Shown here: in pieces, positions 1-55,553 of the stretch
How positions within the stretch are numbered: the stretch's first letter is position 1
How the letters are laid out: each line of letters starts with the position of its first letter
From: Phycisphaerae bacterium
Lineage (GTDB): Bacteria > Planctomycetota > Phycisphaerae > UBA1845 > Fen-1342
Direction of reading: 5' to 3'
Assembly (NCBI GenBank): GCA_050115495.1
Contig: JASFQK010000043.1
Coordinates: forward strand, 1-55,553
Length of the DNA: 55,553 nucleotides
Notes under the pieces: generated by a model
Seen by the model: only the letters and a program-made list of their open reading frames with translations
Database searches by the model: none
Told to the model about the DNA's origin: nothing
Translations under genes and position numbers: made by a program

Positions 1-125
1 GCGGACGCTGAATGGCGCGAAGCTTCTGCCGGACGTGATCGCCAGCGTCCGCTTCATCGACGGAGAAAAACCCGAGAAAGCCGCCGCCTGATCACGACGC
101 CATCAACGACTTTTGACAATAGCTC
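1..125 (+). mobile_element. Right end of an IS256-family insertion sequence (transposase C-terminus 2..91 plus terminal inverted repeat)
   Basis: Frame 2 reads RTLNGAKLLPDVIASVRFIDGEKPEKAAA* (stop 89-91), matching the typical IS256 transposase tail (xLNGxxxLPxVIxGVxFxDG...AA*). It is followed by CAACGACTTTTGACAATAGCTC ending at 125, which resembles IS256-family ends. Confidence 0.75.
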
Positions 126-490
126 AGCGAGGTGTTCCCCATGTCTTTGAAGTAGACCAACACTACGGGCCGCCCGTTATCCCGCCAGCCTTTCACGGCT
201 GCCTTAATCTCGTGTATGGCCCCTTTCCTACCTACGCGGCGGTAGAAGATGCCGATCACAATGTCGGCACCGCGTATGTTCAGTGCTGGGTCGACTATCT
301 CCTCTTGGATGTCCCGCCTAGCCAGCCCCGGTTGGGCATCGTTCTCCCACGTGTAAAGCTCCAACCCGATACGCTTGGCCTTATAGAGCTGATTGATCTC
401 CTCAATAACACCCCTCGCAACATCCCTCTCTTCACTGACATCGCCCGGTGACACCAACACGACGCGGTACACGACCTTCATTTCTGGCAT
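92..490 (-). pseudogene. DUF4062-domain protein, N-terminal fragment truncated by the IS at 125/126
   Basis: Motifs RVVLVSPGDVSEER, LELYTWE, ADIVIGIFYRRVG, IHEIKAA and VLVYFK are DUF4062-like. The last ~10 codons (SYCQKSLMAS*) are read from the IS end. Confidence 0.7.
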
Positions 491-1374
491 GTCTGCGCTC
501 CTCCCCCACCGGCTGGTGCCGGCAGATGCTCGCGTGGATACGTTGCCAAGAAGCTCTCCCGAATCGCCTCGAAGTCCGCGACTGCAAGGGCTCGGGCAAG
601 CACGGTGTCGGTATCGCTGAGGATGCTACCCAACGAAACGGACACGCCGTTCTGGATCACGTAACACACACCACCCGGGTCGATGAGAAAGTGCTTGCGG
701 TCAGCTCCGGAGGCTGTGTAGCTCACGACCTTCACACCGCAGGCGGAGAGGTACCCGGTCGCAGCGGAAACTATGTCGACGAAACGGTAATGTGGCAGTC
801 CAAGGAGCCGCCGACTCGCAAGGTTACGGCCGATGTAGAGTACCTCATAGAACTTCCAGACGTCTGGAAGAGCGCTGGCAGGCACGGCGCGGACTAGCCC
901 CGTGATCTCCGTCGCGTTCAACGCGGTGATTACTGTTCCCAGTTTGATCTTGGGAGTTCGCGGCGAACAACGCAGGTCATGAATGATCTGGATAGTGGCG
1001 TCATGATGCCGGCCACAACCAGGGCGGAGTTGCGCCGCAACCCGTTCGTTCATGGAGTCCAACGGCAGAGCAAGCCAGTCCAGGACCGACGCCAGTTCGT
1101 GAACGAGGGCGACATCGACCCGACCGCTCGTTGACAACACTACGTACAGGCCTAGGCCCTGCGCGTGGTGGACAACCTGGTTGATACTCGGGTGGAACAG
1201 GGGCTCCCCGCCGGAGAGCACTACGGCCTGAGCCATATGTGTACGAAGCCGCGTGAGAATCTCGCAGGCCACATCAACTGGCATGTGACCAGCACTGGGC
1301 GGGGGACCGAAGCAGAATGGGCACTGACAGCCACATTTCCCGGTGACAAGCACGTCAGCCGCATAGGGCGCCAT
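478..1374 (-). CDS. Radical SAM protein, viperin-like
   Basis: CxxxCxxC (CGCQCPFC), SGGEP, LDWLALPLDS, KIKLGTVITALN, PDVWKFYEVL and FLIDPGG. Start placed at ATG 1374 after an AAGGA RBS (ORF track starts at 1461). Overlaps the DUF4062 start. Confidence 0.8.
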   Translation of the reverse strand: MAPYAADVLVTGKCGCQCPFCFGPPPSAGHMPVDVACEILTRLRTHMAQAVVLSGGEPLFHPSINQVVHHAQGLGLYVVLSTSGRVDVALVHELASVLDWLALPLDSMNERVAAQLRPGCGRHHDATIQIIHDLRCSPRTPKIKLGTVITALNATEITGLVRAVPASALPDVWKFYEVLYIGRNLASRRLLGLPHYRFVDIVSAATGYLSACGVKVVSYTASGADRKHFLIDPGGVCYVIQNGVSVSLGSILSDTDTVLARALAVADFEAIRESFLATYPREHLPAPAGGGGAQTCQK

Positions 1375-1632
1375 GGAATGACATCCTTGGACGCGTTCCG
1401 GGCGATCGAGACTTGGATTCGGCCTGCCGAAGCACATTGCCTCTTCATTGTAGTCGCCCAATCAAGCCAGTGAAGAGGCCATCGTGGACTCCGACTTGCC
1501 GGATAGCAGAGGATGGCTTGCCGTCACGCCGCCACCGGAGAGAACCGTCAGATGTCCCGCGACGTCACTTAAGCGGACGGCACCGCCCCTGGCCTGCTCC
1601 CCAGAGACTCATCCAGGTGTTATGAGAGTCCG

Positions 1633-1665
1633 TTGCCCAGCCGCGGCGTAACCGCGGCCGGGCAA
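1633..1665. terminator. GC-rich hairpin downstream of the SIMPL gene
   Basis: TTGCCC-A-GCCGCGG-cgtaa-CCGCGGC-C-GGGCAA; no clear U tract. Confidence 0.35.
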
Positions 1666-1830
1666 GGCGGCTGCCGATGAAAGGGCAACGTCACGCCTCT
1701 GGGTAGATCGTTCGCTCGCTCCGCCAGGCGGACGCCGAGTCGACCGCGAGCACGCCGTCGCCCCGGCAAACCCGGTCCACCAGCGCCGGAGGGGGCTCTC
1801 ACCTGAGCCATCCCGCGCATCTGCACGCGC

Positions 1831-2598
1831 TTACTCCACCGCAATCCCAAACGTCGCCGTCACGACCGCCTGCACGTCCTTGTCGATCGTATCCGTGTCG
1901 TACAGGCCGTAATCGCTCACGTCCGTCGACAGCGGCTCCGTCACTTGCAACACACCCATTCGCGCGTCCCGCAATTCACCCAACCGGCACCCAGCGCTCG
2001 TGGCGATCTGCTCGGCCCGGGCCCGGGCGTCCGCCGACGCCGCGGCCATCAGGTCGATCTTCAACTGGGCAAGCTGCGTGTAGTAGTACCGCGGCGCGTA
2101 CGAGATGACGTGCAGCCCCTCCTGGAGTAACTCGGTGACGCGTCCCGCCGACTGGTTGACGGCCTGCACATCCGCCGTTGTCACCGTGAACTGCCGCCCG
2201 AGCGAATACTCGGCGACCTCGCGCGTCCTGTTCCCCTTCGCGTCCCGCGCGTAGTGCTCCGTCGTGCGAATCGCCGCCAAGCCGATCTCCGCATCCCGGA
2301 ACCCCATATCCCCCAGAAACCGGCGGACGCGCTCCGTCGCCGTCGCCAGGTTGCCGAACGCCTCGCGCAGCTCCGCCCCGCGGCCGCCCACCTCGATCTG
2401 CCACACCGCCCGATCCGAGACGATGCGTTGGCGCGTGGAGCCCTTCACGACGATGGTCTGATCGCGCCGCACCGCCTCGCGCCCGTTGGCCCGATACGCG
2501 CGCGCAGCGACCACCGTACTGGTAACCAGACTGACCGCAACCCCGAGCGTGATGACAATAGCGACAGTGATAGCGTGCAGACGGACGTGGCACTCCAT
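1831..2598 (-). CDS. SIMPL (DUF541) domain periplasmic protein
   Basis: N-terminal TM, TIVVKG...SDRAVW, AAASADARARAEQIA...LGELRDARMGVLQVT and C-terminal DKDVQAVVTATFGI. ATG 2598 follows a GGAGG RBS. Confidence 0.85.
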   Translation of the reverse strand: MECHVRLHAITVAIVITLGVAVSLVTSTVVAARAYRANGREAVRRDQTIVVKGSTRQRIVSDRAVWQIEVGGRGAELREAFGNLATATERVRRFLGDMGFRDAEIGLAAIRTTEHYARDAKGNRTREVAEYSLGRQFTVTTADVQAVNQSAGRVTELLQEGLHVISYAPRYYYTQLAQLKIDLMAAASADARARAEQIATSAGCRLGELRDARMGVLQVTEPLSTDVSDYGLYDTDTIDKDVQAVVTATFGIAVE

Positions 2599-2737
2599 GG
2601 CGCTCCTCCCTGAGCTGAGAGATTGAAGCAAACCCAACCGTTCCCCGAGTCATCCTTGACTCGCCTGATGCGTCGATTCTACACCCGCTGTCAACAGGTA
2701 GCGCCCAAATTCTCCAACGACGCGCCGGCCGGGCTCT

Positions 2738-4606
2738 CTAACCGCGCGTCAGCCGCAGTTCAAAGCATGCCCCCCGCCCCTCGACGTCCACCGGCCGCAG
2801 GTCGCCGCCCATCGCCCGGGCCAGCCGCCGGCTCAGCGACAATCCCAGCCCCACACCCGGCGCCGAGTTCGCCGCCTGCCGTGCCGATTTGTGGAACGGG
2901 CGGAACAGCCGCGCCGCCTCGCCCGCCGCCAGCCCCGGCCCGTAGTCGCGCACCTGCACGATCCCCCACGCCCCGTCCTCCGCCAACGCCAGCACCACCC
3001 GCGCCGGCTCTCCGTCGGCCGCGTACTTGCACGCGTTGTCCACCAGGTTGAACAGAATCTGCTCCACCGCCGACGCATCAGCCGCCACGTGTGCCTTCCC
3101 CACGTCCCCCGCCGGCGGCGTGACGACCAGTTCGAGCCCCGCCCGCCGCGTCCGCTCGGCCAGCCGCGATCGCACCCCCTCGACCACCTCCGCCAGCCCG
3201 ACCCGCTCCAGCCGCCCCGGTCCGCGCCCCCGCTCCAACCGGGCGTACGCGAGCACATTCTCGACCAGGTGGCTCAACCGCACCGCCTCGCCCTGGAGCG
3301 TATCGAGGTAGCTCCGCCGCTTCTCCTCGCCCACCACCAGCCCCTCCGCCAGCATCTCCGTGTACAGCCGGAACGTCGTCAGCGGCGTGCGCAGCTCGTG
3401 CGTCACCGCCGACACGAACGTCGCCCGCCGTTCGCTCAGCGCCAGGATCCCCAGCAGCAGCGCCGCCGCCGCAATCGCCGCCAGCAGCACGCAGCCCCAC
3501 GCCACCATCAGCGACACCCGCAGCGGCGACGGCACGATGGCGACATTCGCCAGCGGCGGCCCCGGTTCGAGCGCCACCGGCAGCGCCGCCAGAGCCCGTT
3601 CGCCGCTCCGCCCGCCGCCATTCGGCAGCGGTACCAGCCGCGCCTGCGGAAACAGGTCGGTGATCTCGTCGCCCAGGTACGCCTGCAAGGCCGGCCAGTC
3701 CAGCCAGCACCCCTGCACGTACTCCCGCCCGTTCACGGCTACCCGCCGCGCCAGCAGCAGCACGTCCCCGACCCACAGCGGCCGCAGCACACCCGCCGCC
3801 ACCTCGCCCGACCACTGCCGAACGTTCCCCATGTTGCTGTTCGCCGCGATTGACTGCTCCGCCGCCCGCTGCCGCGCCGCCCGCTCCTGCACATCTCGCT
3901 TGGCGAACAGGCTCCCCGTCATCGAGGGCACCGACGGCCGCCCTCCGCCCTTCCGCTGCTGTTTGGACGGCTGTTGCCCGGCAAGCTGCTGCTCCTGCTG
4001 CTCAGCCTGCTGCGGCTCGGCACTCTGCGGCATAGCGCTCTGTTGCGCGTCGTCTGGCATCGGCACCGGCGCCACGACCGACATCGTCGGCAACGGCCGC
4101 TCCAACGGCAGATCCTTGAACGCCTCCACCTTCACCAGCCCCGCCAGCCGCTCCAGCCGGCCCTCCGCCTGCTTGATCCCCACGGCGCTCGTGAACTGCT
4201 CCTCGGCCAGCGCCCGCATGTCCCCCGTCGGCACCTGCGGCGACGTCAACTGCCCCGCCTCATCAAACTGGAAATGCACCAGGATGTACGGCGAAACCTG
4301 CGCCAGCAGCGGCGACGGCACGAGCACATCGCCGAACTCAATCCGGTTGTACATCCGCGTGTACGCCCGCTCCGCCGGATAGAACGCGCTGTACGCGAAG
4401 TACGGCCGAGCGCTCTCCTGGGCGACCAGCGGCGTCAGGGCCGAGTCCAGCCGCCACAGCGCCAGCCGCACCGACTCGTCCGTCGTCGCCCGCCGCCGCG
4501 ACCGGACGTCCAGCTCCAGCACCGTCACACTCAGCCACGCCAGCGTCACCAGCACCACCCCCAGGCACACCGCGAACGCCAGCCAGACGGGCCACGTGCG
4601 CCTCAC
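2738..4606 (-). CDS. Membrane sensor histidine kinase
   Basis: Two TM segments, H-box FVSAVTHELRTPL, N-box NLVDNACKY, G1 DYGPG, G2 GVGLGL; Gln-rich periplasmic region. Confidence 0.95.
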   Translation of the reverse strand: MRRTWPVWLAFAVCLGVVLVTLAWLSVTVLELDVRSRRRATTDESVRLALWRLDSALTPLVAQESARPYFAYSAFYPAERAYTRMYNRIEFGDVLVPSPLLAQVSPYILVHFQFDEAGQLTSPQVPTGDMRALAEEQFTSAVGIKQAEGRLERLAGLVKVEAFKDLPLERPLPTMSVVAPVPMPDDAQQSAMPQSAEPQQAEQQEQQLAGQQPSKQQRKGGGRPSVPSMTGSLFAKRDVQERAARQRAAEQSIAANSNMGNVRQWSGEVAAGVLRPLWVGDVLLLARRVAVNGREYVQGCWLDWPALQAYLGDEITDLFPQARLVPLPNGGGRSGERALAALPVALEPGPPLANVAIVPSPLRVSLMVAWGCVLLAAIAAAALLLGILALSERRATFVSAVTHELRTPLTTFRLYTEMLAEGLVVGEEKRRSYLDTLQGEAVRLSHLVENVLAYARLERGRGPGRLERVGLAEVVEGVRSRLAERTRRAGLELVVTPPAGDVGKAHVAADASAVEQILFNLVDNACKYAADGEPARVVLALAEDGAWGIVQVRDYGPGLAAGEAARLFRPFHKSARQAANSAPGVGLGLSLSRRLARAMGGDLRPVDVEGRGACFELRLTRG

Positions 4607-5310
4607 GGTCCCCCCTCCGCCGGCGTGAACTTATACCCCCGGCTCCGCACCGTCTCGATGATCCGGGCGTCCTCGGCGTTGTCGCGCAGCTTCTCCCGCA
4701 ACCGGGCGATGTGCATGTCCACCGTCCGCGTCTCGATCCCCCGCGGGTCGAATCGCCACACGCGCGACAGGATCTCATCACGCGAAACGGCCCGCCCCGG
4801 ATTCGCCGCCAGGTAGCGCAGCAACTCCGCCTCGCGTTCCGATAACTCCCGCCGCTCCCCATCCGCGAACCGCACTTCGCTCCGCGCCAGGTCCACCACC
4901 CCCCCCGGAATCGGCACTTCCACCAAATCCAACGGTCGTTCCGGCGATCGCCGCAGCACGGCCTCCACCCGTGCCAGCAGCTCCTTCACGCTGAACGGCT
5001 TCACGACGTAATCGTCCGCCCCCAGCCGAAACCCCCGCAGGCGGTCGTTCTCTTCCCCGCGTGCCGTCAGCACAATCACCGGCGTCGTCGGCCGCGCCTC
5101 GCGCACCGCCGCCAGGATGTCGAGCCCGTCGCCCCCCGGGAGCACGAGGTCGAGCAGCACCAGGTCGTACTCCTGGTGCAGGGCCGCCTCGCGCCCTTCG
5201 TCGGCCCGTTCGGCCTGTAGCGTCTGGTATCCGGAGACCTCGAGCGCATCCACCACGCCCCGCCGGATCGCCCGGTCATCCTCGACCACCAGAATGCGCC
5301 GCCGCCTCAT
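4603..5310 (-). CDS. OmpR/PhoB-family response regulator
   Basis: ILVVEDD, LLDLVLPG, LTAR, GADDYVVKPF; wHTH RTVDMHIARLREKL...IETVRSRGY. Overlaps the kinase gene by 4 bp. Confidence 0.95.
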   Translation of the reverse strand: MRRRRILVVEDDRAIRRGVVDALEVSGYQTLQAERADEGREAALHQEYDLVLLDLVLPGGDGLDILAAVREARPTTPVIVLTARGEENDRLRGFRLGADDYVVKPFSVKELLARVEAVLRRSPERPLDLVEVPIPGGVVDLARSEVRFADGERRELSEREAELLRYLAANPGRAVSRDEILSRVWRFDPRGIETRTVDMHIARLREKLRDNAEDARIIETVRSRGYKFTPAEGGP

Positions 5311-5445
5311 CGCGCCACCTCGTTTGCCAAGTCTGTCGCCGGACGCACTGCCTACAGCTTAGCCGGCCGGCGCTGCGCCTCCAACTGCGCCGCGCCGGCC
5401 AGCCTCTATCCACGCCGGTCCGGGAGGGGCACGCCCCGTCCGACG

Positions 5446-7719
5446 TCAGGATCCTTGCGGCTCTTTCACGAGCACCAGCTCGTCGCCGACCTTCAGCAGA
5501 ATCTCACCATCAAGTGCTACGCACCCCTGCCGCCCCTCCGCCACCAGCCGCGCCAGCAGTTGGGCGAACTCCGGACTGCCGAACACAACTTCGCGCTCCG
5601 GCTTCTGGCTCGCGGCGCTCACCACGCGGCTGTCCACCCACCGCCCGCCACGCCGGAAGAACGCCCGGTCGTTCATCTGCTGCACGGCGGACTCCGACAC
5701 GCTGTTCATGTTCTCGTCGAGGAACGAGTTCCGCGAATTCAGCACACTCTGGCCGCGCTGCCGGTTGAGGTTCATGCTCTGATTCACCGAACCCATCCCC
5801 GAGCGTACAGCCATCGCCCGCCCGCCCAGGTTCTTCTGCGCCTCGGCCATCACCTCGTCCCGCTTCGTCAGGTCCGTGCCCTCGCGGGCCAGGAACGCCG
5901 TGTACTCGGTCAGCACGCCGTACTCCGTGCTCAACTGCACGATCTCGTCGACCAGCTCCTTCAGGCCCGGATCGCGGATCGTGTCGGGCCGCAACGTCGC
6001 CGGATCCGCCCCTTTCGCCCGGATGTCATCGACGAGCGTGGCGATGCGCCGACTGGCCCACAGCCGCGGCACGAACGCATTGCGCGTGCTGGCCCGGTCG
6101 AGCGTGAAGTTCAGCTTGAACGCCTTCGGCCGGTTGAAGTACTGCCCGCGCAGATAGAAGTGCAGCGGCTGACCACCCACGTACCGCCCCAGCACGACGA
6201 GTTGATCGCCCGCGTACAGATCCGGCAGCGTCGTCGGCAGCATGTCGCAGATCCGTCCCGGCGCCGGCCGGGCATGCTCGTCCACCACTTCCAGCGTCGG
6301 ACCGGCGAGCACCGGCCCTTCCAACTCGCCGAACACCTCGGCCACCTTCACCTCGACGTTCTCCCCGGGCAGGACAAACGTGGACATCGCCCGCGAGTTC
6401 TGCGCCAGCGACGTCAGCAGCGGCGTATTGACGTCAACCCCGACGCCAAACGTGAAGACGCGCCGCTGACATGGATTCACCTTCGTCGCCAGTTCGCGGA
6501 TGGCCACCTCCGACGTCTCGCCGACGGTCGGTAGCCCGTCCGTCAGGAACAGCACGATCGGCAGCAGGTTGCCGGTCTGCGGCGATTGCAGCGCCGCCTG
6601 GAGCGCCTCGTAGATGTTCGTGCCGCCGCCCGGCCGCAGCGCCTGCAAGTACTCCATCGCCAGCCCTTCCGTCCGGGCGTCCTTCCGCACCGCCCGCTGC
6701 GAGAAGCGCGACACCGTGCTGTTGTAGTCGATGATGTTGAAGTACTCGTCCGGCCGCAGACCGGCGATGACCTGCATCGCCGCCTCGCGGGCTTGGTCCA
6801 TCTTCTCCCCGCGCATGCTCCCCGAGCGGTCGAGCACCAGCGTCACCTCGCGAAGCTGCCGCACGGGTGGATCATCCTCCACCAGGTCCGCCGGCAAACC
6901 CGCCAGCAGCAGGAAGTACCCCCCATCCCCCGCCGCGTCCGGATACGCCAGCAACGACGCCGTGACGCCCTCCTGGGCGATCAGGTACGACAGCCGGAAC
7001 GGCCCTGGCATGGTCGTCGCCGGCTCCTTCACGCGGATCGAAACCACGTTCGCCGCACTGCGCACCGTGAATACCTCGTGCGACGGAGAATAAACCGTCG
7101 AGATCGGCTGCTTGCTCTCGATCCGCACGGACACGTTCCACGGCACCGCCAGGGCCAGCGACTCGCTTCGCGGCAGGTAGTAGTCCACCCGGCTTCCGTC
7201 GCGCGGCAATACGTGCTCGTACGTCAGCCGCACCTTCTGCGTCCCCCGCGCCGGCACCGGGAACACGCTCGACCGCACCAGGTTGAAGCCGGCGAATTCC
7301 AACAATGCCGGGTCCTTAATCCTCGCCACGATCTCGTCGTACGTCTGCTTGGCCTCTTCCTGAGGCAGCACGACGGCGGTTGGCGCCGCCCCGCTGCCCT
7401 GGAACGTGAACCCGCGGACCGCCGCCCTGTCAGGCACCGGCACCAGCAGCTCCGCGTCCGTATCCCGGCCGCTACGGTTGCGCAGGCTGATGTCCATCGT
7501 CGTCGTCGCCACCTGCTCGATGATGACCACGCCGACGTCGACGGCCGTGATCTCAATCGCCTCATCCCCCTCCATGGGGAACGCCCGCGACTGCGGCATC
7601 ACAACGTTCGACGCCCGCCGCCCACCACTGAGGGCCGACTGGGCCAGGACCGGCGTCGCCAGCCCCCCCGCCAGCACCAGCACCGCCACCCATACTCCGG
7701 ATCGTTCTTTGCGCGTCAT
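5446..7719 (-). CDS. Secreted VIT + vWA domain protein (inter-alpha-trypsin-inhibitor-like)
   Basis: Signal peptide from MTRKERS (ATG 7719), VIT domain (DPALLEF), intact MIDAS DRSGSM...GGTN...LTDG, and C-terminal RLWASRRI/LTEYTAFLA. Confidence 0.9.
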   Translation of the reverse strand: MTRKERSGVWVAVLVLAGGLATPVLAQSALSGGRRASNVVMPQSRAFPMEGDEAIEITAVDVGVVIIEQVATTTMDISLRNRSGRDTDAELLVPVPDRAAVRGFTFQGSGAAPTAVVLPQEEAKQTYDEIVARIKDPALLEFAGFNLVRSSVFPVPARGTQKVRLTYEHVLPRDGSRVDYYLPRSESLALAVPWNVSVRIESKQPISTVYSPSHEVFTVRSAANVVSIRVKEPATTMPGPFRLSYLIAQEGVTASLLAYPDAAGDGGYFLLLAGLPADLVEDDPPVRQLREVTLVLDRSGSMRGEKMDQAREAAMQVIAGLRPDEYFNIIDYNSTVSRFSQRAVRKDARTEGLAMEYLQALRPGGGTNIYEALQAALQSPQTGNLLPIVLFLTDGLPTVGETSEVAIRELATKVNPCQRRVFTFGVGVDVNTPLLTSLAQNSRAMSTFVLPGENVEVKVAEVFGELEGPVLAGPTLEVVDEHARPAPGRICDMLPTTLPDLYAGDQLVVLGRYVGGQPLHFYLRGQYFNRPKAFKLNFTLDRASTRNAFVPRLWASRRIATLVDDIRAKGADPATLRPDTIRDPGLKELVDEIVQLSTEYGVLTEYTAFLAREGTDLTKRDEVMAEAQKNLGGRAMAVRSGMGSVNQSMNLNRQRGQSVLNSRNSFLDENMNSVSESAVQQMNDRAFFRRGGRWVDSRVVSAASQKPEREVVFGSPEFAQLLARLVAEGRQGCVALDGEILLKVGDELVLVKEPQGS

Positions 7720-7795
7720 CTTCGTTCTCGCTCTGCTGGGGCCACTGACCAGTCCTTCACCTGTCCTGAGTATCGCTGCGCCGCCCCCGCGGTGC

Positions 7796-7812
7796 TGTAA
7801 AAGGGGTGTAAC
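7796..7812 (-). promoter_or_regulatory. Candidate OmpR-family binding box (direct repeat with 11-bp period)
   Basis: TGTAAA-AGGGG-TGTAAC, about 77 bp upstream of the vWA gene start. Confidence 0.5.
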
Positions 7813-8315
7813 ATCGCGCCGGCGGAATTCCGCCAAACCCCGCCAGCTACGTGTTTTCCGGGCGTTTCTGTCGGCGGAACGTCACAAAAAACCGCCGCTA
7901 AGGTTGACAATCGATTCTTCTCGACGAATCCTTAGGATGAGCGAGGTCGTGTTGCTCTTCCTAACTTTTCCACCCCTCGCTCGACAAGTTAGGTCGGCCC
8001 GCTGGGTCGATCGACTGCCACGAGCTGACATCAAACCAGCCTCATCATCATCGTCCTACCTTGGAGGCTGCCGTGGCAGATGCCTGGCAGCGGTCGCACT
8101 GCTGTAGCCCGCGACCAACTCTGGTGATTTGAGAATTCGGTTGCTTGTCTGACCGTCCCACTGTGTGGGCACGCGGTCGCCGGAGCCGGATCGTTCCGAC
8201 CCGCCCTCCTGCCGCCGCTCCCTGCCCCGCTATGGACCGTGTGCGCCCGCACCCGTCAGGGCCGCCCGGCGACGGTGACGCCGGCGGCATGGCCGTGACA
8301 GAAAGGAGGACCGCC

Positions 8316-9857
8316 ATGCCCTGCAAACGACCCGGTCTCGTCGAACGTAGTTTCGACCGCGCGTTGTTCGCCGCCGCGGTGCTCTACGCCGCCGCCATGG
8401 TCACCCAGTTCGGCGTACGCTCGCCCAACCGCGTCGAATATATGGATGACTCACTGGCCCCGGGCGAACTCGACGCCGCCATCCTGCAAACGGCCGGCAA
8501 CCTCCAGGCCCAACTGGCCACGTTGCCGCCGCCGATCGTCGAAGTTCCCCCCTACCACAAGTACTTGACCGCTGCCCATGCCGCGGGCACGCTCGACGGC
8601 CCGCTCACGGTGCCGGCCACGCTGCCCCGCGCCGTCGATTTCGGCAATCCCATCCCCGACCTGACCCCGCGTGACCCGCGCGGCGTGCGCTTGGCGCAAC
8701 CGCTCCCGCCCGGCCGGCTTGCCGTCTCCGCCGGCCGTAGCGTGCTGCGTGTCGCCAACGACGACCGCCAGGCCACGTCGTGGGTCACGGTCGGCGGCCT
8801 GTTCGATACCGCCGCCCAACGCCAGGCCTTCCGCGACGCCGGCTATGCCGAGTTCCGTTGCCAGGTCTGGATCGGCGCCGTCGAAGCCCAGCGGCAGGAG
8901 CAGCTCCCAGACGGCACCTACACCGCCTGGGAGCAAGTAGCGATGCAGCCGCTGCCCGGCACGCCGGACCTCTCCACTGTTCCCTGGTCCGACCGCGCCG
9001 CGCTCGCCGAAGCCCACACCTGGATGAAGGCATCGCAGGAGCAGCTAACGCAACCGCCCTTTCGCGAAGTGATCGCCGGCAGCACGTGGCAGCATCCCTT
9101 CGGCGACGACGCCACGCGGAGCGACCTCGTCCCCGTCTGGGTGCACGACACGAACGTCATCCCCGGCCACACATACCGCTATCGCATGCGCGTCGACCTG
9201 TGGAACGCCTATGTCGCCCGCGAGGATCTGCTCGCCAACGCCGACGACGCGAGCCGCTGCCTGCTCGCCGGCCAGTGGTCCGCGCCGAGCGAACCCTACA
9301 CCGTCGCCCGCGACGTCCAGTTCTTCATCTGTGGCGTCAGTCCGGCGGCGAAGAGCGTCTACGTCGAAGTGTGGAAGTGGTACGAAGGCACGTGGTTTCG
9401 GCGGAGCTTCCCCGTCACGGTCGGCGAGGTTATCGGAACCGTCTGCGACGTCGCCATCGGCCGTGATGGCGCCGGGCATACGCTTCGGGCGCCTGTGGAC
9501 TTCTCCACCGGCGCGTTGGCGCTCGACGTGCGCTTCGACGAACTGCTAACCACTCGTGACGAGAAGGTCACGGCCAACAACGACCCCGCAACCGCCCACG
9601 ACACGGCGGCCGCTGGTGACCAGGTGAATGGCCCTGGCACGGCCGCCGCTGTCGTGGTGCATTTACGTGATACGACGACGGCGGCACTCACGTATGTGGA
9701 CGCACTGGGCGACCAGGTCCGCACGAAGTTCGCCGCTCAGGATCGTTATGACCCGATTCGTAAGCAACTGGCCGTCGCCGTGCCGCCCCGCCCGGCGCCG
9801 GCCCCCGAACCTTCCCCTCCTCCCAGGCCCACCGTACCGGTGGGTCCACGTCCCTAG
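8316..9857 (+). CDS. Hypothetical membrane-anchored protein with an Fn3-like segment
   Basis: AGGAGG RBS before ATG 8316, N-terminal hydrophobic segment, WVHDTNVIPGHTYRYRMRV Fn3-like motif, Pro-rich tail, host-like codon usage. Confidence 0.7.
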   Translation: MPCKRPGLVERSFDRALFAAAVLYAAAMVTQFGVRSPNRVEYMDDSLAPGELDAAILQTAGNLQAQLATLPPPIVEVPPYHKYLTAAHAAGTLDGPLTVPATLPRAVDFGNPIPDLTPRDPRGVRLAQPLPPGRLAVSAGRSVLRVANDDRQATSWVTVGGLFDTAAQRQAFRDAGYAEFRCQVWIGAVEAQRQEQLPDGTYTAWEQVAMQPLPGTPDLSTVPWSDRAALAEAHTWMKASQEQLTQPPFREVIAGSTWQHPFGDDATRSDLVPVWVHDTNVIPGHTYRYRMRVDLWNAYVAREDLLANADDASRCLLAGQWSAPSEPYTVARDVQFFICGVSPAAKSVYVEVWKWYEGTWFRRSFPVTVGEVIGTVCDVAIGRDGAGHTLRAPVDFSTGALALDVRFDELLTTRDEKVTANNDPATAHDTAAAGDQVNGPGTAAAVVVHLRDTTTAALTYVDALGDQVRTKFAAQDRYDPIRKQLAVAVPPRPAPAPEPSPPPRPTVPVGPRP

Positions 9858-9883
9858 TCAGCGCCGCGCACACACAAGGGGGC

Positions 9884-9921
9884 GCCCCGTTCCGCTCGCC
9901 CGGGCGGACGGGGCACTTTTC
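9884..9921 (+). terminator. Probable intrinsic terminator
   Basis: GCCCCGTTCCGC...GCGGACGGGGC stem followed by ACTTTTCT. Confidence 0.55.
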
Positions 9922-9950
9922 TGCGCCCACGGCTCACGCGAGGCCAAGGT

Positions 9951-10475
9951 GGCTGGCTACGTTCGCCCGCCTCCCGGGCGGGGAAGACGGGAAGAGGGGG
10001 GGCGTTGGCCGACCGACCAGGGACTGAAGTCCCTGGCTACGTTCGCATGCCCTCTGGGCAAAGAGACGCACATCTGCTCACACTGCTGACGAAGAGACGC
10101 ACATCCGCTCACGCTCCGGGCAAAGAGACGCATATTCCCTCACCCGCAGTCGCGCGTTCCTCCACCCGAACGACGCCCATTCCTCCACCCAAACCGCGCG
10201 CGTTTCTCCACCCGAACGGTGCACATCACTTCGCTCAGACGGTGTGCGTTCCTCCGCCCCGAATGGCACACTTCCCTTCGCCCAGACGGCGCACGTTTCT
10301 CCGCCCAGACGGCGTGTGCTCCTCCGCCCTGAAGGACACGCGTTCTTCCGCCCAAAAAACACGCATCTCCTCGCCCGGAGGGCGCACGATCGTAGCCAGG
10401 GACTTCAGTCCCTGGTCAGCGCCCTCCTTTTCTTCTCTTTCTCTTCCTCCCCGCCCGGCGGGCGCACGAATACCC
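9951..10475. repeat. Inverted REP-like pair enclosing degenerate tandem repeats
   Basis: Perfect 27-bp inverted repeat at 10015-10041 / 10391-10417. Inside are 3 units with 31-bp period (10061, 10092, 10123) and 11 units of 22-24 bp (10141-10390). Confidence 0.85.
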
Positions 10476-10537
10476 GCAATGCACAAGGCCCGCCCCCTCC
10501 CTGCCTCGTTGCCTCGTTGCCTTCTTCCCCTTCCCCC

Positions 10538-13500
10538 TCACTGCTCCAACCGCACCTGCACATTCACAAACTCGAAATCGTCCAGGTCGCCGCGGCAGAC
10601 GACGCCCTGGATCTCCAGTGTGTTGAAGCCCTCGATCAGCAAAGCCGGGTCGAACGACGCTTCGAATTCGCCGAAGCTGCCGTCCGCCGGCGAGGTGCGT
10701 AGGGTCTCGTCGAGCAGCGCTCCGTTGATGTACAGCCGGTGCGGGCATTGCACGCCCTTGGCCAGGAGGGTGATCTTCGCTCGCCGAACGGCGGTGAGGT
10801 CGTGCTGCGGGCTCAGTTCGAACAGCGCCCGCCACGTCTCGCCCTCGGCCTGCTTCTGGAACTGGCTGTTGATCCGCCCTGCCCAGCGGTCGTTGCCGAG
10901 GTGATGGACGACCGGCTCGCTCTCGACGGCGACGAGTTCATCGCTGAGCGGCTCGAGGGCGAAGTCCTGCGTCAGCCCGCCGCGCCGCAGTTCCCGCCCC
11001 GGCACGTTCACCGCCCCCGGCACGTAGCCGTCGTGCGACGCGGTCAGAGCCACGAAGTCCGGCAGACGCGGCACGGGCAACGTGAACCGGCCGGCGTCAT
11101 CGGCGACGGCGATGAGCGGCTCCGCATCCGCCAGATCGAGCCGTAGCGTCGCGCCCGGCAACGGCTCGCCGGTGGCGGCGTCGGTCACGCGTCCATCGAT
11201 CACGCCCGCCGGCGGCTGGTCGCCGTCCTGCCGAGCGCCGCCGCGTACCGGCGGTTCCGTCTCCTTCGGCAATTCGAGATCGAGGGCAAGCGGCACCGCG
11301 ACCGCACGGGCCACGTCATCCGCCGCCGGCGTCGAGGTCACCGACACGACCGGGTCCGCGACGCGCGGCGTGGCCGTCACGCCGGGCGTCGCCGACTCCT
11401 GCCACGACTTCGCCACCGGCCGCGGGTCGATCTTCACGCACGTTCGCGCCGGTTGATCCGTCGCGGGAACCAGCGACGGCACGCCGGCCCGCACACCTTC
11501 GGTCGTCGCCGGCGCCGGCTGCGCAGCATGCTCGGCGACCGGCGCCGCCTGTCCCTGCTCGAGTTCGGGCAGCGACAGGTGTAACGGCTGCACGGCCACG
11601 GGTTTCGTCGGCCGAACCGCCATGCTCTGCGCAGTTGCTGCGCCTGGACGGACCTCGATCGCCTTCTCGCTCGGCGCGACTGCCGACGCCGACTCGGGCA
11701 CGCCGACACGCTGTGCCGGCGGCAGTGCGGCCACGGTCGCCGGCGCCGTCACCGCTTCGGTCGGTCGCAACGGATCCGCTCGCGTCGGCGAAGCCGCCAC
11801 CGGCGTCGGCACCGGCGCGCTCGCTGCCTCGGCTGTCGCCGACGGCGCATCGGCGGCCGGCAGGGCAACGTCAATGTTCACCGGCGGGCGCACATCGGCC
11901 GTCGTCGCCAGCGGCGGCGTCACGCTCGCGCCGACCGTCGCCTCACGCGGCTGCCCCGCGTCGGCGAAGCTCCCGCGCTCTTCCGCGACATTCTGCGCCA
12001 ATCCACGTTCGGGCGTGACAACCGCCGCCACCGGAGGCTCCGTCGGCTGACTCGTCGCGAACACCGGGCGGCCCCGTTCGTGCAGCGGTGCCTCCGCCGG
12101 CGTGGCGGGCGTGTGCGGCGCCGCCTCCTCGACCGCGATCTTCGCCACCTCGCTCGGCAGCGCCAGCTCCGGCAGCCGATCGAGAGCGATGGTCACCGGC
12201 GGAATCTCGGGCGGCGCGCTGTCCACCTCCGGCACGGGCGCATCCGCCGCCGCCGACTCCGCCACCATCTGCTCCGGAACGTCCAGCACGTGCGACGCAC
12301 TCGGCAACTCGGCCAACTCGGTCCGCGCCTCGACCGTCACCGCCGGCTCTGCCCGCTCCGGCGTGAACGTCTCCGCCGGCGGCAGCACCAGATCCACCAA
12401 TCCGCCGCGAATCTGCGTGGCGAGGCTCTCCGCTCCACCCGGCGTGGCGAGCACCACCTGCACGCGACCGTGGCGCAGCACACCCGACAGCGACGCCGTC
12501 ACCTGCCAAAAGCTCAGCAGCAGCATCAGCAGTGCATGGGCAAGTAGCGACGCCAGCAGACATTGTGTGATCAGCGCCAGCCGCCGATCGCGCACACTCC
12601 CCCAGAACGCCCGCAGAAGCAGCAGCAGGATCAGCGCCAGCAGCAGCCACCCGAGCAGCGGCAGCAATTCGCGCAACAGCGCCATCCAATCCACCGGCGT
12701 GCCCGGCTCGGCCGCGGTGAAGACCTCGCGGGCCGATGTGTAATACAAGTTGTAGTCAGGCTCGCCGCCGACCTGCTGCCGCGAACGATCGCGGTCGGAG
12801 CTGAAGTACAGGGCGTAGCCCAGGTGCGTCAGCCCCGGATCGAGCTCGTTCATCGGCGTGTTCACCGGGGCACCGAGCCCGATCGGCGGCTCGTGTGTCC
12901 CGTCCATCCGCCGACTGCGATACAAGTCGAACCCGCCCATGCCACCGGGCCGATCCGACGCGAAGTACACGAAGTCGCCGGCGGGACTCACGCACGGCGC
13001 GCCCTCGTTGTCCGGCGTGTTCAGGGAACCGACCGGCCGCGCCGGCCCGGCACCGGCCTCGGTCAGTGCCGCCGAATAGATGTCGTACGTTCGGCGGAAG
13101 AGGTCTTCGCGAACGGTCGCCGGCCAGGCGTGCGGATCGGGTGTCTCTTCCAGCACGGGCCGCGGCCGGTTCGAAGCGAAGTACACGGTCGCGCCGTCAG
13201 GCGTGAGCGCCGGCCCGTAATCGTTGTACGGCGAATTCACGCCGGGGCCGAGGTTGATCGGCTCCTGCCAGCCGTTGCTTCCGCGGTGGGCGACCCAGAT
13301 ATCGTAGCCGCCACTGCCGCCCGGGCGATCGCTGTAGAAATACAGCGACGTCCCATCCGGCGACGGCTCGGGCCCCAATTCGTCGTGTCCGGTGTTGATG
13401 TCGGCGACCGGCACGGCTTCGGTCCAGCCGTCGACGGTGCGCTGTGACATGAACAAGTCGGCGTTCTCGCCGGCCTTGCCGCGGACGAAGTACAGCGTCA

Positions 13501-13741
13501 GCCCGTCCCAGCTCAACCGCGGCTCGTAGTCCTGCCGCTCGGTGTTCAACGCCGCCGACAGGCTCACCGGCGGCTGCCACAAGATGTCCCGCGGATCGCC
13601 AGCACTCACCGGCTGCCGAATCGTGTCGGCGTCGGTGTAGAACTCACGCGGCCGCGGCAGCACCGTCCACACGATCGCCGCCCCGCCGGCCACGACGGTC
13701 GCCGCGATCGCGATCCACAGCCAGGTCCGCCCAGAACGCAT
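10538..13741 (-). CDS. Chimeric protein: PD40 (TolB-like) propeller, TM helices with SxxxH, Pro/Ala-rich linker, carboxypeptidase-regulatory-like domain and C-terminal beta domain
   Basis: Repeats of PxxSPDGxxLYFxSDRPGGxGGYDI; TM CLLASLLAHALLMLLLSFW; long P/A/E/V/T-rich region; GVIDGRVTDAATGEPLPGATL. Confidence 0.8.
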   Translation of the reverse strand: MRSGRTWLWIAIAATVVAGGAAIVWTVLPRPREFYTDADTIRQPVSAGDPRDILWQPPVSLSAALNTERQDYEPRLSWDGLTLYFVRGKAGENADLFMSQRTVDGWTEAVPVADINTGHDELGPEPSPDGTSLYFYSDRPGGSGGYDIWVAHRGSNGWQEPINLGPGVNSPYNDYGPALTPDGATVYFASNRPRPVLEETPDPHAWPATVREDLFRRTYDIYSAALTEAGAGPARPVGSLNTPDNEGAPCVSPAGDFVYFASDRPGGMGGFDLYRSRRMDGTHEPPIGLGAPVNTPMNELDPGLTHLGYALYFSSDRDRSRQQVGGEPDYNLYYTSAREVFTAAEPGTPVDWMALLRELLPLLGWLLLALILLLLLRAFWGSVRDRRLALITQCLLASLLAHALLMLLLSFWQVTASLSGVLRHGRVQVVLATPGGAESLATQIRGGLVDLVLPPAETFTPERAEPAVTVEARTELAELPSASHVLDVPEQMVAESAAADAPVPEVDSAPPEIPPVTIALDRLPELALPSEVAKIAVEEAAPHTPATPAEAPLHERGRPVFATSQPTEPPVAAVVTPERGLAQNVAEERGSFADAGQPREATVGASVTPPLATTADVRPPVNIDVALPAADAPSATAEAASAPVPTPVAASPTRADPLRPTEAVTAPATVAALPPAQRVGVPESASAVAPSEKAIEVRPGAATAQSMAVRPTKPVAVQPLHLSLPELEQGQAAPVAEHAAQPAPATTEGVRAGVPSLVPATDQPARTCVKIDPRPVAKSWQESATPGVTATPRVADPVVSVTSTPAADDVARAVAVPLALDLELPKETEPPVRGGARQDGDQPPAGVIDGRVTDAATGEPLPGATLRLDLADAEPLIAVADDAGRFTLPVPRLPDFVALTASHDGYVPGAVNVPGRELRRGGLTQDFALEPLSDELVAVESEPVVHHLGNDRWAGRINSQFQKQAEGETWRALFELSPQHDLTAVRRAKITLLAKGVQCPHRLYINGALLDETLRTSPADGSFGEFEASFDPALLIEGFNTLEIQGVVCRGDLDDFEFVNVQVRLEQ

Positions 13742-13782
13742 GTCGATCCTCGCTCGGTTTGCCTCAGCGTGTCGAGCGGCCG

Positions 13783-13858
13783 AGACAGGGGACAGGCACC
13801 ACGCATCGCGCCATCTCTGAACCGGTCCGCTCGCCGTGGCGCGGAGACAGTCCCCTTT
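13783..13858. repeat. Short palindromic intergenic repeat
   Basis: AGGGGACAGGCACC ... GAGACAGTCCCCT imperfect inverted ends inside the operon. Confidence 0.35.
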
Positions 13859-13870
13859 CTCGGCCGGCGG

Positions 13871-14287
13871 CTATTCCTCCAGCACCGTGTCCAGGTACGG
13901 TTCCTGGATGCCCGCGGCCTTGCAGATATCCAGCACGCGCACAACGTTGGCGTACACCGTGCCGCGATCGCCGCGCACGGCGACTTTCTGCTCCGGGTTC
14001 ACCTCGACGCGCTGCGTGACCATACGCCGGAGCTCCTCCGGCTCGACGGCCTGTCCGCCAAGGATGATCCGCCCGTCGCGGTCAACGTTGATGACGATCT
14101 CACGCAGGTTGGCGCTGATCGGCCCCGCGGCCCGCGCCTCCGGCAGCGCGATCTGCATCTCCCGCTCCTCCTGATGAAATGTCGTCGCCACCAGGAAGAA
14201 GATAAGCAGCAGGAAGACCATGTCGATGATCGGCGTCAGGTCGATCGACGGATGCGATTCGACTTCGTCAGCTTGCAGCAGCATCAT
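13871..14287 (-). CDS. exbD: Biopolymer transport protein ExbD/TolR
   Basis: IDLTPIIDMVFLLLIFFLVAT and VRGDR...VVRVLDICKAAGI. Confidence 0.92.
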   Translation of the reverse strand: MMLLQADEVESHPSIDLTPIIDMVFLLLIFFLVATTFHQEEREMQIALPEARAAGPISANLREIVINVDRDGRIILGGQAVEPEELRRMVTQRVEVNPEQKVAVRGDRGTVYANVVRVLDICKAAGIQEPYLDTVLEE

Positions 14288-14294
14288 GCACCCC

Positions 14295-15107
14295 CTATCT
14301 CGCCACCGCCGGGACTTCGGGGCTGTTGCCCGCCGCCACTGCTGGCTCGGGCATCGGCGGCACGCGATCCACCGCCGCGCTGGCCGTCGCCACCGGCCGC
14401 GTCCGCCGGCGAACGACGTGCTCCTCGATGAAGTCCACGGTCATCTGGTCGATGTCGAGCACAAGCCGCTGAATGCGGGCCGCGAGCCAGTGATGTGCGA
14501 TGAGCACGGGGATGGCCACGATCAGCCCGGCGGCCGTCGTGATCATCGCCTCGTAGATGCCGCGAGCCAGCAGCTCGGTGCGACCGAGCGCCTCGCCCGA
14601 CGACGCCACCGTCTGAAACGCCCGGATCATGCCGAAAATCGTCCCGAGCAGCCCCATCAGCGGCGCGATCGAGGCGATGACGGCCAACGTCCGCAGGAAT
14701 CGCCGGAGCTTCAGCACCTCGCGCCGCCCCGCTTCGGCGACGTGCTTCTCGATCCGCTCGATCGGCTCGCCCAGCCGCCGAATCGCCGCGATGAAGATGT
14801 TCGCCACCGGGCTGCCATCATCGCGGCAATAGCGGAGTGCCTCCGCCGCGTCACCCGGCCGCTCGCCGAGCCGCGATTCGAGACCCGGCAGGAACCCGGC
14901 GGGGATGATCCGCACGCGGCGCAAACTCAGTGCCCGCTCGATCACCACCGCCAGCGCCAGCAGCGACGCCAGCCCGATCGGGATCATCATCGGCCCGCCC
15001 TTGATGATGAAGTCCCACACCGATTGCACCTGCACGGCACTGCCCGCCGCACCGTCCGCCTGCCCCAGCAAAAACCCGGTCGTGGCCAACAGGTTCACGA
15101 TCCGCAC
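14295..15107 (-). CDS. exbB: MotA/TolQ/ExbB proton channel protein
   Basis: GGPMMIPI, IAPLMGLLGTIFGMIRAF and GIYEAMITTAAGLIVAIP. Confidence 0.92.
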   Translation of the reverse strand: MRIVNLLATTGFLLGQADGAAGSAVQVQSVWDFIIKGGPMMIPIGLASLLALAVVIERALSLRRVRIIPAGFLPGLESRLGERPGDAAEALRYCRDDGSPVANIFIAAIRRLGEPIERIEKHVAEAGRREVLKLRRFLRTLAVIASIAPLMGLLGTIFGMIRAFQTVASSGEALGRTELLARGIYEAMITTAAGLIVAIPVLIAHHWLAARIQRLVLDIDQMTVDFIEEHVVRRRTRPVATASAAVDRVPPMPEPAVAAGNSPEVPAVAR

Positions 15108-15140
15108 TCCCTTCGTTCGTTCGAGACATGCGGGCGGCGA

Positions 15141-18100
15141 CTACTCGTCGCGACCCGGCAAGGCACCCCCGCCCAGCTTCCGCAGCCGCTCGCGAGACAG
15201 CTCCGCCCACCGCGACTGCTCGTATTTGTCGACGACCGCCTTGAACTGCTCGCGAGCCTCGACCGCCTTCCCCTGCGCCTCGAAGCAGCGCCCGGCCTCG
15301 TACAGCGCGGCGGCGCTCCACTGGGGATAGGCGTAGAGGATGTCCACCTTCAGCAGCTCGCGCGTCGCGGCCTCCAGGTCCTTCTTCGCGAAGAGGCATT
15401 CGCCGATCTGGAACTGGGCCCGGGCCGCCGTCGGTCCCTGGTGACGATCGACGACGACCCGGTACGCCGCGATCGCCTCATCGTGGCGATCCTGGTTCTC
15501 GCGCGCCCACGCCAGCCCGAACTGCGCCTGAAACCAGTTCTCACTGTCTGCATAGCGTTCGAGGTAGTCGGCGAACACCTTCTCACTGCGGGCCCAGCGT
15601 TGCAGCACGGCCAGGGCCTCACCGAGCCGCAGCAACGCCGGCCCGTGCACGGCATCGCCGGCGAAGCGTTCGGCGATGCGCGTGAGATGCGTGACGGCTT
15701 TCTCATGCTGCCCCGCCCGGAAGCTCGCCTCGCCGCAGAAGAAGCTGGCCGAGGCGACCAGGCTGCTGTCGGGGTATGCCTCCAAAAACCCCTCGAGCAA
15801 CTTGATCGCCTCTGTATCGTGACCGAGCTCGAACTCGCACACGCCGAGCCGGTAGGTCGCCCGTTCCTGCACCGCCGGCGGGACGTCGGTCCCCGCCCGC
15901 ACGCGCTGGAGCAACTGCCCCGCCTGCTCATGATGGCCGGCGGCGGCCTTAATCTCCGCCAATTCGAGGGCAGCGTGCACGTGCAGTTCACCCGGCGCTT
16001 CGACCAAAGCCCGGTACGCCTCCTGGGCCTCGTCCGTCTTCCCGAGTTGCCGCAGACACCACGCCTTCTCGTACCGCACAGCGCTCTGTAGCGATGCCGA
16101 GAGCTTGCCGAGCCCTTCCCGTTCCAGTCCGCGGATCGACTCCAATGCCTGGTCGCAGTGATCCTGCCGCGCCTGGGCAACGCAGACCTGGGCCCGTGCT
16201 TCCCGCGCGTGCTCGTGGTCACCGTACCGATCGAGGAACTCCCGCAGGACCTTCTCCGCTTCCGCGTACCGTTCGAGCAGCAGCAGCGCTTGCCCACGCT
16301 GGTACCGTGCCTCCGCGGCCAGCGTCTCGTCCGGCGACGAATCGAGCACTTTCGCAAACTCGTCGGCGGCATCCTGCGGGCGCTGCTGCCGGACGGCGAT
16401 CGCCCCCAAGTGATTGTGGGCGAAGACGACGAAGCGTGACGCCCCATCCTGGGCGAGCACCTGCGTGAACGCCTCGCGAGCTTCGTCCAAACGGTCGAGC
16501 GCCACGAGCGCCTGCCCGCGTTCGAACATCGCCTGCAACCGCTGCGGCCCCTTGGAGAAATGCGCCAGCAGCTTGTCAAAGACCGTCAACGCGTCGTCGT
16601 GTCGCCCCTGCCGCTGCTGAGCGAGCCCAAGCTGAAGCAGCGCATCCTCGGCCGCCGCCACCGTCAGGTCATCACCGAGATACTGCGTGAGACACTTCTC
16701 CGCCTCCCCCCAATCGCCGGCCTGGAAACGCAAGTCGCCCAAAGCCAGCAGCGCCGGCCGCAGTTCCGGACGGGCCAGGTCGTCGGTGGACAAGCCGGCC
16801 AGCATCTTCAACGCCTCGTCGCCGCGATCGAGCCGGTACAGCGACATGCCCAGCCGATACGTGGCCTGCGCCTGTCGCGAGTCATCGGGATACGTCTTGC
16901 GAAATCGTCCGCCGGCCGCCACCGCCGCCGCGTACTCGCCGGCCGCGTACTCGTTCTCCGCGACCAGAAACGCCACATCCGCTGCCAGGGCGTTCTCCGC
17001 GTACTTGCGCTGGAATCGCCGGCAGTGTTCGCGGCATGGGTCATACTGCTTCGTGCGGTGGGCGACGAGCGCTGCCAGATACAGAGCATCGGGCTCGAGG
17101 TCATGCCCGGGGAAGTCGTGGCCGAACGCCTCGGCTGCCTCGGCCGCGGCTGCATCGTCCTCCAGCCGGACCAGGGCCACCAGCCGGTCGTACGCCATCT
17201 CTGCCCGCAGATCGCTCTTCGGATACTCCGCGATCGCCTTCTCCAGCCGCTTCGCCGCCTCGCTCGTCTCGCCCTGCCGCAACTGGCACTTGGCGATCCA
17301 GTAGGCGGCATCGTCGGCCAGATCGTCGTCGGCGCGGGCCACCTCCTGGAACAGCTTGCGAGCCCGCCCGTAGTCCTCGGCCTCGAAGTAGAGGCAGCCG
17401 CGCAGCAGCTTCGCCGACGCAGCCAGCGATCCGTCGCCGTGCTCCTTCAGCAGACGATCGAGATAGCCCGCCGCTTCCTCCCCCTTGCCGCCATGATAGG
17501 CCAGCGTCGCCAGACCCATCAGCGCTTCAGCCTCGTATCCCGACTCGCGATCATCCAGAACGCGACGGAACCACTCGGTCGCCTTGGCCGGCGCGTTGCT
17601 GTGCTGGTGACACTGGGCGATGAGGATGCCGGCGTGGTGCGCGAATGGCCCCGCCGGGAAACGCTTCAACACCCGTTCGAGCCGCTCCGCCGCCGCGGCG
17701 TAGGCCCCCTGCTGCATCTCGGCCAGAGCGCCGAAATAGTCGACGCGTTCGGCGAGCGGATTGTCCGGCCACTGCTTGGCGAACGCGGCACACCACTCGA
17801 CCGTCTCGGCGTAATGCCCGCTGCTGAAGAGCGCCTGAGCGCACACCGCCGCCGCATCGTCCGCCAGCGCGTGTTCCGGATGGGTTCGCACGACGTGCAG
17901 TAAAGCTTCCACCGCCAGCCCGTATTCGCTGCGGGCCAGGCGGCACTGGCCGAGCATCGTCCAGACCTCGGCGTCGTACGCGAAATCCTTGTCGCGAGTG
18001 AGCTGTTCGAGCTCCGCCGCCGCCTCGTCGAATTTCTCCGCGCGGAAGCAGCACACCGCCAGTCCGTACCGGGCCAACCGCACCTTCTCATGCCGCTTGT

Positions 18101-18293
18101 GGACGGACAGGAAAGCGCGGTACTCCTCCGCAGCGAGGTCGTACAGCCCGCGATTGAGCAGGCCGTTAGCGCTCAAGTAAGCGCGATCGGCTTCCGCGTC
18201 GGTATCATCCGCCGGCGCTACCTGCGTCACCGCCGCCAGCACGAGTAGAACGAGAACAGCAAACGTGCGAGTGTGGGCCCCTGCCTGCGTCAT
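15141..18293 (-). CDS. Large periplasmic TPR-repeat protein (CpoB/YbgF/BamD-like repeats)
   Basis: Signal peptide followed by many TPR units (YxLGxxxY...A...F...YP.S). Confidence 0.9.
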   Translation of the reverse strand: MTQAGAHTRTFAVLVLLVLAAVTQVAPADDTDAEADRAYLSANGLLNRGLYDLAAEEYRAFLSVHKRHEKVRLARYGLAVCCFRAEKFDEAAAELEQLTRDKDFAYDAEVWTMLGQCRLARSEYGLAVEALLHVVRTHPEHALADDAAAVCAQALFSSGHYAETVEWCAAFAKQWPDNPLAERVDYFGALAEMQQGAYAAAAERLERVLKRFPAGPFAHHAGILIAQCHQHSNAPAKATEWFRRVLDDRESGYEAEALMGLATLAYHGGKGEEAAGYLDRLLKEHGDGSLAASAKLLRGCLYFEAEDYGRARKLFQEVARADDDLADDAAYWIAKCQLRQGETSEAAKRLEKAIAEYPKSDLRAEMAYDRLVALVRLEDDAAAAEAAEAFGHDFPGHDLEPDALYLAALVAHRTKQYDPCREHCRRFQRKYAENALAADVAFLVAENEYAAGEYAAAVAAGGRFRKTYPDDSRQAQATYRLGMSLYRLDRGDEALKMLAGLSTDDLARPELRPALLALGDLRFQAGDWGEAEKCLTQYLGDDLTVAAAEDALLQLGLAQQRQGRHDDALTVFDKLLAHFSKGPQRLQAMFERGQALVALDRLDEAREAFTQVLAQDGASRFVVFAHNHLGAIAVRQQRPQDAADEFAKVLDSSPDETLAAEARYQRGQALLLLERYAEAEKVLREFLDRYGDHEHAREARAQVCVAQARQDHCDQALESIRGLEREGLGKLSASLQSAVRYEKAWCLRQLGKTDEAQEAYRALVEAPGELHVHAALELAEIKAAAGHHEQAGQLLQRVRAGTDVPPAVQERATYRLGVCEFELGHDTEAIKLLEGFLEAYPDSSLVASASFFCGEASFRAGQHEKAVTHLTRIAERFAGDAVHGPALLRLGEALAVLQRWARSEKVFADYLERYADSENWFQAQFGLAWARENQDRHDEAIAAYRVVVDRHQGPTAARAQFQIGECLFAKKDLEAATRELLKVDILYAYPQWSAAALYEAGRCFEAQGKAVEAREQFKAVVDKYEQSRWAELSRERLRKLGGGALPGRDE

Positions 18294-18435
18294 GGGCGAT
18301 GCTCCCTCATCCGGATCCCAGTCGCGCCGTGGCCAGAGCCCGGCGCTACCGGGCGAGCCCGCCGCAACCGGCGTGCTCGCCCGGAGCCAATACCCCTCCG
18401 ATCTGCCCCGCCTCAGCAGCGGGGACCGCGCCTCT

Positions 18436-21234
18436 CTACTTCAGCTCGGGCGGCGGCGTCCTCTCGCAATCCTTCGCGCGATGCGTCGACTCGAGCAGCT
18501 CCAGGGCTTCCTGCAACCGATCGATCACGTCCGACTCCACCGAGCCGGCCTTCTCATCCAGCTTCTCGGCCTGTCGCTCGAGCTCCTCGGCGCGACGCTC
18601 CATCCGGCGGACCTGACGTTCCAGGGCGCGGGCCTGGTTTTCGCGCTCCCGCCCCTGGGCGTTGAGCGCCCGGATCAGCGAACGCTCTTCCGAGTCGCTC
18701 GCCTGGTCGAACAGCTTCTCAGCCTGCTCCATCAGCGCCTCAGCCTGCTCGGTGATGGCCTCCGCCTGCGCGACCAGTGAATCGGCCTCGGCCATCAACT
18801 GGTCCGCCCGCTGCCCCAGTCCGTTAGTGAACTGCGCGAGGGCCGAATTCATGGCGGTGAACGTCTCCGGCGAGGTGACGCCGGTCGATTCCCACACTTC
18901 GAGAGCCCTCAGCGCCGGTTCGACGGCCGCCCAGGCTTCCTGGTCGCCCAGCATCCTGGCGGCTTCCTTCGCCTCCGCCGCATACGCCCGCACCTGCTCC
19001 CGCGCCTCTGCCCACTCGGCCTCATCCTCGTCCATTTGCAGGAACGGCGCAGCGGCCTGGTACTCCTGCAACGCCCTCGTCCACGCCCTGCCGTCGACCT
19101 GGCCGCGCGTGGTCGGGTTGATCATCTCGACGAACGCTGCGAAGACGCGGTGCTGCGCCGGCGTGCCACGCACGATGATGCCGCCGTCGAACGGCTCGAC
19201 CATGATGGGCACATCCGACCGGATCATCAGCGCCGTCAGCGCTTCGAGCTTGCCCTCGGGCAGGTGGTAGCTCCGCCCGGTCGTCTCACCGCTGTCCGCT
19301 CCGGACGCGAAGAACTCCGGCAGAGCACGCATCGCTGGCATTTCCGGAAGCTCCGGCATGGGCGGCATAGGCGCGACCGGCGGCACCGGTGGCACCGGCG
19401 GCACCGGCGGGATCGGCGGCACGACGATCGCCCCGTCCATATCCGGCGCGACCCAGGCTCTGCCCCGCACGCTCGTTAGCGCCCGCAGCTCCGCCAACTC
19501 GCGGGCCAGCTCATCCAGCTCGCGCTCCAGTTCAGCCAGTTGCTCTTCGAACTCATCGGGCATGCCACGGCCCGCGGCGACTCCTCTCGACGGCCGGACC
19601 ACAGTCCGCGATCGCCCACCGCCGGCGACGGCCCGCGACCGACCGCCACGGCCGGTTCCGCCAGCCGTAGCCTGCGAACGTCCACCGCCGCGGGTCCGAC
19701 CGGCCACGGCCGGCCCGTGCCCGCTGTCATCGGTTCCGCCGAGAGCGCGCAGCAGCCGGCTGGCCGAGTCCTGCAGCAGTCCGTTGCCATCGTGTGTTGG
19801 CGCTCGTGTCGTGCCGGCGACGGCCGGCGCCGTCGTCGGGTGGTCGCCCGGCGTCGCCCAGGCAGGCATAGCGACCCACCCCACCAGAGCCAGGAACAAG
19901 GCCAGCACCAACCCGGATGCAGACAGACCCGGGCGGGCAGTTCCGGTCATGACCATCGTCAATCTCCTTGCAAAGCGTCTGGCTCCCACTGATGTCACCG
20001 CCATACCGACGGCCGGCGCGGCAGCTCCGCCCCGACCGACGAACGCCTTCGTGTGGAGCAGCGCCTCGGCGTAGGCCCGCCGCCGCTCCGGCATCAACCA
20101 CGTCACCCACGCGTCGCAGCAGAGATCAGCCTCCTCGTGCAAGCGACGCCGAACCCACCAGATCACCGGATGCCACCAGTACACCACGCGCACCAGCAGC
20201 TCGAACCAGCACAGCCAGTGATCCCCGCGGCGCAGATGAGCCAGTTCGTGATAGACGATCGCCTGCCGCCCGACGGGATCGAGCTGCCCCCACAGCCGGG
20301 CCGGCAGCACCAGCCACAGCCGCCGCCCGCACCAGATCAGCGGCGAGACGTCGTCGTGGACCATGAGCACTTCGGGCGCCCGCCGCAGCTTGAGCGAACG
20401 TGCTGCCCGCAGCACCATCCGCCGCACGCTGCGCGGCGCTGCATGTGCCACGCGTAGCCGTCGCCGAAACCGCCACGCCAGCCATACCTGCCACAGCAGC
20501 AGCAATCCGCCGCCCACTCCCCACACCGTCGGCGGCATGCCCGGCAGTTGGGCCACCGCCGCCCGCATCGCCGCCAGTCCGGCCACCCACTGCCCCCACC
20601 ACAGTGCCCAGCGGGCCGGTTCGTCGGCGACTTCGACTTCGACGGCCGCGGGCGGCACGTCCAACTCGCCGCTAGCCAACGGGGCGGCAGCGCTGCCCTC
20701 CGTCGCGGGACGGTCCGCGTCCAGCGACAGACGCGCCGTCCCCAGGCTCCCCTCGATCTGCGGGAATCGGCCACGAGCGGAAAGCAGCTCGGTCGAGCCT
20801 GGTGCCGCGGGGAGCCTTTGCGGCACACGCGGCTCGACCCGAGCCACCGCTTGGGGTGAGACTGTGGCTGATTCACCCGAAGATCGTGGCGGCAACCACG
20901 GCCGCGGTGCCGCCGTTTCCTCCGGCTCGGCGAAAACCGCCGGTGCCGGTTCCTCCTGCACTATTGCGGCGGGCGGCCGGTGCTGCTCCACCACCGAAAC
21001 AGCCGGTGTATCCGGCGTCAGCCAGGCCACCGCATCCTGCGCCCACGTCGGCAGCGGCAGCCGCGGCAGCGCCAACGGCATCACGAACGCCAGCAACACC
21101 GTCAGCCAGAGCACGTGCCGCGTCGCCGGACTCAGCCGCGTACACCGGCACACCACGGCCACCAGCGCCGCCAGCGGAATCACCAGGCAGGCGTTCTGCC
21201 ACAGCGTGTCGGCCGTGAGACTCATCCAGCTCAT
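18436..21234 (-). CDS. BlaR1/MecR1-like M56 metallopeptidase antirepressor with an atypical C-terminus
   Basis: SPATRHVLWL, zinc motif HELAHLRRGD, WWHPVIWW and EEADLCCD. C-terminus has PPV repeats and a coiled coil; no penicillin-binding domain is visible. Confidence 0.9.
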   Translation of the reverse strand: MSWMSLTADTLWQNACLVIPLAALVAVVCRCTRLSPATRHVLWLTVLLAFVMPLALPRLPLPTWAQDAVAWLTPDTPAVSVVEQHRPPAAIVQEEPAPAVFAEPEETAAPRPWLPPRSSGESATVSPQAVARVEPRVPQRLPAAPGSTELLSARGRFPQIEGSLGTARLSLDADRPATEGSAAAPLASGELDVPPAAVEVEVADEPARWALWWGQWVAGLAAMRAAVAQLPGMPPTVWGVGGGLLLLWQVWLAWRFRRRLRVAHAAPRSVRRMVLRAARSLKLRRAPEVLMVHDDVSPLIWCGRRLWLVLPARLWGQLDPVGRQAIVYHELAHLRRGDHWLCWFELLVRVVYWWHPVIWWVRRRLHEEADLCCDAWVTWLMPERRRAYAEALLHTKAFVGRGGAAAPAVGMAVTSVGARRFARRLTMVMTGTARPGLSASGLVLALFLALVGWVAMPAWATPGDHPTTAPAVAGTTRAPTHDGNGLLQDSASRLLRALGGTDDSGHGPAVAGRTRGGGRSQATAGGTGRGGRSRAVAGGGRSRTVVRPSRGVAAGRGMPDEFEEQLAELERELDELARELAELRALTSVRGRAWVAPDMDGAIVVPPIPPVPPVPPVPPVAPMPPMPELPEMPAMRALPEFFASGADSGETTGRSYHLPEGKLEALTALMIRSDVPIMVEPFDGGIIVRGTPAQHRVFAAFVEMINPTTRGQVDGRAWTRALQEYQAAAPFLQMDEDEAEWAEAREQVRAYAAEAKEAARMLGDQEAWAAVEPALRALEVWESTGVTSPETFTAMNSALAQFTNGLGQRADQLMAEADSLVAQAEAITEQAEALMEQAEKLFDQASDSEERSLIRALNAQGRERENQARALERQVRRMERRAEELERQAEKLDEKAGSVESDVIDRLQEALELLESTHRAKDCERTPPPELK

Positions 21235-21265
21235 CGGCTATCTGCCTCCGTGCCACCGGCTACCG

Positions 21266-21649
21266 CTAACCGGGATCCAACTCGTCAATGAGTTTGTGCA
21301 ACTGGGCGATTTCGTCCGGCGTGAGCCGCTCGTGCTTCACCAGGTGCAGCACGAGTTCGCCCGCGGCCCCGTCGTACAACTGATCCAGCAACGTGCGCAA
21401 GCGTGAGCGGCTGAGCCGCTCGCGCGTGACGCGCGCCCGGTAGACGAAGGCGGGCCCGGACTTATCGGACCGCACGAACCCCTTGTGCTCCAGCCGAGTC
21501 AGCACCGTCTGCACTGTTGTATACGCCGGTCGCCGCCCACAGTCGTGCAGATGATTCATCACCGCCCGCACCGTCGACGGCCCAACGTCCCACAGGGCCT
21601 TGAGCACTTCCAGCTCGGCGTCTCCCAGGTCGTGTTCCTTCTGCGACAT
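21266..21649 (-). CDS. BlaI/MecI/CopY-family transcriptional repressor
   Basis: LGDAELEVLKALW...AYTTVQTVLTRLEHKGFV...LTPDEIAQL. Confidence 0.95.
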   Translation of the reverse strand: MSQKEHDLGDAELEVLKALWDVGPSTVRAVMNHLHDCGRRPAYTTVQTVLTRLEHKGFVRSDKSGPAFVYRARVTRERLSRSRLRTLLDQLYDGAAGELVLHLVKHERLTPDEIAQLHKLIDELDPG

Positions 21650-21685
21650 GATCTAATCCGTACTCAGGCCCGCACGCCCACCATA

Positions 21686-21736
21686 CCTCCTACACCTGTC
21701 GTAGGATAGCCTACTACGGCTGTCGGAGGGAGTCAA
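21686..21736 (-). promoter_or_regulatory. Sigma70-type promoter overlapped by two palindromic BlaI-type operators
   Basis: Minus strand TTGACT-N17-TAGGCT. Operators CCTCCTACACCTGTCGTAGG (21686-21705) and CCTACTACGGCTGTCGGAGG (21710-21729). Confidence 0.7.
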
Positions 21737-21789
21737 CCCGCGTCTACGATTTTTGACAAGTCACGCCCCTGTTCGCCAGCCATCCCAGC

Positions 21790-23265
21790 TCATGCCCAGG
21801 CTTGCGCGCAGCGCTCGTACGCCGCCGACCACGCCGGCGTTTCCTGCGGCTCGTAGTTGCATAGCTCCGTTGACGCCGCCACCACCGCCCGCATCTCCGC
21901 CAGTGAACCCACCCGCCCCTGGGCCCGGGCCTGAACCAGCACGTTTCCGGCGGCGGCCGCCTCCGCCGGGCCGGCCACGACCGGCCGCCCGGTGGCGTTT
22001 GCCAGACACTGCATTAGCAGGTCGTTCCGCGCGCCCCCGCCCACCACATGCAACCGCTCCACCCGACGTCGCAGTAACTGCTCCAGCGTCCGCAGCACGT
22101 GCCAGCACTTCAACGCCACGCTCTCCAGGGCGCAACGCACCACCTCGCCGGGCGACTCCGGCACCGGCTGCCCGCCCTCCGCACATACCTGCCGGATGCG
22201 GGCCGGCATGTCCCCGGGCTCGGCCAGCCGCGGCGAGTCCGGGTCGACCAGCGACCGCAGCGTCGGCGCCTGCCGGGCCAGCCCCACCAGTTCCTCGTGC
22301 GTGTACGTCTGACCCTGCGCAGCCCAGTTCCGCCGGCACTCCTGCACCAGCCACAACCCGGTCACGTTCCGCAGGAACCGGACCGTCCCGTCCACGCCCG
22401 CCTCGTTGGTGAACCCCGCCGCACACGCCCCCGGCGTGACCAGCGGTTCGGGCAGCTCGATGCCGACCGGTGCCCACGTGCCGCAACTGACGTACGCCCA
22501 GTCTGTCCCGGTCGCCGGCACCGCCACCACTGCCGCCGCCGTATCGTGACTGGCCGTCCGCACCATGACCGCCCGGTCCTGCCCGGTTTCCGCCGCCACA
22601 TCGGGCAGCAGCGGCCCGGCGGACGCCCCGGTCGGCCCCACCGCCGGCAGGATCCGCCCCGGCAGGTCAAACGCCGCCAGCAGCTCCTCCGACCACGCTC
22701 CGCTGTGGGCGTCGAGAATCTGCGACGTGCTGGCGATGGTCCGCTCGGTGCCGGGCTCGCCAGTGAGCCAGTAGGTCATCAGGTCCGGCATGAACAGCAG
22801 CGTTTCCGCCGCCTCGAACAGCCGGGCCGGCCGGCCGGCCATGGCCAGCAGTTGATACAGCGTATTGAACGGCAGGAACTGGATGCCGGTGATCTCGTAA
22901 ATGCGCTCGCGCGGCACGCGCTGAAACGCCCGGGCCATCACGCCGTTGTTCCCGGGGTCACGGTAGTGCCGTGGCGTGGAGAGCAGCTCGCCGCCCGGGG
23001 CGAGCAGGCCGAAGTCGATCCCCCACGTGTCGATGCCGGCGGCTTCGAGCTTGATACCTTCGGCGGTGCAGCGGGCGAGCCCGGTCTTGACCTCGCGCAG
23101 CAGGCGCAGCGCGTCCCAATGCAGCGCCCCGCGCACGGCGATGGGCCCGTTCTCGAACCGGTGCATCTCGGTCAGGTGCAGCCGTCCGCCGTCGAACCGC
23201 CCACACACCGCCCGCCCGCCGGACGCGCCGAGGTCAAACGCCAGGTAATCCGCCGTCGCCGCCAT
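21790..23265 (-). CDS. rhaB: Rhamnulokinase (FGGY family)
   Basis: YLAFDLGASGGR, IDTWGIDF, TGIQFLPFNTLYQL, SHDTAAA and FTNEAG; directly downstream of the rhamnose isomerase. Alternative start at 23274. Confidence 0.92.
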   Translation of the reverse strand: MAATADYLAFDLGASGGRAVCGRFDGGRLHLTEMHRFENGPIAVRGALHWDALRLLREVKTGLARCTAEGIKLEAAGIDTWGIDFGLLAPGGELLSTPRHYRDPGNNGVMARAFQRVPRERIYEITGIQFLPFNTLYQLLAMAGRPARLFEAAETLLFMPDLMTYWLTGEPGTERTIASTSQILDAHSGAWSEELLAAFDLPGRILPAVGPTGASAGPLLPDVAAETGQDRAVMVRTASHDTAAAVVAVPATGTDWAYVSCGTWAPVGIELPEPLVTPGACAAGFTNEAGVDGTVRFLRNVTGLWLVQECRRNWAAQGQTYTHEELVGLARQAPTLRSLVDPDSPRLAEPGDMPARIRQVCAEGGQPVPESPGEVVRCALESVALKCWHVLRTLEQLLRRRVERLHVVGGGARNDLLMQCLANATGRPVVAGPAEAAAAGNVLVQARAQGRVGSLAEMRAVVAASTELCNYEPQETPAWSAAYERCAQAWA

Positions 23266-23287
23266 GCTGCTCACCCTCGCCTACACC

Positions 23288-23319
23288 GTAGCGTCGGCCC
23301 CCCGTGGCCGACGTCGAAC
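23288..23319 (+). repeat. GTAG-type REP hairpin
   Basis: GTAGCGTCGGCCCCCCGTGGCCGACGTCGA; further copies at 28112, 52497 and 53046. Confidence 0.8.
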
Positions 23320-23336
23320 GCCAAGCGACACCCGCC

Positions 23337-24533
23337 CTATGCGTATCCCTCCCCACCGCCGCCCTGGCTCGCCTGCCGCTCACGCGCCGCCCGCTCGGCG
23401 TAGCCGCTCTCGCGAAACGCCAGCAGCGGGTCCGGCGGCAGCTTCCTGTTCCGCCGATACTCCGCCAGCCACGGCCGCACATCGATCGTGTACGCGTCCT
23501 TCAGGATCCGCTCGCTCAGCACGATGTCATCCGCCGCCTGCGCCCGCGCCAGCCCCTCGTAATCCACGAGCAGCGCCTTGGCGAAATGCTCCTGCGCCGT
23601 CAGCACCGTCTGGATCATCGCCTCGATCTTCGGCTTAAGGTTATGCGACTGGTCGACCATGTACGCGATCGCCGGCCGCTGCCCCGCCGCCCGCTCCGCC
23701 GCCACGATCTGGTGGAAGATGCGGAAGAGTTGATACGGATCGATGCTGCCCATGGTCAGGTCGTCGTCCGCGTACTTGCGGTCGTTGAAGTGAAAGCCGC
23801 CCAGCATCCCCTCATCGAGCAGAAACGCAACGATATGCTCGATGTTCGCGCCGGGCAGGTGGTGCCCGGTATCGACGAGCACGCGGGCCTGCGGGCCGGC
23901 GTGCCGGGCGAACGACCAAGCCATGCCCCAGTCCGCCACGTCCGTGTGGTACATCGCCGGCTCGAACGGCTTGTACTCGATCAGCAGCGTCATCCCCACC
24001 GGCAGCGCCGCATGGATCGCCCGCAGCTCCTCTTCGAGCCACCGCTTCCGCGCCCCCAGGTCCGCCTGCCCGGGGTAGTTCGTCCCGTCGGCGAGCCACA
24101 GGCTGAGCACGTCCGACCCGACGTCCCGCCCGATGGCGATGCTGTCGAGCACGTGCTGCCGGGCCCGCCGGCGAATCGCCGGATCGCGATGCGTCAGCGA
24201 GCCGTACTTGTAGCACTGCTCCTGGAACAGGTTCGGATTGATCGACCCGATCTTCACGCCCTTCTCGGTGGCGAGCCGGGCCACCGCCGCCGGCGTCAGG
24301 TCGGCCGTGAAATCCCACAGCACGTGCACGGCGACGCTCGGGCAGCAGCCGGTGTACCGGTGCACCTCACCGGCGTCGGCCAGCTTCTCCGCGATCGTCC
24401 GCGCCGCCGCGTCCTGAAGAAACTTGCCAAACCGCGTCCCCGTATTCGCATATCCCCACGAAGGTGTCTCGATCTCGAAGGCGTCCACCTGCCGGGCAAG
24501 CTGCGCTTCGTCCACGTGTTGCGGCAACGCCAT
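23337..24533 (-). CDS. rhaI: L-rhamnose isomerase (RhaI type)
   Basis: IETPSWGYANTGTRF, YKYGSLTH, WLADGTNYPGQ, EYKPFEP, DTGHH, GGFHFNDRKYADDDL and DQSHNLK. Confidence 0.92.
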   Translation of the reverse strand: MALPQHVDEAQLARQVDAFEIETPSWGYANTGTRFGKFLQDAAARTIAEKLADAGEVHRYTGCCPSVAVHVLWDFTADLTPAAVARLATEKGVKIGSINPNLFQEQCYKYGSLTHRDPAIRRRARQHVLDSIAIGRDVGSDVLSLWLADGTNYPGQADLGARKRWLEEELRAIHAALPVGMTLLIEYKPFEPAMYHTDVADWGMAWSFARHAGPQARVLVDTGHHLPGANIEHIVAFLLDEGMLGGFHFNDRKYADDDLTMGSIDPYQLFRIFHQIVAAERAAGQRPAIAYMVDQSHNLKPKIEAMIQTVLTAQEHFAKALLVDYEGLARAQAADDIVLSERILKDAYTIDVRPWLAEYRRNRKLPPDPLLAFRESGYAERAARERQASQGGGGEGYA

Positions 24534-24699
24534 ACCTGTCTCCTGTCAACGAAGCTAAGGCCACATTTCGCCTGCATTATGCGCCAATCTTCGACCGGCC
24601 GGTATCGCCCCGCCCGTTTACACAACGCCGTCGGCGAGCTATATCGACGGCACGTCGCCCGAACGTCGGCGATTGACCACTCCCCGATGGAGACGACCC

Positions 24700-27600
24700 A
24701 TGACGCGGCTTGTATTGCTCGCGCTGCTGGCCGGCAGCCCGACGGAGGTGATAGCGACCATGTCCGCTCACGACGCGACCGGCACGCCGCCGGCTCCGAC
24801 CTATCTGCGTTGCGAATACCTGGTGAACCCGCTCGGCGTGGACGAAACGGCCCCGCGGCTATCGTGGGTGAATACTGACCCGCGCCGCGGTGCCGCCCAG
24901 ACCGCGTACCAGATCCTCGTCGCCGACGATCCCGACCAGCTCGCCGCCGGCACGGGCAACCTGTGGGACACGGGCAAAACCGCCTCGGGTGAATCGCTGC
25001 ACATCACGTACGCCGGCGCTCCGCTGGCGTCACGTGTCGCCGTCTGGTGGCAGGTGCGCATCTGGGATCAGGATGACCAGCCGTCGCCGTGGTCCGCCCC
25101 GGCCCGCTGGACGATGGGCCTGCTGAACGAACAGAACTGGCAGGCGAAGTGGATCGGCGACGACGTCACGCCGCCGCCGATGCAGCTCCCGCGTAACGGC
25201 TACCACAGCGAAGTCGCCGCGACGCCCGACGCCGGCAAGTGGCTCCAGATCGACCTCGGCGCACCCGCGACGATCGACGCGGTGCGGCTGTTCCCGGCCC
25301 GCCCGTACAACTGGCGGGAAGACGCCCCCGGCTTCCTCTTCCCGCAGCGTTTCCGCGTCGAGGTCTCGGCCAACGCCGACATGAGCCAGGCCACGACGAT
25401 CGTCGACCAGACCGCCGACGACATCGCCAACCCCGGCACCGAGCCACAGACGTACGGCTGCCCGCCGACGACGGGCCGTTACGTCCGCCTGTTCGTCACG
25501 ACGCTGCGACAGCGCGATCCGAACGAGTTCGGCCTCGCCCTGGCCGAGATGCAGGTCCTCGCCGCCGGCCAGAACGTCGCCGCCGGCAAGCCGGTCACCG
25601 CCTCCGACAACGTCGAGCATCACGGCTGGTCGACGCGCTACCTGGTTGACGACGATCTCGTTTCGCACGGTCCCGGCAACGTCGACCCGCTCACGCCGCC
25701 GCTGCTGCGTAAGACCTTCGCCGTCGCCGGCGACGCCCCCATCCGCCGGGCGACGCTCTACGCCACCGCCCTGGGCCTGTACGAGACCCGAATCAACGGC
25801 CAGCGCGTCGGCGACCGCATGCTCGCCCCCGAGTGGACCGACTATCACCAGCGCGTCCAGTACCAGACCTACGACGTCACGAAGCTGCTGCGCCCCGGCG
25901 ACAACGTCATCGGCGCCCTGCTCGGCGACGGCTGGTACGCCGGCCGCATCGGCCTGGCCTTCATCGTGCCCGACGGCCCGCCGCGCGCCCTGTACGGCCG
26001 GCAACCGCGCTTCCTCGCCCAGCTCGAAATCGAACGCGCCGACGGCTCCATTGAGACGATCGCCACCGACGAATCGTGGCGCTTCACCAGCGACGGCCCC
26101 ATCCGCACCGCCGACATCCTCGACGGCGAAACGTACGACGCCCGGCTCGACCCCGCCGGCTGGGATGCCCCCGGCTTCGACGATGCCGCCTGGCGTCCAG
26201 CAAGCGTCTTCACGCCCGAGGTTGGCCGGCTCGTCGCCCAGCCGAACGAACCCATCCGCATCCTGCACGAGATTCACCCGATCAGTGTCCGCGAACAGGC
26301 GCCCGGCACGTACATCTTCGATCTCGGCCAGAACATGGTCGGCTGGTGCCGCCTGCGCGTCCGCGGCGCCGCCGGCGACGAGTTCACGCTCCGCCACGCC
26401 GAAGTCCTCAACCCCGACGGCACGCTCTACACCGCCAACCTGCGCAGCGCCGCCCAGACCGACCGTTTCATCCTCCGCGGCGACGGCCTGGAAACGTTCA
26501 CGCCGCACTTCACCTATCACGGCTTCCGCTACGTCTCCGTCGAGGGTCTGTCCAAACCGCCGACCGACGAGACGCTCACCGGCCTTGTGCTGCACTCATC
26601 CTCTCCCGAAGTCGGCGAGTTCGCCTGCTCCGATCCCATGCTCAACAAGCTCCGCGAGAACATCCTCTGGACGCAGCGGGCCAACCTGTACAGCGCGCCG
26701 ACCGACTGCCCGCAGCGCGACGAGCGCCTCGGCTGGATGGGCGACATCCTCGCCTTCGCCCAGACCGGCTGCTTCAACATGGATCTCGCCGCCTTCTTCA
26801 ACAAGTGGCTGGCCGATGTCCGCGATGCCCAGACCGCCGACGGCCGCTTCCCCGACTTCGCCCCGCACCCCTACGATCCCGCGGCCCGCTTCTCCGGCGT
26901 TCCGGCCTGGGGCGACGCCGGCGTCTTCGTCCCCTGGTGCGCATGGCTGAACTACGGCGACCGCCGGCTGCTCGCCGAGCACTTCGACGCCGCCCGCCGT
27001 TGGGTTGACTGGATCGAAAGCCAGAATCCCGACCTACTCTGGACCCGCCAGCGCCACCACGACTACGGCGACTGGCTCAACGCCGACACACTGCGGCTCG
27101 AAAACTGGCCCCGTCACGGCGCCGAGATGCCGAAAGAAGTCTTCGCGACGGCCTTCTTCGCCCGTTCGACGCAAATCGTCGCCGACATGGCCGCCGTGCT
27201 CGGGCGTGACGACCTTGCCAAACACTACGCCGCTCTCGCCGGTGACATCCGGGCGGCGTTCAACCAGGCCTACGTCGACGCCGACGGTCACATCAAGGGC
27301 GACACACAGGCCGGCTACGCCATCGCCCTGCACTTCGACCTGCTGCCCGAAGCTCTGCGGCCCGCGGCAACCCGTTACATGCTCGCCGGCTTCGACCGGT
27401 ATGAAGGTCTCATCTCCACCGGCTTCCACAGCACGATCTGCCTGATGAACGAGCTCACCCGCCGCGAGCACACCGATCGCGCCTACCAGCTCATCAACGA
27501 GCGGCGGATGCCGTCGTGGGGCTACGCCATCGACCACGGGGCCACCACCGTCTGGGAGCGCTGGGACGGTTACGTCGAGGGCCGCGGCTTCCAGGACCCC

Positions 27601-28008
27601 GGCATGAACTCGTTCTCGCACTACGCGATCGGCTCGGTCGGCGAGTGGATGGTGCGCACCATCATCGGCATCAACCCCGACCCCGCTGCGCCGGCGTACA
27701 AACACACGCTCATCCGCCCGGTCCCCGGCGGCGGACTGACCTGGGCCCGCGGCGCCTATGACTCCGCCTACGGCCGCATCACCTGCGCGTGGCGCATCGA
27801 CCGCGGGAACCTGTCCCTCGACGTCACTATCCCCGCCAACACGACTGCCACAATCCGCGTGCCGACGGCGGACCCCGCCGGCGTCACTGAAAACGGCCAG
27901 CCGCTCGCCGCCGGCAACGGTATCGGCGCCGTGCGGCCCGCCGACGGTGCGGTCGAATGCGACGTCGCCGCCGGCGTCTACCACTTCCAGGCTCCCTGGA
28001 ACGACTGA
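24700..28008 (+). CDS. Secreted alpha-L-rhamnosidase, GH78, with an inserted F5/8 (discoidin)-like domain
   Basis: LRCEYLVNPLG, FDLGQNMVGW, FTYHGFRY, PTDCPQRDERLGWMGD, GATTVWERW and MNSFSHY. Confidence 0.93.
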   Translation: MTRLVLLALLAGSPTEVIATMSAHDATGTPPAPTYLRCEYLVNPLGVDETAPRLSWVNTDPRRGAAQTAYQILVADDPDQLAAGTGNLWDTGKTASGESLHITYAGAPLASRVAVWWQVRIWDQDDQPSPWSAPARWTMGLLNEQNWQAKWIGDDVTPPPMQLPRNGYHSEVAATPDAGKWLQIDLGAPATIDAVRLFPARPYNWREDAPGFLFPQRFRVEVSANADMSQATTIVDQTADDIANPGTEPQTYGCPPTTGRYVRLFVTTLRQRDPNEFGLALAEMQVLAAGQNVAAGKPVTASDNVEHHGWSTRYLVDDDLVSHGPGNVDPLTPPLLRKTFAVAGDAPIRRATLYATALGLYETRINGQRVGDRMLAPEWTDYHQRVQYQTYDVTKLLRPGDNVIGALLGDGWYAGRIGLAFIVPDGPPRALYGRQPRFLAQLEIERADGSIETIATDESWRFTSDGPIRTADILDGETYDARLDPAGWDAPGFDDAAWRPASVFTPEVGRLVAQPNEPIRILHEIHPISVREQAPGTYIFDLGQNMVGWCRLRVRGAAGDEFTLRHAEVLNPDGTLYTANLRSAAQTDRFILRGDGLETFTPHFTYHGFRYVSVEGLSKPPTDETLTGLVLHSSSPEVGEFACSDPMLNKLRENILWTQRANLYSAPTDCPQRDERLGWMGDILAFAQTGCFNMDLAAFFNKWLADVRDAQTADGRFPDFAPHPYDPAARFSGVPAWGDAGVFVPWCAWLNYGDRRLLAEHFDAARRWVDWIESQNPDLLWTRQRHHDYGDWLNADTLRLENWPRHGAEMPKEVFATAFFARSTQIVADMAAVLGRDDLAKHYAALAGDIRAAFNQAYVDADGHIKGDTQAGYAIALHFDLLPEALRPAATRYMLAGFDRYEGLISTGFHSTICLMNELTRREHTDRAYQLINERRMPSWGYAIDHGATTVWERWDGYVEGRGFQDPGMNSFSHYAIGSVGEWMVRTIIGINPDPAAPAYKHTLIRPVPGGGLTWARGAYDSAYGRITCAWRIDRGNLSLDVTIPANTTATIRVPTADPAGVTENGQPLAAGNGIGAVRPADGAVECDVAAGVYHFQAPWND

Positions 28009-28111
28009 CGCCCGCTACACACAAACCGACATCCAGCCAACCGCTCACCGTGCTACAATGCCGGTGAGCGGCTTCGCCAATGTAGCGTTCGCCCCCGCGG
28101 TCACCGCCTCT

Positions 28112-28143
28112 GTAGCGTTGGCCCCCCGTGGCCAACGTCGAAC
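28112..28143 (+). repeat. GTAG-type REP hairpin variant (degenerate partner at 28082)
   Basis: GTAGCGTTGGCCCCCCGTGGCCAACGTCGAAC. Confidence 0.8.
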
Positions 28144-28197
28144 ACCAGGAACTGCACGACGCGGCCGCACAGGTCAACTCGCCGGAAGGAACAGGAC

Positions 28198-28914
28198 ATG
28201 CCCGCCACCAAACTCCACCGCCCCGCTCACCGCGTCACTTTCACGGCGACTGCCTTGTCCGTGATGCTGCTCCTCTGTCTCCTGTCGCCCCAAACTGCAC
28301 CCGCTGCGGCGATACCCCCCGAAGCACTCACCGCCACCCTCCGCTACGAACCCTGCGCCGGCACAACCACCGTCCCCGCCCTCGTCACCGTCCGCGTCGC
28401 CGACCTCGAGGACTTCGTCGTCCGCGTCACGGACCAGGACGTGCTCGACACCATGATCGAAATCTGCCTCGGCCTTCACGGCCCGATGAACGTCACCGGC
28501 GACCTGCTCACCGGCAACCAGGGCTACAACCACGACGCCCTCTCCGGTAGCTACTGGTCCTGGCACCTCGACGAAGACACGGTCGCCCTCGCCGACATGA
28601 GCATGGAAATCTGCGACGGCCGCCCCTCGTTCGTGGATGGCGATCTGCACTTCTGGCTGACGTTCGTCGGCCACTACTGCCCCTGGTCGTGCGACATCGT
28701 GGCCATCGACGCCGACACGGCACTCCTCGGCGACATCAACGTCGACGGCGTCGTGGACGCCGGCGACCTCGCCATCCTCGCCAGTTCGCTGACACGGCCG
28801 AACGTAGCCTGTTGCGGCGGCATGCGCGGCAACTACTGCGCCGCCGATACCGACGCCGACACCGACGTCGATCTCCACGACTTCGCTACGCTCCAGCAGG
28901 CGGGTGCACGCTAA
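28198..28914 (+). CDS. Secreted BP74-like domain protein with a C-terminal dockerin-like domain
   Basis: FVVRVTD...GYN...WSWHLD...MEICDGRPSFV...YCPWS, followed by GDINVDGVVDAGDL...ADTDADTDVDLHDFATLQ. Confidence 0.75.
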   Translation: MPATKLHRPAHRVTFTATALSVMLLLCLLSPQTAPAAAIPPEALTATLRYEPCAGTTTVPALVTVRVADLEDFVVRVTDQDVLDTMIEICLGLHGPMNVTGDLLTGNQGYNHDALSGSYWSWHLDEDTVALADMSMEICDGRPSFVDGDLHFWLTFVGHYCPWSCDIVAIDADTALLGDINVDGVVDAGDLAILASSLTRPNVACCGGMRGNYCAADTDADTDVDLHDFATLQQAGAR

Positions 28915-29111
28915 GCCGCGCCGACTTCGACGCCCTGCTCGACCCCGTCTACGCGTTCGCTCAGGAGACCCCCGACCGCGTCCCCTTGACCGACTGGTAC
29001 GACACCGAGAATGCCCGGCGTGTCGGCTTTCAAGCCCGCTCCGTCGTCGGCGGCATGTTCATGCCCATGCTCGCCGACGACGAAACGTGGCAACGCTGGC
29101 GCGCACCCTAG
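28911..29111 (+). pseudogene. C-terminal remnant of a GtaA-like (DUF4965/DUF1793) glutaminase-family gene
   Basis: ADFDALLDPVYAFAQETPDRVPLTDWYDTENARRVGFQARSVVGGMFMPML, with no start codon or RBS of its own. Confidence 0.75.
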
Positions 29112-29815
29112 CGCCGGCGGAACACCAACAACGCCCCCACCGCGAGAAGCGAAAGCGCCGCCGGCTCCGGTACAACCATGATGCGGGCGACGTCGTGTCC
29201 GAAGAAGTCGAACGACATCGGCACGTCGCCGACACCCAGGATGCCCTGGTGCGGCCGCGTGATCACGCCGTTCTCGTCCGGGCTGCCGGACCCGCCCAAC
29301 CCGGGCACGTCGGCCGCCAGCTCCGTGTTCAGCTCCGAGCCGGCGTCCCAAACGTCGAGGTAGGAGATCGTGAAGTCGTACGACTGCGGCATGCCGGCCC
29401 GGTACAGGTTCAGGGCGTCATCGCCGTAGGCCAGTCCGATGAACCCGTCGTTCGTCATCGCCAGCATGGCAGCCAGCGAGAGATACGGATGGTCCATGTC
29501 GGCCATCACCGTCACCGACGTGCTCTCGCCGGGAGCGAGGAAGTCGCCCACGCCGAAATCGAGCACGTCCGCCGACCCGCCGGCCAGCGTCACCATCGGC
29601 CCGGTGTCGCCGCCCTCGGCAATGGCGACCAGTTCTGCCGACGCCGCGGCGCCTTCATCGAACATGTCGAAGAGGGTGCCGTGCGTAGCCACAAACGCCG
29701 GCGTGATCGGCTGGACGCCGATATTCTCGATCGTAATGGTGAACATCTCGGCCACGGCGTTGCCGGCACACAGCCCCAACACCGCAATCAAAACGAGCGT
29801 GAATCTGCCTTTCAT
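29108..29815 (-). CDS. Spondin-domain PEP-CTERM protein
   Basis: Signal peptide, ITPAFVATH, IAEGGD, MLAMTNDGFIG, WDAGSELNTE; tail VPEPAALSLLAVGALLVFRRR. Confidence 0.9.
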   Translation of the reverse strand: MKGRFTLVLIAVLGLCAGNAVAEMFTITIENIGVQPITPAFVATHGTLFDMFDEGAAASAELVAIAEGGDTGPMVTLAGGSADVLDFGVGDFLAPGESTSVTVMADMDHPYLSLAAMLAMTNDGFIGLAYGDDALNLYRAGMPQSYDFTISYLDVWDAGSELNTELAADVPGLGGSGSPDENGVITRPHQGILGVGDVPMSFDFFGHDVARIMVVPEPAALSLLAVGALLVFRRR

Positions 29816-30117
29816 GATCTACCCTCCGGTACGTGCGCCTGCGTCCTCATGGAAACATCACGACGGAAAAGAAATGCTCGACCCGTGACACTCATAGGCC
29901 CCCTCGATCGCCGCTTTCCACCGGCGGACCGAAAAAAGGACGCTCACCGCCCGGCGTCATCAGCCCTCACAGCCTGCAATCGTCCCGCACCCGCTCCCGC
30001 CGCCCACCGCAGAATTCAGAATTCCTCCCGTCGCTTAGCAGTTTGACACGCGGCGCCGCGGCACTACGCTCGTAACCGCACATTGATCCGGGCATTCGCG
30101 ATCGAAGGAGTCGGCAA

Positions 30118-30984
30118 ATGACCACAACTCTCGGCTGGGGCCTTCTCGTACTCGCCGTGTCGGCAACGTTAATGTTGTGTGTCGCCGGCGACCCGACGTC
30201 AGCGCCATCCACAACCGCCGCCCGCACCGTGCGCGTCGCCGTCTGCCAGACGCTCTGCATCGACAGCGACCACGAGGGGAACCTCCGCCGCATCACGTAC
30301 GCCGTCGAGGACGCCGCCCGGCAGCATGCGCAAATCGCCTGCTTCCCAGAAACGGCGGTGCTCGGCTGGATCAACCCACAGGCCCACGAACTCGCCGATC
30401 CGATACCGGGACCGACGAGCAAGCGTCTGGCAGACCTGGCCCGAGAGCATCAGCTCATGATCGCCATCGGCCTGTGCGAGAAGGAGGGGCAGAAGCTCCA
30501 CGACTCCGCCGTGCTCATCGGCACCGACGGCCGCATCCTGCTGAAACACCGCAAGATCAACACGCTGGACGAGCTGTTCGATCCCTCGTACACGCGCGGC
30601 ACGCCCGAGGAGATCCGCGCCGTCGAGACGCCACTCGGCCGCATCGGCCTGCTCATCTGCGCCGACACGTTCCAGGAGAACCTCATCAACCGGATGGCCG
30701 CGCAGTCGCCGGACCTGCTGATCGTGCCCTACGGCTGGGCGGCCGACACGAGCGAATGGCCCGCCCACGGCCGCCGACTCGCCGACCTCGTCGCCTCCGT
30801 CGCCAAGCGCACGCACTGCCCCGTGGTCGGCACCGATCTCGTCGGCGTCATCTCCGCCGGCCCGTGGCGCGGCAAGACCTACGGCGGGCAGAGCGTCGCT
30901 GCCGGCGCGACGGGCGAGATCCTGGGCGTCCTCCGCGATCGCGACGTCGAAGTCCGCGTCTTCGAGATCCCCCTCGGTAGCTGA
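30118..30984 (+). CDS. Carbon-nitrogen hydrolase (nitrilase family) with a signal peptide
   Basis: Catalytic triad motifs FPET, HRK and ICAD. Confidence 0.9.
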   Translation: MTTTLGWGLLVLAVSATLMLCVAGDPTSAPSTTAARTVRVAVCQTLCIDSDHEGNLRRITYAVEDAARQHAQIACFPETAVLGWINPQAHELADPIPGPTSKRLADLAREHQLMIAIGLCEKEGQKLHDSAVLIGTDGRILLKHRKINTLDELFDPSYTRGTPEEIRAVETPLGRIGLLICADTFQENLINRMAAQSPDLLIVPYGWAADTSEWPAHGRRLADLVASVAKRTHCPVVGTDLVGVISAGPWRGKTYGGQSVAAGATGEILGVLRDRDVEVRVFEIPLGS

Positions 30985-31126
30985 ACCTCCGTCAGCCGCT
31001 CCCCTTCAACGACCCCCAGAGCACAGCGGCGGCCGGCGCCGGCGTCGCCTGGCGGTTCATCACCGCCGACGGACACAGGCACCGACCGCCGCTTCCAGTC
31101 CGCGATTCGCTTCGTGGCCGCAACTG

Positions 31127-31621
31127 CTACGTCGGCGATCCCTCCTCCTCCGGCGACTCGCCGAAGGATTGCAGCGCCAGATAGCTGGGGCCGAAGCGCT
31201 TGATGTTGTCGAGCTGCTTGTCGAACTCGTCGAAGTGCGATTCCTCGTCGATGACCAGCTTCTCGAACACCTGCTTCGAGGCGGCGTCGGCGTTCTCGCT
31301 GCACTTCAGGGCGGATGCGTTGTACATGTCGACCGCCGCCTGCTCCATCTCCATGGCCTTCGCCAGGATCTCATCGGGCTCGGTGATCCGCTCGACCCCG
31401 CCCGCCGGCACCATGTCGACGTCGCCCTTCAGGAACAAGATGCGCTCGGCCAACTGCTCGATGTGGCCCATCTCCTTGATGGCCACCCGGCGCAGCAGCC
31501 CGGCCAGCGGCCCGAAACCCTGGTCATCCAGGTGGAAATGCCAGTACATGTACTGATGAACGGTCTGCAACTCCGTCGCGACAGCCTCGTTCAGCAGCTT
31601 GACACTCTTCTCCCGTGCCAT
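31127..31621 (-). CDS. bfr: Bacterioferritin
   Basis: EL...HQY, EMGH (heme Met), ERILFL and DEESH ferroxidase motifs. Confidence 0.88.
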   Translation of the reverse strand: MAREKSVKLLNEAVATELQTVHQYMYWHFHLDDQGFGPLAGLLRRVAIKEMGHIEQLAERILFLKGDVDMVPAGGVERITEPDEILAKAMEMEQAAVDMYNASALKCSENADAASKQVFEKLVIDEESHFDEFDKQLDNIKRFGPSYLALQSFGESPEEEGSPT

Positions 31622-31830
31622 CACAGACTCCCATCAATGTCCCCGTGCAGTTCACTCACACTGGTGCTTAATCTAGGGCCAACCGACGCCGATTGCCAGC
31701 CGGCCGCCCCCCCAAGGCGTACCACCCCCGCAACGGGTCCCGCGCCGGACCCGGCGTCCATATGACGACACCCGGCACCCGGCGGAGTGGTGTGCCTCCT
31801 CCGCCCCGCCAGGTGCCGGTACCGGACCCG

Positions 31831-34800
31831 CTACTCGCACTCGTCCGGAATGCCGTTTCCGTTCAGGTCCTGCGACGTGCCGTCGGCGATATCGCACTCG
31901 TCCAGCACGCCGTTCTCGTTGCAGTCGTACCACACCGGCCACCACACCGGCCCGTTGAACAGCGTCCCGTCGGACTGGCCGACCAGGTCCATGATCGTAC
32001 CGCCCATGCCTTCATCGCACTGCCAGTAGGCGACCAGACCCATCTGCGTTCCGTCCAGGGCGCTGTACATGTCCTGCCGAATCTCCTCCCGGCCGCGGGC
32101 CAGCGCCCACACGCGAACGTCATCGACCAGCCCGGCGAAGTAATGCGACCCCGCCCGCGGATCGCGACCGAGCATCGTGCTGCGGGCCACGGTGTACGGG
32201 CCGTGGTTCGACACGCCGCTGTAGCTTTCGACGCCGTCGATGTACATCGTCACGGCTCCTGTCCCCTCCACCGGAAGCTGCCGCACGACCGCCACGTGGT
32301 GCCACGCGCCGTCCGCCAGGCTCACATCGTCGTGATGATCCTCGCCGTCGAGGTACACGCGCAGGTGTCCGGCGGGGAAGGTGTCGTGCAGCTCGATGTT
32401 CCACGACGGATTGCCGTCGTAGTTGCCGATCAGGACGCTCCGCGACGTGTCGAGCGTCCGGATCCACATCTCTACCGTGAAGTCACCCACCGGCAGATCC
32501 GCCAGCGCCGGCTCCGTCCCCAGATCCGCGTACTGGCTGACGCCGTCCAGGTAGAGCGCGAACCCTTCCGGCGGCCCGCAGGGGCACTCGTCGGGGATGC
32601 CGTCGTCGTTGCAGTCGTCGCTCGTGCCGTCGGCGATGTCGCACTCGTCAGGCACGCCGTTCTCGTTGCAGTCCAGGCTGTACCCGCTGGCGATGTCCTC
32701 GTCGTCGGGGATGCCGTTGTGGTTGCAGTCGTTCATCTCACATTCGTCGGGGATCCCGTTGCCGTTGCCATCCGCCGACCCGCCCCCACCGGCCGCGTTC
32801 TCGCCGAGGGTATAGCTGGCGGCCATCTCTTCCGGCGAGAGTGCCGCTCCGTAGATGCGGAACTCCCGCACGGTGGCGTACAGGTAATGCGTATCCGCGA
32901 TGGACTTGCCCAGGAAGCACGCCAGCCCACCGCTGGTCAGGTCGTCCGGGGCGATCATGATCGACGCGGCCGGCCCGTCGGGTAGCCCGTCGATGTAGAT
33001 CTGGCCGGTGTGCGTGGCATCGTCGTACGTCACCGCCAGGTGCGCCAGGGCGTCCTGGAACAGCGAGTTCTCCGCCACCACGATGTCGTTCACAGAACCG
33101 CCAAGAGTGATCCCATATTGCGGCGGCACCGGCCAGCCGCCCTTCTTCGGCGTGAGGTACATGTACTGGCCGGTGTCCGTCCCGCACTCGAACAGGCGTG
33201 GGCTATTCACGCCGCCGTGCAGGATCAGCCACGCCTCGACCGTGAAGCTCCGCATGCTGTTCATCGTCGAGCTGATCGGCAGATCGACGTAGTCGTCTGC
33301 GCCGTCCAGCGTCAGCGCGCCTTCGACGATCGCCGCCCCACCGTTCAGCGTGCCATCGGCACCGCCGACCGAATCGGTGGCGTCGCCATCGAAGCTCCAG
33401 CGATGCAGGATCGACGGGTGCAGGTCGCCCGCGGCGACGTCGCACTCATCCGGGATGCCATTCGGCTGGCAGTCCTGGCTGATCCCGTCGGCGATATCGC
33501 ACTCATCCGGCCGCTCGTTGCCGTTGCAATCCTGGCTATAGCCGCTGGCGATATCCTCCTCGTCCGGGATGCCATTGCCGTTGCAGTCCCACGCGTCGCA
33601 CTCGTCGGGCACACCGTTGCCGTTCAGATCCAGCGACGTGCCCGCGGCGATGTCGCACTCGTCCAGGATGCCGTTCGGCTGGCAGTCGTGGCTCGTCCCG
33701 GCAGCCAGCTCGCATTCGTCGGGCACGCCATTGGCGTTGCAGTCCATGCTCACCGGCGGGGCTACCCAATCCGGACCGGCCGCGTAGCTCGCCGCGACGT
33801 CCGCCGCCGACAGCGCCGCCGTGTAGATGCGGAACTCGTCCATCTGCCCGTTGAGCAGTGGATCAGGCCAGAACGACTTGCCCAGGTAGCCGATCGTCGC
33901 CGCGCCCAGGTCGGCAGGCGTGAGCGTCACCGCGGGATTCTCCCCCGCCGGCTCGCCGTTGACGTACAGGTAGCCGTGCTGGCCAGCCGCGTCGATCACC
34001 ACCGCGACGTGTGTCATCCCCGTCGGGAACAGCTCGGCCCCGTCGACGATCTGCTCCTGCACCGACGGCGTGCGGATGGCGAAGCGCGGATGTCCACCCG
34101 TGCTCGGCGTCAGGAACATGCAGTTGCCCATCTCCGTGCCGATGTCGAAGGCCCGCTGCCATTCACCGCCCGTGAAGTTCCACTCCACCCAAACCTCGAT
34201 CGTCATATTCGTCAGCGTTGCGATGGTGTCGGCGATTGGCAGCTCGACGTAATCATCGACGCCGTCAAACGTCATCACACCATCCTCGATCACGGGCTCG
34301 CCGAAGATCGTCCCGTCCGCCCCACCGATGCCGTCTTCCGCTCCCACGGCGAAGCTGTACCGGTGCGCCAGGTGAGCGTAGAACGCCCCGCCGGCGATGT
34401 CGCACTCGTCCAGCGCACCGTTGTCGTTGCAGTCGTGGTCGAAGACGATCCCCGCCGTATTCACGGCGCCGACCGCGTCCAGGTCGAACCCATTGCCAGA
34501 CTCGACGTTCTGCCCCTGCACGCGCACGTACTGCACCTCGCTCAGTCCGACAACCGCCAGGTCGTACGAACGCGCGAAATCCGGGTTGTCGTGCGCCTCG
34601 TCACCCGGCACCGCCACCGCCGTCGACTCCGACGCCTTCACGCTCAGGAACGTCTCGCCGTCCGCACTCACCAGCACATCGACGAGCGAGAACTCCATCG
34701 CACCCCAGTCCACCTCGTAGACCGTCAGGTCCGGCCCTTCACCGTCCACGATGAGGCCGCAGTCGAAGTAGAGCGTGACGCAGTTGTTCTCCAGGCCGCA

Positions 34801-35274
34801 GTAGCTGTCGTCTGGCGGCCCGGCAACGATCTCGTCGGCGCAGGTCGTCGTGTTCTCCACGACCGTCGTCGTAAACGAGCATGGCCCGATCACGCCGGAC
34901 AGTTGGCATTCATCGGGAATGAGGTCAGCGTTGCAGTCATCGCTGTAGCCGGAGGCGATGTCCAGCTCATCCGGGATGCCGTTACCGTTGCAGTCCTCGA
35001 AGTTCACGCCGAAGACGACCATGAAGGCGGCAACGTCGTGCAGGTCGAGATCGGTATCCCCGTCGAAGTCGCCGGGCAGGCACTCGGTCGTCACCTCGTT
35101 GCCCGGCCCGCCAAGGCACGCCGCCAGCGCCGACCAGTCCGGATATTCAATCAGACCGTTACCGTCGTAATCACCGTCGCCGCGCCCTCGCTCAGGCCCA
35201 TTGGCGACACCCGGCGTCTGCAGAACGACCGCAGCGCAAATCAGAACCAGAAGAAATGCGATACCTCGGATCAT
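31831..35274 (-). CDS. Large secreted protein: N-terminal dockerin-like domain, three LamG-like jelly-rolls and DCNxNGxPDECD repeats
   Basis: GDYDGNG...GDFDGDTDLDLHD; three FDGxDDYV...TVExW...EFRIY/DVRVW units; many Cys/Asp repeats. Confidence 0.85.
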   Translation of the reverse strand: MIRGIAFLLVLICAAVVLQTPGVANGPERGRGDGDYDGNGLIEYPDWSALAACLGGPGNEVTTECLPGDFDGDTDLDLHDVAAFMVVFGVNFEDCNGNGIPDELDIASGYSDDCNADLIPDECQLSGVIGPCSFTTTVVENTTTCADEIVAGPPDDSYCGLENNCVTLYFDCGLIVDGEGPDLTVYEVDWGAMEFSLVDVLVSADGETFLSVKASESTAVAVPGDEAHDNPDFARSYDLAVVGLSEVQYVRVQGQNVESGNGFDLDAVGAVNTAGIVFDHDCNDNGALDECDIAGGAFYAHLAHRYSFAVGAEDGIGGADGTIFGEPVIEDGVMTFDGVDDYVELPIADTIATLTNMTIEVWVEWNFTGGEWQRAFDIGTEMGNCMFLTPSTGGHPRFAIRTPSVQEQIVDGAELFPTGMTHVAVVIDAAGQHGYLYVNGEPAGENPAVTLTPADLGAATIGYLGKSFWPDPLLNGQMDEFRIYTAALSAADVAASYAAGPDWVAPPVSMDCNANGVPDECELAAGTSHDCQPNGILDECDIAAGTSLDLNGNGVPDECDAWDCNGNGIPDEEDIASGYSQDCNGNERPDECDIADGISQDCQPNGIPDECDVAAGDLHPSILHRWSFDGDATDSVGGADGTLNGGAAIVEGALTLDGADDYVDLPISSTMNSMRSFTVEAWLILHGGVNSPRLFECGTDTGQYMYLTPKKGGWPVPPQYGITLGGSVNDIVVAENSLFQDALAHLAVTYDDATHTGQIYIDGLPDGPAASIMIAPDDLTSGGLACFLGKSIADTHYLYATVREFRIYGAALSPEEMAASYTLGENAAGGGGSADGNGNGIPDECEMNDCNHNGIPDDEDIASGYSLDCNENGVPDECDIADGTSDDCNDDGIPDECPCGPPEGFALYLDGVSQYADLGTEPALADLPVGDFTVEMWIRTLDTSRSVLIGNYDGNPSWNIELHDTFPAGHLRVYLDGEDHHDDVSLADGAWHHVAVVRQLPVEGTGAVTMYIDGVESYSGVSNHGPYTVARSTMLGRDPRAGSHYFAGLVDDVRVWALARGREEIRQDMYSALDGTQMGLVAYWQCDEGMGGTIMDLVGQSDGTLFNGPVWWPVWYDCNENGVLDECDIADGTSQDLNGNGIPDECE

Positions 35275-35575
35275 GATCGCTCCCTCGCTTAAACCCGACC
35301 AGGCTTGTCCGGTGACCGGTCCCCGCCGGTCACCAGTGCTAGTTTAACGGGAGCGATTCCGGTCCTCAACCGTAGGATCGTCAACCGCCCTGCGAAGCCC
35401 CGGACAGGCGACGTGATCCCGACGGGGGCAGGTGGTGTTGACATTATGAGACCATGCCCTGCTGGCGATACCGCGTCGCGGTGAAGTGCGCGCTGTTCGA
35501 CGACGTCCACAGAACTATACAAGACTGTAAGTTATTACTTCATAACGGCTTGCAGCCGTTTTCTCCCGCGCTTCT

Positions 35576-35612
35576 TTGCCGGCCTTGAAACAGCGGTTTA
35601 TAATTGCGTTTA
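35576..35612 (+). promoter_or_regulatory. Sigma70 promoter of the TetR-RND operon with a possible operator
   Basis: TTGCCG-N17-TATAAT (35576-35604); imperfect palindrome GAAACAGCGGTTTA in the spacer. Confidence 0.6.
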
Positions 35613-35637
35613 ATACGACGTGGATAGGGAGGCACTG

Positions 35638-36288
35638 ATGCCAGGACATGAAGAGCTCTCTGACGACACGCGACGCCGCGTCCTGATGGCGGGCGCCGAG
35701 ATCTTCGCGGAAAAGGGCTTCGACAAGACTACGATCCGGGAGATCGTCGAGCGTGCCGACGCCAACCTGAACGCGGTCAACTACTACTTCCGCGACAAGC
35801 GTGGTCTGTACTTCGCCGTCTTCGAGCATGCCCACCAGCATGTCACCGAGAGAGACCAGCAGGAGTTCGCCCGGATCCGGGACTTCCCGCCGACCGAGCG
35901 GCTACGAGCCTTCGTCCTGCACATGCTGCGCGGCCTTGTCCTGAGGACGCTCGCACCCTGGCAGATGCGTCTCATGGTCCGCGAGATGAGCGAGCCCACG
36001 GGCGCCCTCGTCGCCATGGTAGAACAGGTGATCCGCCCGCGGTTTGAGGGATTGTGCGATATGGTCCGCGAGCTCCTGCCGCCGGACACGCCCGCGCTTA
36101 CGGTTCGGCTTTGCGCCGAGAGCGTCATCGCCCAGTGCATCCACCTCGCGCATGCGCGGTCGATCGTCACGCAGCTTCTGCCGGACCTGGAATACACGCC
36201 GGAGGGGCTCGTCGCCATCGCGGACCACATTGCGGACTTCTCGCTGGCGGCGTTGCGGAGCTTCGCGGAGCAACGAGACGGGGTCTGA
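35638..36288 (+). CDS. TetR-family regulator, CecR/YbiH-like (DUF1956 C-terminus)
   Basis: FAEKGFDKTTIREI...AVNYYFRDKRGLY, REMSEPT and IADHIADFSLAAL. Confidence 0.9.
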   Translation: MPGHEELSDDTRRRVLMAGAEIFAEKGFDKTTIREIVERADANLNAVNYYFRDKRGLYFAVFEHAHQHVTERDQQEFARIRDFPPTERLRAFVLHMLRGLVLRTLAPWQMRLMVREMSEPTGALVAMVEQVIRPRFEGLCDMVRELLPPDTPALTVRLCAESVIAQCIHLAHARSIVTQLLPDLEYTPEGLVAIADHIADFSLAALRSFAEQRDGV

Positions 36289-36337
36289 GGAACGGACGGG
36301 CGTACGCGGGCCGGTCGGGCCGCCTGAGGTATTCCGC

Positions 36338-37942
36338 ATGAAGTGTCCTGCGAAGCTTGCGCTCCTGGCTCTCGCTGTGTCGGCGATGCTGCCCGGGTGC
36401 AGTGCCTTTCTCCCCCGACGCGAGACGGCCGACGAGGGGCGGCTGCCGCCGGCGTTCGCCGCCGAATCGGGTGAGGCCGTCGCGCCCGACCGCTGGTGGG
36501 AGGCCTTCGGCTGCCCCGAGCTGAACGGTCTGCTCAGCGAAGCGCTTGCCGAGAACCTCACGCTGCGCCAGGCCTGGGCCCGGCTGGACCAGGCCGGCGC
36601 CGTCGCCATTCAGGTCGAGTCCTCGATGTACCCCGACCTGACCGGCGAGGCCGGCGCCAGCTACGAGCGCCGCGATCGCACCACCGAGAACGAGAAGGTC
36701 TCGCTCGGCTCGCGTCTCCGCCGCACGGCCGTCGCCACCGCCAGCAGCACGATCAGCAACGCGATCGTCGCCCAGCTCAACGGCGGTAACGCCGGCACGA
36801 CCGGAAGCAGTTCCGCCGGCCGCGTGTCGTCGAGCGAAATCGGCGGCGACGTGCAGGTCTCCACCGAGACGAAGGCCTACAGCCTCGGCTTGGCGGCCAG
36901 CTACGAGCTCGATCTGTGGGGCCGCATCTGGGCGAACCGCCAGGCCGCGCACCTGGACGTGCAGACCTCCTACGACGACCTGCAAACGACGGCGATGACC
37001 CTGGCCGCGGAGATCGTCTCGCGCTGGCTCTCCATCCTCGAACTGCAGGCACAGCAGGAGCTGCTCCGGCAACAGCTCGAGACCAACCGCACGTACCTCG
37101 ATCTCGTCGAGCTACGTTTCCGCAAGTCGATGGTCTCGGCCCTGGACGTCTACCAGCAGCGGCAAATCGTCGCAGCCGTCGAGAAACAGCTTCCCCTGCT
37201 CGCCGCCCAGGAGCAGGTGCTGCGGCATGAGCTCGCCGTCCTGCTGGGCAAGCCGCCGGGCGCCGCGCTCGATCTGGGTACGTACAACCTCGACGATGTA
37301 CCGCCGCTGCCGGCGGCCGGTCTGCCCGCCAGCCTGCTCATCAACCGTCCGGATATCCGCGCTGCCTATGCCCGCCTGCGGTCGGCGGATTTCGACGTCG
37401 CCGCGGCCCGGGCCGACCAGCTTCCGGCGATTCGCCTGACGGGCCAGGCGGCCTACAGCGCCGGCGAGATCGAGTTCCTCTTCGACGACTGGTTCGCCAA
37501 CCTCGCCGCCGGCCTGACGGCGCCGCTGTTCGACGGTTTCCGCCGCGAGGCCGAGGTCACGCGCACGCGGGCGGTCGTCGAGGAACGCCTCGCCGCGTAC
37601 CGGCTGGCCGTGCTTACCGCGATTCGCGAGGTCGAGGACGCCCTGCTCCAGGAACGGCAGCAGCGCGCGTATCTCGAGGCACTGCAACAGCAGCTTGAAT
37701 ATGCCAACAACGCTCTGCGCGAAGCCGACCAGCGTTACCGCAAGGGACTCAACGATTACCTCCCCGTCCTCACCGCGCTCGAAGCCACGCAGAGCCTGAC
37801 GCGGGACGTGATCACCGCCAAACGCGAGTTGCTCGTCTATCGTGTGAATCTGTACCGCGCCCTCGGCGGCACCTGGAGCACCGAGCTCCAACCGCCTCCG
37901 CGCCTCAGCGAAGAGGGAGATACCATCGGGGCAGAGGGTTGA
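36338..37942 (+). CDS. Outer-membrane efflux lipoprotein, NodT/TolC family
   Basis: Lipobox LPGC, WWEAF, ASYELDLWGRI, LLINRPDIRAA and LYRALGG. Confidence 0.92.
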   Translation: MKCPAKLALLALAVSAMLPGCSAFLPRRETADEGRLPPAFAAESGEAVAPDRWWEAFGCPELNGLLSEALAENLTLRQAWARLDQAGAVAIQVESSMYPDLTGEAGASYERRDRTTENEKVSLGSRLRRTAVATASSTISNAIVAQLNGGNAGTTGSSSAGRVSSSEIGGDVQVSTETKAYSLGLAASYELDLWGRIWANRQAAHLDVQTSYDDLQTTAMTLAAEIVSRWLSILELQAQQELLRQQLETNRTYLDLVELRFRKSMVSALDVYQQRQIVAAVEKQLPLLAAQEQVLRHELAVLLGKPPGAALDLGTYNLDDVPPLPAAGLPASLLINRPDIRAAYARLRSADFDVAAARADQLPAIRLTGQAAYSAGEIEFLFDDWFANLAAGLTAPLFDGFRREAEVTRTRAVVEERLAAYRLAVLTAIREVEDALLQERQQRAYLEALQQQLEYANNALREADQRYRKGLNDYLPVLTALEATQSLTRDVITAKRELLVYRVNLYRALGGTWSTELQPPPRLSEEGDTIGAEG

Positions 37943-37944
37943 CC

Positions 37945-39240
37945 ATGCCAGACGTACCGACACCGGCGACCACACCGGCTCCGCCCAATCCGAACACCCA
38001 GCCCGGCCCGCGCGGCGGCTGGGCGCTGCGCCTGCTCTTCCGTGGCGTGCTGCCGCTCGCGGTGGTTGCCGCCGGAACGCTCGGCGCCGTGCAACTCGTG
38101 CGCACGGCCCCGCAGGCCACCCAGCGCCCGCCGCAACGAACCGCCCGGCTCGTCGAGGTGCGCCCGGTCACGCGCGGCAGCGCGCCGGTCACCGTCGAAG
38201 CCATGGGCACCGTGATCGCCGCCCAGGAAATCACCCTTCAGGCCCAGGTCAGCGGCGAAGTGCTCGAAGTCAGCAAGAACCTCGTGCCCGGCGGTCGTGT
38301 TGCCGCCGGCGAAGTGCTGGTCCGCGTCGACCCGCGCGACTACGAGCTGGTCATTGAGGAAGCACGCAGCCAGGTAGCCCAGGCCGAATACGAACTCAAG
38401 CTCGAACAGGGTCGGCAGGACATCGCTCGGCGCGAGTGGGAGCTGCTCGGCGCCGGCGAAGAAACCAGCGAACTGGACCGCGAGCTCGCTCTGCGCAAGC
38501 CACACCTGGCCAAGGCCATGGCTGTGCTCGCCGCCGCCCAGGCCAGCCTCAGCAAGGCCGAGCTGGACCTGTCGCGCACGACGATCAGCGCTCCGTTCAA
38601 CGGCGTCATCACCGACGAACGCGTCGACCTCGGCGCCCAGGTCACCACGCAGACGCAGCTCGCCACGCTCGTCGGCACCGATGAGTACTGGGTGCAGGCC
38701 AGCATCCCCGTCGGCCAGCTCCGCTGGATCTGCATTCCGCAGCGCGAAGGCGACGAAGGCTCCACCGTCCTCGTTCGCCAGTACCTCGGCGCCGGTGCAA
38801 CCAATGAGTGGACCGGCCGCGTGGACCGCCTGCTCGGCGATCTCGAGCCCGAGGGCCGCATGGCCCGCCTGCTGATCTCGGTGCCCGATCCGCTCGGCCT
38901 GCACGCTGAAGACGGCGCCGCCCCGCTGCTCATCGGCTCGTACGTGCATCTCGAAGTCACCGGCCGCGACTTACCCGATGTCGTGACCATTGATCGCGAA
39001 GAGCTCCGCGACGGCGACACCGTCTGGCTCATGGACGCCGACGACCAGCTCGAGATCCGCCCCGTGCAGATCGCCTTCCGCGGTCGTGACCACGTGCTCC
39101 TGGATGGCGGACTCACTGGCGGCGAACGACTGGTCGTCACCGATCTGCCCGCCCCGGTCGCCGGCATGCCCCTGCGGCTCAAGGAAGAACAACCCTCGGC
39201 GACCCAGGCAGCCGGTGACGACGAAGGAGCCGCGCCATGA
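37945..39240 (+). CDS. RND efflux periplasmic adaptor subunit
   Basis: QVSGEV, LSRTTISAPFNGVI and GLTGGERLVVT. Confidence 0.92.
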   Translation: MPDVPTPATTPAPPNPNTQPGPRGGWALRLLFRGVLPLAVVAAGTLGAVQLVRTAPQATQRPPQRTARLVEVRPVTRGSAPVTVEAMGTVIAAQEITLQAQVSGEVLEVSKNLVPGGRVAAGEVLVRVDPRDYELVIEEARSQVAQAEYELKLEQGRQDIARREWELLGAGEETSELDRELALRKPHLAKAMAVLAAAQASLSKAELDLSRTTISAPFNGVITDERVDLGAQVTTQTQLATLVGTDEYWVQASIPVGQLRWICIPQREGDEGSTVLVRQYLGAGATNEWTGRVDRLLGDLEPEGRMARLLISVPDPLGLHAEDGAAPLLIGSYVHLEVTGRDLPDVVTIDREELRDGDTVWLMDADDQLEIRPVQIAFRGRDHVLLDGGLTGGERLVVTDLPAPVAGMPLRLKEEQPSATQAAGDDEGAAP

Positions 39241-42200
39241 CCACCGACGGCGCCGACCGCGAACTGCGCGGCCCCATCGCCTGGATGGTTCGTAACCACA
39301 CCACTCCAAACCTGCTGATGATGATGTTGCTCGTCGGCGGGTTTCTCATGGCCCTGCGCATCAAGCAGGAGGTGTTTCCGGAGTTCTCATCGGATACGGT
39401 CAGCGTCACCGTCCCCTATCCGGGCGCCAGTCCCGAGGAAGTCGAAAAGGGCATCGTCCTGGCCATCGAGGAAGCCGTGCGCAGCCTCGACGGCATCAAG
39501 GAGATCACCGCCACCGCCTCCGAGGGCCGCGCCGTCGTCCAGGCCGAGTTGCTGGCCAACGCCGACCACCAACAGGCCTACCAGGACATCAAGCAGGAGA
39601 TCGACCGCATCACGACGCTGCCGGAGGATGCCGAAGAACCGCAGGTCGTTCTCGATGTCCACCGCCGCCCGGTGCTCGAGCTCGTCCTCTACGGCGACGC
39701 CTCGGAGCGCATCCTGCGCGAACTCGCCGAGGAAGTGCGCGACCGCCTCCTGCAAGACGCCCAGATCACGCAGATCGACGTCTTCCCCGACCGCCAGTAT
39801 GAGGTCAGCGTCGAGGTGCCGCAGGAGAGCCTCCGCGCCCACAACCTCACGCTCGAAGGCGTCGCCAGCCGCATCCGTCAGGCCGCCCTCGAACTACCCG
39901 GTGGCAGCGTCAAGACCGAGGCCGGCGAAATCCTGTTGCGGATGACCGAGCGCCGCGACTACGCCCGCGAGTTCGCCCGTCTGCCCATCCTCACGCGCTC
40001 GGACGGCACCCGCCTCTATCTCGACGACATCGCCACCGTCACCGACACGTTCGAGGAGACCGACCAGGTGCAGATCTACAACGGACTGCCCTGCGTCGAA
40101 CTCACCGTGTATCGCGTCGGCGACCAGACGCCCATCGGCGTCTCCGATGCCGTCCGCGCCACGCTGGCCCACGCCGAGGCCGACCTACCGCCCGGCGTGA
40201 ACCTCGAAATCAACAACGACCGCTCGGACCATTACCGCCAGCGGCTCGAACTCCTCCTGCGCAACGGGCTGATCGGCCTGGTTCTGGTTCTCGTCGTGCT
40301 GGGCACCTTCCTCGAGATCCGCCTCGCCTTCTGGGTCATGATGGGCATCCCCATCTCCTTCCTGGGGGCGATGCTCTTCCTGCCGCTGTGCGACGTCTCG
40401 ATCAACATGATCTCGATGTTCGCCTTCATCATCGCCCTCGGTATCGTCGTCGATGACGCCATCGTGGCCGGCGAGAACATCTACGAATACCGGCAGCGCG
40501 GGATGGGCTTCATCCCCGCCGCCATCCGCGGGGCACGTGACGTATCCGTCCCCATCGCCTTCGCGGTGCTCACCAATGTCGTCGCCTTTCTCCCCCTGGC
40601 CTTCATCCCCGGAATCATGGGCAAGGTCTTCGGTGTCATCCCCACCGTCGTCATCGCCACGTTCCTGATCTCCTGGGTCGAGTCGCTCTTCATTCTGCCC
40701 GCTCACCTGGGCTACGCCCACGCCGCCGGCGGCACCGCCCTGGGGCGCGTCCTGCACCGCGGCCAGCAACGTTTCAGCCAGGCGGTGACCCGCTTCATCG
40801 ACCGCCGCTTCGCCCCGCTCGTCGACACGTGCCTGCGCGGCCGCTACCTCACCATGGCCATCGGCGTGGCCATCCTCACCCTCATCGTCGGTTACGTCGC
40901 CAGCGGGCGGATGGGCATGACCCTCTTCCCCCGCACCGAGTCCGACGTGTCCATCGCCACCGCGGTCCTCCCCGTCGGCAGCCCCCTCTCCGCCACCACG
41001 GCCATCCGCGACAAGCTGCTCGCCACGGTCGATGAGGTCATCGCCCAGAACGGCGGCTCCAAGCTGGTCAAGGGCATCTCCGGCACGATCTCGCAGAACG
41101 AAGTCCGCGTCGTCGCCTATCTCACCGACCCGGACGTTCGCCCGCTCGGCACCACCGAGCTCACGCGTGTCTGGCGCGATCACGTCGGCGAGATCCCCGG
41201 CCTCGAATCGCTCAAGTTCGAGTTCGACCGCGGCGGCCCCGGCTCCGGCGCCGCCCTGACCATCGAGCTCGCCCACCGCGACGTCGAAGTGCTCGACCGC
41301 GCCAGCCGCACGCTCGCCAACGAGCTGGCCCAATTCCCCAACGTCCTCGACATCGACGACGGCTTCACCCCCGGCAAGCAGCAGCTCGACTTCACCATGC
41401 TGCCCGCCGGCCGCAGCGTCGGACTCACGAGCTACGACGTGGCCCGGCAACTCCGCAGCGCGTTCTACGGCGCCGAGGCCCTGCGCCAGCAGCGCGGCCG
41501 TAACGAAGTCAAGGTCATGGTCCGCCTGCCCAAGAGCCAGCGCGTCCGCGAGTACGACGTCGAGGAACTCGTCGTCCGTACGGCCGGTGGCCGCGACGTC
41601 CCGCTGCGCCAGGTAGCCGCCGTCGAGCGCAATCGAGCCTACACCACGATCACTCGCCGCGACGGCCGACGCACCGTCCAGGTCACCGCCGACGTCGAGC
41701 CCGCCGACCAGACCGAGCAGATCATCAGCACGCTGACGGCGAGCAACCTGCCCGACCTGGCCCGCGCCTACCCCGGCCTGACCTACAGCTTCGAGGGTCA
41801 CCAGGCGGACATGCGCGAGAGCCTCGGCAGCCTGTCCACCGGCTTCCTCCTGGCGCTGCTCGGCATTTACACGTTACTGGCCATCCCCTTTGGCAACTAC
41901 TTCCACCCCTTCATCGTCATGTTGGCCATCCCCTTCGGCGTCGTCGGGGCGGTCCTCGGTCACCTGCTCATGGGCTACAGCCTGAGCGTGGTCAGCATGA
42001 TGGGCATCGTCGCCCTGGCCGGCGTGGTGGTGAATGACGCCCTGGTGCTGATCATCTACGCCAACGAGCAACGCGCCGCCGGCGCTTCGCCGCACGACGC
42101 CATCTGCCTGGCTTCGGTCCGCCGTTTCCGCCCCGTGATCCTGACGACGCTGACGACGTTCGGCGGACTGGCCCCGATGATCTTCGAGACATCCCGTCAG

Positions 42201-42380
42201 GCCCGCATGATGATCCCGATGGCGCTTTCGCTCGGCTACGGCATTCTCTTCGCCACGGCGATCACGCTGCTGCTCATCCCGTGCATGTACTGCATCGTCG
42301 AGGATATCCGCAGTGCGGTGCGGGCCGCCCTGGGCCACGGGTCGGAGCCCGACCGCGCCGTCGAGCCCCGACCCTCGTAG
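39237..42380 (+). CDS. RND efflux permease (AcrB/AcrD/AcrF family)
   Basis: [34 protein letters not shown] and [12 protein letters not shown]. Confidence 0.95.
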
Positions 42381-42416
42381 AAAAATCGGCGGGCAGAAGT
42401 CGCCCTACGTCCGCCG
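42381..42416 (-). terminator. Hairpin between convergent genes
   Basis: AAAAAT-CGGCGGGC...GTCCGCCG, giving a U tract on the minus strand. Confidence 0.45.
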
Positions 42417-42417
42417 C

Positions 42418-45400
42418 CTACTTGCCGTCGAGCAGGTCCACGAACGGGCGGATGTCGAAGTTGCTGACGACGCCATCGCCGTTGACGTCGGCGTTGACCA
42501 GCAGACACTCCGGATGCGCCGCCACGTACCCCGCCGGATCGACCAGGGCCTGCACGAACGGCCGGATGTCGAGGTTGTTGACCAGCCCGTCGCAGTTCAG
42601 ATCGCCCGGTAGCACTTCGCACACGTCGAGCAGGCCGTTGTGGTTGGCGTCCGCCTCGCCGGCGGCGAGGTCGCACAGGTCGGGCACGGCGTTGGCATCG
42701 CAGTCATCCGCCCCGCGGAACGCGTACACCGCCCCGCCGGCCGACGCCGTGTCATCATCGCCGTACGCCCCGACCAACGCCGTGTCGCCGACCACGGCCA
42801 CCGCGTAGCCGAACGAGTCAAACGGATCCGTCACCGCATCCAGGCGACCGACGTTGAACCAGCCGGCGCCCTCGTTCCAGAAGAGGTACGCTGCTCCGGA
42901 CAACGCGCCGTGGACGGAGTCCGCGTAGGCGCCGGCGAGCACCTTCCACGGCGGCCCTGCCGAGATCGTCACCGCGTGTCCGAGCAGCGCTCCCGCCTGG
43001 ATTTCCACCGGCAGGAGCTTCGTCTCTTCCAGCCACGTTTCGCCGTCGGCCACGAACACGTACGCCGCGCCCGCCGCGTTTCCGCCCTCGTCGGCCCGCA
43101 TCGCCCCGACCACCACCCGCAGCGGCGGTCCGTCGGCCACGGCCACGCTGCAACCATAGCGATCGTTAGCCACCACGTCGGCCGCCTCCAACCGCGTCGC
43201 CAGCGCCCACTGGCCGCCGTCGTACCGGAACACGTACGCCGCGCCGGCGTCGGTGCCCGGCTCATCGTCGCCGTACGCCCCCACCACGATCACATCGCCG
43301 ACCGCGGCCACCGCGTAGCCGAAGTTGTCCCCGGCCACCGCGTCGGGGGGCGTCAGCTTCGCCTCCGGCAGCCACGCCGAACCGCTCCAGCGGAACACGT
43401 ACACCGCGCCGGCGTCCGTACCCGCCTCATCGTCACCGTGCGCCCCCACGACGGCCACATCCCCGGCGACGGCCACGGCGGTGCCGAACTTCGCCCCGGT
43501 CGAGCCGTCATCGGCGACCAGCTTGGCCTGCTCGACCCAGTCCTCGCCGATGAGCCGGAACACGTACGCTGCCCCGTGGTCCGCCCCGCCGCCGTCATCG
43601 CCGTAGGCACCGACCACGACCACATCCGCCCAGAGCGAGACGGCGCAACCGAAGTAGTCCTTCTCGTCCGCATCCGTGGCTTGCAGGCGGACCTCTTCGA
43701 CCCAGTCGGCGCCCGCCGGCCGCAGCACGTACGCCACGCCCGTATCCGTCGCCGGACCGTCCTTGAGACTCGCACCGACCAGGGCCCGGTCGCCACCGGC
43801 CCCATCCGCGGCGAGGGCATAGCCGAACTGGTCGCCCTGCGCGCCGTCCACGGCCAGCACCTTCGCTGTCTCCGCGCCCGCACAGATGGCGCACTCGTCC
43901 GGCAGGCCGTCCCGGTTGGCGTCGACCGAGGTACCGTCGGCCACGTCGCAGTCGTCGGGCACGCCGTTGGCGTTGCAGTCGCCGCTCACGCCCGTCGCGA
44001 TGTCCCAATCGTCCGGTATGCCGTTGCCGTTGCAATCCGGCTCACACTCGTCCGGCACACCGTTGCCATTCACGTCCAGGCTGGTCTGATCGGCGATGTC
44101 GAACGAGTCGTGCACGCCGTTGCCGTTGCAGTCGCCCAGCCGCACGAAGTAGACGTCCTGCTCGCCGTTGAACGTGGCCGCGTACGCCAGGTTGACCCCG
44201 CCCTCGTCCGAGATCATGTCGTAGTAGTCTCCCAGCTTGTTCTGCTGGGGCCAGCCGACGAAGCTGTCGAACGGCGGCGAGGCAACCAGGTTCGGCGACC
44301 ACGTCCGCCCGCCGTCGTGCGACCAGGCGTAGTACAGCTCCGAAACCCGCTGGCTGCCCGTGTTGCGCGTGTCGTTCCACACGGCGTCGATCCGCCCACT
44401 TGGCGCCACCGACATCGTGCCGAACCACTGCAGCGCACCTTCGTAGTAGGAGTCGTCGTTTACCCGCACGGGCGCGCTCCAGGTCTCGCCGCCGTCCTCG
44501 CTACGGGCGAACATCACGTCCAGCGGATCGGAGGTGGACGTCCGTGTCACCGAGCACAGCATGTACACGTTGTCGCGCGTCGGCCCGTCCGAGTGGTCCA
44601 CCGCGATCCACACCTGCCCCAGGAGCCCACCGGGATTCGGCCCGCCGAACGAGGGCACCGTGCCGTCCAGACTCACGCCCACCGTGAAGTCGTACGCCGG
44701 CGGCAGGCTCGAGTCCTGGATCGTGCTCGACTTGATCACGGCGAAGCCGATGCTGGAGATGTACAGCTCGCCGTAGTTGCCCACGGCCAGCGTTCCCCAC
44801 TGCGGCGCCGTCGGCAGCTCCAGGCAATCCAGGAACGAGGCCCCGCCGTCGTACGACCGCGTGAAGTTCCCGTTGCACGAGCTGTACGCCCGCGTCCAAG
44901 CGGCGTAGACGTTCCCGTCACCGATCCCGCCGCTGCGATCGACGGCCATCCACTGCTTGTCCCCGCCGTACGCGAAGATCGGGTCGCTCCAGGTCACGCC
45001 ACCGTCCGACGACAGGAACACGTCGCAGGCGTACCCGCCAACCGCCCGCAGACTGTTATAGATGAAGTTCCCGTCGGAGTCGGCGTCCAGCACCGGGTCC
45101 GAGCGGAACACGCCCGGATCGAGCACGCCCGGAAACGTCCAGGTCGCCCCGCCGTCATGGCTGTACGCGTACCCGGCCTGCCGGAACGACGACGTCACCG
45201 TGTCGAACTGGCGCCAGCCGATGACCATGCGGTTTGGCTGCGTCGGGTCGATCGCCAAGCTCGGCTCGTTCGCCGCGTCGCCCAGGATGTTGTTGCCGAA
45301 CTCGTCGACGTTGACCTGCACGCTCTGGTAGCCGTTGCGGCGCAGCTTCGCCGGCGGCAGTGGCGGCGACGTGCGCCGTTCGATCGGCGTGACGTGCGGA

Positions 45401-45570
45401 TCGCCGGTCGGCTGTTCGTGCGGCTGTGGCGGGGGCGCAACGTGCTGCGCCTCCGGTGTCTCCTGTGGCTCGGCCGCCGGTTCGGTCTGCGCCGTCGTGA
45501 TACCCACGATGCCCAACACCAGCAGCACCACCAACCCGCGATTGACCCACCGAATTGCATGCCGATGCAT
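42418..45570 (-). CDS. Secreted multidomain protein: Asp-box (sialidase-like) propeller, Cys/Asp repeats, FG-GAP propeller and dockerin-like tail
   Basis: Start at MHRHAIRW with a signal peptide; five SxDGGxTW/F boxes; DCNGNGxPD repeats; FGxAVA...GAYGDD...GAAYVF repeats; GDLNCDGLVNNLDIRPFV. Confidence 0.85.
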   Translation of the reverse strand: MHRHAIRWVNRGLVVLLVLGIVGITTAQTEPAAEPQETPEAQHVAPPPQPHEQPTGDPHVTPIERRTSPPLPPAKLRRNGYQSVQVNVDEFGNNILGDAANEPSLAIDPTQPNRMVIGWRQFDTVTSSFRQAGYAYSHDGGATWTFPGVLDPGVFRSDPVLDADSDGNFIYNSLRAVGGYACDVFLSSDGGVTWSDPIFAYGGDKQWMAVDRSGGIGDGNVYAAWTRAYSSCNGNFTRSYDGGASFLDCLELPTAPQWGTLAVGNYGELYISSIGFAVIKSSTIQDSSLPPAYDFTVGVSLDGTVPSFGGPNPGGLLGQVWIAVDHSDGPTRDNVYMLCSVTRTSTSDPLDVMFARSEDGGETWSAPVRVNDDSYYEGALQWFGTMSVAPSGRIDAVWNDTRNTGSQRVSELYYAWSHDGGRTWSPNLVASPPFDSFVGWPQQNKLGDYYDMISDEGGVNLAYAATFNGEQDVYFVRLGDCNGNGVHDSFDIADQTSLDVNGNGVPDECEPDCNGNGIPDDWDIATGVSGDCNANGVPDDCDVADGTSVDANRDGLPDECAICAGAETAKVLAVDGAQGDQFGYALAADGAGGDRALVGASLKDGPATDTGVAYVLRPAGADWVEEVRLQATDADEKDYFGCAVSLWADVVVVGAYGDDGGGADHGAAYVFRLIGEDWVEQAKLVADDGSTGAKFGTAVAVAGDVAVVGAHGDDEAGTDAGAVYVFRWSGSAWLPEAKLTPPDAVAGDNFGYAVAAVGDVIVVGAYGDDEPGTDAGAAYVFRYDGGQWALATRLEAADVVANDRYGCSVAVADGPPLRVVVGAMRADEGGNAAGAAYVFVADGETWLEETKLLPVEIQAGALLGHAVTISAGPPWKVLAGAYADSVHGALSGAAYLFWNEGAGWFNVGRLDAVTDPFDSFGYAVAVVGDTALVGAYGDDDTASAGGAVYAFRGADDCDANAVPDLCDLAAGEADANHNGLLDVCEVLPGDLNCDGLVNNLDIRPFVQALVDPAGYVAAHPECLLVNADVNGDGVVSNFDIRPFVDLLDGK

Positions 45571-45750
45571 TTCCGACACTCCTGGCCCCCAGCCCTGTCT
45601 TTGTCGTTCCGCCAGTCGGCGGGCACCGCACCGAACGCTTCGCCGGCGCGCTCCGCGCTCCCAGCGCAGGGTCGTCCCCCTTGCCAATCCGAATTCTACT
45701 GCGCCCCACCTCCACCCCCACCGGAAAACACGACTTCCCACACTCCGCCG

Positions 45751-45778
45751 GGTGCCACTGGTGGCTTGCCCACCAGTG
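45751..45778. repeat. Palindromic dispersed repeat
   Basis: GGTGCCACTGGTGGCTTGCCCACCAGTG; further copies at 52601-52628 and 52945-52972. Confidence 0.8.
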
Positions 45779-45785
45779 CCGCCCC

Positions 45786-47270
45786 CTAGTATTGCCGTCT
45801 CCGCCGGGCGGTCGGTATGTCCAGTTGCGCCCGGTACTTGGCCACTGTCCGCCGCTTGATCTCGATCCCCATGTCCTTCAACCGGCCCACGATCTCGTCG
45901 TCGCTGAGCGGATTGGATTTGTCCTCCCCGTCGACGATCTCCTGCACCTTTGCCTTGATGCTGTCCCAGCCCAGCGCCTCGCCGTCGCCCGCCTCGGTCC
46001 CACCCGTGAAGAACCGCCGCAGCGGGTAGATCCCCCGCGGCGTCTGCACGTACTTCTCGTCCACCGTTCGGCTGATCGTCGACGGGTCGCACCCAAAGCG
46101 CGCCGCCAGGTCGCTCATCCGCAGCACGCGTAGATGCTGCTCGCCGTGGTCCAGGAAGTCCCGCTGGGCCTCGACCACCGCCTTGGCCACCTCCAACAGC
46201 CGCTCCCGGCGATAACGCACCGCGTCGATGATCGCGCTGGCTGCCTCGATCTTCTGCTTGATGAACTCCCGCGCCGCCTTGTCGTTCCGCGACTTCTCCA
46301 GCGCCTCGCGAAACTCCGGCGAGATCCGCAGCTCGCGCGAGTTTCCCCGCGCCAACCGCACGTCGTACCGCTCCTCCTGCTCGTCGTACTCGACGATGAC
46401 GTCCGGCACGATCGGCGGCACTTGCCGGTCCACAACCTCCAGCCCCGGCCGCAACGACAGCCGGGCAATCACGCCCAGCGCCGCCTTCACCTCGTCCAGC
46501 TCGACGTCCAGGGCCTTGGCGATCGCCGGCAGGCGGTTCTTCTGCAGGTTCTCGAAATGCTCCTCGATGATCCGCCGCGAAATCTCCGTGTCGAACGGCA
46601 GCGCCTCGAGCTGCAGCACGAGACACTCCTGAAGATCCCGCGCCCCCACCCCTGGCGGATCGAGCAGTTGCACCATGGCCAGAGCCGCTTCGAGTTCGCC
46701 CCGCGTGGGCGGCTGGTCCAACTCGCTGCCGAGCTCCTCGAGCGGCGCGGTCAGCCGCCCCGCCTCGTCCAGATTGTCGATGATCAGCGCCCCGATCTCC
46801 CGGGTGCGGGCGTCCATCTCGACGAGGGTCCATTGTTCGAGCAGGTATTCCTGGAGGCTGATCGGCCGGCTGGCCGTATTCGCCATCGCCTCCAGCTTAA
46901 TGTCCCCCTCTTCGAGCCCCCGCGCCCGCGACTTCGTCCCGCGATACTCCCCGTCGTCGTCGATCCAGTCGTATTCCCGAACCAGGCTGTCCAGCCGCTC
47001 GAAGTCCTGGGCGTCCCCTTCACGGACGACGAGCGTCTGCTCCCCCTCGGCCCGCTCCTGCTCCGGCGGGGCCTGCACCTCGGCGGCCGGCGTCTCCTCT
47101 TCCGGACTGGCCAGTTCGAGAGCCGGGTTGCCGTCGATCTCCTGCGCGATCCTCGACTCCAGCGCCATCAGCGGCAGCTGGAGAATGTCCATAGCCTGGA
47201 TCAACTGCGGCGTCAGGCGTTGCTGCTGCTGGAGGAGCTGTCGAGGAATCTGCGACAGTATCTGCGACAT
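45786..47270 (-). CDS. rpoN: RNA polymerase sigma-54 factor
   Basis: Gln/Leu-rich region I, DPPGVGARDLQECL, STISRTV and RpoN box RRTVAKYR. Confidence 0.96.
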   Translation of the reverse strand: MSQILSQIPRQLLQQQQRLTPQLIQAMDILQLPLMALESRIAQEIDGNPALELASPEEETPAAEVQAPPEQERAEGEQTLVVREGDAQDFERLDSLVREYDWIDDDGEYRGTKSRARGLEEGDIKLEAMANTASRPISLQEYLLEQWTLVEMDARTREIGALIIDNLDEAGRLTAPLEELGSELDQPPTRGELEAALAMVQLLDPPGVGARDLQECLVLQLEALPFDTEISRRIIEEHFENLQKNRLPAIAKALDVELDEVKAALGVIARLSLRPGLEVVDRQVPPIVPDVIVEYDEQEERYDVRLARGNSRELRISPEFREALEKSRNDKAAREFIKQKIEAASAIIDAVRYRRERLLEVAKAVVEAQRDFLDHGEQHLRVLRMSDLAARFGCDPSTISRTVDEKYVQTPRGIYPLRRFFTGGTEAGDGEALGWDSIKAKVQEIVDGEDKSNPLSDDEIVGRLKDMGIEIKRRTVAKYRAQLDIPTARRRRQY

Positions 47271-47548
47271 GCAATCTCCGTCCGTAACCGGCTCTGCGCG
47301 TCATTCCCTCGCCAGTATCCAGTTGTGACGGCGCCGACGCGCGGACCCTCTCCCGCCGCGCTCAGGGCGGCTGCGGCCCGCCAGAATCCCTGTCTTTAAG
47401 AATAGTGCCTGGCGAAACGAGAGTCAAAACAATCGCCGCCAAAAGGACTTACGACACCCACCCCGCCGACGGTCACCCCCTGACCAGCGGCGTACAGCAC
47501 GACCGGCCACCCCCTTCAACTCGCCCACATCCCCCCATCACGAAACCT

Positions 47549-49744
47549 TTACGGCGTTGCCGCCTGCTCCGTCCGCGCCACCAGCGCCGGCGGCCACGGA
47601 ACGTTCGCCACCAGCTTCACCCGCAGCAGCAGTAGCGCGGTCTCGAGCTGTGGATCTGCGTCCCGTGCCTCGACCGGGTCCTTCTCCAGCGCCTTGATCT
47701 GCTCGTCGGTGAGCAGCGGCGGTTCGTCGTCCTCGTCTTCCTCGTCGGCCTTGAGCGCGTCGAGCTCCTTCTCGCGATCCGCCTCACCCTCCGCCGGCTT
47801 CGCCTCTTCCTTCTCCTCGTTGTGAATAACGAGCGACTCGTTCTCGCGCTTGATGACCTGCCGGAACTCCTTCGGCGTCAGCTTCACCACCCAGTTCGGG
47901 TCGACGCCCCAGTCCTTGGCGTTCAGCTCCTTGTGCGGCGAACGGCCGCTCGGCAGGTAGTACAGCGCCGTCGTCAGCTTCATCCGCGCATCGCGGCCCA
48001 GCGACAGCACGCGCTGCACACTGCCCTTGCCGAAGGTGCGCTCACCGAGCACGATCGCCCGGTTGTGGTCCTGCAAGGCACCCGCCAGAATCTCCGATGC
48101 GCTCGCGCTGCCGTCGTTGACCAGCACGACCAGCGGCGCCTTCTCGACGAAGTCCTCGTCCGTCGCCCGCATGCTGGTGCGCGATTCATGGCGCCCGCCC
48201 GTCGACACGACTTCCCCATCGGTCAGGAACGTGCTCACGATCCGCACGGCCACATCCAACAGGCCGCCGGGGTTGTACCGCAGGTCGAGCACCAGGGCCC
48301 GCATGCCCTGCCCCTCGGCCGCTTTGAGCGCCTTAACCAGCTCCTCCTGCGAGTCCGGATGGAAGCCGGTCAGCCGGATGTACGCGATCCCCGAGGCCTT
48401 ATCCAGCATGTAGTTCCATTGCTGCGGATCCTCGGGCAGGCGCGAAACGCCACGCACGGTCCGCAGCACGATCTTCCGCCGCACCAGGTCGTACGACAGC
48501 CGCTCGCCCGTCTCCGGCCGGAACAACGTCAGCTCGACCGTCGAGCCCGACCGGCCCATGATGTTCGTGACGGCGTCGTCCGTCGTCCAACCCTTCGTGC
48601 TCTTGCCGTCCACCTCGATGATCAGGTCGTCCGGCTGAATCCCCGCCTCCAGTGCCGGCGAGTCCTCCAGCGGCGTCACCACCTTGAGCCGGCTGGTGCG
48701 CTCGTCGATCCCGAGCTGAATGCCCACGCCCTCGAAGCCCCCCATCATCATCTTGTCGAAGTCCGTGGAATCGACCGGCCACACCACCGACGTGAACTGA
48801 TCCAGCTCCTGGATCGCCCCCTCGAGGAACTCCACCACGAGCAGCCCTTCCGGCAGCTCGACCGTCTCCGTGTTCACCAGGGCGACGCGGTTGTACAGCC
48901 CGATCAGATCCTTGTAGTTGTACCGCTCCTCGGCGCGGACCGCCTCGGCCAGCTCGTTCAGCTTCGACAGGAACAGCTCCCGCGAGTCGGGATTGCCCAG
49001 CCCGTGCATGAACTCGTACAACTGCTTCGTCTGCGCCACCGTCGTCAGGTTGCGCAGCGCCCCCTCGGCCATCGCCTTGAAATCCGGATCATCGTAGTAG
49101 TCTTTGCGAATCAGCCGGATCGCCGAACGCAGCAGGTTGACGTCCACGCCCTCGATGCGTTCGTCCAGCGCCTCCTGATCCTTGTACAGCAGCTCCACGC
49201 GGGCGTGCCGGGCAGCACTCTCGCGCAGATCCTCGTACTCCTTGTCGTCCTCGTGGATCCGCCCCAGCAGCGTGTAGTACGCCAGCACCTTCGTCCAATG
49301 CTGCTCCGCCGCCAGTTTCTCCGCTTCCTGCCGGGCGAGCTTGGTCAGCTCCTGCACCCACGGCTCGGCGGCGTACCTCTTCAGGTCCCCGGCATAGGGC
49401 GCCGCCTGGGCCGCAAAGCTCAGGGCGAAGTACACTTGGTGATCTTCGAGGGCCTTTTTTGCCCCCTCAACATTCCACTCAAACGTTTCCCCCTTCATTT
49501 CCGTCCGCGAGGCCACGGCCTGCCGGAAGGAGTCCAGCCACCCTTCGACGCGGGTCAGCTCCTCCCCCGACGCTCCCGACGCCTGAAGCTGCGAAAGCTC
49601 CGCTTGGCCGGCGTCCGGATCACCCCGCAGAATCGCGGCATATACCGCCGACAGCTCCCCATCCCCACGGGCGATTCCGCCCGCCACCAACAACAGCAGT
49701 ACTACAAGTCCAACTCGGGCGCAGGCTGAACGCATGTGTCCCAT
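47549..49744 (-). CDS. S41 carboxyl-terminal processing protease with a PDZ domain
   Basis: FEGVGIQL, DLRYNPGGLL, SASASEILAGAL and TFGKGSVQ. Confidence 0.93.
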   Translation of the reverse strand: MGHMRSACARVGLVVLLLLVAGGIARGDGELSAVYAAILRGDPDAGQAELSQLQASGASGEELTRVEGWLDSFRQAVASRTEMKGETFEWNVEGAKKALEDHQVYFALSFAAQAAPYAGDLKRYAAEPWVQELTKLARQEAEKLAAEQHWTKVLAYYTLLGRIHEDDKEYEDLRESAARHARVELLYKDQEALDERIEGVDVNLLRSAIRLIRKDYYDDPDFKAMAEGALRNLTTVAQTKQLYEFMHGLGNPDSRELFLSKLNELAEAVRAEERYNYKDLIGLYNRVALVNTETVELPEGLLVVEFLEGAIQELDQFTSVVWPVDSTDFDKMMMGGFEGVGIQLGIDERTSRLKVVTPLEDSPALEAGIQPDDLIIEVDGKSTKGWTTDDAVTNIMGRSGSTVELTLFRPETGERLSYDLVRRKIVLRTVRGVSRLPEDPQQWNYMLDKASGIAYIRLTGFHPDSQEELVKALKAAEGQGMRALVLDLRYNPGGLLDVAVRIVSTFLTDGEVVSTGGRHESRTSMRATDEDFVEKAPLVVLVNDGSASASEILAGALQDHNRAIVLGERTFGKGSVQRVLSLGRDARMKLTTALYYLPSGRSPHKELNAKDWGVDPNWVVKLTPKEFRQVIKRENESLVIHNEEKEEAKPAEGEADREKELDALKADEEDEDDEPPLLTDEQIKALEKDPVEARDADPQLETALLLLRVKLVANVPWPPALVARTEQAATP

Positions 49745-49986
49745 CCTGTCTTCTGGCTTCGGCCCTCAGGCCGATAACAAAAACCGCGCCGCCTTCGCCG
49801 GCGGCCCGGGTCCCGTATCGTCATTATATGATACGGCTATGGTTGCAGCCGGCACACTGTCGAAAAGTGTCGGCGGCCCGCCACAGCCCCGGTTCATCCC
49901 ATGAATCGGCCATTACGGCCCACCTGCCGCACCCCGCCGGACATTCCCCGTCCACCTTGTTGTCAGTCCCGGAAAATCGCCGCATC

Positions 49987-50568
49987 ATGACCGCCATGGC
50001 GCGGCAACCGGAAGAAAACCGAACGTCGGCGGCCCATAAGTCCGCGCGGCCGACCGTCATCCTCGGCATCGACCCCGGCCTGGAGCGGACCGGCTATGCC
50101 CTCCTGGCCGATGCGCCCCCCGCCGGCCCCCGCCTCTGCGAGGCCGGCCTCATTCGCCTCCCCGCTAAGGCCCCGCTGCCTCGCCGACTCGTCCACCTGC
50201 TGGAAAGCCTCGAAGAGCTGATCCAGGCCCACCGGCCCACGATCCTCACCTGCGAGGCCCTCTTCGCCCATTACAAGCACCCGCGGACGGCGATCCTGAT
50301 GGGCCACGCTCGTGGCGTGATCCTCGCCGCCGCCGCCCGGGCCGGGCTCGACGTCCTCACCGTCACGCCCGCCAGCGTCAAGAAGCTCCTCACCGGCAGC
50401 GGTCGCGCCACCAAGAAGCAGATGCAATGGGCCGTCACCGCCACGCTCGGCCTGGCGGTCACGCCGGAACCGCACGACGTCGCCGACGCCATCGCCATCG
50501 CGCTGTGCGGCCTGCGGTCGCGCCGCGCCGCCGCCATTACCGCCCGCACCCTCGGAGAAGGTCGATGA
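49987..50568 (+). CDS. ruvC: Holliday junction resolvase RuvC
   Basis: ILGIDPG, CEALF, TGSGRATKKQM and DVADAIAIA. Start at 49987 or 49996. Confidence 0.95.
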   Translation: MTAMARQPEENRTSAAHKSARPTVILGIDPGLERTGYALLADAPPAGPRLCEAGLIRLPAKAPLPRRLVHLLESLEELIQAHRPTILTCEALFAHYKHPRTAILMGHARGVILAAAARAGLDVLTVTPASVKKLLTGSGRATKKQMQWAVTATLGLAVTPEPHDVADAIAIALCGLRSRRAAAITARTLGEGR

Positions 50569-51191
50569 TCGCCCGGATCACGGGACAGGTCGCCGCCGTT
50601 ACCGACCAGGCCGTGCTGCTGAACGTCGGCAATCTCGCGTACGAGGTTCTCGTGCCGCGTGCCTCGCTCGCCGACCTCGAGCGGCTCGTCGGCAACGAGG
50701 TCACGCTCTTCACGATCCACTATCTCGAAGGCAGCCCCGCCGTCGGCAACCTCGTCCCGCGTCTACTCGGCTTCGTCACGCCGGAAGACCGCGAGTTCTT
50801 CGGCGAACTGGCCAAGGTCAAGGGCCTCGGCATGCGCAAGGTCCTCCGGGCCATGAGCCTGCCCCCCAGCCAGATCGCCATGGCCATCGAGAACGGCGAC
50901 GAACGCTTCCTCGCCTCGTTGCCCGAGATCGGCAAACGCACCGCCACGCAGGTCGTCGCCCAGCTCCGCGGCAAGGTGCAGCGTTTCGTTACGCCGTCGG
51001 CGGCACCGCTGCCCGTCTCCGAACTCACCAGCGCGCAGAAGATCGCCCTCGAAATCCTCGTCGGCTGGGGCGATCGCCGGGCCGACGCCCAGCGCTGGAT
51101 CGCCGCCGTCGTCGAGGCTCAGCCGGCACTCGCCGAGCCCGACGAGATCGTCCGCGCCGTCTATCGCCTCAAGCAGGGCGTGCAACCATGA
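50565..51191 (+). CDS. ruvA: Holliday junction branch migration protein RuvA
   Basis: MIARITG, LLGF, VKGLG and LPEIGKRTA; lies between ruvC and ruvB. Confidence 0.92.
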   Translation: MIARITGQVAAVTDQAVLLNVGNLAYEVLVPRASLADLERLVGNEVTLFTIHYLEGSPAVGNLVPRLLGFVTPEDREFFGELAKVKGLGMRKVLRAMSLPPSQIAMAIENGDERFLASLPEIGKRTATQVVAQLRGKVQRFVTPSAAPLPVSELTSAQKIALEILVGWGDRRADAQRWIAAVVEAQPALAEPDEIVRAVYRLKQGVQP

Positions 51192-51253
51192 GCCCGTCCG
51201 CCCGCCGGCGGGTATACTCGCCGACTGCGTAGCACCGTCGAAGGAATCGCCGC

Positions 51254-52282
51254 ATGCCCATCGAGCGCGTCATCGGTCAGCCCGCCCCCGACGAGGAGAA
51301 CTACCTCACCTCCCTGCGTCCGCGCCGCCTCGAAGACTGCACCGGCCAGGAAGTCGTCCGCGAGCAACTGCGCATCGCCCTCGACGCCGCCCGTCAGCGC
51401 GGGGAGCCGCTCGACCACGTCTTGCTCGACGGTCCGCCCGGCCTCGGCAAGACCACCCTCTCGCACGTCATCGCCCACGAGATGAACGCCCGGCTGCACG
51501 TCACGTCCGGCCCCGCCATCACCCGTCAGGGCGACCTGATGGCGACGCTAACCCAGCTCGAGACCGGCGACGTGCTCTTCGTCGATGAAATCCACCGCCT
51601 GCACAAGGTCGTCGAGGAGTTCCTCTACCCAGCCCTGGAGGACTTCCGCGTCGATTACACGACCGAGAGCGGCATCGGCGGCCGCACGGTCAACTTCCCG
51701 CTGAAGCGTTTCACGCTGATCGGCGCGACGACGCGGGCCGGCATGCTCTCCAGCGCGTTGCACAGCCGGTTCGGGTTGTTCTTCCACCTTCAGTACTACA
51801 CGGTCGAAGAGCTGACCCATATCGTCGAGACGAACGCCGGTCTGCTGCGGATTGAGGCCGACCGGCCGGCGTTGGCGCGTCTTGCGGCCCGTTCGCGTGG
51901 TACGCCGCGAATCGTGAACCGTCTGCTCCGCCGCGTGCGCGATTACGCCCAGGTCCGCGCCTCCGGCCGCCTCACGCCGGCGGTCGTCGACGCCGCCCTC
52001 GACATCCTCCAGATCGACGAACTCGGCCTGGACGCGCTCGATCGCGAGTACCTGCTCACACTGGCCCGCCATTACGACGGCGGACCGGCGGGCATCGAGT
52101 CCATCGCCGCCAGCATGGGCCACGAGCGTGACACGTTGGAGGATGTGGTCGAGCCGTACCTGCTCCAGATCGGCTTCGTCATCCGCACCCCCCGCGGCCG
52201 CCTCCTCCGCCCCCCCGCCTACACCCACCTGCACCTCCCCCCCTCCGCCCAAGCAACGGACCAGCCAGGGCTCTTCGACTAA
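51254..52282 (+). CDS. ruvB: Holliday junction helicase RuvB
   Basis: SLRP, GPPGLGKTT, FVDEIHRL, GATTRAG, SRGTPR and EPYLLQ. Confidence 0.97.
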   Translation: MPIERVIGQPAPDEENYLTSLRPRRLEDCTGQEVVREQLRIALDAARQRGEPLDHVLLDGPPGLGKTTLSHVIAHEMNARLHVTSGPAITRQGDLMATLTQLETGDVLFVDEIHRLHKVVEEFLYPALEDFRVDYTTESGIGGRTVNFPLKRFTLIGATTRAGMLSSALHSRFGLFFHLQYYTVEELTHIVETNAGLLRIEADRPALARLAARSRGTPRIVNRLLRRVRDYAQVRASGRLTPAVVDAALDILQIDELGLDALDREYLLTLARHYDGGPAGIESIAASMGHERDTLEDVVEPYLLQIGFVIRTPRGRLLRPPAYTHLHLPPSAQATDQPGLFD

Positions 52283-52299
52283 CCGCGCCGCCACGCTTC

Positions 52300-53151
52300 G
52301 TAGCGGCTCCCGGCGCGCCGGGATGCCGGCCGACTGTAGCGGCCGGTCTCCGTGCCGGCCGTCTTTGGAGAGCCATCAGCCGTCAGCCGTCAGCTATCGG
52401 CTATCAGCCTTGAGCCGGAGTGTGGCATGCTGAAGCCTCAGGCGCCGGCATGTCTTTCGTCGTCCCGTAGCGCCCGACCTCCGCGCCGGCCGTCCCGTAG
52501 CGTCGGCCCCCCGTGGCCGACGTCGACCGCCGAAACGCGCTCGCTCTGCGCTGCTCCGCTCTACTCTCTACTCACCCCCGCTCCCCTCTCGCGCAGCGCG
52601 GGTGCCACTGGTGGCTTACCCACCAGTGCTGGCACAACCCGGCCCCGCCCGCCACTGTCTCTTCGCCACGGAACCCGCCCTGTTTCTCGCATCGCCGCGC
52701 GGATGCTGGTGTGGCACCTGCCAATGGCTGGTGATCTGCACGCCGCCGCGGAACCCCACGCTTCCCTCACCGCTCCCGCCCCCTCGCTTCTTGTGTGACT
52801 CCTGGCTCCTGTCTTCTCTCTTCTCCAGCCCGCGCAGCGGGCGACGGACTCTAGCCCCGGGTGAAACCCGGGGAATCGCCGCCGCCCCTCTCTCCCCCAA
52901 GTCCCCGAAGGGGACGGCTGAAGCTCTCGCCCCGCCCGGTGCCCGGTGCCACCGGTGGCTTGCCCACCAGTGCGGCGAACGCCGTAGCGTCCGGGCTCCG
53001 CACCGGACGTCCTCGTAGCGGCCGGTCTCCGTGCCGGCCGTCTTCGTAGCGTCGGCCCCCCGTGGCCGACGTCGACCGCCGAAACGCGCTCGCTCTGCGC
53101 TCCTCCCCTCTACTCTCTACCCACCCCCGCTCTCCTCTCTCGCGCAGCGCG
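52300..53151. repeat. Mosaic cluster of REP-like hairpins and short tandem repeats
   Basis: GTAGCG-hairpins at 52300, 52336, 52467, 52497, 52984, 53015 and 53046; ~105-bp direct repeat at 52497-52600 / 53046-53151; heptamer run at 52371-52409. Confidence 0.85.
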
Positions 53152-53187
53152 CTGGCCTCCCCCCATCACGAACGCTACACTACACCA

Positions 53188-54741
53188 ATGCCCGACAAAC
53201 GCCACATCAAGGTCTTCCTCGCCTCTCCCGGCGATCTGGCGGTCGAACGTCGGGCCTTCAAGGACCAGATCGACCTGTTGAACCTAGGCTTCGCCGACGG
53301 CGCCGGCGTCGCGTTCGAGGCCCTCGGCTGGGAAGACACGCTCGCCGCGACCGGCCGCCGCCCGCAGACCGTGATCAACGCCGAGATCGAGCGGTGTGAC
53401 GTCTTCATCCTGGCCATGCGCCGCCGCTGGGGCCAGGAAGCCCCCGACTCGCAGTACAGCTCCTACACCGAAGAGGAGTTCCACCTGGCGCTGGAACGAT
53501 GGAACCGAACCAAGTCACCCGAGATCTTCGTCTTCTTCAAACACGTCGACGCCGAGTCCATGGGCGATCCCGGCCCTCAGCTTGCCAAGATCCTGAGGTT
53601 CCGGCGGGAACTTGAGCAGTCGAGGAACGTTCTCTACCGTTTCTTCGAAGACGAAGACGACTTCCGGCAGGAGATCGATCGTCACCTGCGCGCTTACGCC
53701 AAAGGCAAATTACCCAAAGCCGACGCCGATCGCGATAAGATCATACTCCCCATCGAGTACCGCAAGCGTGTCGAGCAAGCCGAGGCCGAAGCAAGGAAGG
53801 AAGCTAAGCGAGCGGAGAAGGCTCGACAGCACGCCGAAGCGCAGGCAGCCCGAGCCGAGGAATTGGCCCTCACCACGGCGCGGCAAGCCGCCCAAGCCGC
53901 CCTCGACGGCCATGCCGAAGAGGCTCGACAAGCTTTCGCGAGGGCCTTGCAGGGTACGTCCAATCTGACGATCCTCAGTCTTGCGCTCGAATTCTACAAC
54001 CGAACTGGTGATCTCGCTCAAGCAGAGGAGATATCGGAGCGCTGCCTCGCCGTTAGCGGCCGCGACAGCCAGACCGCCGATACCGCCGCAGCTTGGTGTA
54101 ACCTCGGAGTAATCTACCATAAGCGAGGTGATCTGCAGCGGGCGGAGGAGATGCACCGCAAGTCGCTGGAGATTGCAGAAGCACTCGACGATCGCGAGGT
54201 TGTGGCCACCAACTGTGTGAATCTGGGGGTGATCGGCTGGAGGCGCGGGGAGCTGGATCACGCCGAAGAACTGCACTTGAAAGCCATGGGAATCTACCAG
54301 GAGCTCGAGCGCGGCGAAGGCATGGCCAACGTTTGCGGCAACTTGGGCTTAATCTACATGGCCCGTCGCGACTTCGACCACGCCGAGCAGATGCTCGAGC
54401 AAGCCCTCCGCCATCAAGAGAATCTCGGTCGGCTCGAAGACATGGCGAGGGACTACGGAAATCTTGGGCTCATCTATCGCGAACGCGGCCAGTTCGATCG
54501 AGCCGAAGAGGCATTTCGGAAGTCTCTGAGGATCGATGAGAAGCTCGGCCGGCTCGAAGGCATGGCCTTCCGCTACAGGAACCTCGGGGACATTTATGCA
54601 GATCGCGGCGACCGACCAGCCGCTCGCAAGCACTGGGTGATATCCCGCGACTTGTTCGCCCTCGTTGGCGCGCCGCACGAGGTGGCCAAGGTGCAAGCTA
54701 GGCTCGACGAACTCGCCGACAACGCTCCCCCCGACGCCTGA
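53188..54741 (+). CDS. DUF4062 + coiled-coil + TPR protein
   Basis: IKVFLASPGD...ER, CDVFILAM...RWG, YTEEEF and IFVFFK, followed by repeated GNLGLIY TPR units. Confidence 0.85.
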   Translation: MPDKRHIKVFLASPGDLAVERRAFKDQIDLLNLGFADGAGVAFEALGWEDTLAATGRRPQTVINAEIERCDVFILAMRRRWGQEAPDSQYSSYTEEEFHLALERWNRTKSPEIFVFFKHVDAESMGDPGPQLAKILRFRRELEQSRNVLYRFFEDEDDFRQEIDRHLRAYAKGKLPKADADRDKIILPIEYRKRVEQAEAEARKEAKRAEKARQHAEAQAARAEELALTTARQAAQAALDGHAEEARQAFARALQGTSNLTILSLALEFYNRTGDLAQAEEISERCLAVSGRDSQTADTAAAWCNLGVIYHKRGDLQRAEEMHRKSLEIAEALDDREVVATNCVNLGVIGWRRGELDHAEELHLKAMGIYQELERGEGMANVCGNLGLIYMARRDFDHAEQMLEQALRHQENLGRLEDMARDYGNLGLIYRERGQFDRAEEAFRKSLRIDEKLGRLEGMAFRYRNLGDIYADRGDRPAARKHWVISRDLFALVGAPHEVAKVQARLDELADNAPPDA

Positions 54742-54793
54742 CCCCGCCCCGGCCCGCCCTACCTCTCCAGAGGGGCCGGCGTTCGCGGCGAAT

Positions 54794-55075
54794 TCATTGT
54801 TTGTCGCGTTTTCGCTGATCTGAGTATCGCCGCGCGATTTCGTCGGCGGTGTGGCGTGCGCCGAGACCGGACAGGTTCTTACGCATCCGCCGTTCCATGT
54901 CCCAGGCAGCTTCCTCAACAGCGTGCGTATCGCAGTCGGCCAGCAAGCGATCGACTGCCAGCGTGTACAAGTACTTCAGGCTCACGCCGGTCTTCTCCGC
55001 GAGCATCTGCATCGCGGCGTGCCAACCGGGCGGTAGCTCCACGGTGAGTTTTTCAGACTTTTCCTGACCAGCCAT
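54794..55075 (-). CDS. Small putative ribbon-helix-helix DNA-binding protein
   Basis: KLTVELPPGWHAAMQMLAEKTGVSLKYLYTLAVDRLL fits a beta-helix-helix pattern; ATG at 55075. Confidence 0.55.
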   Translation of the reverse strand: MAGQEKSEKLTVELPPGWHAAMQMLAEKTGVSLKYLYTLAVDRLLADCDTHAVEEAAWDMERRMRKNLSGLGARHTADEIARRYSDQRKRDKQ

Positions 55076-55180
55076 ATAAACAATGTTGCCACAAAGAAGG
55101 GGTGGATAATAGATGGAAATGATACAGATAAAAGCTGTGTAAATACTTGACATCCAGCCAATCGAGTGTACCTTTTAGGT
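55076..55180. promoter_or_regulatory. AT-rich divergent promoter region
   Basis: Marked AT enrichment; TTGACA (55147-55152)-N16-TACCTT on the plus strand. Confidence 0.5.
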
Positions 55181-55553
55181 AAGCAGAAGCGTGCCCGGCC
55201 AGAGGGCTCGATTCTCGTCTTGGCAACGAACCATCAACCCAGCGCAGGTTCGTCTGTATTGACTTGCGTTGGAACTCACGCCGCCAAGACAGCCTCGCCC
55301 GGGTCAGTGTCCGCGCATATGATGGCGGGCGCTGCCCGGTGCGCGGGGTCGCGTGGCGTACGTGATGGTTCGTTCGCGGCCTTTAGCGCATCGGGTGGCG
55401 CCCGTTTCCTTTTGGTGCCATCAGCTTTCGACGTTCCGCCGTCCCCAACGGCGTCGCCACCCCTGCGCGCCAATGCCGGGCGGGCCGTGCCCGCCCTGCA
55501 TGGCTCGGCGGACGCATGACGTCGGCGCGGCCGCAGGTTCCATACGCAAAGGG

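Follow-up and report, generated by a model that had tools for sequence, protein, structure and literature searches.

A viperin-sister radical SAM gene coupled to a DUF4062/phospholipase-D-fold gene split by an IS256-family insertion: a candidate anti-phage cassette in a Phycisphaerae genome

Viperins are the textbook antiviral enzymes common to bacteria and humans, and the prokaryotic viperins (pVips) make ddh-nucleotide chain terminators. What, then, is the viperin-like radical SAM gene at the left end of the window, the 55,553-nucleotide contig of a Phycisphaerae bacterium analysed here, and does it form an anti-phage module with its DUF4062 neighbor, as a sequence-only reading had proposed? 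The minus-strand open reading frame 478..1461 is a radical SAM (rSAM) gene that contains all of the motifs quoted in that reading (CGCQCPFC, SGGEP, LDWLALPLDS, KIKLGTVITALN, PDVWKFYEVL, and FLIDPGG). Its start codon is likely the ATG at 1374, which is preceded by AAGGA and at which the homologues begin too, giving a gene of 298 codons at 478..1374 on the minus strand. The TTG at 1461 is disfavored against this ATG, and a public 252-aa gene call leaves out the catalytic cysteine motif, CxxxCxxC for [4Fe-4S]/SAM, whose codons lie at 1312..1335 on the minus strand and whose residues C15, C19, and C22 are, together with GGEP, invariant in our alignment of 25 family sequences (A1). The ATG is preceded, at a distance of about 75 nt, by a tentative promoter-like element, TTCACT-16-TACAAT (1447..1474, minus strand; one site in the consensus scan against 0.4 expected in shuffles), and Rfam gave no match over window positions 1..3000. 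The rSAM stop codon (480..478) and the ATG of the partner gene (490..488), which has GGAGGA 8 nt upstream, lie within a 13-nt overlap (478..490, minus strand), and the two genes, whose overlap had already been noticed, are on this evidence translationally coupled; an alternative partner ATG at 481..479 would form an ATGA overlap with the rSAM stop. The low GC content that had been remarked on is likewise real, with 58.7% in the gene pair versus 66.7% in the genome, a level reached or undercut by 0.47% of the 5302 genome windows of 2.2 kb, and with a GC3 of 0.68–0.71 versus 0.81–0.92 in flanking genes.

The rSAM protein scores 43.2 bits on PF04055 (gathering cut-off 29.5), which, together with CxxxCxxC and GGEP, assigns it to the radical SAM superfamily. 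It had been called a divergent viperin relative, and viperins are its best matches in NCBIfam, PADLOC, the PDB, and annotated plasmids: in NCBIfam, viperin_w_prok (NF038283) comes out on top with 62.6 bits, followed by NirJ with 41.6; PADLOC matches it to pVip with 73.5 bits and 224 of 262 positions covered; in the PDB, the family profile finds viperins first (9dfu, 6b4c, 7n7i, 5vsl; E 1e-30 to 1e-24), then SkfB (2e-20) and MoaA (8e-15); and the best plasmid matches are annotated as viperin family proteins. When A1 was aligned with the pVip alignment A3 by hhalign (probability 100, E 4.5e-48, 251 columns; columns 4–260 versus 4–257), the homology spanned the whole protein and took in the C-terminal extension that follows the rSAM core. 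In the profile–profile alignment with 13 true prokaryotic viperins, the motif segments fell on the viperin blocks LDWxGLSIDS, RLKxNTVVTxLN, PERWKVFQV, and SYxMxDPxGR, each on its matching block, and the parallels that had been drawn to viperin segments (LDxLAISxDS, FKINTV..N, PxRWKVFQ.L, and YLILD) thus reflect true homology.

On the same sequence comparisons, the protein is nevertheless not a prokaryotic viperin but a member of a sister family of the pVips. Its 62.6 bits miss the curated equivalog cut-off of NF038283 (180 bits), which only one of its 76 closest relatives passes, and fall inside the range of generic rSAM proteins: in a survey of 401 genomes from the phylum, scores of 190.9–296.4 bits belonged to true pVips, and everything else stayed at 82.7 or below. 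An HMM of its own family gives 308 bits, versus 89.6 with a pVip HMM. A 67-row IQ-TREE phylogeny (quick mode, LG+G4) recovered the family, to which 35 rows and among them the query belong, and the 18 rows of pVips with an SH-aLRT support of 99 each, and both together split off from 11 generic rSAMs with a support of 97; a FastTree phylogeny of 164 rows, from which ten fragments shorter than 230 aa were excluded, gave the same sister placement. Generic rSAMs of the phylum served as outgroup because no MoaA above the cut-off was found in the source genome. The phylogeny that had been suggested as a check therefore places the protein on the viperin side of the generic rSAMs, but in a sister clade and not inside the pVip clade. 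The query sits on a long branch of 1.26–1.74 changes per column, which may reflect decay after the loss of its partner.

The pVip-invariant residues H15, S114/D116, R128, N160, and R183/K185 (A3 numbering), which we take to be pocket residues with roles in NTP binding, are not all present in the rSAM protein in alignments A1 and A3. The family retains D116, R128, K158, and W184-K185 as the Asp of LP.D, R118, K145, and W174-K175, and it has substitutions at H15, S114 (Pro), N160 (Gly), and R183 (variable; Val in the query). Because H15, N160, and R183 are replaced, a substrate differing from that of viperins, which had been suggested earlier, is plausible, and ddhNTP synthesis cannot be assumed. 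A library of 1.84 billion representatives yielded 290 matches at E 1e-10 or better; about ten of the top 149 are true pVips, and most of the others belong to the sister family. Its branches each carry their own partner genes, other members adjoin TIR-AAA, SIR2, nSTAND3, and PNP genes, and no relatives were found in phage records. In the accessible text of published viperin phylogenies, which are rooted on MoaA, this large closest family is not described.

The partner gene is split by an IS256-family insertion. The truncated ORF 92..490, which encodes 132 aa on the minus strand and had been read as a DUF4062 gene, is a stump of a gene: its native part, residues 1–121 (126..490, minus strand), is a divergent DUF4062 (TIR-like) domain according to PADLOC, homologues, and a model, and its final 11 codons and stop (92..94) are provided by insertion sequence (IS) DNA, to which bases 92..125 belong. 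Window positions 1..125 (plus strand) are the right end of a multicopy IS, with a terminal repeat that ends in ...ATAGCTC at 125, and identity with the 21 further contig ends that share this sequence stops precisely at that base. Positions 2..91 (plus strand) comprise the last 29 codons and the stop of a transposase gene, matching the C-terminus of the 428-aa transposase of a congener; the congener's IS copy is 91% identical over window positions 1–125, where it ends the 428-aa ORF, and its transposase scores 184.1 bits on PF00872 (Transposase_mut). The assembly has 22 copies of the terminal 31-mer, and unitig depth is 655 for the IS versus 18.1 for the module; the IS interior is absent from the source assembly. 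IS256-family elements duplicate 8–9 bp of their target. Here, a 9-bp duplication, AGCGAGGTG, follows the terminal repeat at 126..134, and its reverse complement, CACCTCGCT, starts the flank of the other IS end, which lies at the left end of contig C10; both IS ends terminate in ...ATAGCTC, and a second contig pair (C84_L and C25_R) likewise shows a 9-bp duplication. The PF00872 transposase, the terminal repeats, and the 9-bp duplications in two contig pairs establish membership in the IS256 family, and the element is present in some 20–35 copies in the genome and fragments the assembly as well.

The assembly consists of 85 contigs, and the junction between the window (C43) and C10 is inferred, not sequenced through. 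The duplication matches only one of 27 opposite-end flanks, with a chance expectation of about 1e-4, the partner reading frame continues for 296 residues on C10, and the intact partner orthologue of locus L031 is collinear across the junction. In unitigs built separately from run X1, the path likewise leads from the IS end into the module, although this is the same sample and not independent DNA. No IS-free contig was found among the contigs of runs X1 and X2; as contigs omit rare variants, the population may still contain an uninterrupted allele. The uninterrupted protein had a length of about 415 aa.

The assignment of its N-terminal domain to DUF4062 holds by transitive homology. PF13271 (cut-off 24.7 bits) did not match the partner ORF of the window even at E 10, and two orthologous partners scored 17.8 and 16.7 bits, below the cut-off. 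However, the N-terminus of the PADLOC model PDC-S60 matches the domain with E 1e-10, 15 of 400 further genomes from the phylum have homologues, and 49% (E 7.6e-27) and 44% (E 4e-20) identity is found to the N-termini of 973-aa and 1035-aa proteins. The relatives are N-terminal modules of proteins of 1000–1600 aa, and 19 of the 21 members of their alignment (A4) match PF13271 with E ≤0.01 (best 1.9e-12), and one of 21 matches PF05014. Word-index searches with the 132-aa ORF among near-length and longer proteins returned only the ORF itself, and the relatives thus come from genome searches alone. The model of the domain (pLDDT 85.4) matches TIR domains and nucleoside deoxyribosyltransferases alike, with middling Z scores of 8.0–8.8, and, compared with its closest relatives in A4, the domain is short of one loop that occupies about 12 alignment columns. 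Glu94 (codon 209..211, minus strand) is invariant in 21 of 21 domains of A4, and from the shared S-G-T-x-E-E block we infer that it corresponds to the catalytic Glu of DUF4062 NADases, described as E87, E98, E103, and E108 in the accessible text on characterized DUF4062 proteins. The conserved Glu and the TIR-like flavodoxin-type fold agree with the homology, and the domain is therefore, as judged from sequence and model, a DUF4062 domain. As the accessible text of 2026 preprints describes DUF4062 as a TIR-like NADase, the "nucleotide-processing effector" that had been postulated can be narrowed to NAD+ hydrolysis.

For the C10-encoded part of the partner, neither Pfam nor PADLOC gave a match at E 10, and it was the structural model that indicated its nature (pLDDT 74–98 per 10-residue block over residues 70–296, except for two loops with pLDDT 57–64). 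In the VIA comparison, the C-domain matched NucT with a Z score of 13.8 (138 of 158 residues aligned, rmsd 2.4), FAM83B with 13.4, TrmBL2 with 13.2, and Nuc with 12.3; 117 chains had a Z score of at least 8, and the best 50 rows were all PLD-fold chains, comprising HKD enzymes, polyphosphate kinase C-domains, and chains without HKD, among them FAM83 and TrmB/TrmBL2. Foldseek gave E values of 8e-7 to 1e-5. The catalytic HxK(x)4D(x)6GSxN motif is not found in the C-domain, and an hhalign comparison of its alignment A2 with 10 PLDc_2 domains was non-significant (probability 0.73, E 0.077), with the H and K columns facing non-conserved A2 residues. According to the model, the C-terminal domain is thus a phospholipase-D (PLD) fold without the HKD motif, with extra helices between strands and its own invariant residues (K91, H107, G109, S111, P141-W142, E230-P231-Y232, E249, and W270). 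One reading of the secondary structure and of the non-significant hhalign alignment is that DIPxxTxLT..EPY corresponds to the HKD strand-turn-strand. The ESM Atlas suggested a kinship with DUF5919 (scores 0.91; 15% and 43% of the members of two clusters), and the DUF5919 model found nothing in the source genome at E 1; we regard this kinship as a lead only. A complex prediction for the rSAM protein and the PLD-fold domain returned "no answer" with a score of 0.00, which is evidence neither way.

The pairing of an rSAM gene of this family with a PLD-fold partner recurs in four bacterial phyla, among them Actinomycetota, Bacillota, and that of the source genome. Among 43 genome loci where the rSAM match is long, 32 (Actinomycetota, Bacillota) have a C-domain homologue adjoining the rSAM homologue, and the PLD-partnered rSAMs form one clade with the query (support 95). 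There are three gene arrangements, convergent in Streptomyces and Nonomuraea and two same-strand orders in Bacillota, with the partner downstream in one and upstream in the other. The actinomycete cassette comprises four genes: its partner protein has TPR repeats instead of DUF4062, and no NADase, a NUDIX gene lies within the cassette at 30 of 30 loci (as it does at L014 and at L031, where rSAM, partner, and NUDIX genes follow one another on the same strand), and the fourth gene product has no PDB relative and no Pfam match. Of nine metagenome loci, the seven whose contigs reach far enough all have the complete cassette. The cassette is absent from the 400 other genomes of the phylum that were searched, and no relatives of the partner were found in viral contigs or plasmids. 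It is therefore the PLD-fold domain, and not DUF4062, that is the conserved partner of the rSAM protein. The surroundings are not those of a defense island: the proposal that such an island continues leftwards failed, since beyond the insertion and the rest of the partner gene there are a CPBP protease gene and genes of amino-acid metabolism and housekeeping, and no defense genes were found around the window's own cassette. At eight Streptomyces and Nonomuraea loci, where flank genes were taken as GC3-filtered ORFs, none of 36 flanking proteins has a defense-typical domain, and the flanks consist of glycoside hydrolases, regulators, and transporters. Core biosynthetic genes adjacent to the cassette were found neither on the C10 side nor in the Streptomyces and Nonomuraea flanks.

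We propose, and give it an even chance, that the window holds a horizontally acquired two-gene cassette, consisting of a viperin-sister rSAM gene and a coupled DUF4062/PLD-fold gene, which likely was an anti-phage module and was inactivated by the IS256-family insertion. The rSAM/partner pair is likely an undescribed module of this kind, and its putative defense role draws on the DUF4062 kin of the partner, the TIR-AAA, SIR2, nSTAND3, and PNP neighbors of other rSAM family members, the absence of the cassette from 400 other genomes of the phylum, and the aberrant GC content; its chemistry is likewise putative. In the proposed mechanism, the rSAM protein would apply [4Fe-4S]/SAM radical chemistry to a nucleotide, as viperins do on NTPs, probably with a different substrate or product, given the substitution of three pocket residues that are invariant in viperins. 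A regulatory role, the binding of a ligand or trigger, would fall to the HKD-less PLD-fold domain, similar to the variable "AUX" region of DUF4062 defense proteins, although whether this domain is a sensor, an enzyme, or an adaptor is guesswork; it is fused to a putative NADase-type effector (Glu94) here, and to TPR repeats in actinomycetes. In an infected cell, NAD+ would be consumed by the NADase, synthesis of phage nucleic acids would be blocked by the rSAM product, and the NUDIX enzyme, where present, would process or detoxify the nucleotide product. The variants must differ in their effector logic, because an NADase is missing from the actinomycete form. A more elaborate version, which we consider unlikely, is a multi-gene immune system with radical-SAM-made nucleotide signaling, in which a nucleotide made by the rSAM protein would be read by or handed to the PLD-fold domain, which would switch interchangeable modules, with NUDIX as processing step or off-switch. 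The interchangeable modules would be the DUF4062 NADase here and the TPR repeats in actinomycetes.

The same genes could instead form a non-immune accessory cassette, in which rSAM, NUDIX, PLD-fold protein, and the fourth gene product tailor a nucleotide or metabolite, for example a modified nucleoside or secondary metabolite, and the DUF4062 fusion is a nucleoside-deoxyribosyltransferase-like enzyme. The catabolic and regulatory character of the Streptomyces flanks would fit this, as would the fact that nucleotides are what NUDIX, PLD-fold, and deoxyribosyltransferase-like enzymes alike work on, the equal fit of the N-domain model to nucleoside 2-deoxyribosyltransferases and TIR domains, with PF05014 in one of 21 relatives, and the absence from the phage, viral, and plasmid collections searched. 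We nevertheless find it rather unlikely, as the N-domain relatives are N-terminal modules of very long proteins, as in STAND/Avs immune proteins, TPR fusions and a patchy, horizontally transferred distribution suit conflict systems, other rSAM branches adjoin TIR, SIR2, and STAND genes, and core biosynthetic genes are not adjacent. It is also conceivable that two independent systems just happen to be neighbors, an ordinary if divergent viperin producing chain-terminating ddh-nucleotides, and an Evangelion-type DUF4062 system that is complete in itself. Clustering of defense genes is common, and viperins act alone, according to the accessible text of 10.1101/2023.09.13.557418, as do DUF4062-plus-AUX proteins in the accessible text on these systems. 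However, a PLD-fold partner tracks the rSAM subfamily in Actinomycetota, in Bacillota, and here, in three arrangements and even where TPR replaces DUF4062, the 13-nt overlap points to co-translation, and the rSAM protein neither falls within the pVip clade nor keeps all residues invariant in pVips, all of which makes mere neighborhood distinctly improbable.

A further objection concerns the insertion itself, which could be an assembly artefact of a metagenome bin, with the 132-aa ORF as a genuine stand-alone small DUF4062 protein. The window is one contig of 85, its connection with C10 was not read through, and small stand-alone DUF4062 proteins, such as that in Vesta, are known from the accessible literature. 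Yet the sharp end of the shared sequence at base 125, the match of the duplication to a single opposite flank, the collinearity of the continued frame with the intact L031 orthologue, the origin of the last 11 ORF residues in the IS terminal repeat, and the X1 unitigs (same sample) speak so consistently for a real insertion that we regard an artefact as extremely improbable.

The partner sets of the viperin sister family are a map of where viperin-type chemistry was re-used. If the cassettes defend against phages, nucleotide-analogue synthesis and NAD+ depletion would be joined in a single module, and the family would be a possible source of new antiviral nucleotides. In the source genome, the IS-split cassette is likely dead, and its rSAM gene is publicly called without the catalytic cysteines.

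A comparison with known systems shows what is shared and what is particular to the anti-phage cassette proposed here. Its PLD-fold domain has the same fold as the HKD-less FAM83 DUF1669, the TrmB/TrmBL2 C-domains, and the PLD nucleases (NucT, Nuc, Zucchini, PLD3/4), and what sets it apart is the missing HxK...D, the lack of PLDc_2 profile similarity, its own invariant residues, and the extra helices. Bacterial DUF4062 domains are described, in the accessible text of the respective reports, as NADase effectors of Avs2, Vulcan, Vesta, Swarozyc, and Evangelion. The partner shares with these DUF4062 (NIR) defense proteins the N-terminal position of the domain, the Glu in the S-G-T-x-E-E block, and a variable C-terminal region, as in the DUF4062 + AUX architecture given for Evangelion in the accessible text, whereas the domain is too divergent for Pfam, the C-terminus is an HKD-less PLD fold, and a radical SAM gene is coupled; the word "radical" is absent from the main text of three DUF4062 preprints. 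Ophion, according to the accessible text of bioRxiv 10.1101/2025.09.30.679545, consists of the rSAM protein OpnA, the PHP protein OpnB, and the PRTase OpnC. Neither a PHP nor a PRTase gene was found beside the window's rSAM gene or past the junction on C10; the partner set instead comprises a DUF4062/TPR-PLD-fold protein and NUDIX, and it is by the partner genes alone, not by the OpnA sequence, that we set the cassette apart from Ophion. With the pVips (NF038283, PADLOC pVip), finally, the rSAM family shares the scaffold with the viperin-specific C-terminal extension and the motifs CxxxCxxC, GGEP, (S/V)TNG, LDW..L..D, K.(N/G)TVVT..N, P..WK(V/L)(F/Y)Q, and (S/K)Y(L/M)..P.G, and the two are sister clades in the tree. 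It differs in that the query stays at 62.6 versus 180 bits, outside the pVip clade, with H15, S114, N160, and R183 replaced, and in that pVips occur alone or with a kinase, whereas this family is paired with a PLD-fold protein, with or without NUDIX.

The radical SAM ORF occupies 478..1461 on the minus strand, and on reading the sequence all the motifs quoted for it in the sequence-only reading were found there. Translation probably starts at the ATG at 1374, giving a gene at 478..1374, and the public call (P0001, 252 aa) begins at an internal Met past CxxxCxxC and thus lacks the catalytic cysteines. The second ORF (92..490, minus strand, 132 aa) lies downstream, and the overlap of the two genes was confirmed, as the radical SAM stop codon is located 13 nt within the second ORF, which is preceded by GGAGGA. 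The gene pair is indeed poor in GC (58.7% versus 66.7% for the genome), with values as low in only 0.47% of 5302 genome windows of 2.2 kb each, and its GC3 is 0.68–0.71 versus 0.81–0.92 in neighboring genes.

Pfam detected the generic radical SAM domain alone (43.2 bits), and the best specific matches were viperin models, with 73.5 bits for the PADLOC model of prokaryotic viperins (pVips; 224 of 262 positions covered). NCBIfam viperin_w_prok gave 62.6 bits, far under its 180-bit cut-off, followed by NirJ with 41.6. Across 401 genomes of the phylum, viperin_w_prok gave scores of 190.9–296.4 bits for true pVips (16 matches in 14 genomes), and the 62.6 bits alone are little proof, because generic radical SAM proteins reached 82.7. 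HMMER, run in full over 1.84 billion representatives, yielded 2681 relatives at E ≤ 0.001, 290 at ≤ 1e-10, and 12 at ≤ 1e-30, the top one being 35% identical. For 41 of the 76 closest relatives, viperin_w_prok was the best NCBIfam match at E ≤ 1e-25 (90.6–122.7 bits), and a single one of the 76, P0042, passed the cut-off (273.7 bits). Reciprocal HMMs split the family and the pVips cleanly: the query scored 308 bits with the family model versus 89.6 with the pVip model, true pVips 114–152 versus 321–433, and generic radical SAM proteins 44–107 versus 53–97. Among solved structures, the family profile ranked viperins first (E 1e-30 to 1e-24), before SkfB (2e-20) and MoaA (8e-15), and hhalign against 13 pVips gave a probability of 100 (E 4.5e-48) over 251 columns that include the viperin C-terminal extension. 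In the phylogeny with pVips and other radical SAM proteins that had been proposed as a check (IQ-TREE quick search, 67 rows, LG+G4, SH-aLRT support), the family (35 rows including the query) and the pVips (18 rows) were each supported at 99, three intermediates (support 95) grouped with the pVips at 88, and all of these were split from 11 generic radical SAM proteins at 97; FastTree with 164 rows, ten fragments being excluded, had the same outcome. On annotated plasmids, the top matches were named 'viperin family antiviral radical SAM protein' (28–29% identity). Taken together, the reciprocal HMMs, the structure ranking, the hhalign comparison, the trees and the plasmid matches place the enzyme in the sister family of the viperins and not among the viperins themselves. 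The suggested divergent viperin relative thus holds; the enzyme itself lies outside the pVip clade.

Conserved in the family are the Asp in (S/P)xD, the Arg in GRG, the Lys in KxN, and the Trp-Lys pair in RWK; other residues occupy the positions that are invariant in pVips as His (VNxH), Ser (SxD), Asn (KxN), and Arg (RWK). We take the pVip-invariant residues at these positions to be involved in NTP binding in viperin. Judged by these residues, the substrate is likely a nucleotide, and a reaction identical to that of viperin is not likely.

The DUF4062 gene that had been described as paired with the radical SAM gene is present, but the ORF in the window is only a fragment of it, cut by an insertion sequence (IS). 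The window is an entire contig, C43, of an assembly of 85, and its positions 1..125 are identical at 21 further contig ends, the identity ending precisely at ...ATAGCTC; a second repeat class with the same terminal heptamer represents the opposite IS end. The assembly contains the terminal 30- and 31-mers 22 and 33 times, and the unitig depth in the likely source run is 655 for the IS end versus 18.1 for the cassette. A 91% identical copy in a congener ends a 428-aa ORF that scores 184 bits on Transposase_mut, and the element is therefore assigned to the IS256 family. The 9 bases past the IS in the window, AGCGAGGTG, are present in reverse complement on contig C10 as well, where they immediately follow the opposite IS end, located at the left end of that contig, and a second contig pair obeys this 9-bp rule. 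On C10, the partner frame runs for 296 residues beyond the duplication to a stop, collinear with the intact orthologue of the Bacillota locus L031. Therefore, the 132-aa ORF comprises partner residues 1–121 and 11 IS-repeat residues; the full partner has ~415 aa, and the cassette copy in the window is dead. As seen from end counts and depth, some 20–35 copies of the element account for a large share of the contig breaks in this genome. The 9-bp target duplications pair the left ends of C43 and C10, and the left end of C84 with the right end of C25; at the left end of C11, ~55 bases of the IS left end are directly repeated after the terminal ...ATAGCTC, a partial tandem duplication.

The N-terminal domain of the partner had no Pfam match, and PADLOC PDC-S60 covers its first 83 positions (E 1e-10). 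Genome searches of the phylum gave relatives in 15 of 400 further genomes, mostly as N-termini of 970–1610-aa proteins (best two 49% and 44% identical); DUF4062 matched 19 of the 21 aligned sequences, all of which share an invariant Gly87 and Glu94. In its model (pLDDT 85.4), the domain is similar to TIR domains and to nucleoside deoxyribosyltransferases, the two folds that dominate a list of middling hits (VIA Z 8.0–8.8, best Foldseek E 1e-3). Preprints of 2026 show DUF4062 to be a TIR-like NADase whose catalytic residue is a Glu, with roles in Avs2, Vulcan, Vesta, Swarozyc, and Evangelion. The window's own genome encodes two more weak relatives of this DUF4062-like domain (C40:53314-53643 and C73:2742-3083; 28–29% identical, within ORFs 273 and 728 aa long). 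For the C-terminal domain, neither Pfam nor PADLOC gave a match. Its model, built from a 33-sequence alignment (pLDDT 74–98 per 10-residue block for residues 70–296, except in two loops with pLDDT 57–64), has the predicted fold of the phospholipase D (PLD) superfamily, with Z 13.8 for NucT (138 residues aligned, rmsd 2.4), 13.4 for FAM83B and the vaccinia F13 protein, 13.2 for TrmBL2, 12.9 for PLD3, and 12.3 for Nuc. The HKD motif is absent, and hhalign shows no profile-level likeness to PLDc_2 (probability 0.7); the family invariants are K91, H107, G109, S111, P141, W142, E230-P231-Y232, E249, and W270.

Among the 43 genome loci whose radical SAM match is long, 32 have a PLD-fold homologue adjoining the radical SAM gene. 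As related loci are not independent, the independent cases come to about four lineages, this genome included, with three gene arrangements. The genes are convergent in 29 Streptomyces loci and one from Nonomuraea (partner ~570 aa, N-terminal TPR repeats); in Bacillota, the partner is directly downstream in L031 (403 aa, DUF4062 weak with 17.8 bits) and upstream in L051 (438 aa, 16.7 bits). Partner-linked enzymes, the query, L014 (Chlorobium), and L035 form one clade (support 95). Between the two genes, each of the 30 actinomycete loci carries a NUDIX gene (MutT/NUDT1 kind); in L031 a NUDIX gene follows the partner, and in L014 one precedes the radical SAM gene. None is found beside the cassette of the window. 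The actinomycete cassettes have a fourth conserved gene (230–305 aa; L015–L060, ~8000..8900) that overlaps or abuts the partner upstream; it matched nothing in Pfam or the PDB and has no counterpart in the genome of the window. The four-gene cassette also occurs in nine metagenome contigs, complete in the 7 that extend far enough, and none of 400 further genomes of the window's phylum gave a match to the partner profile. The enzyme of L014 (Chlorobium limicola) is the closest by tblastn (E 5e-48), preceded by genes for an AAA-TIR protein, a 279-aa protein without assigned function, and the NUDIX protein; the contig stops 450 bp past the radical SAM gene, and the region of a possible partner lies beyond it.

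Loci with other relatives were also observed. In L050 and L055 (Bacteroidota), a family enzyme of another branch is last in a conserved five-gene operon, after a methyltransferase, two genes without assigned function, and a second radical SAM gene (371 aa). L046 (Bacteroidota) has these two radical SAM genes and then an nSTAND3 NTPase gene, its contig beginning at that second radical SAM gene. L048 (Sulfuricellaceae MAG) looks like a multi-radical SAM cluster of defence type, with a SIR2_2 protein, three consecutive radical SAM genes that include one family member, and a phosphorylase-like protein of the PNP_UDP_1 type. In L062 and L063 (Candidatus Scatosoma), a 399-aa radical SAM–Smr fusion directly follows a protein of 795 aa that contains an RNase III domain.

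Whether the cassette is a defence module is, in our judgment, an even call. Its domain repertoire (viperin kin, DUF4062 NADase, TPR repeats, NUDIX), its patchy, horizontally acquired distribution, and the position of other family branches beside TIR-AAA, SIR2, nSTAND3, and PNP genes speak for it. On the other hand, the flanks of 8 actinomycete loci hold ordinary accessory genes (0 of 36 defence-typical), and searches of phage, viral, and plasmid collections found nothing. The leftward defence island that had been expected is absent, as C10 continues past the partner gene with a CPBP/Rce1-like protease, a Cys/Met PLP enzyme, and an aspartokinase-homoserine dehydrogenase. To the right of the radical SAM gene, the window (1831..7836) encodes a SIMPL/DUF541 protein, a histidine kinase and response regulator pair, and a 796-aa vWA-type protein, all with ordinary GC and without link to the cassette. 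A nucleotide-tailoring cassette without immune function appears possible but doubtful, and two independent systems that lie side by side, a reading that the recurrence of the pair in three gene arrangements speaks against, appear less probable still.

No description of the cassette was found in the full-text literature on viperin phylogeny, viperin-like defence and neighborhoods, DUF4062, and radical SAM plus Nudix anti-phage systems, the supplements of the DUF4062 preprints (operon lists) lying outside this search; a preprint on viperin evolution roots its tree on MoaA, and the passages found do not mention the sister family. As the copy in the window is dead, an intact orthologue is the one worth testing. 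Our verdict is that the cassette is a variant of a viperin-type system for which we found no earlier description. Ophion, according to passages of its description (10.1101/2025.09.30.679545), is a published system based on a pVip-related radical SAM protein, and this likeness was counted toward the defence reading of the cassette.
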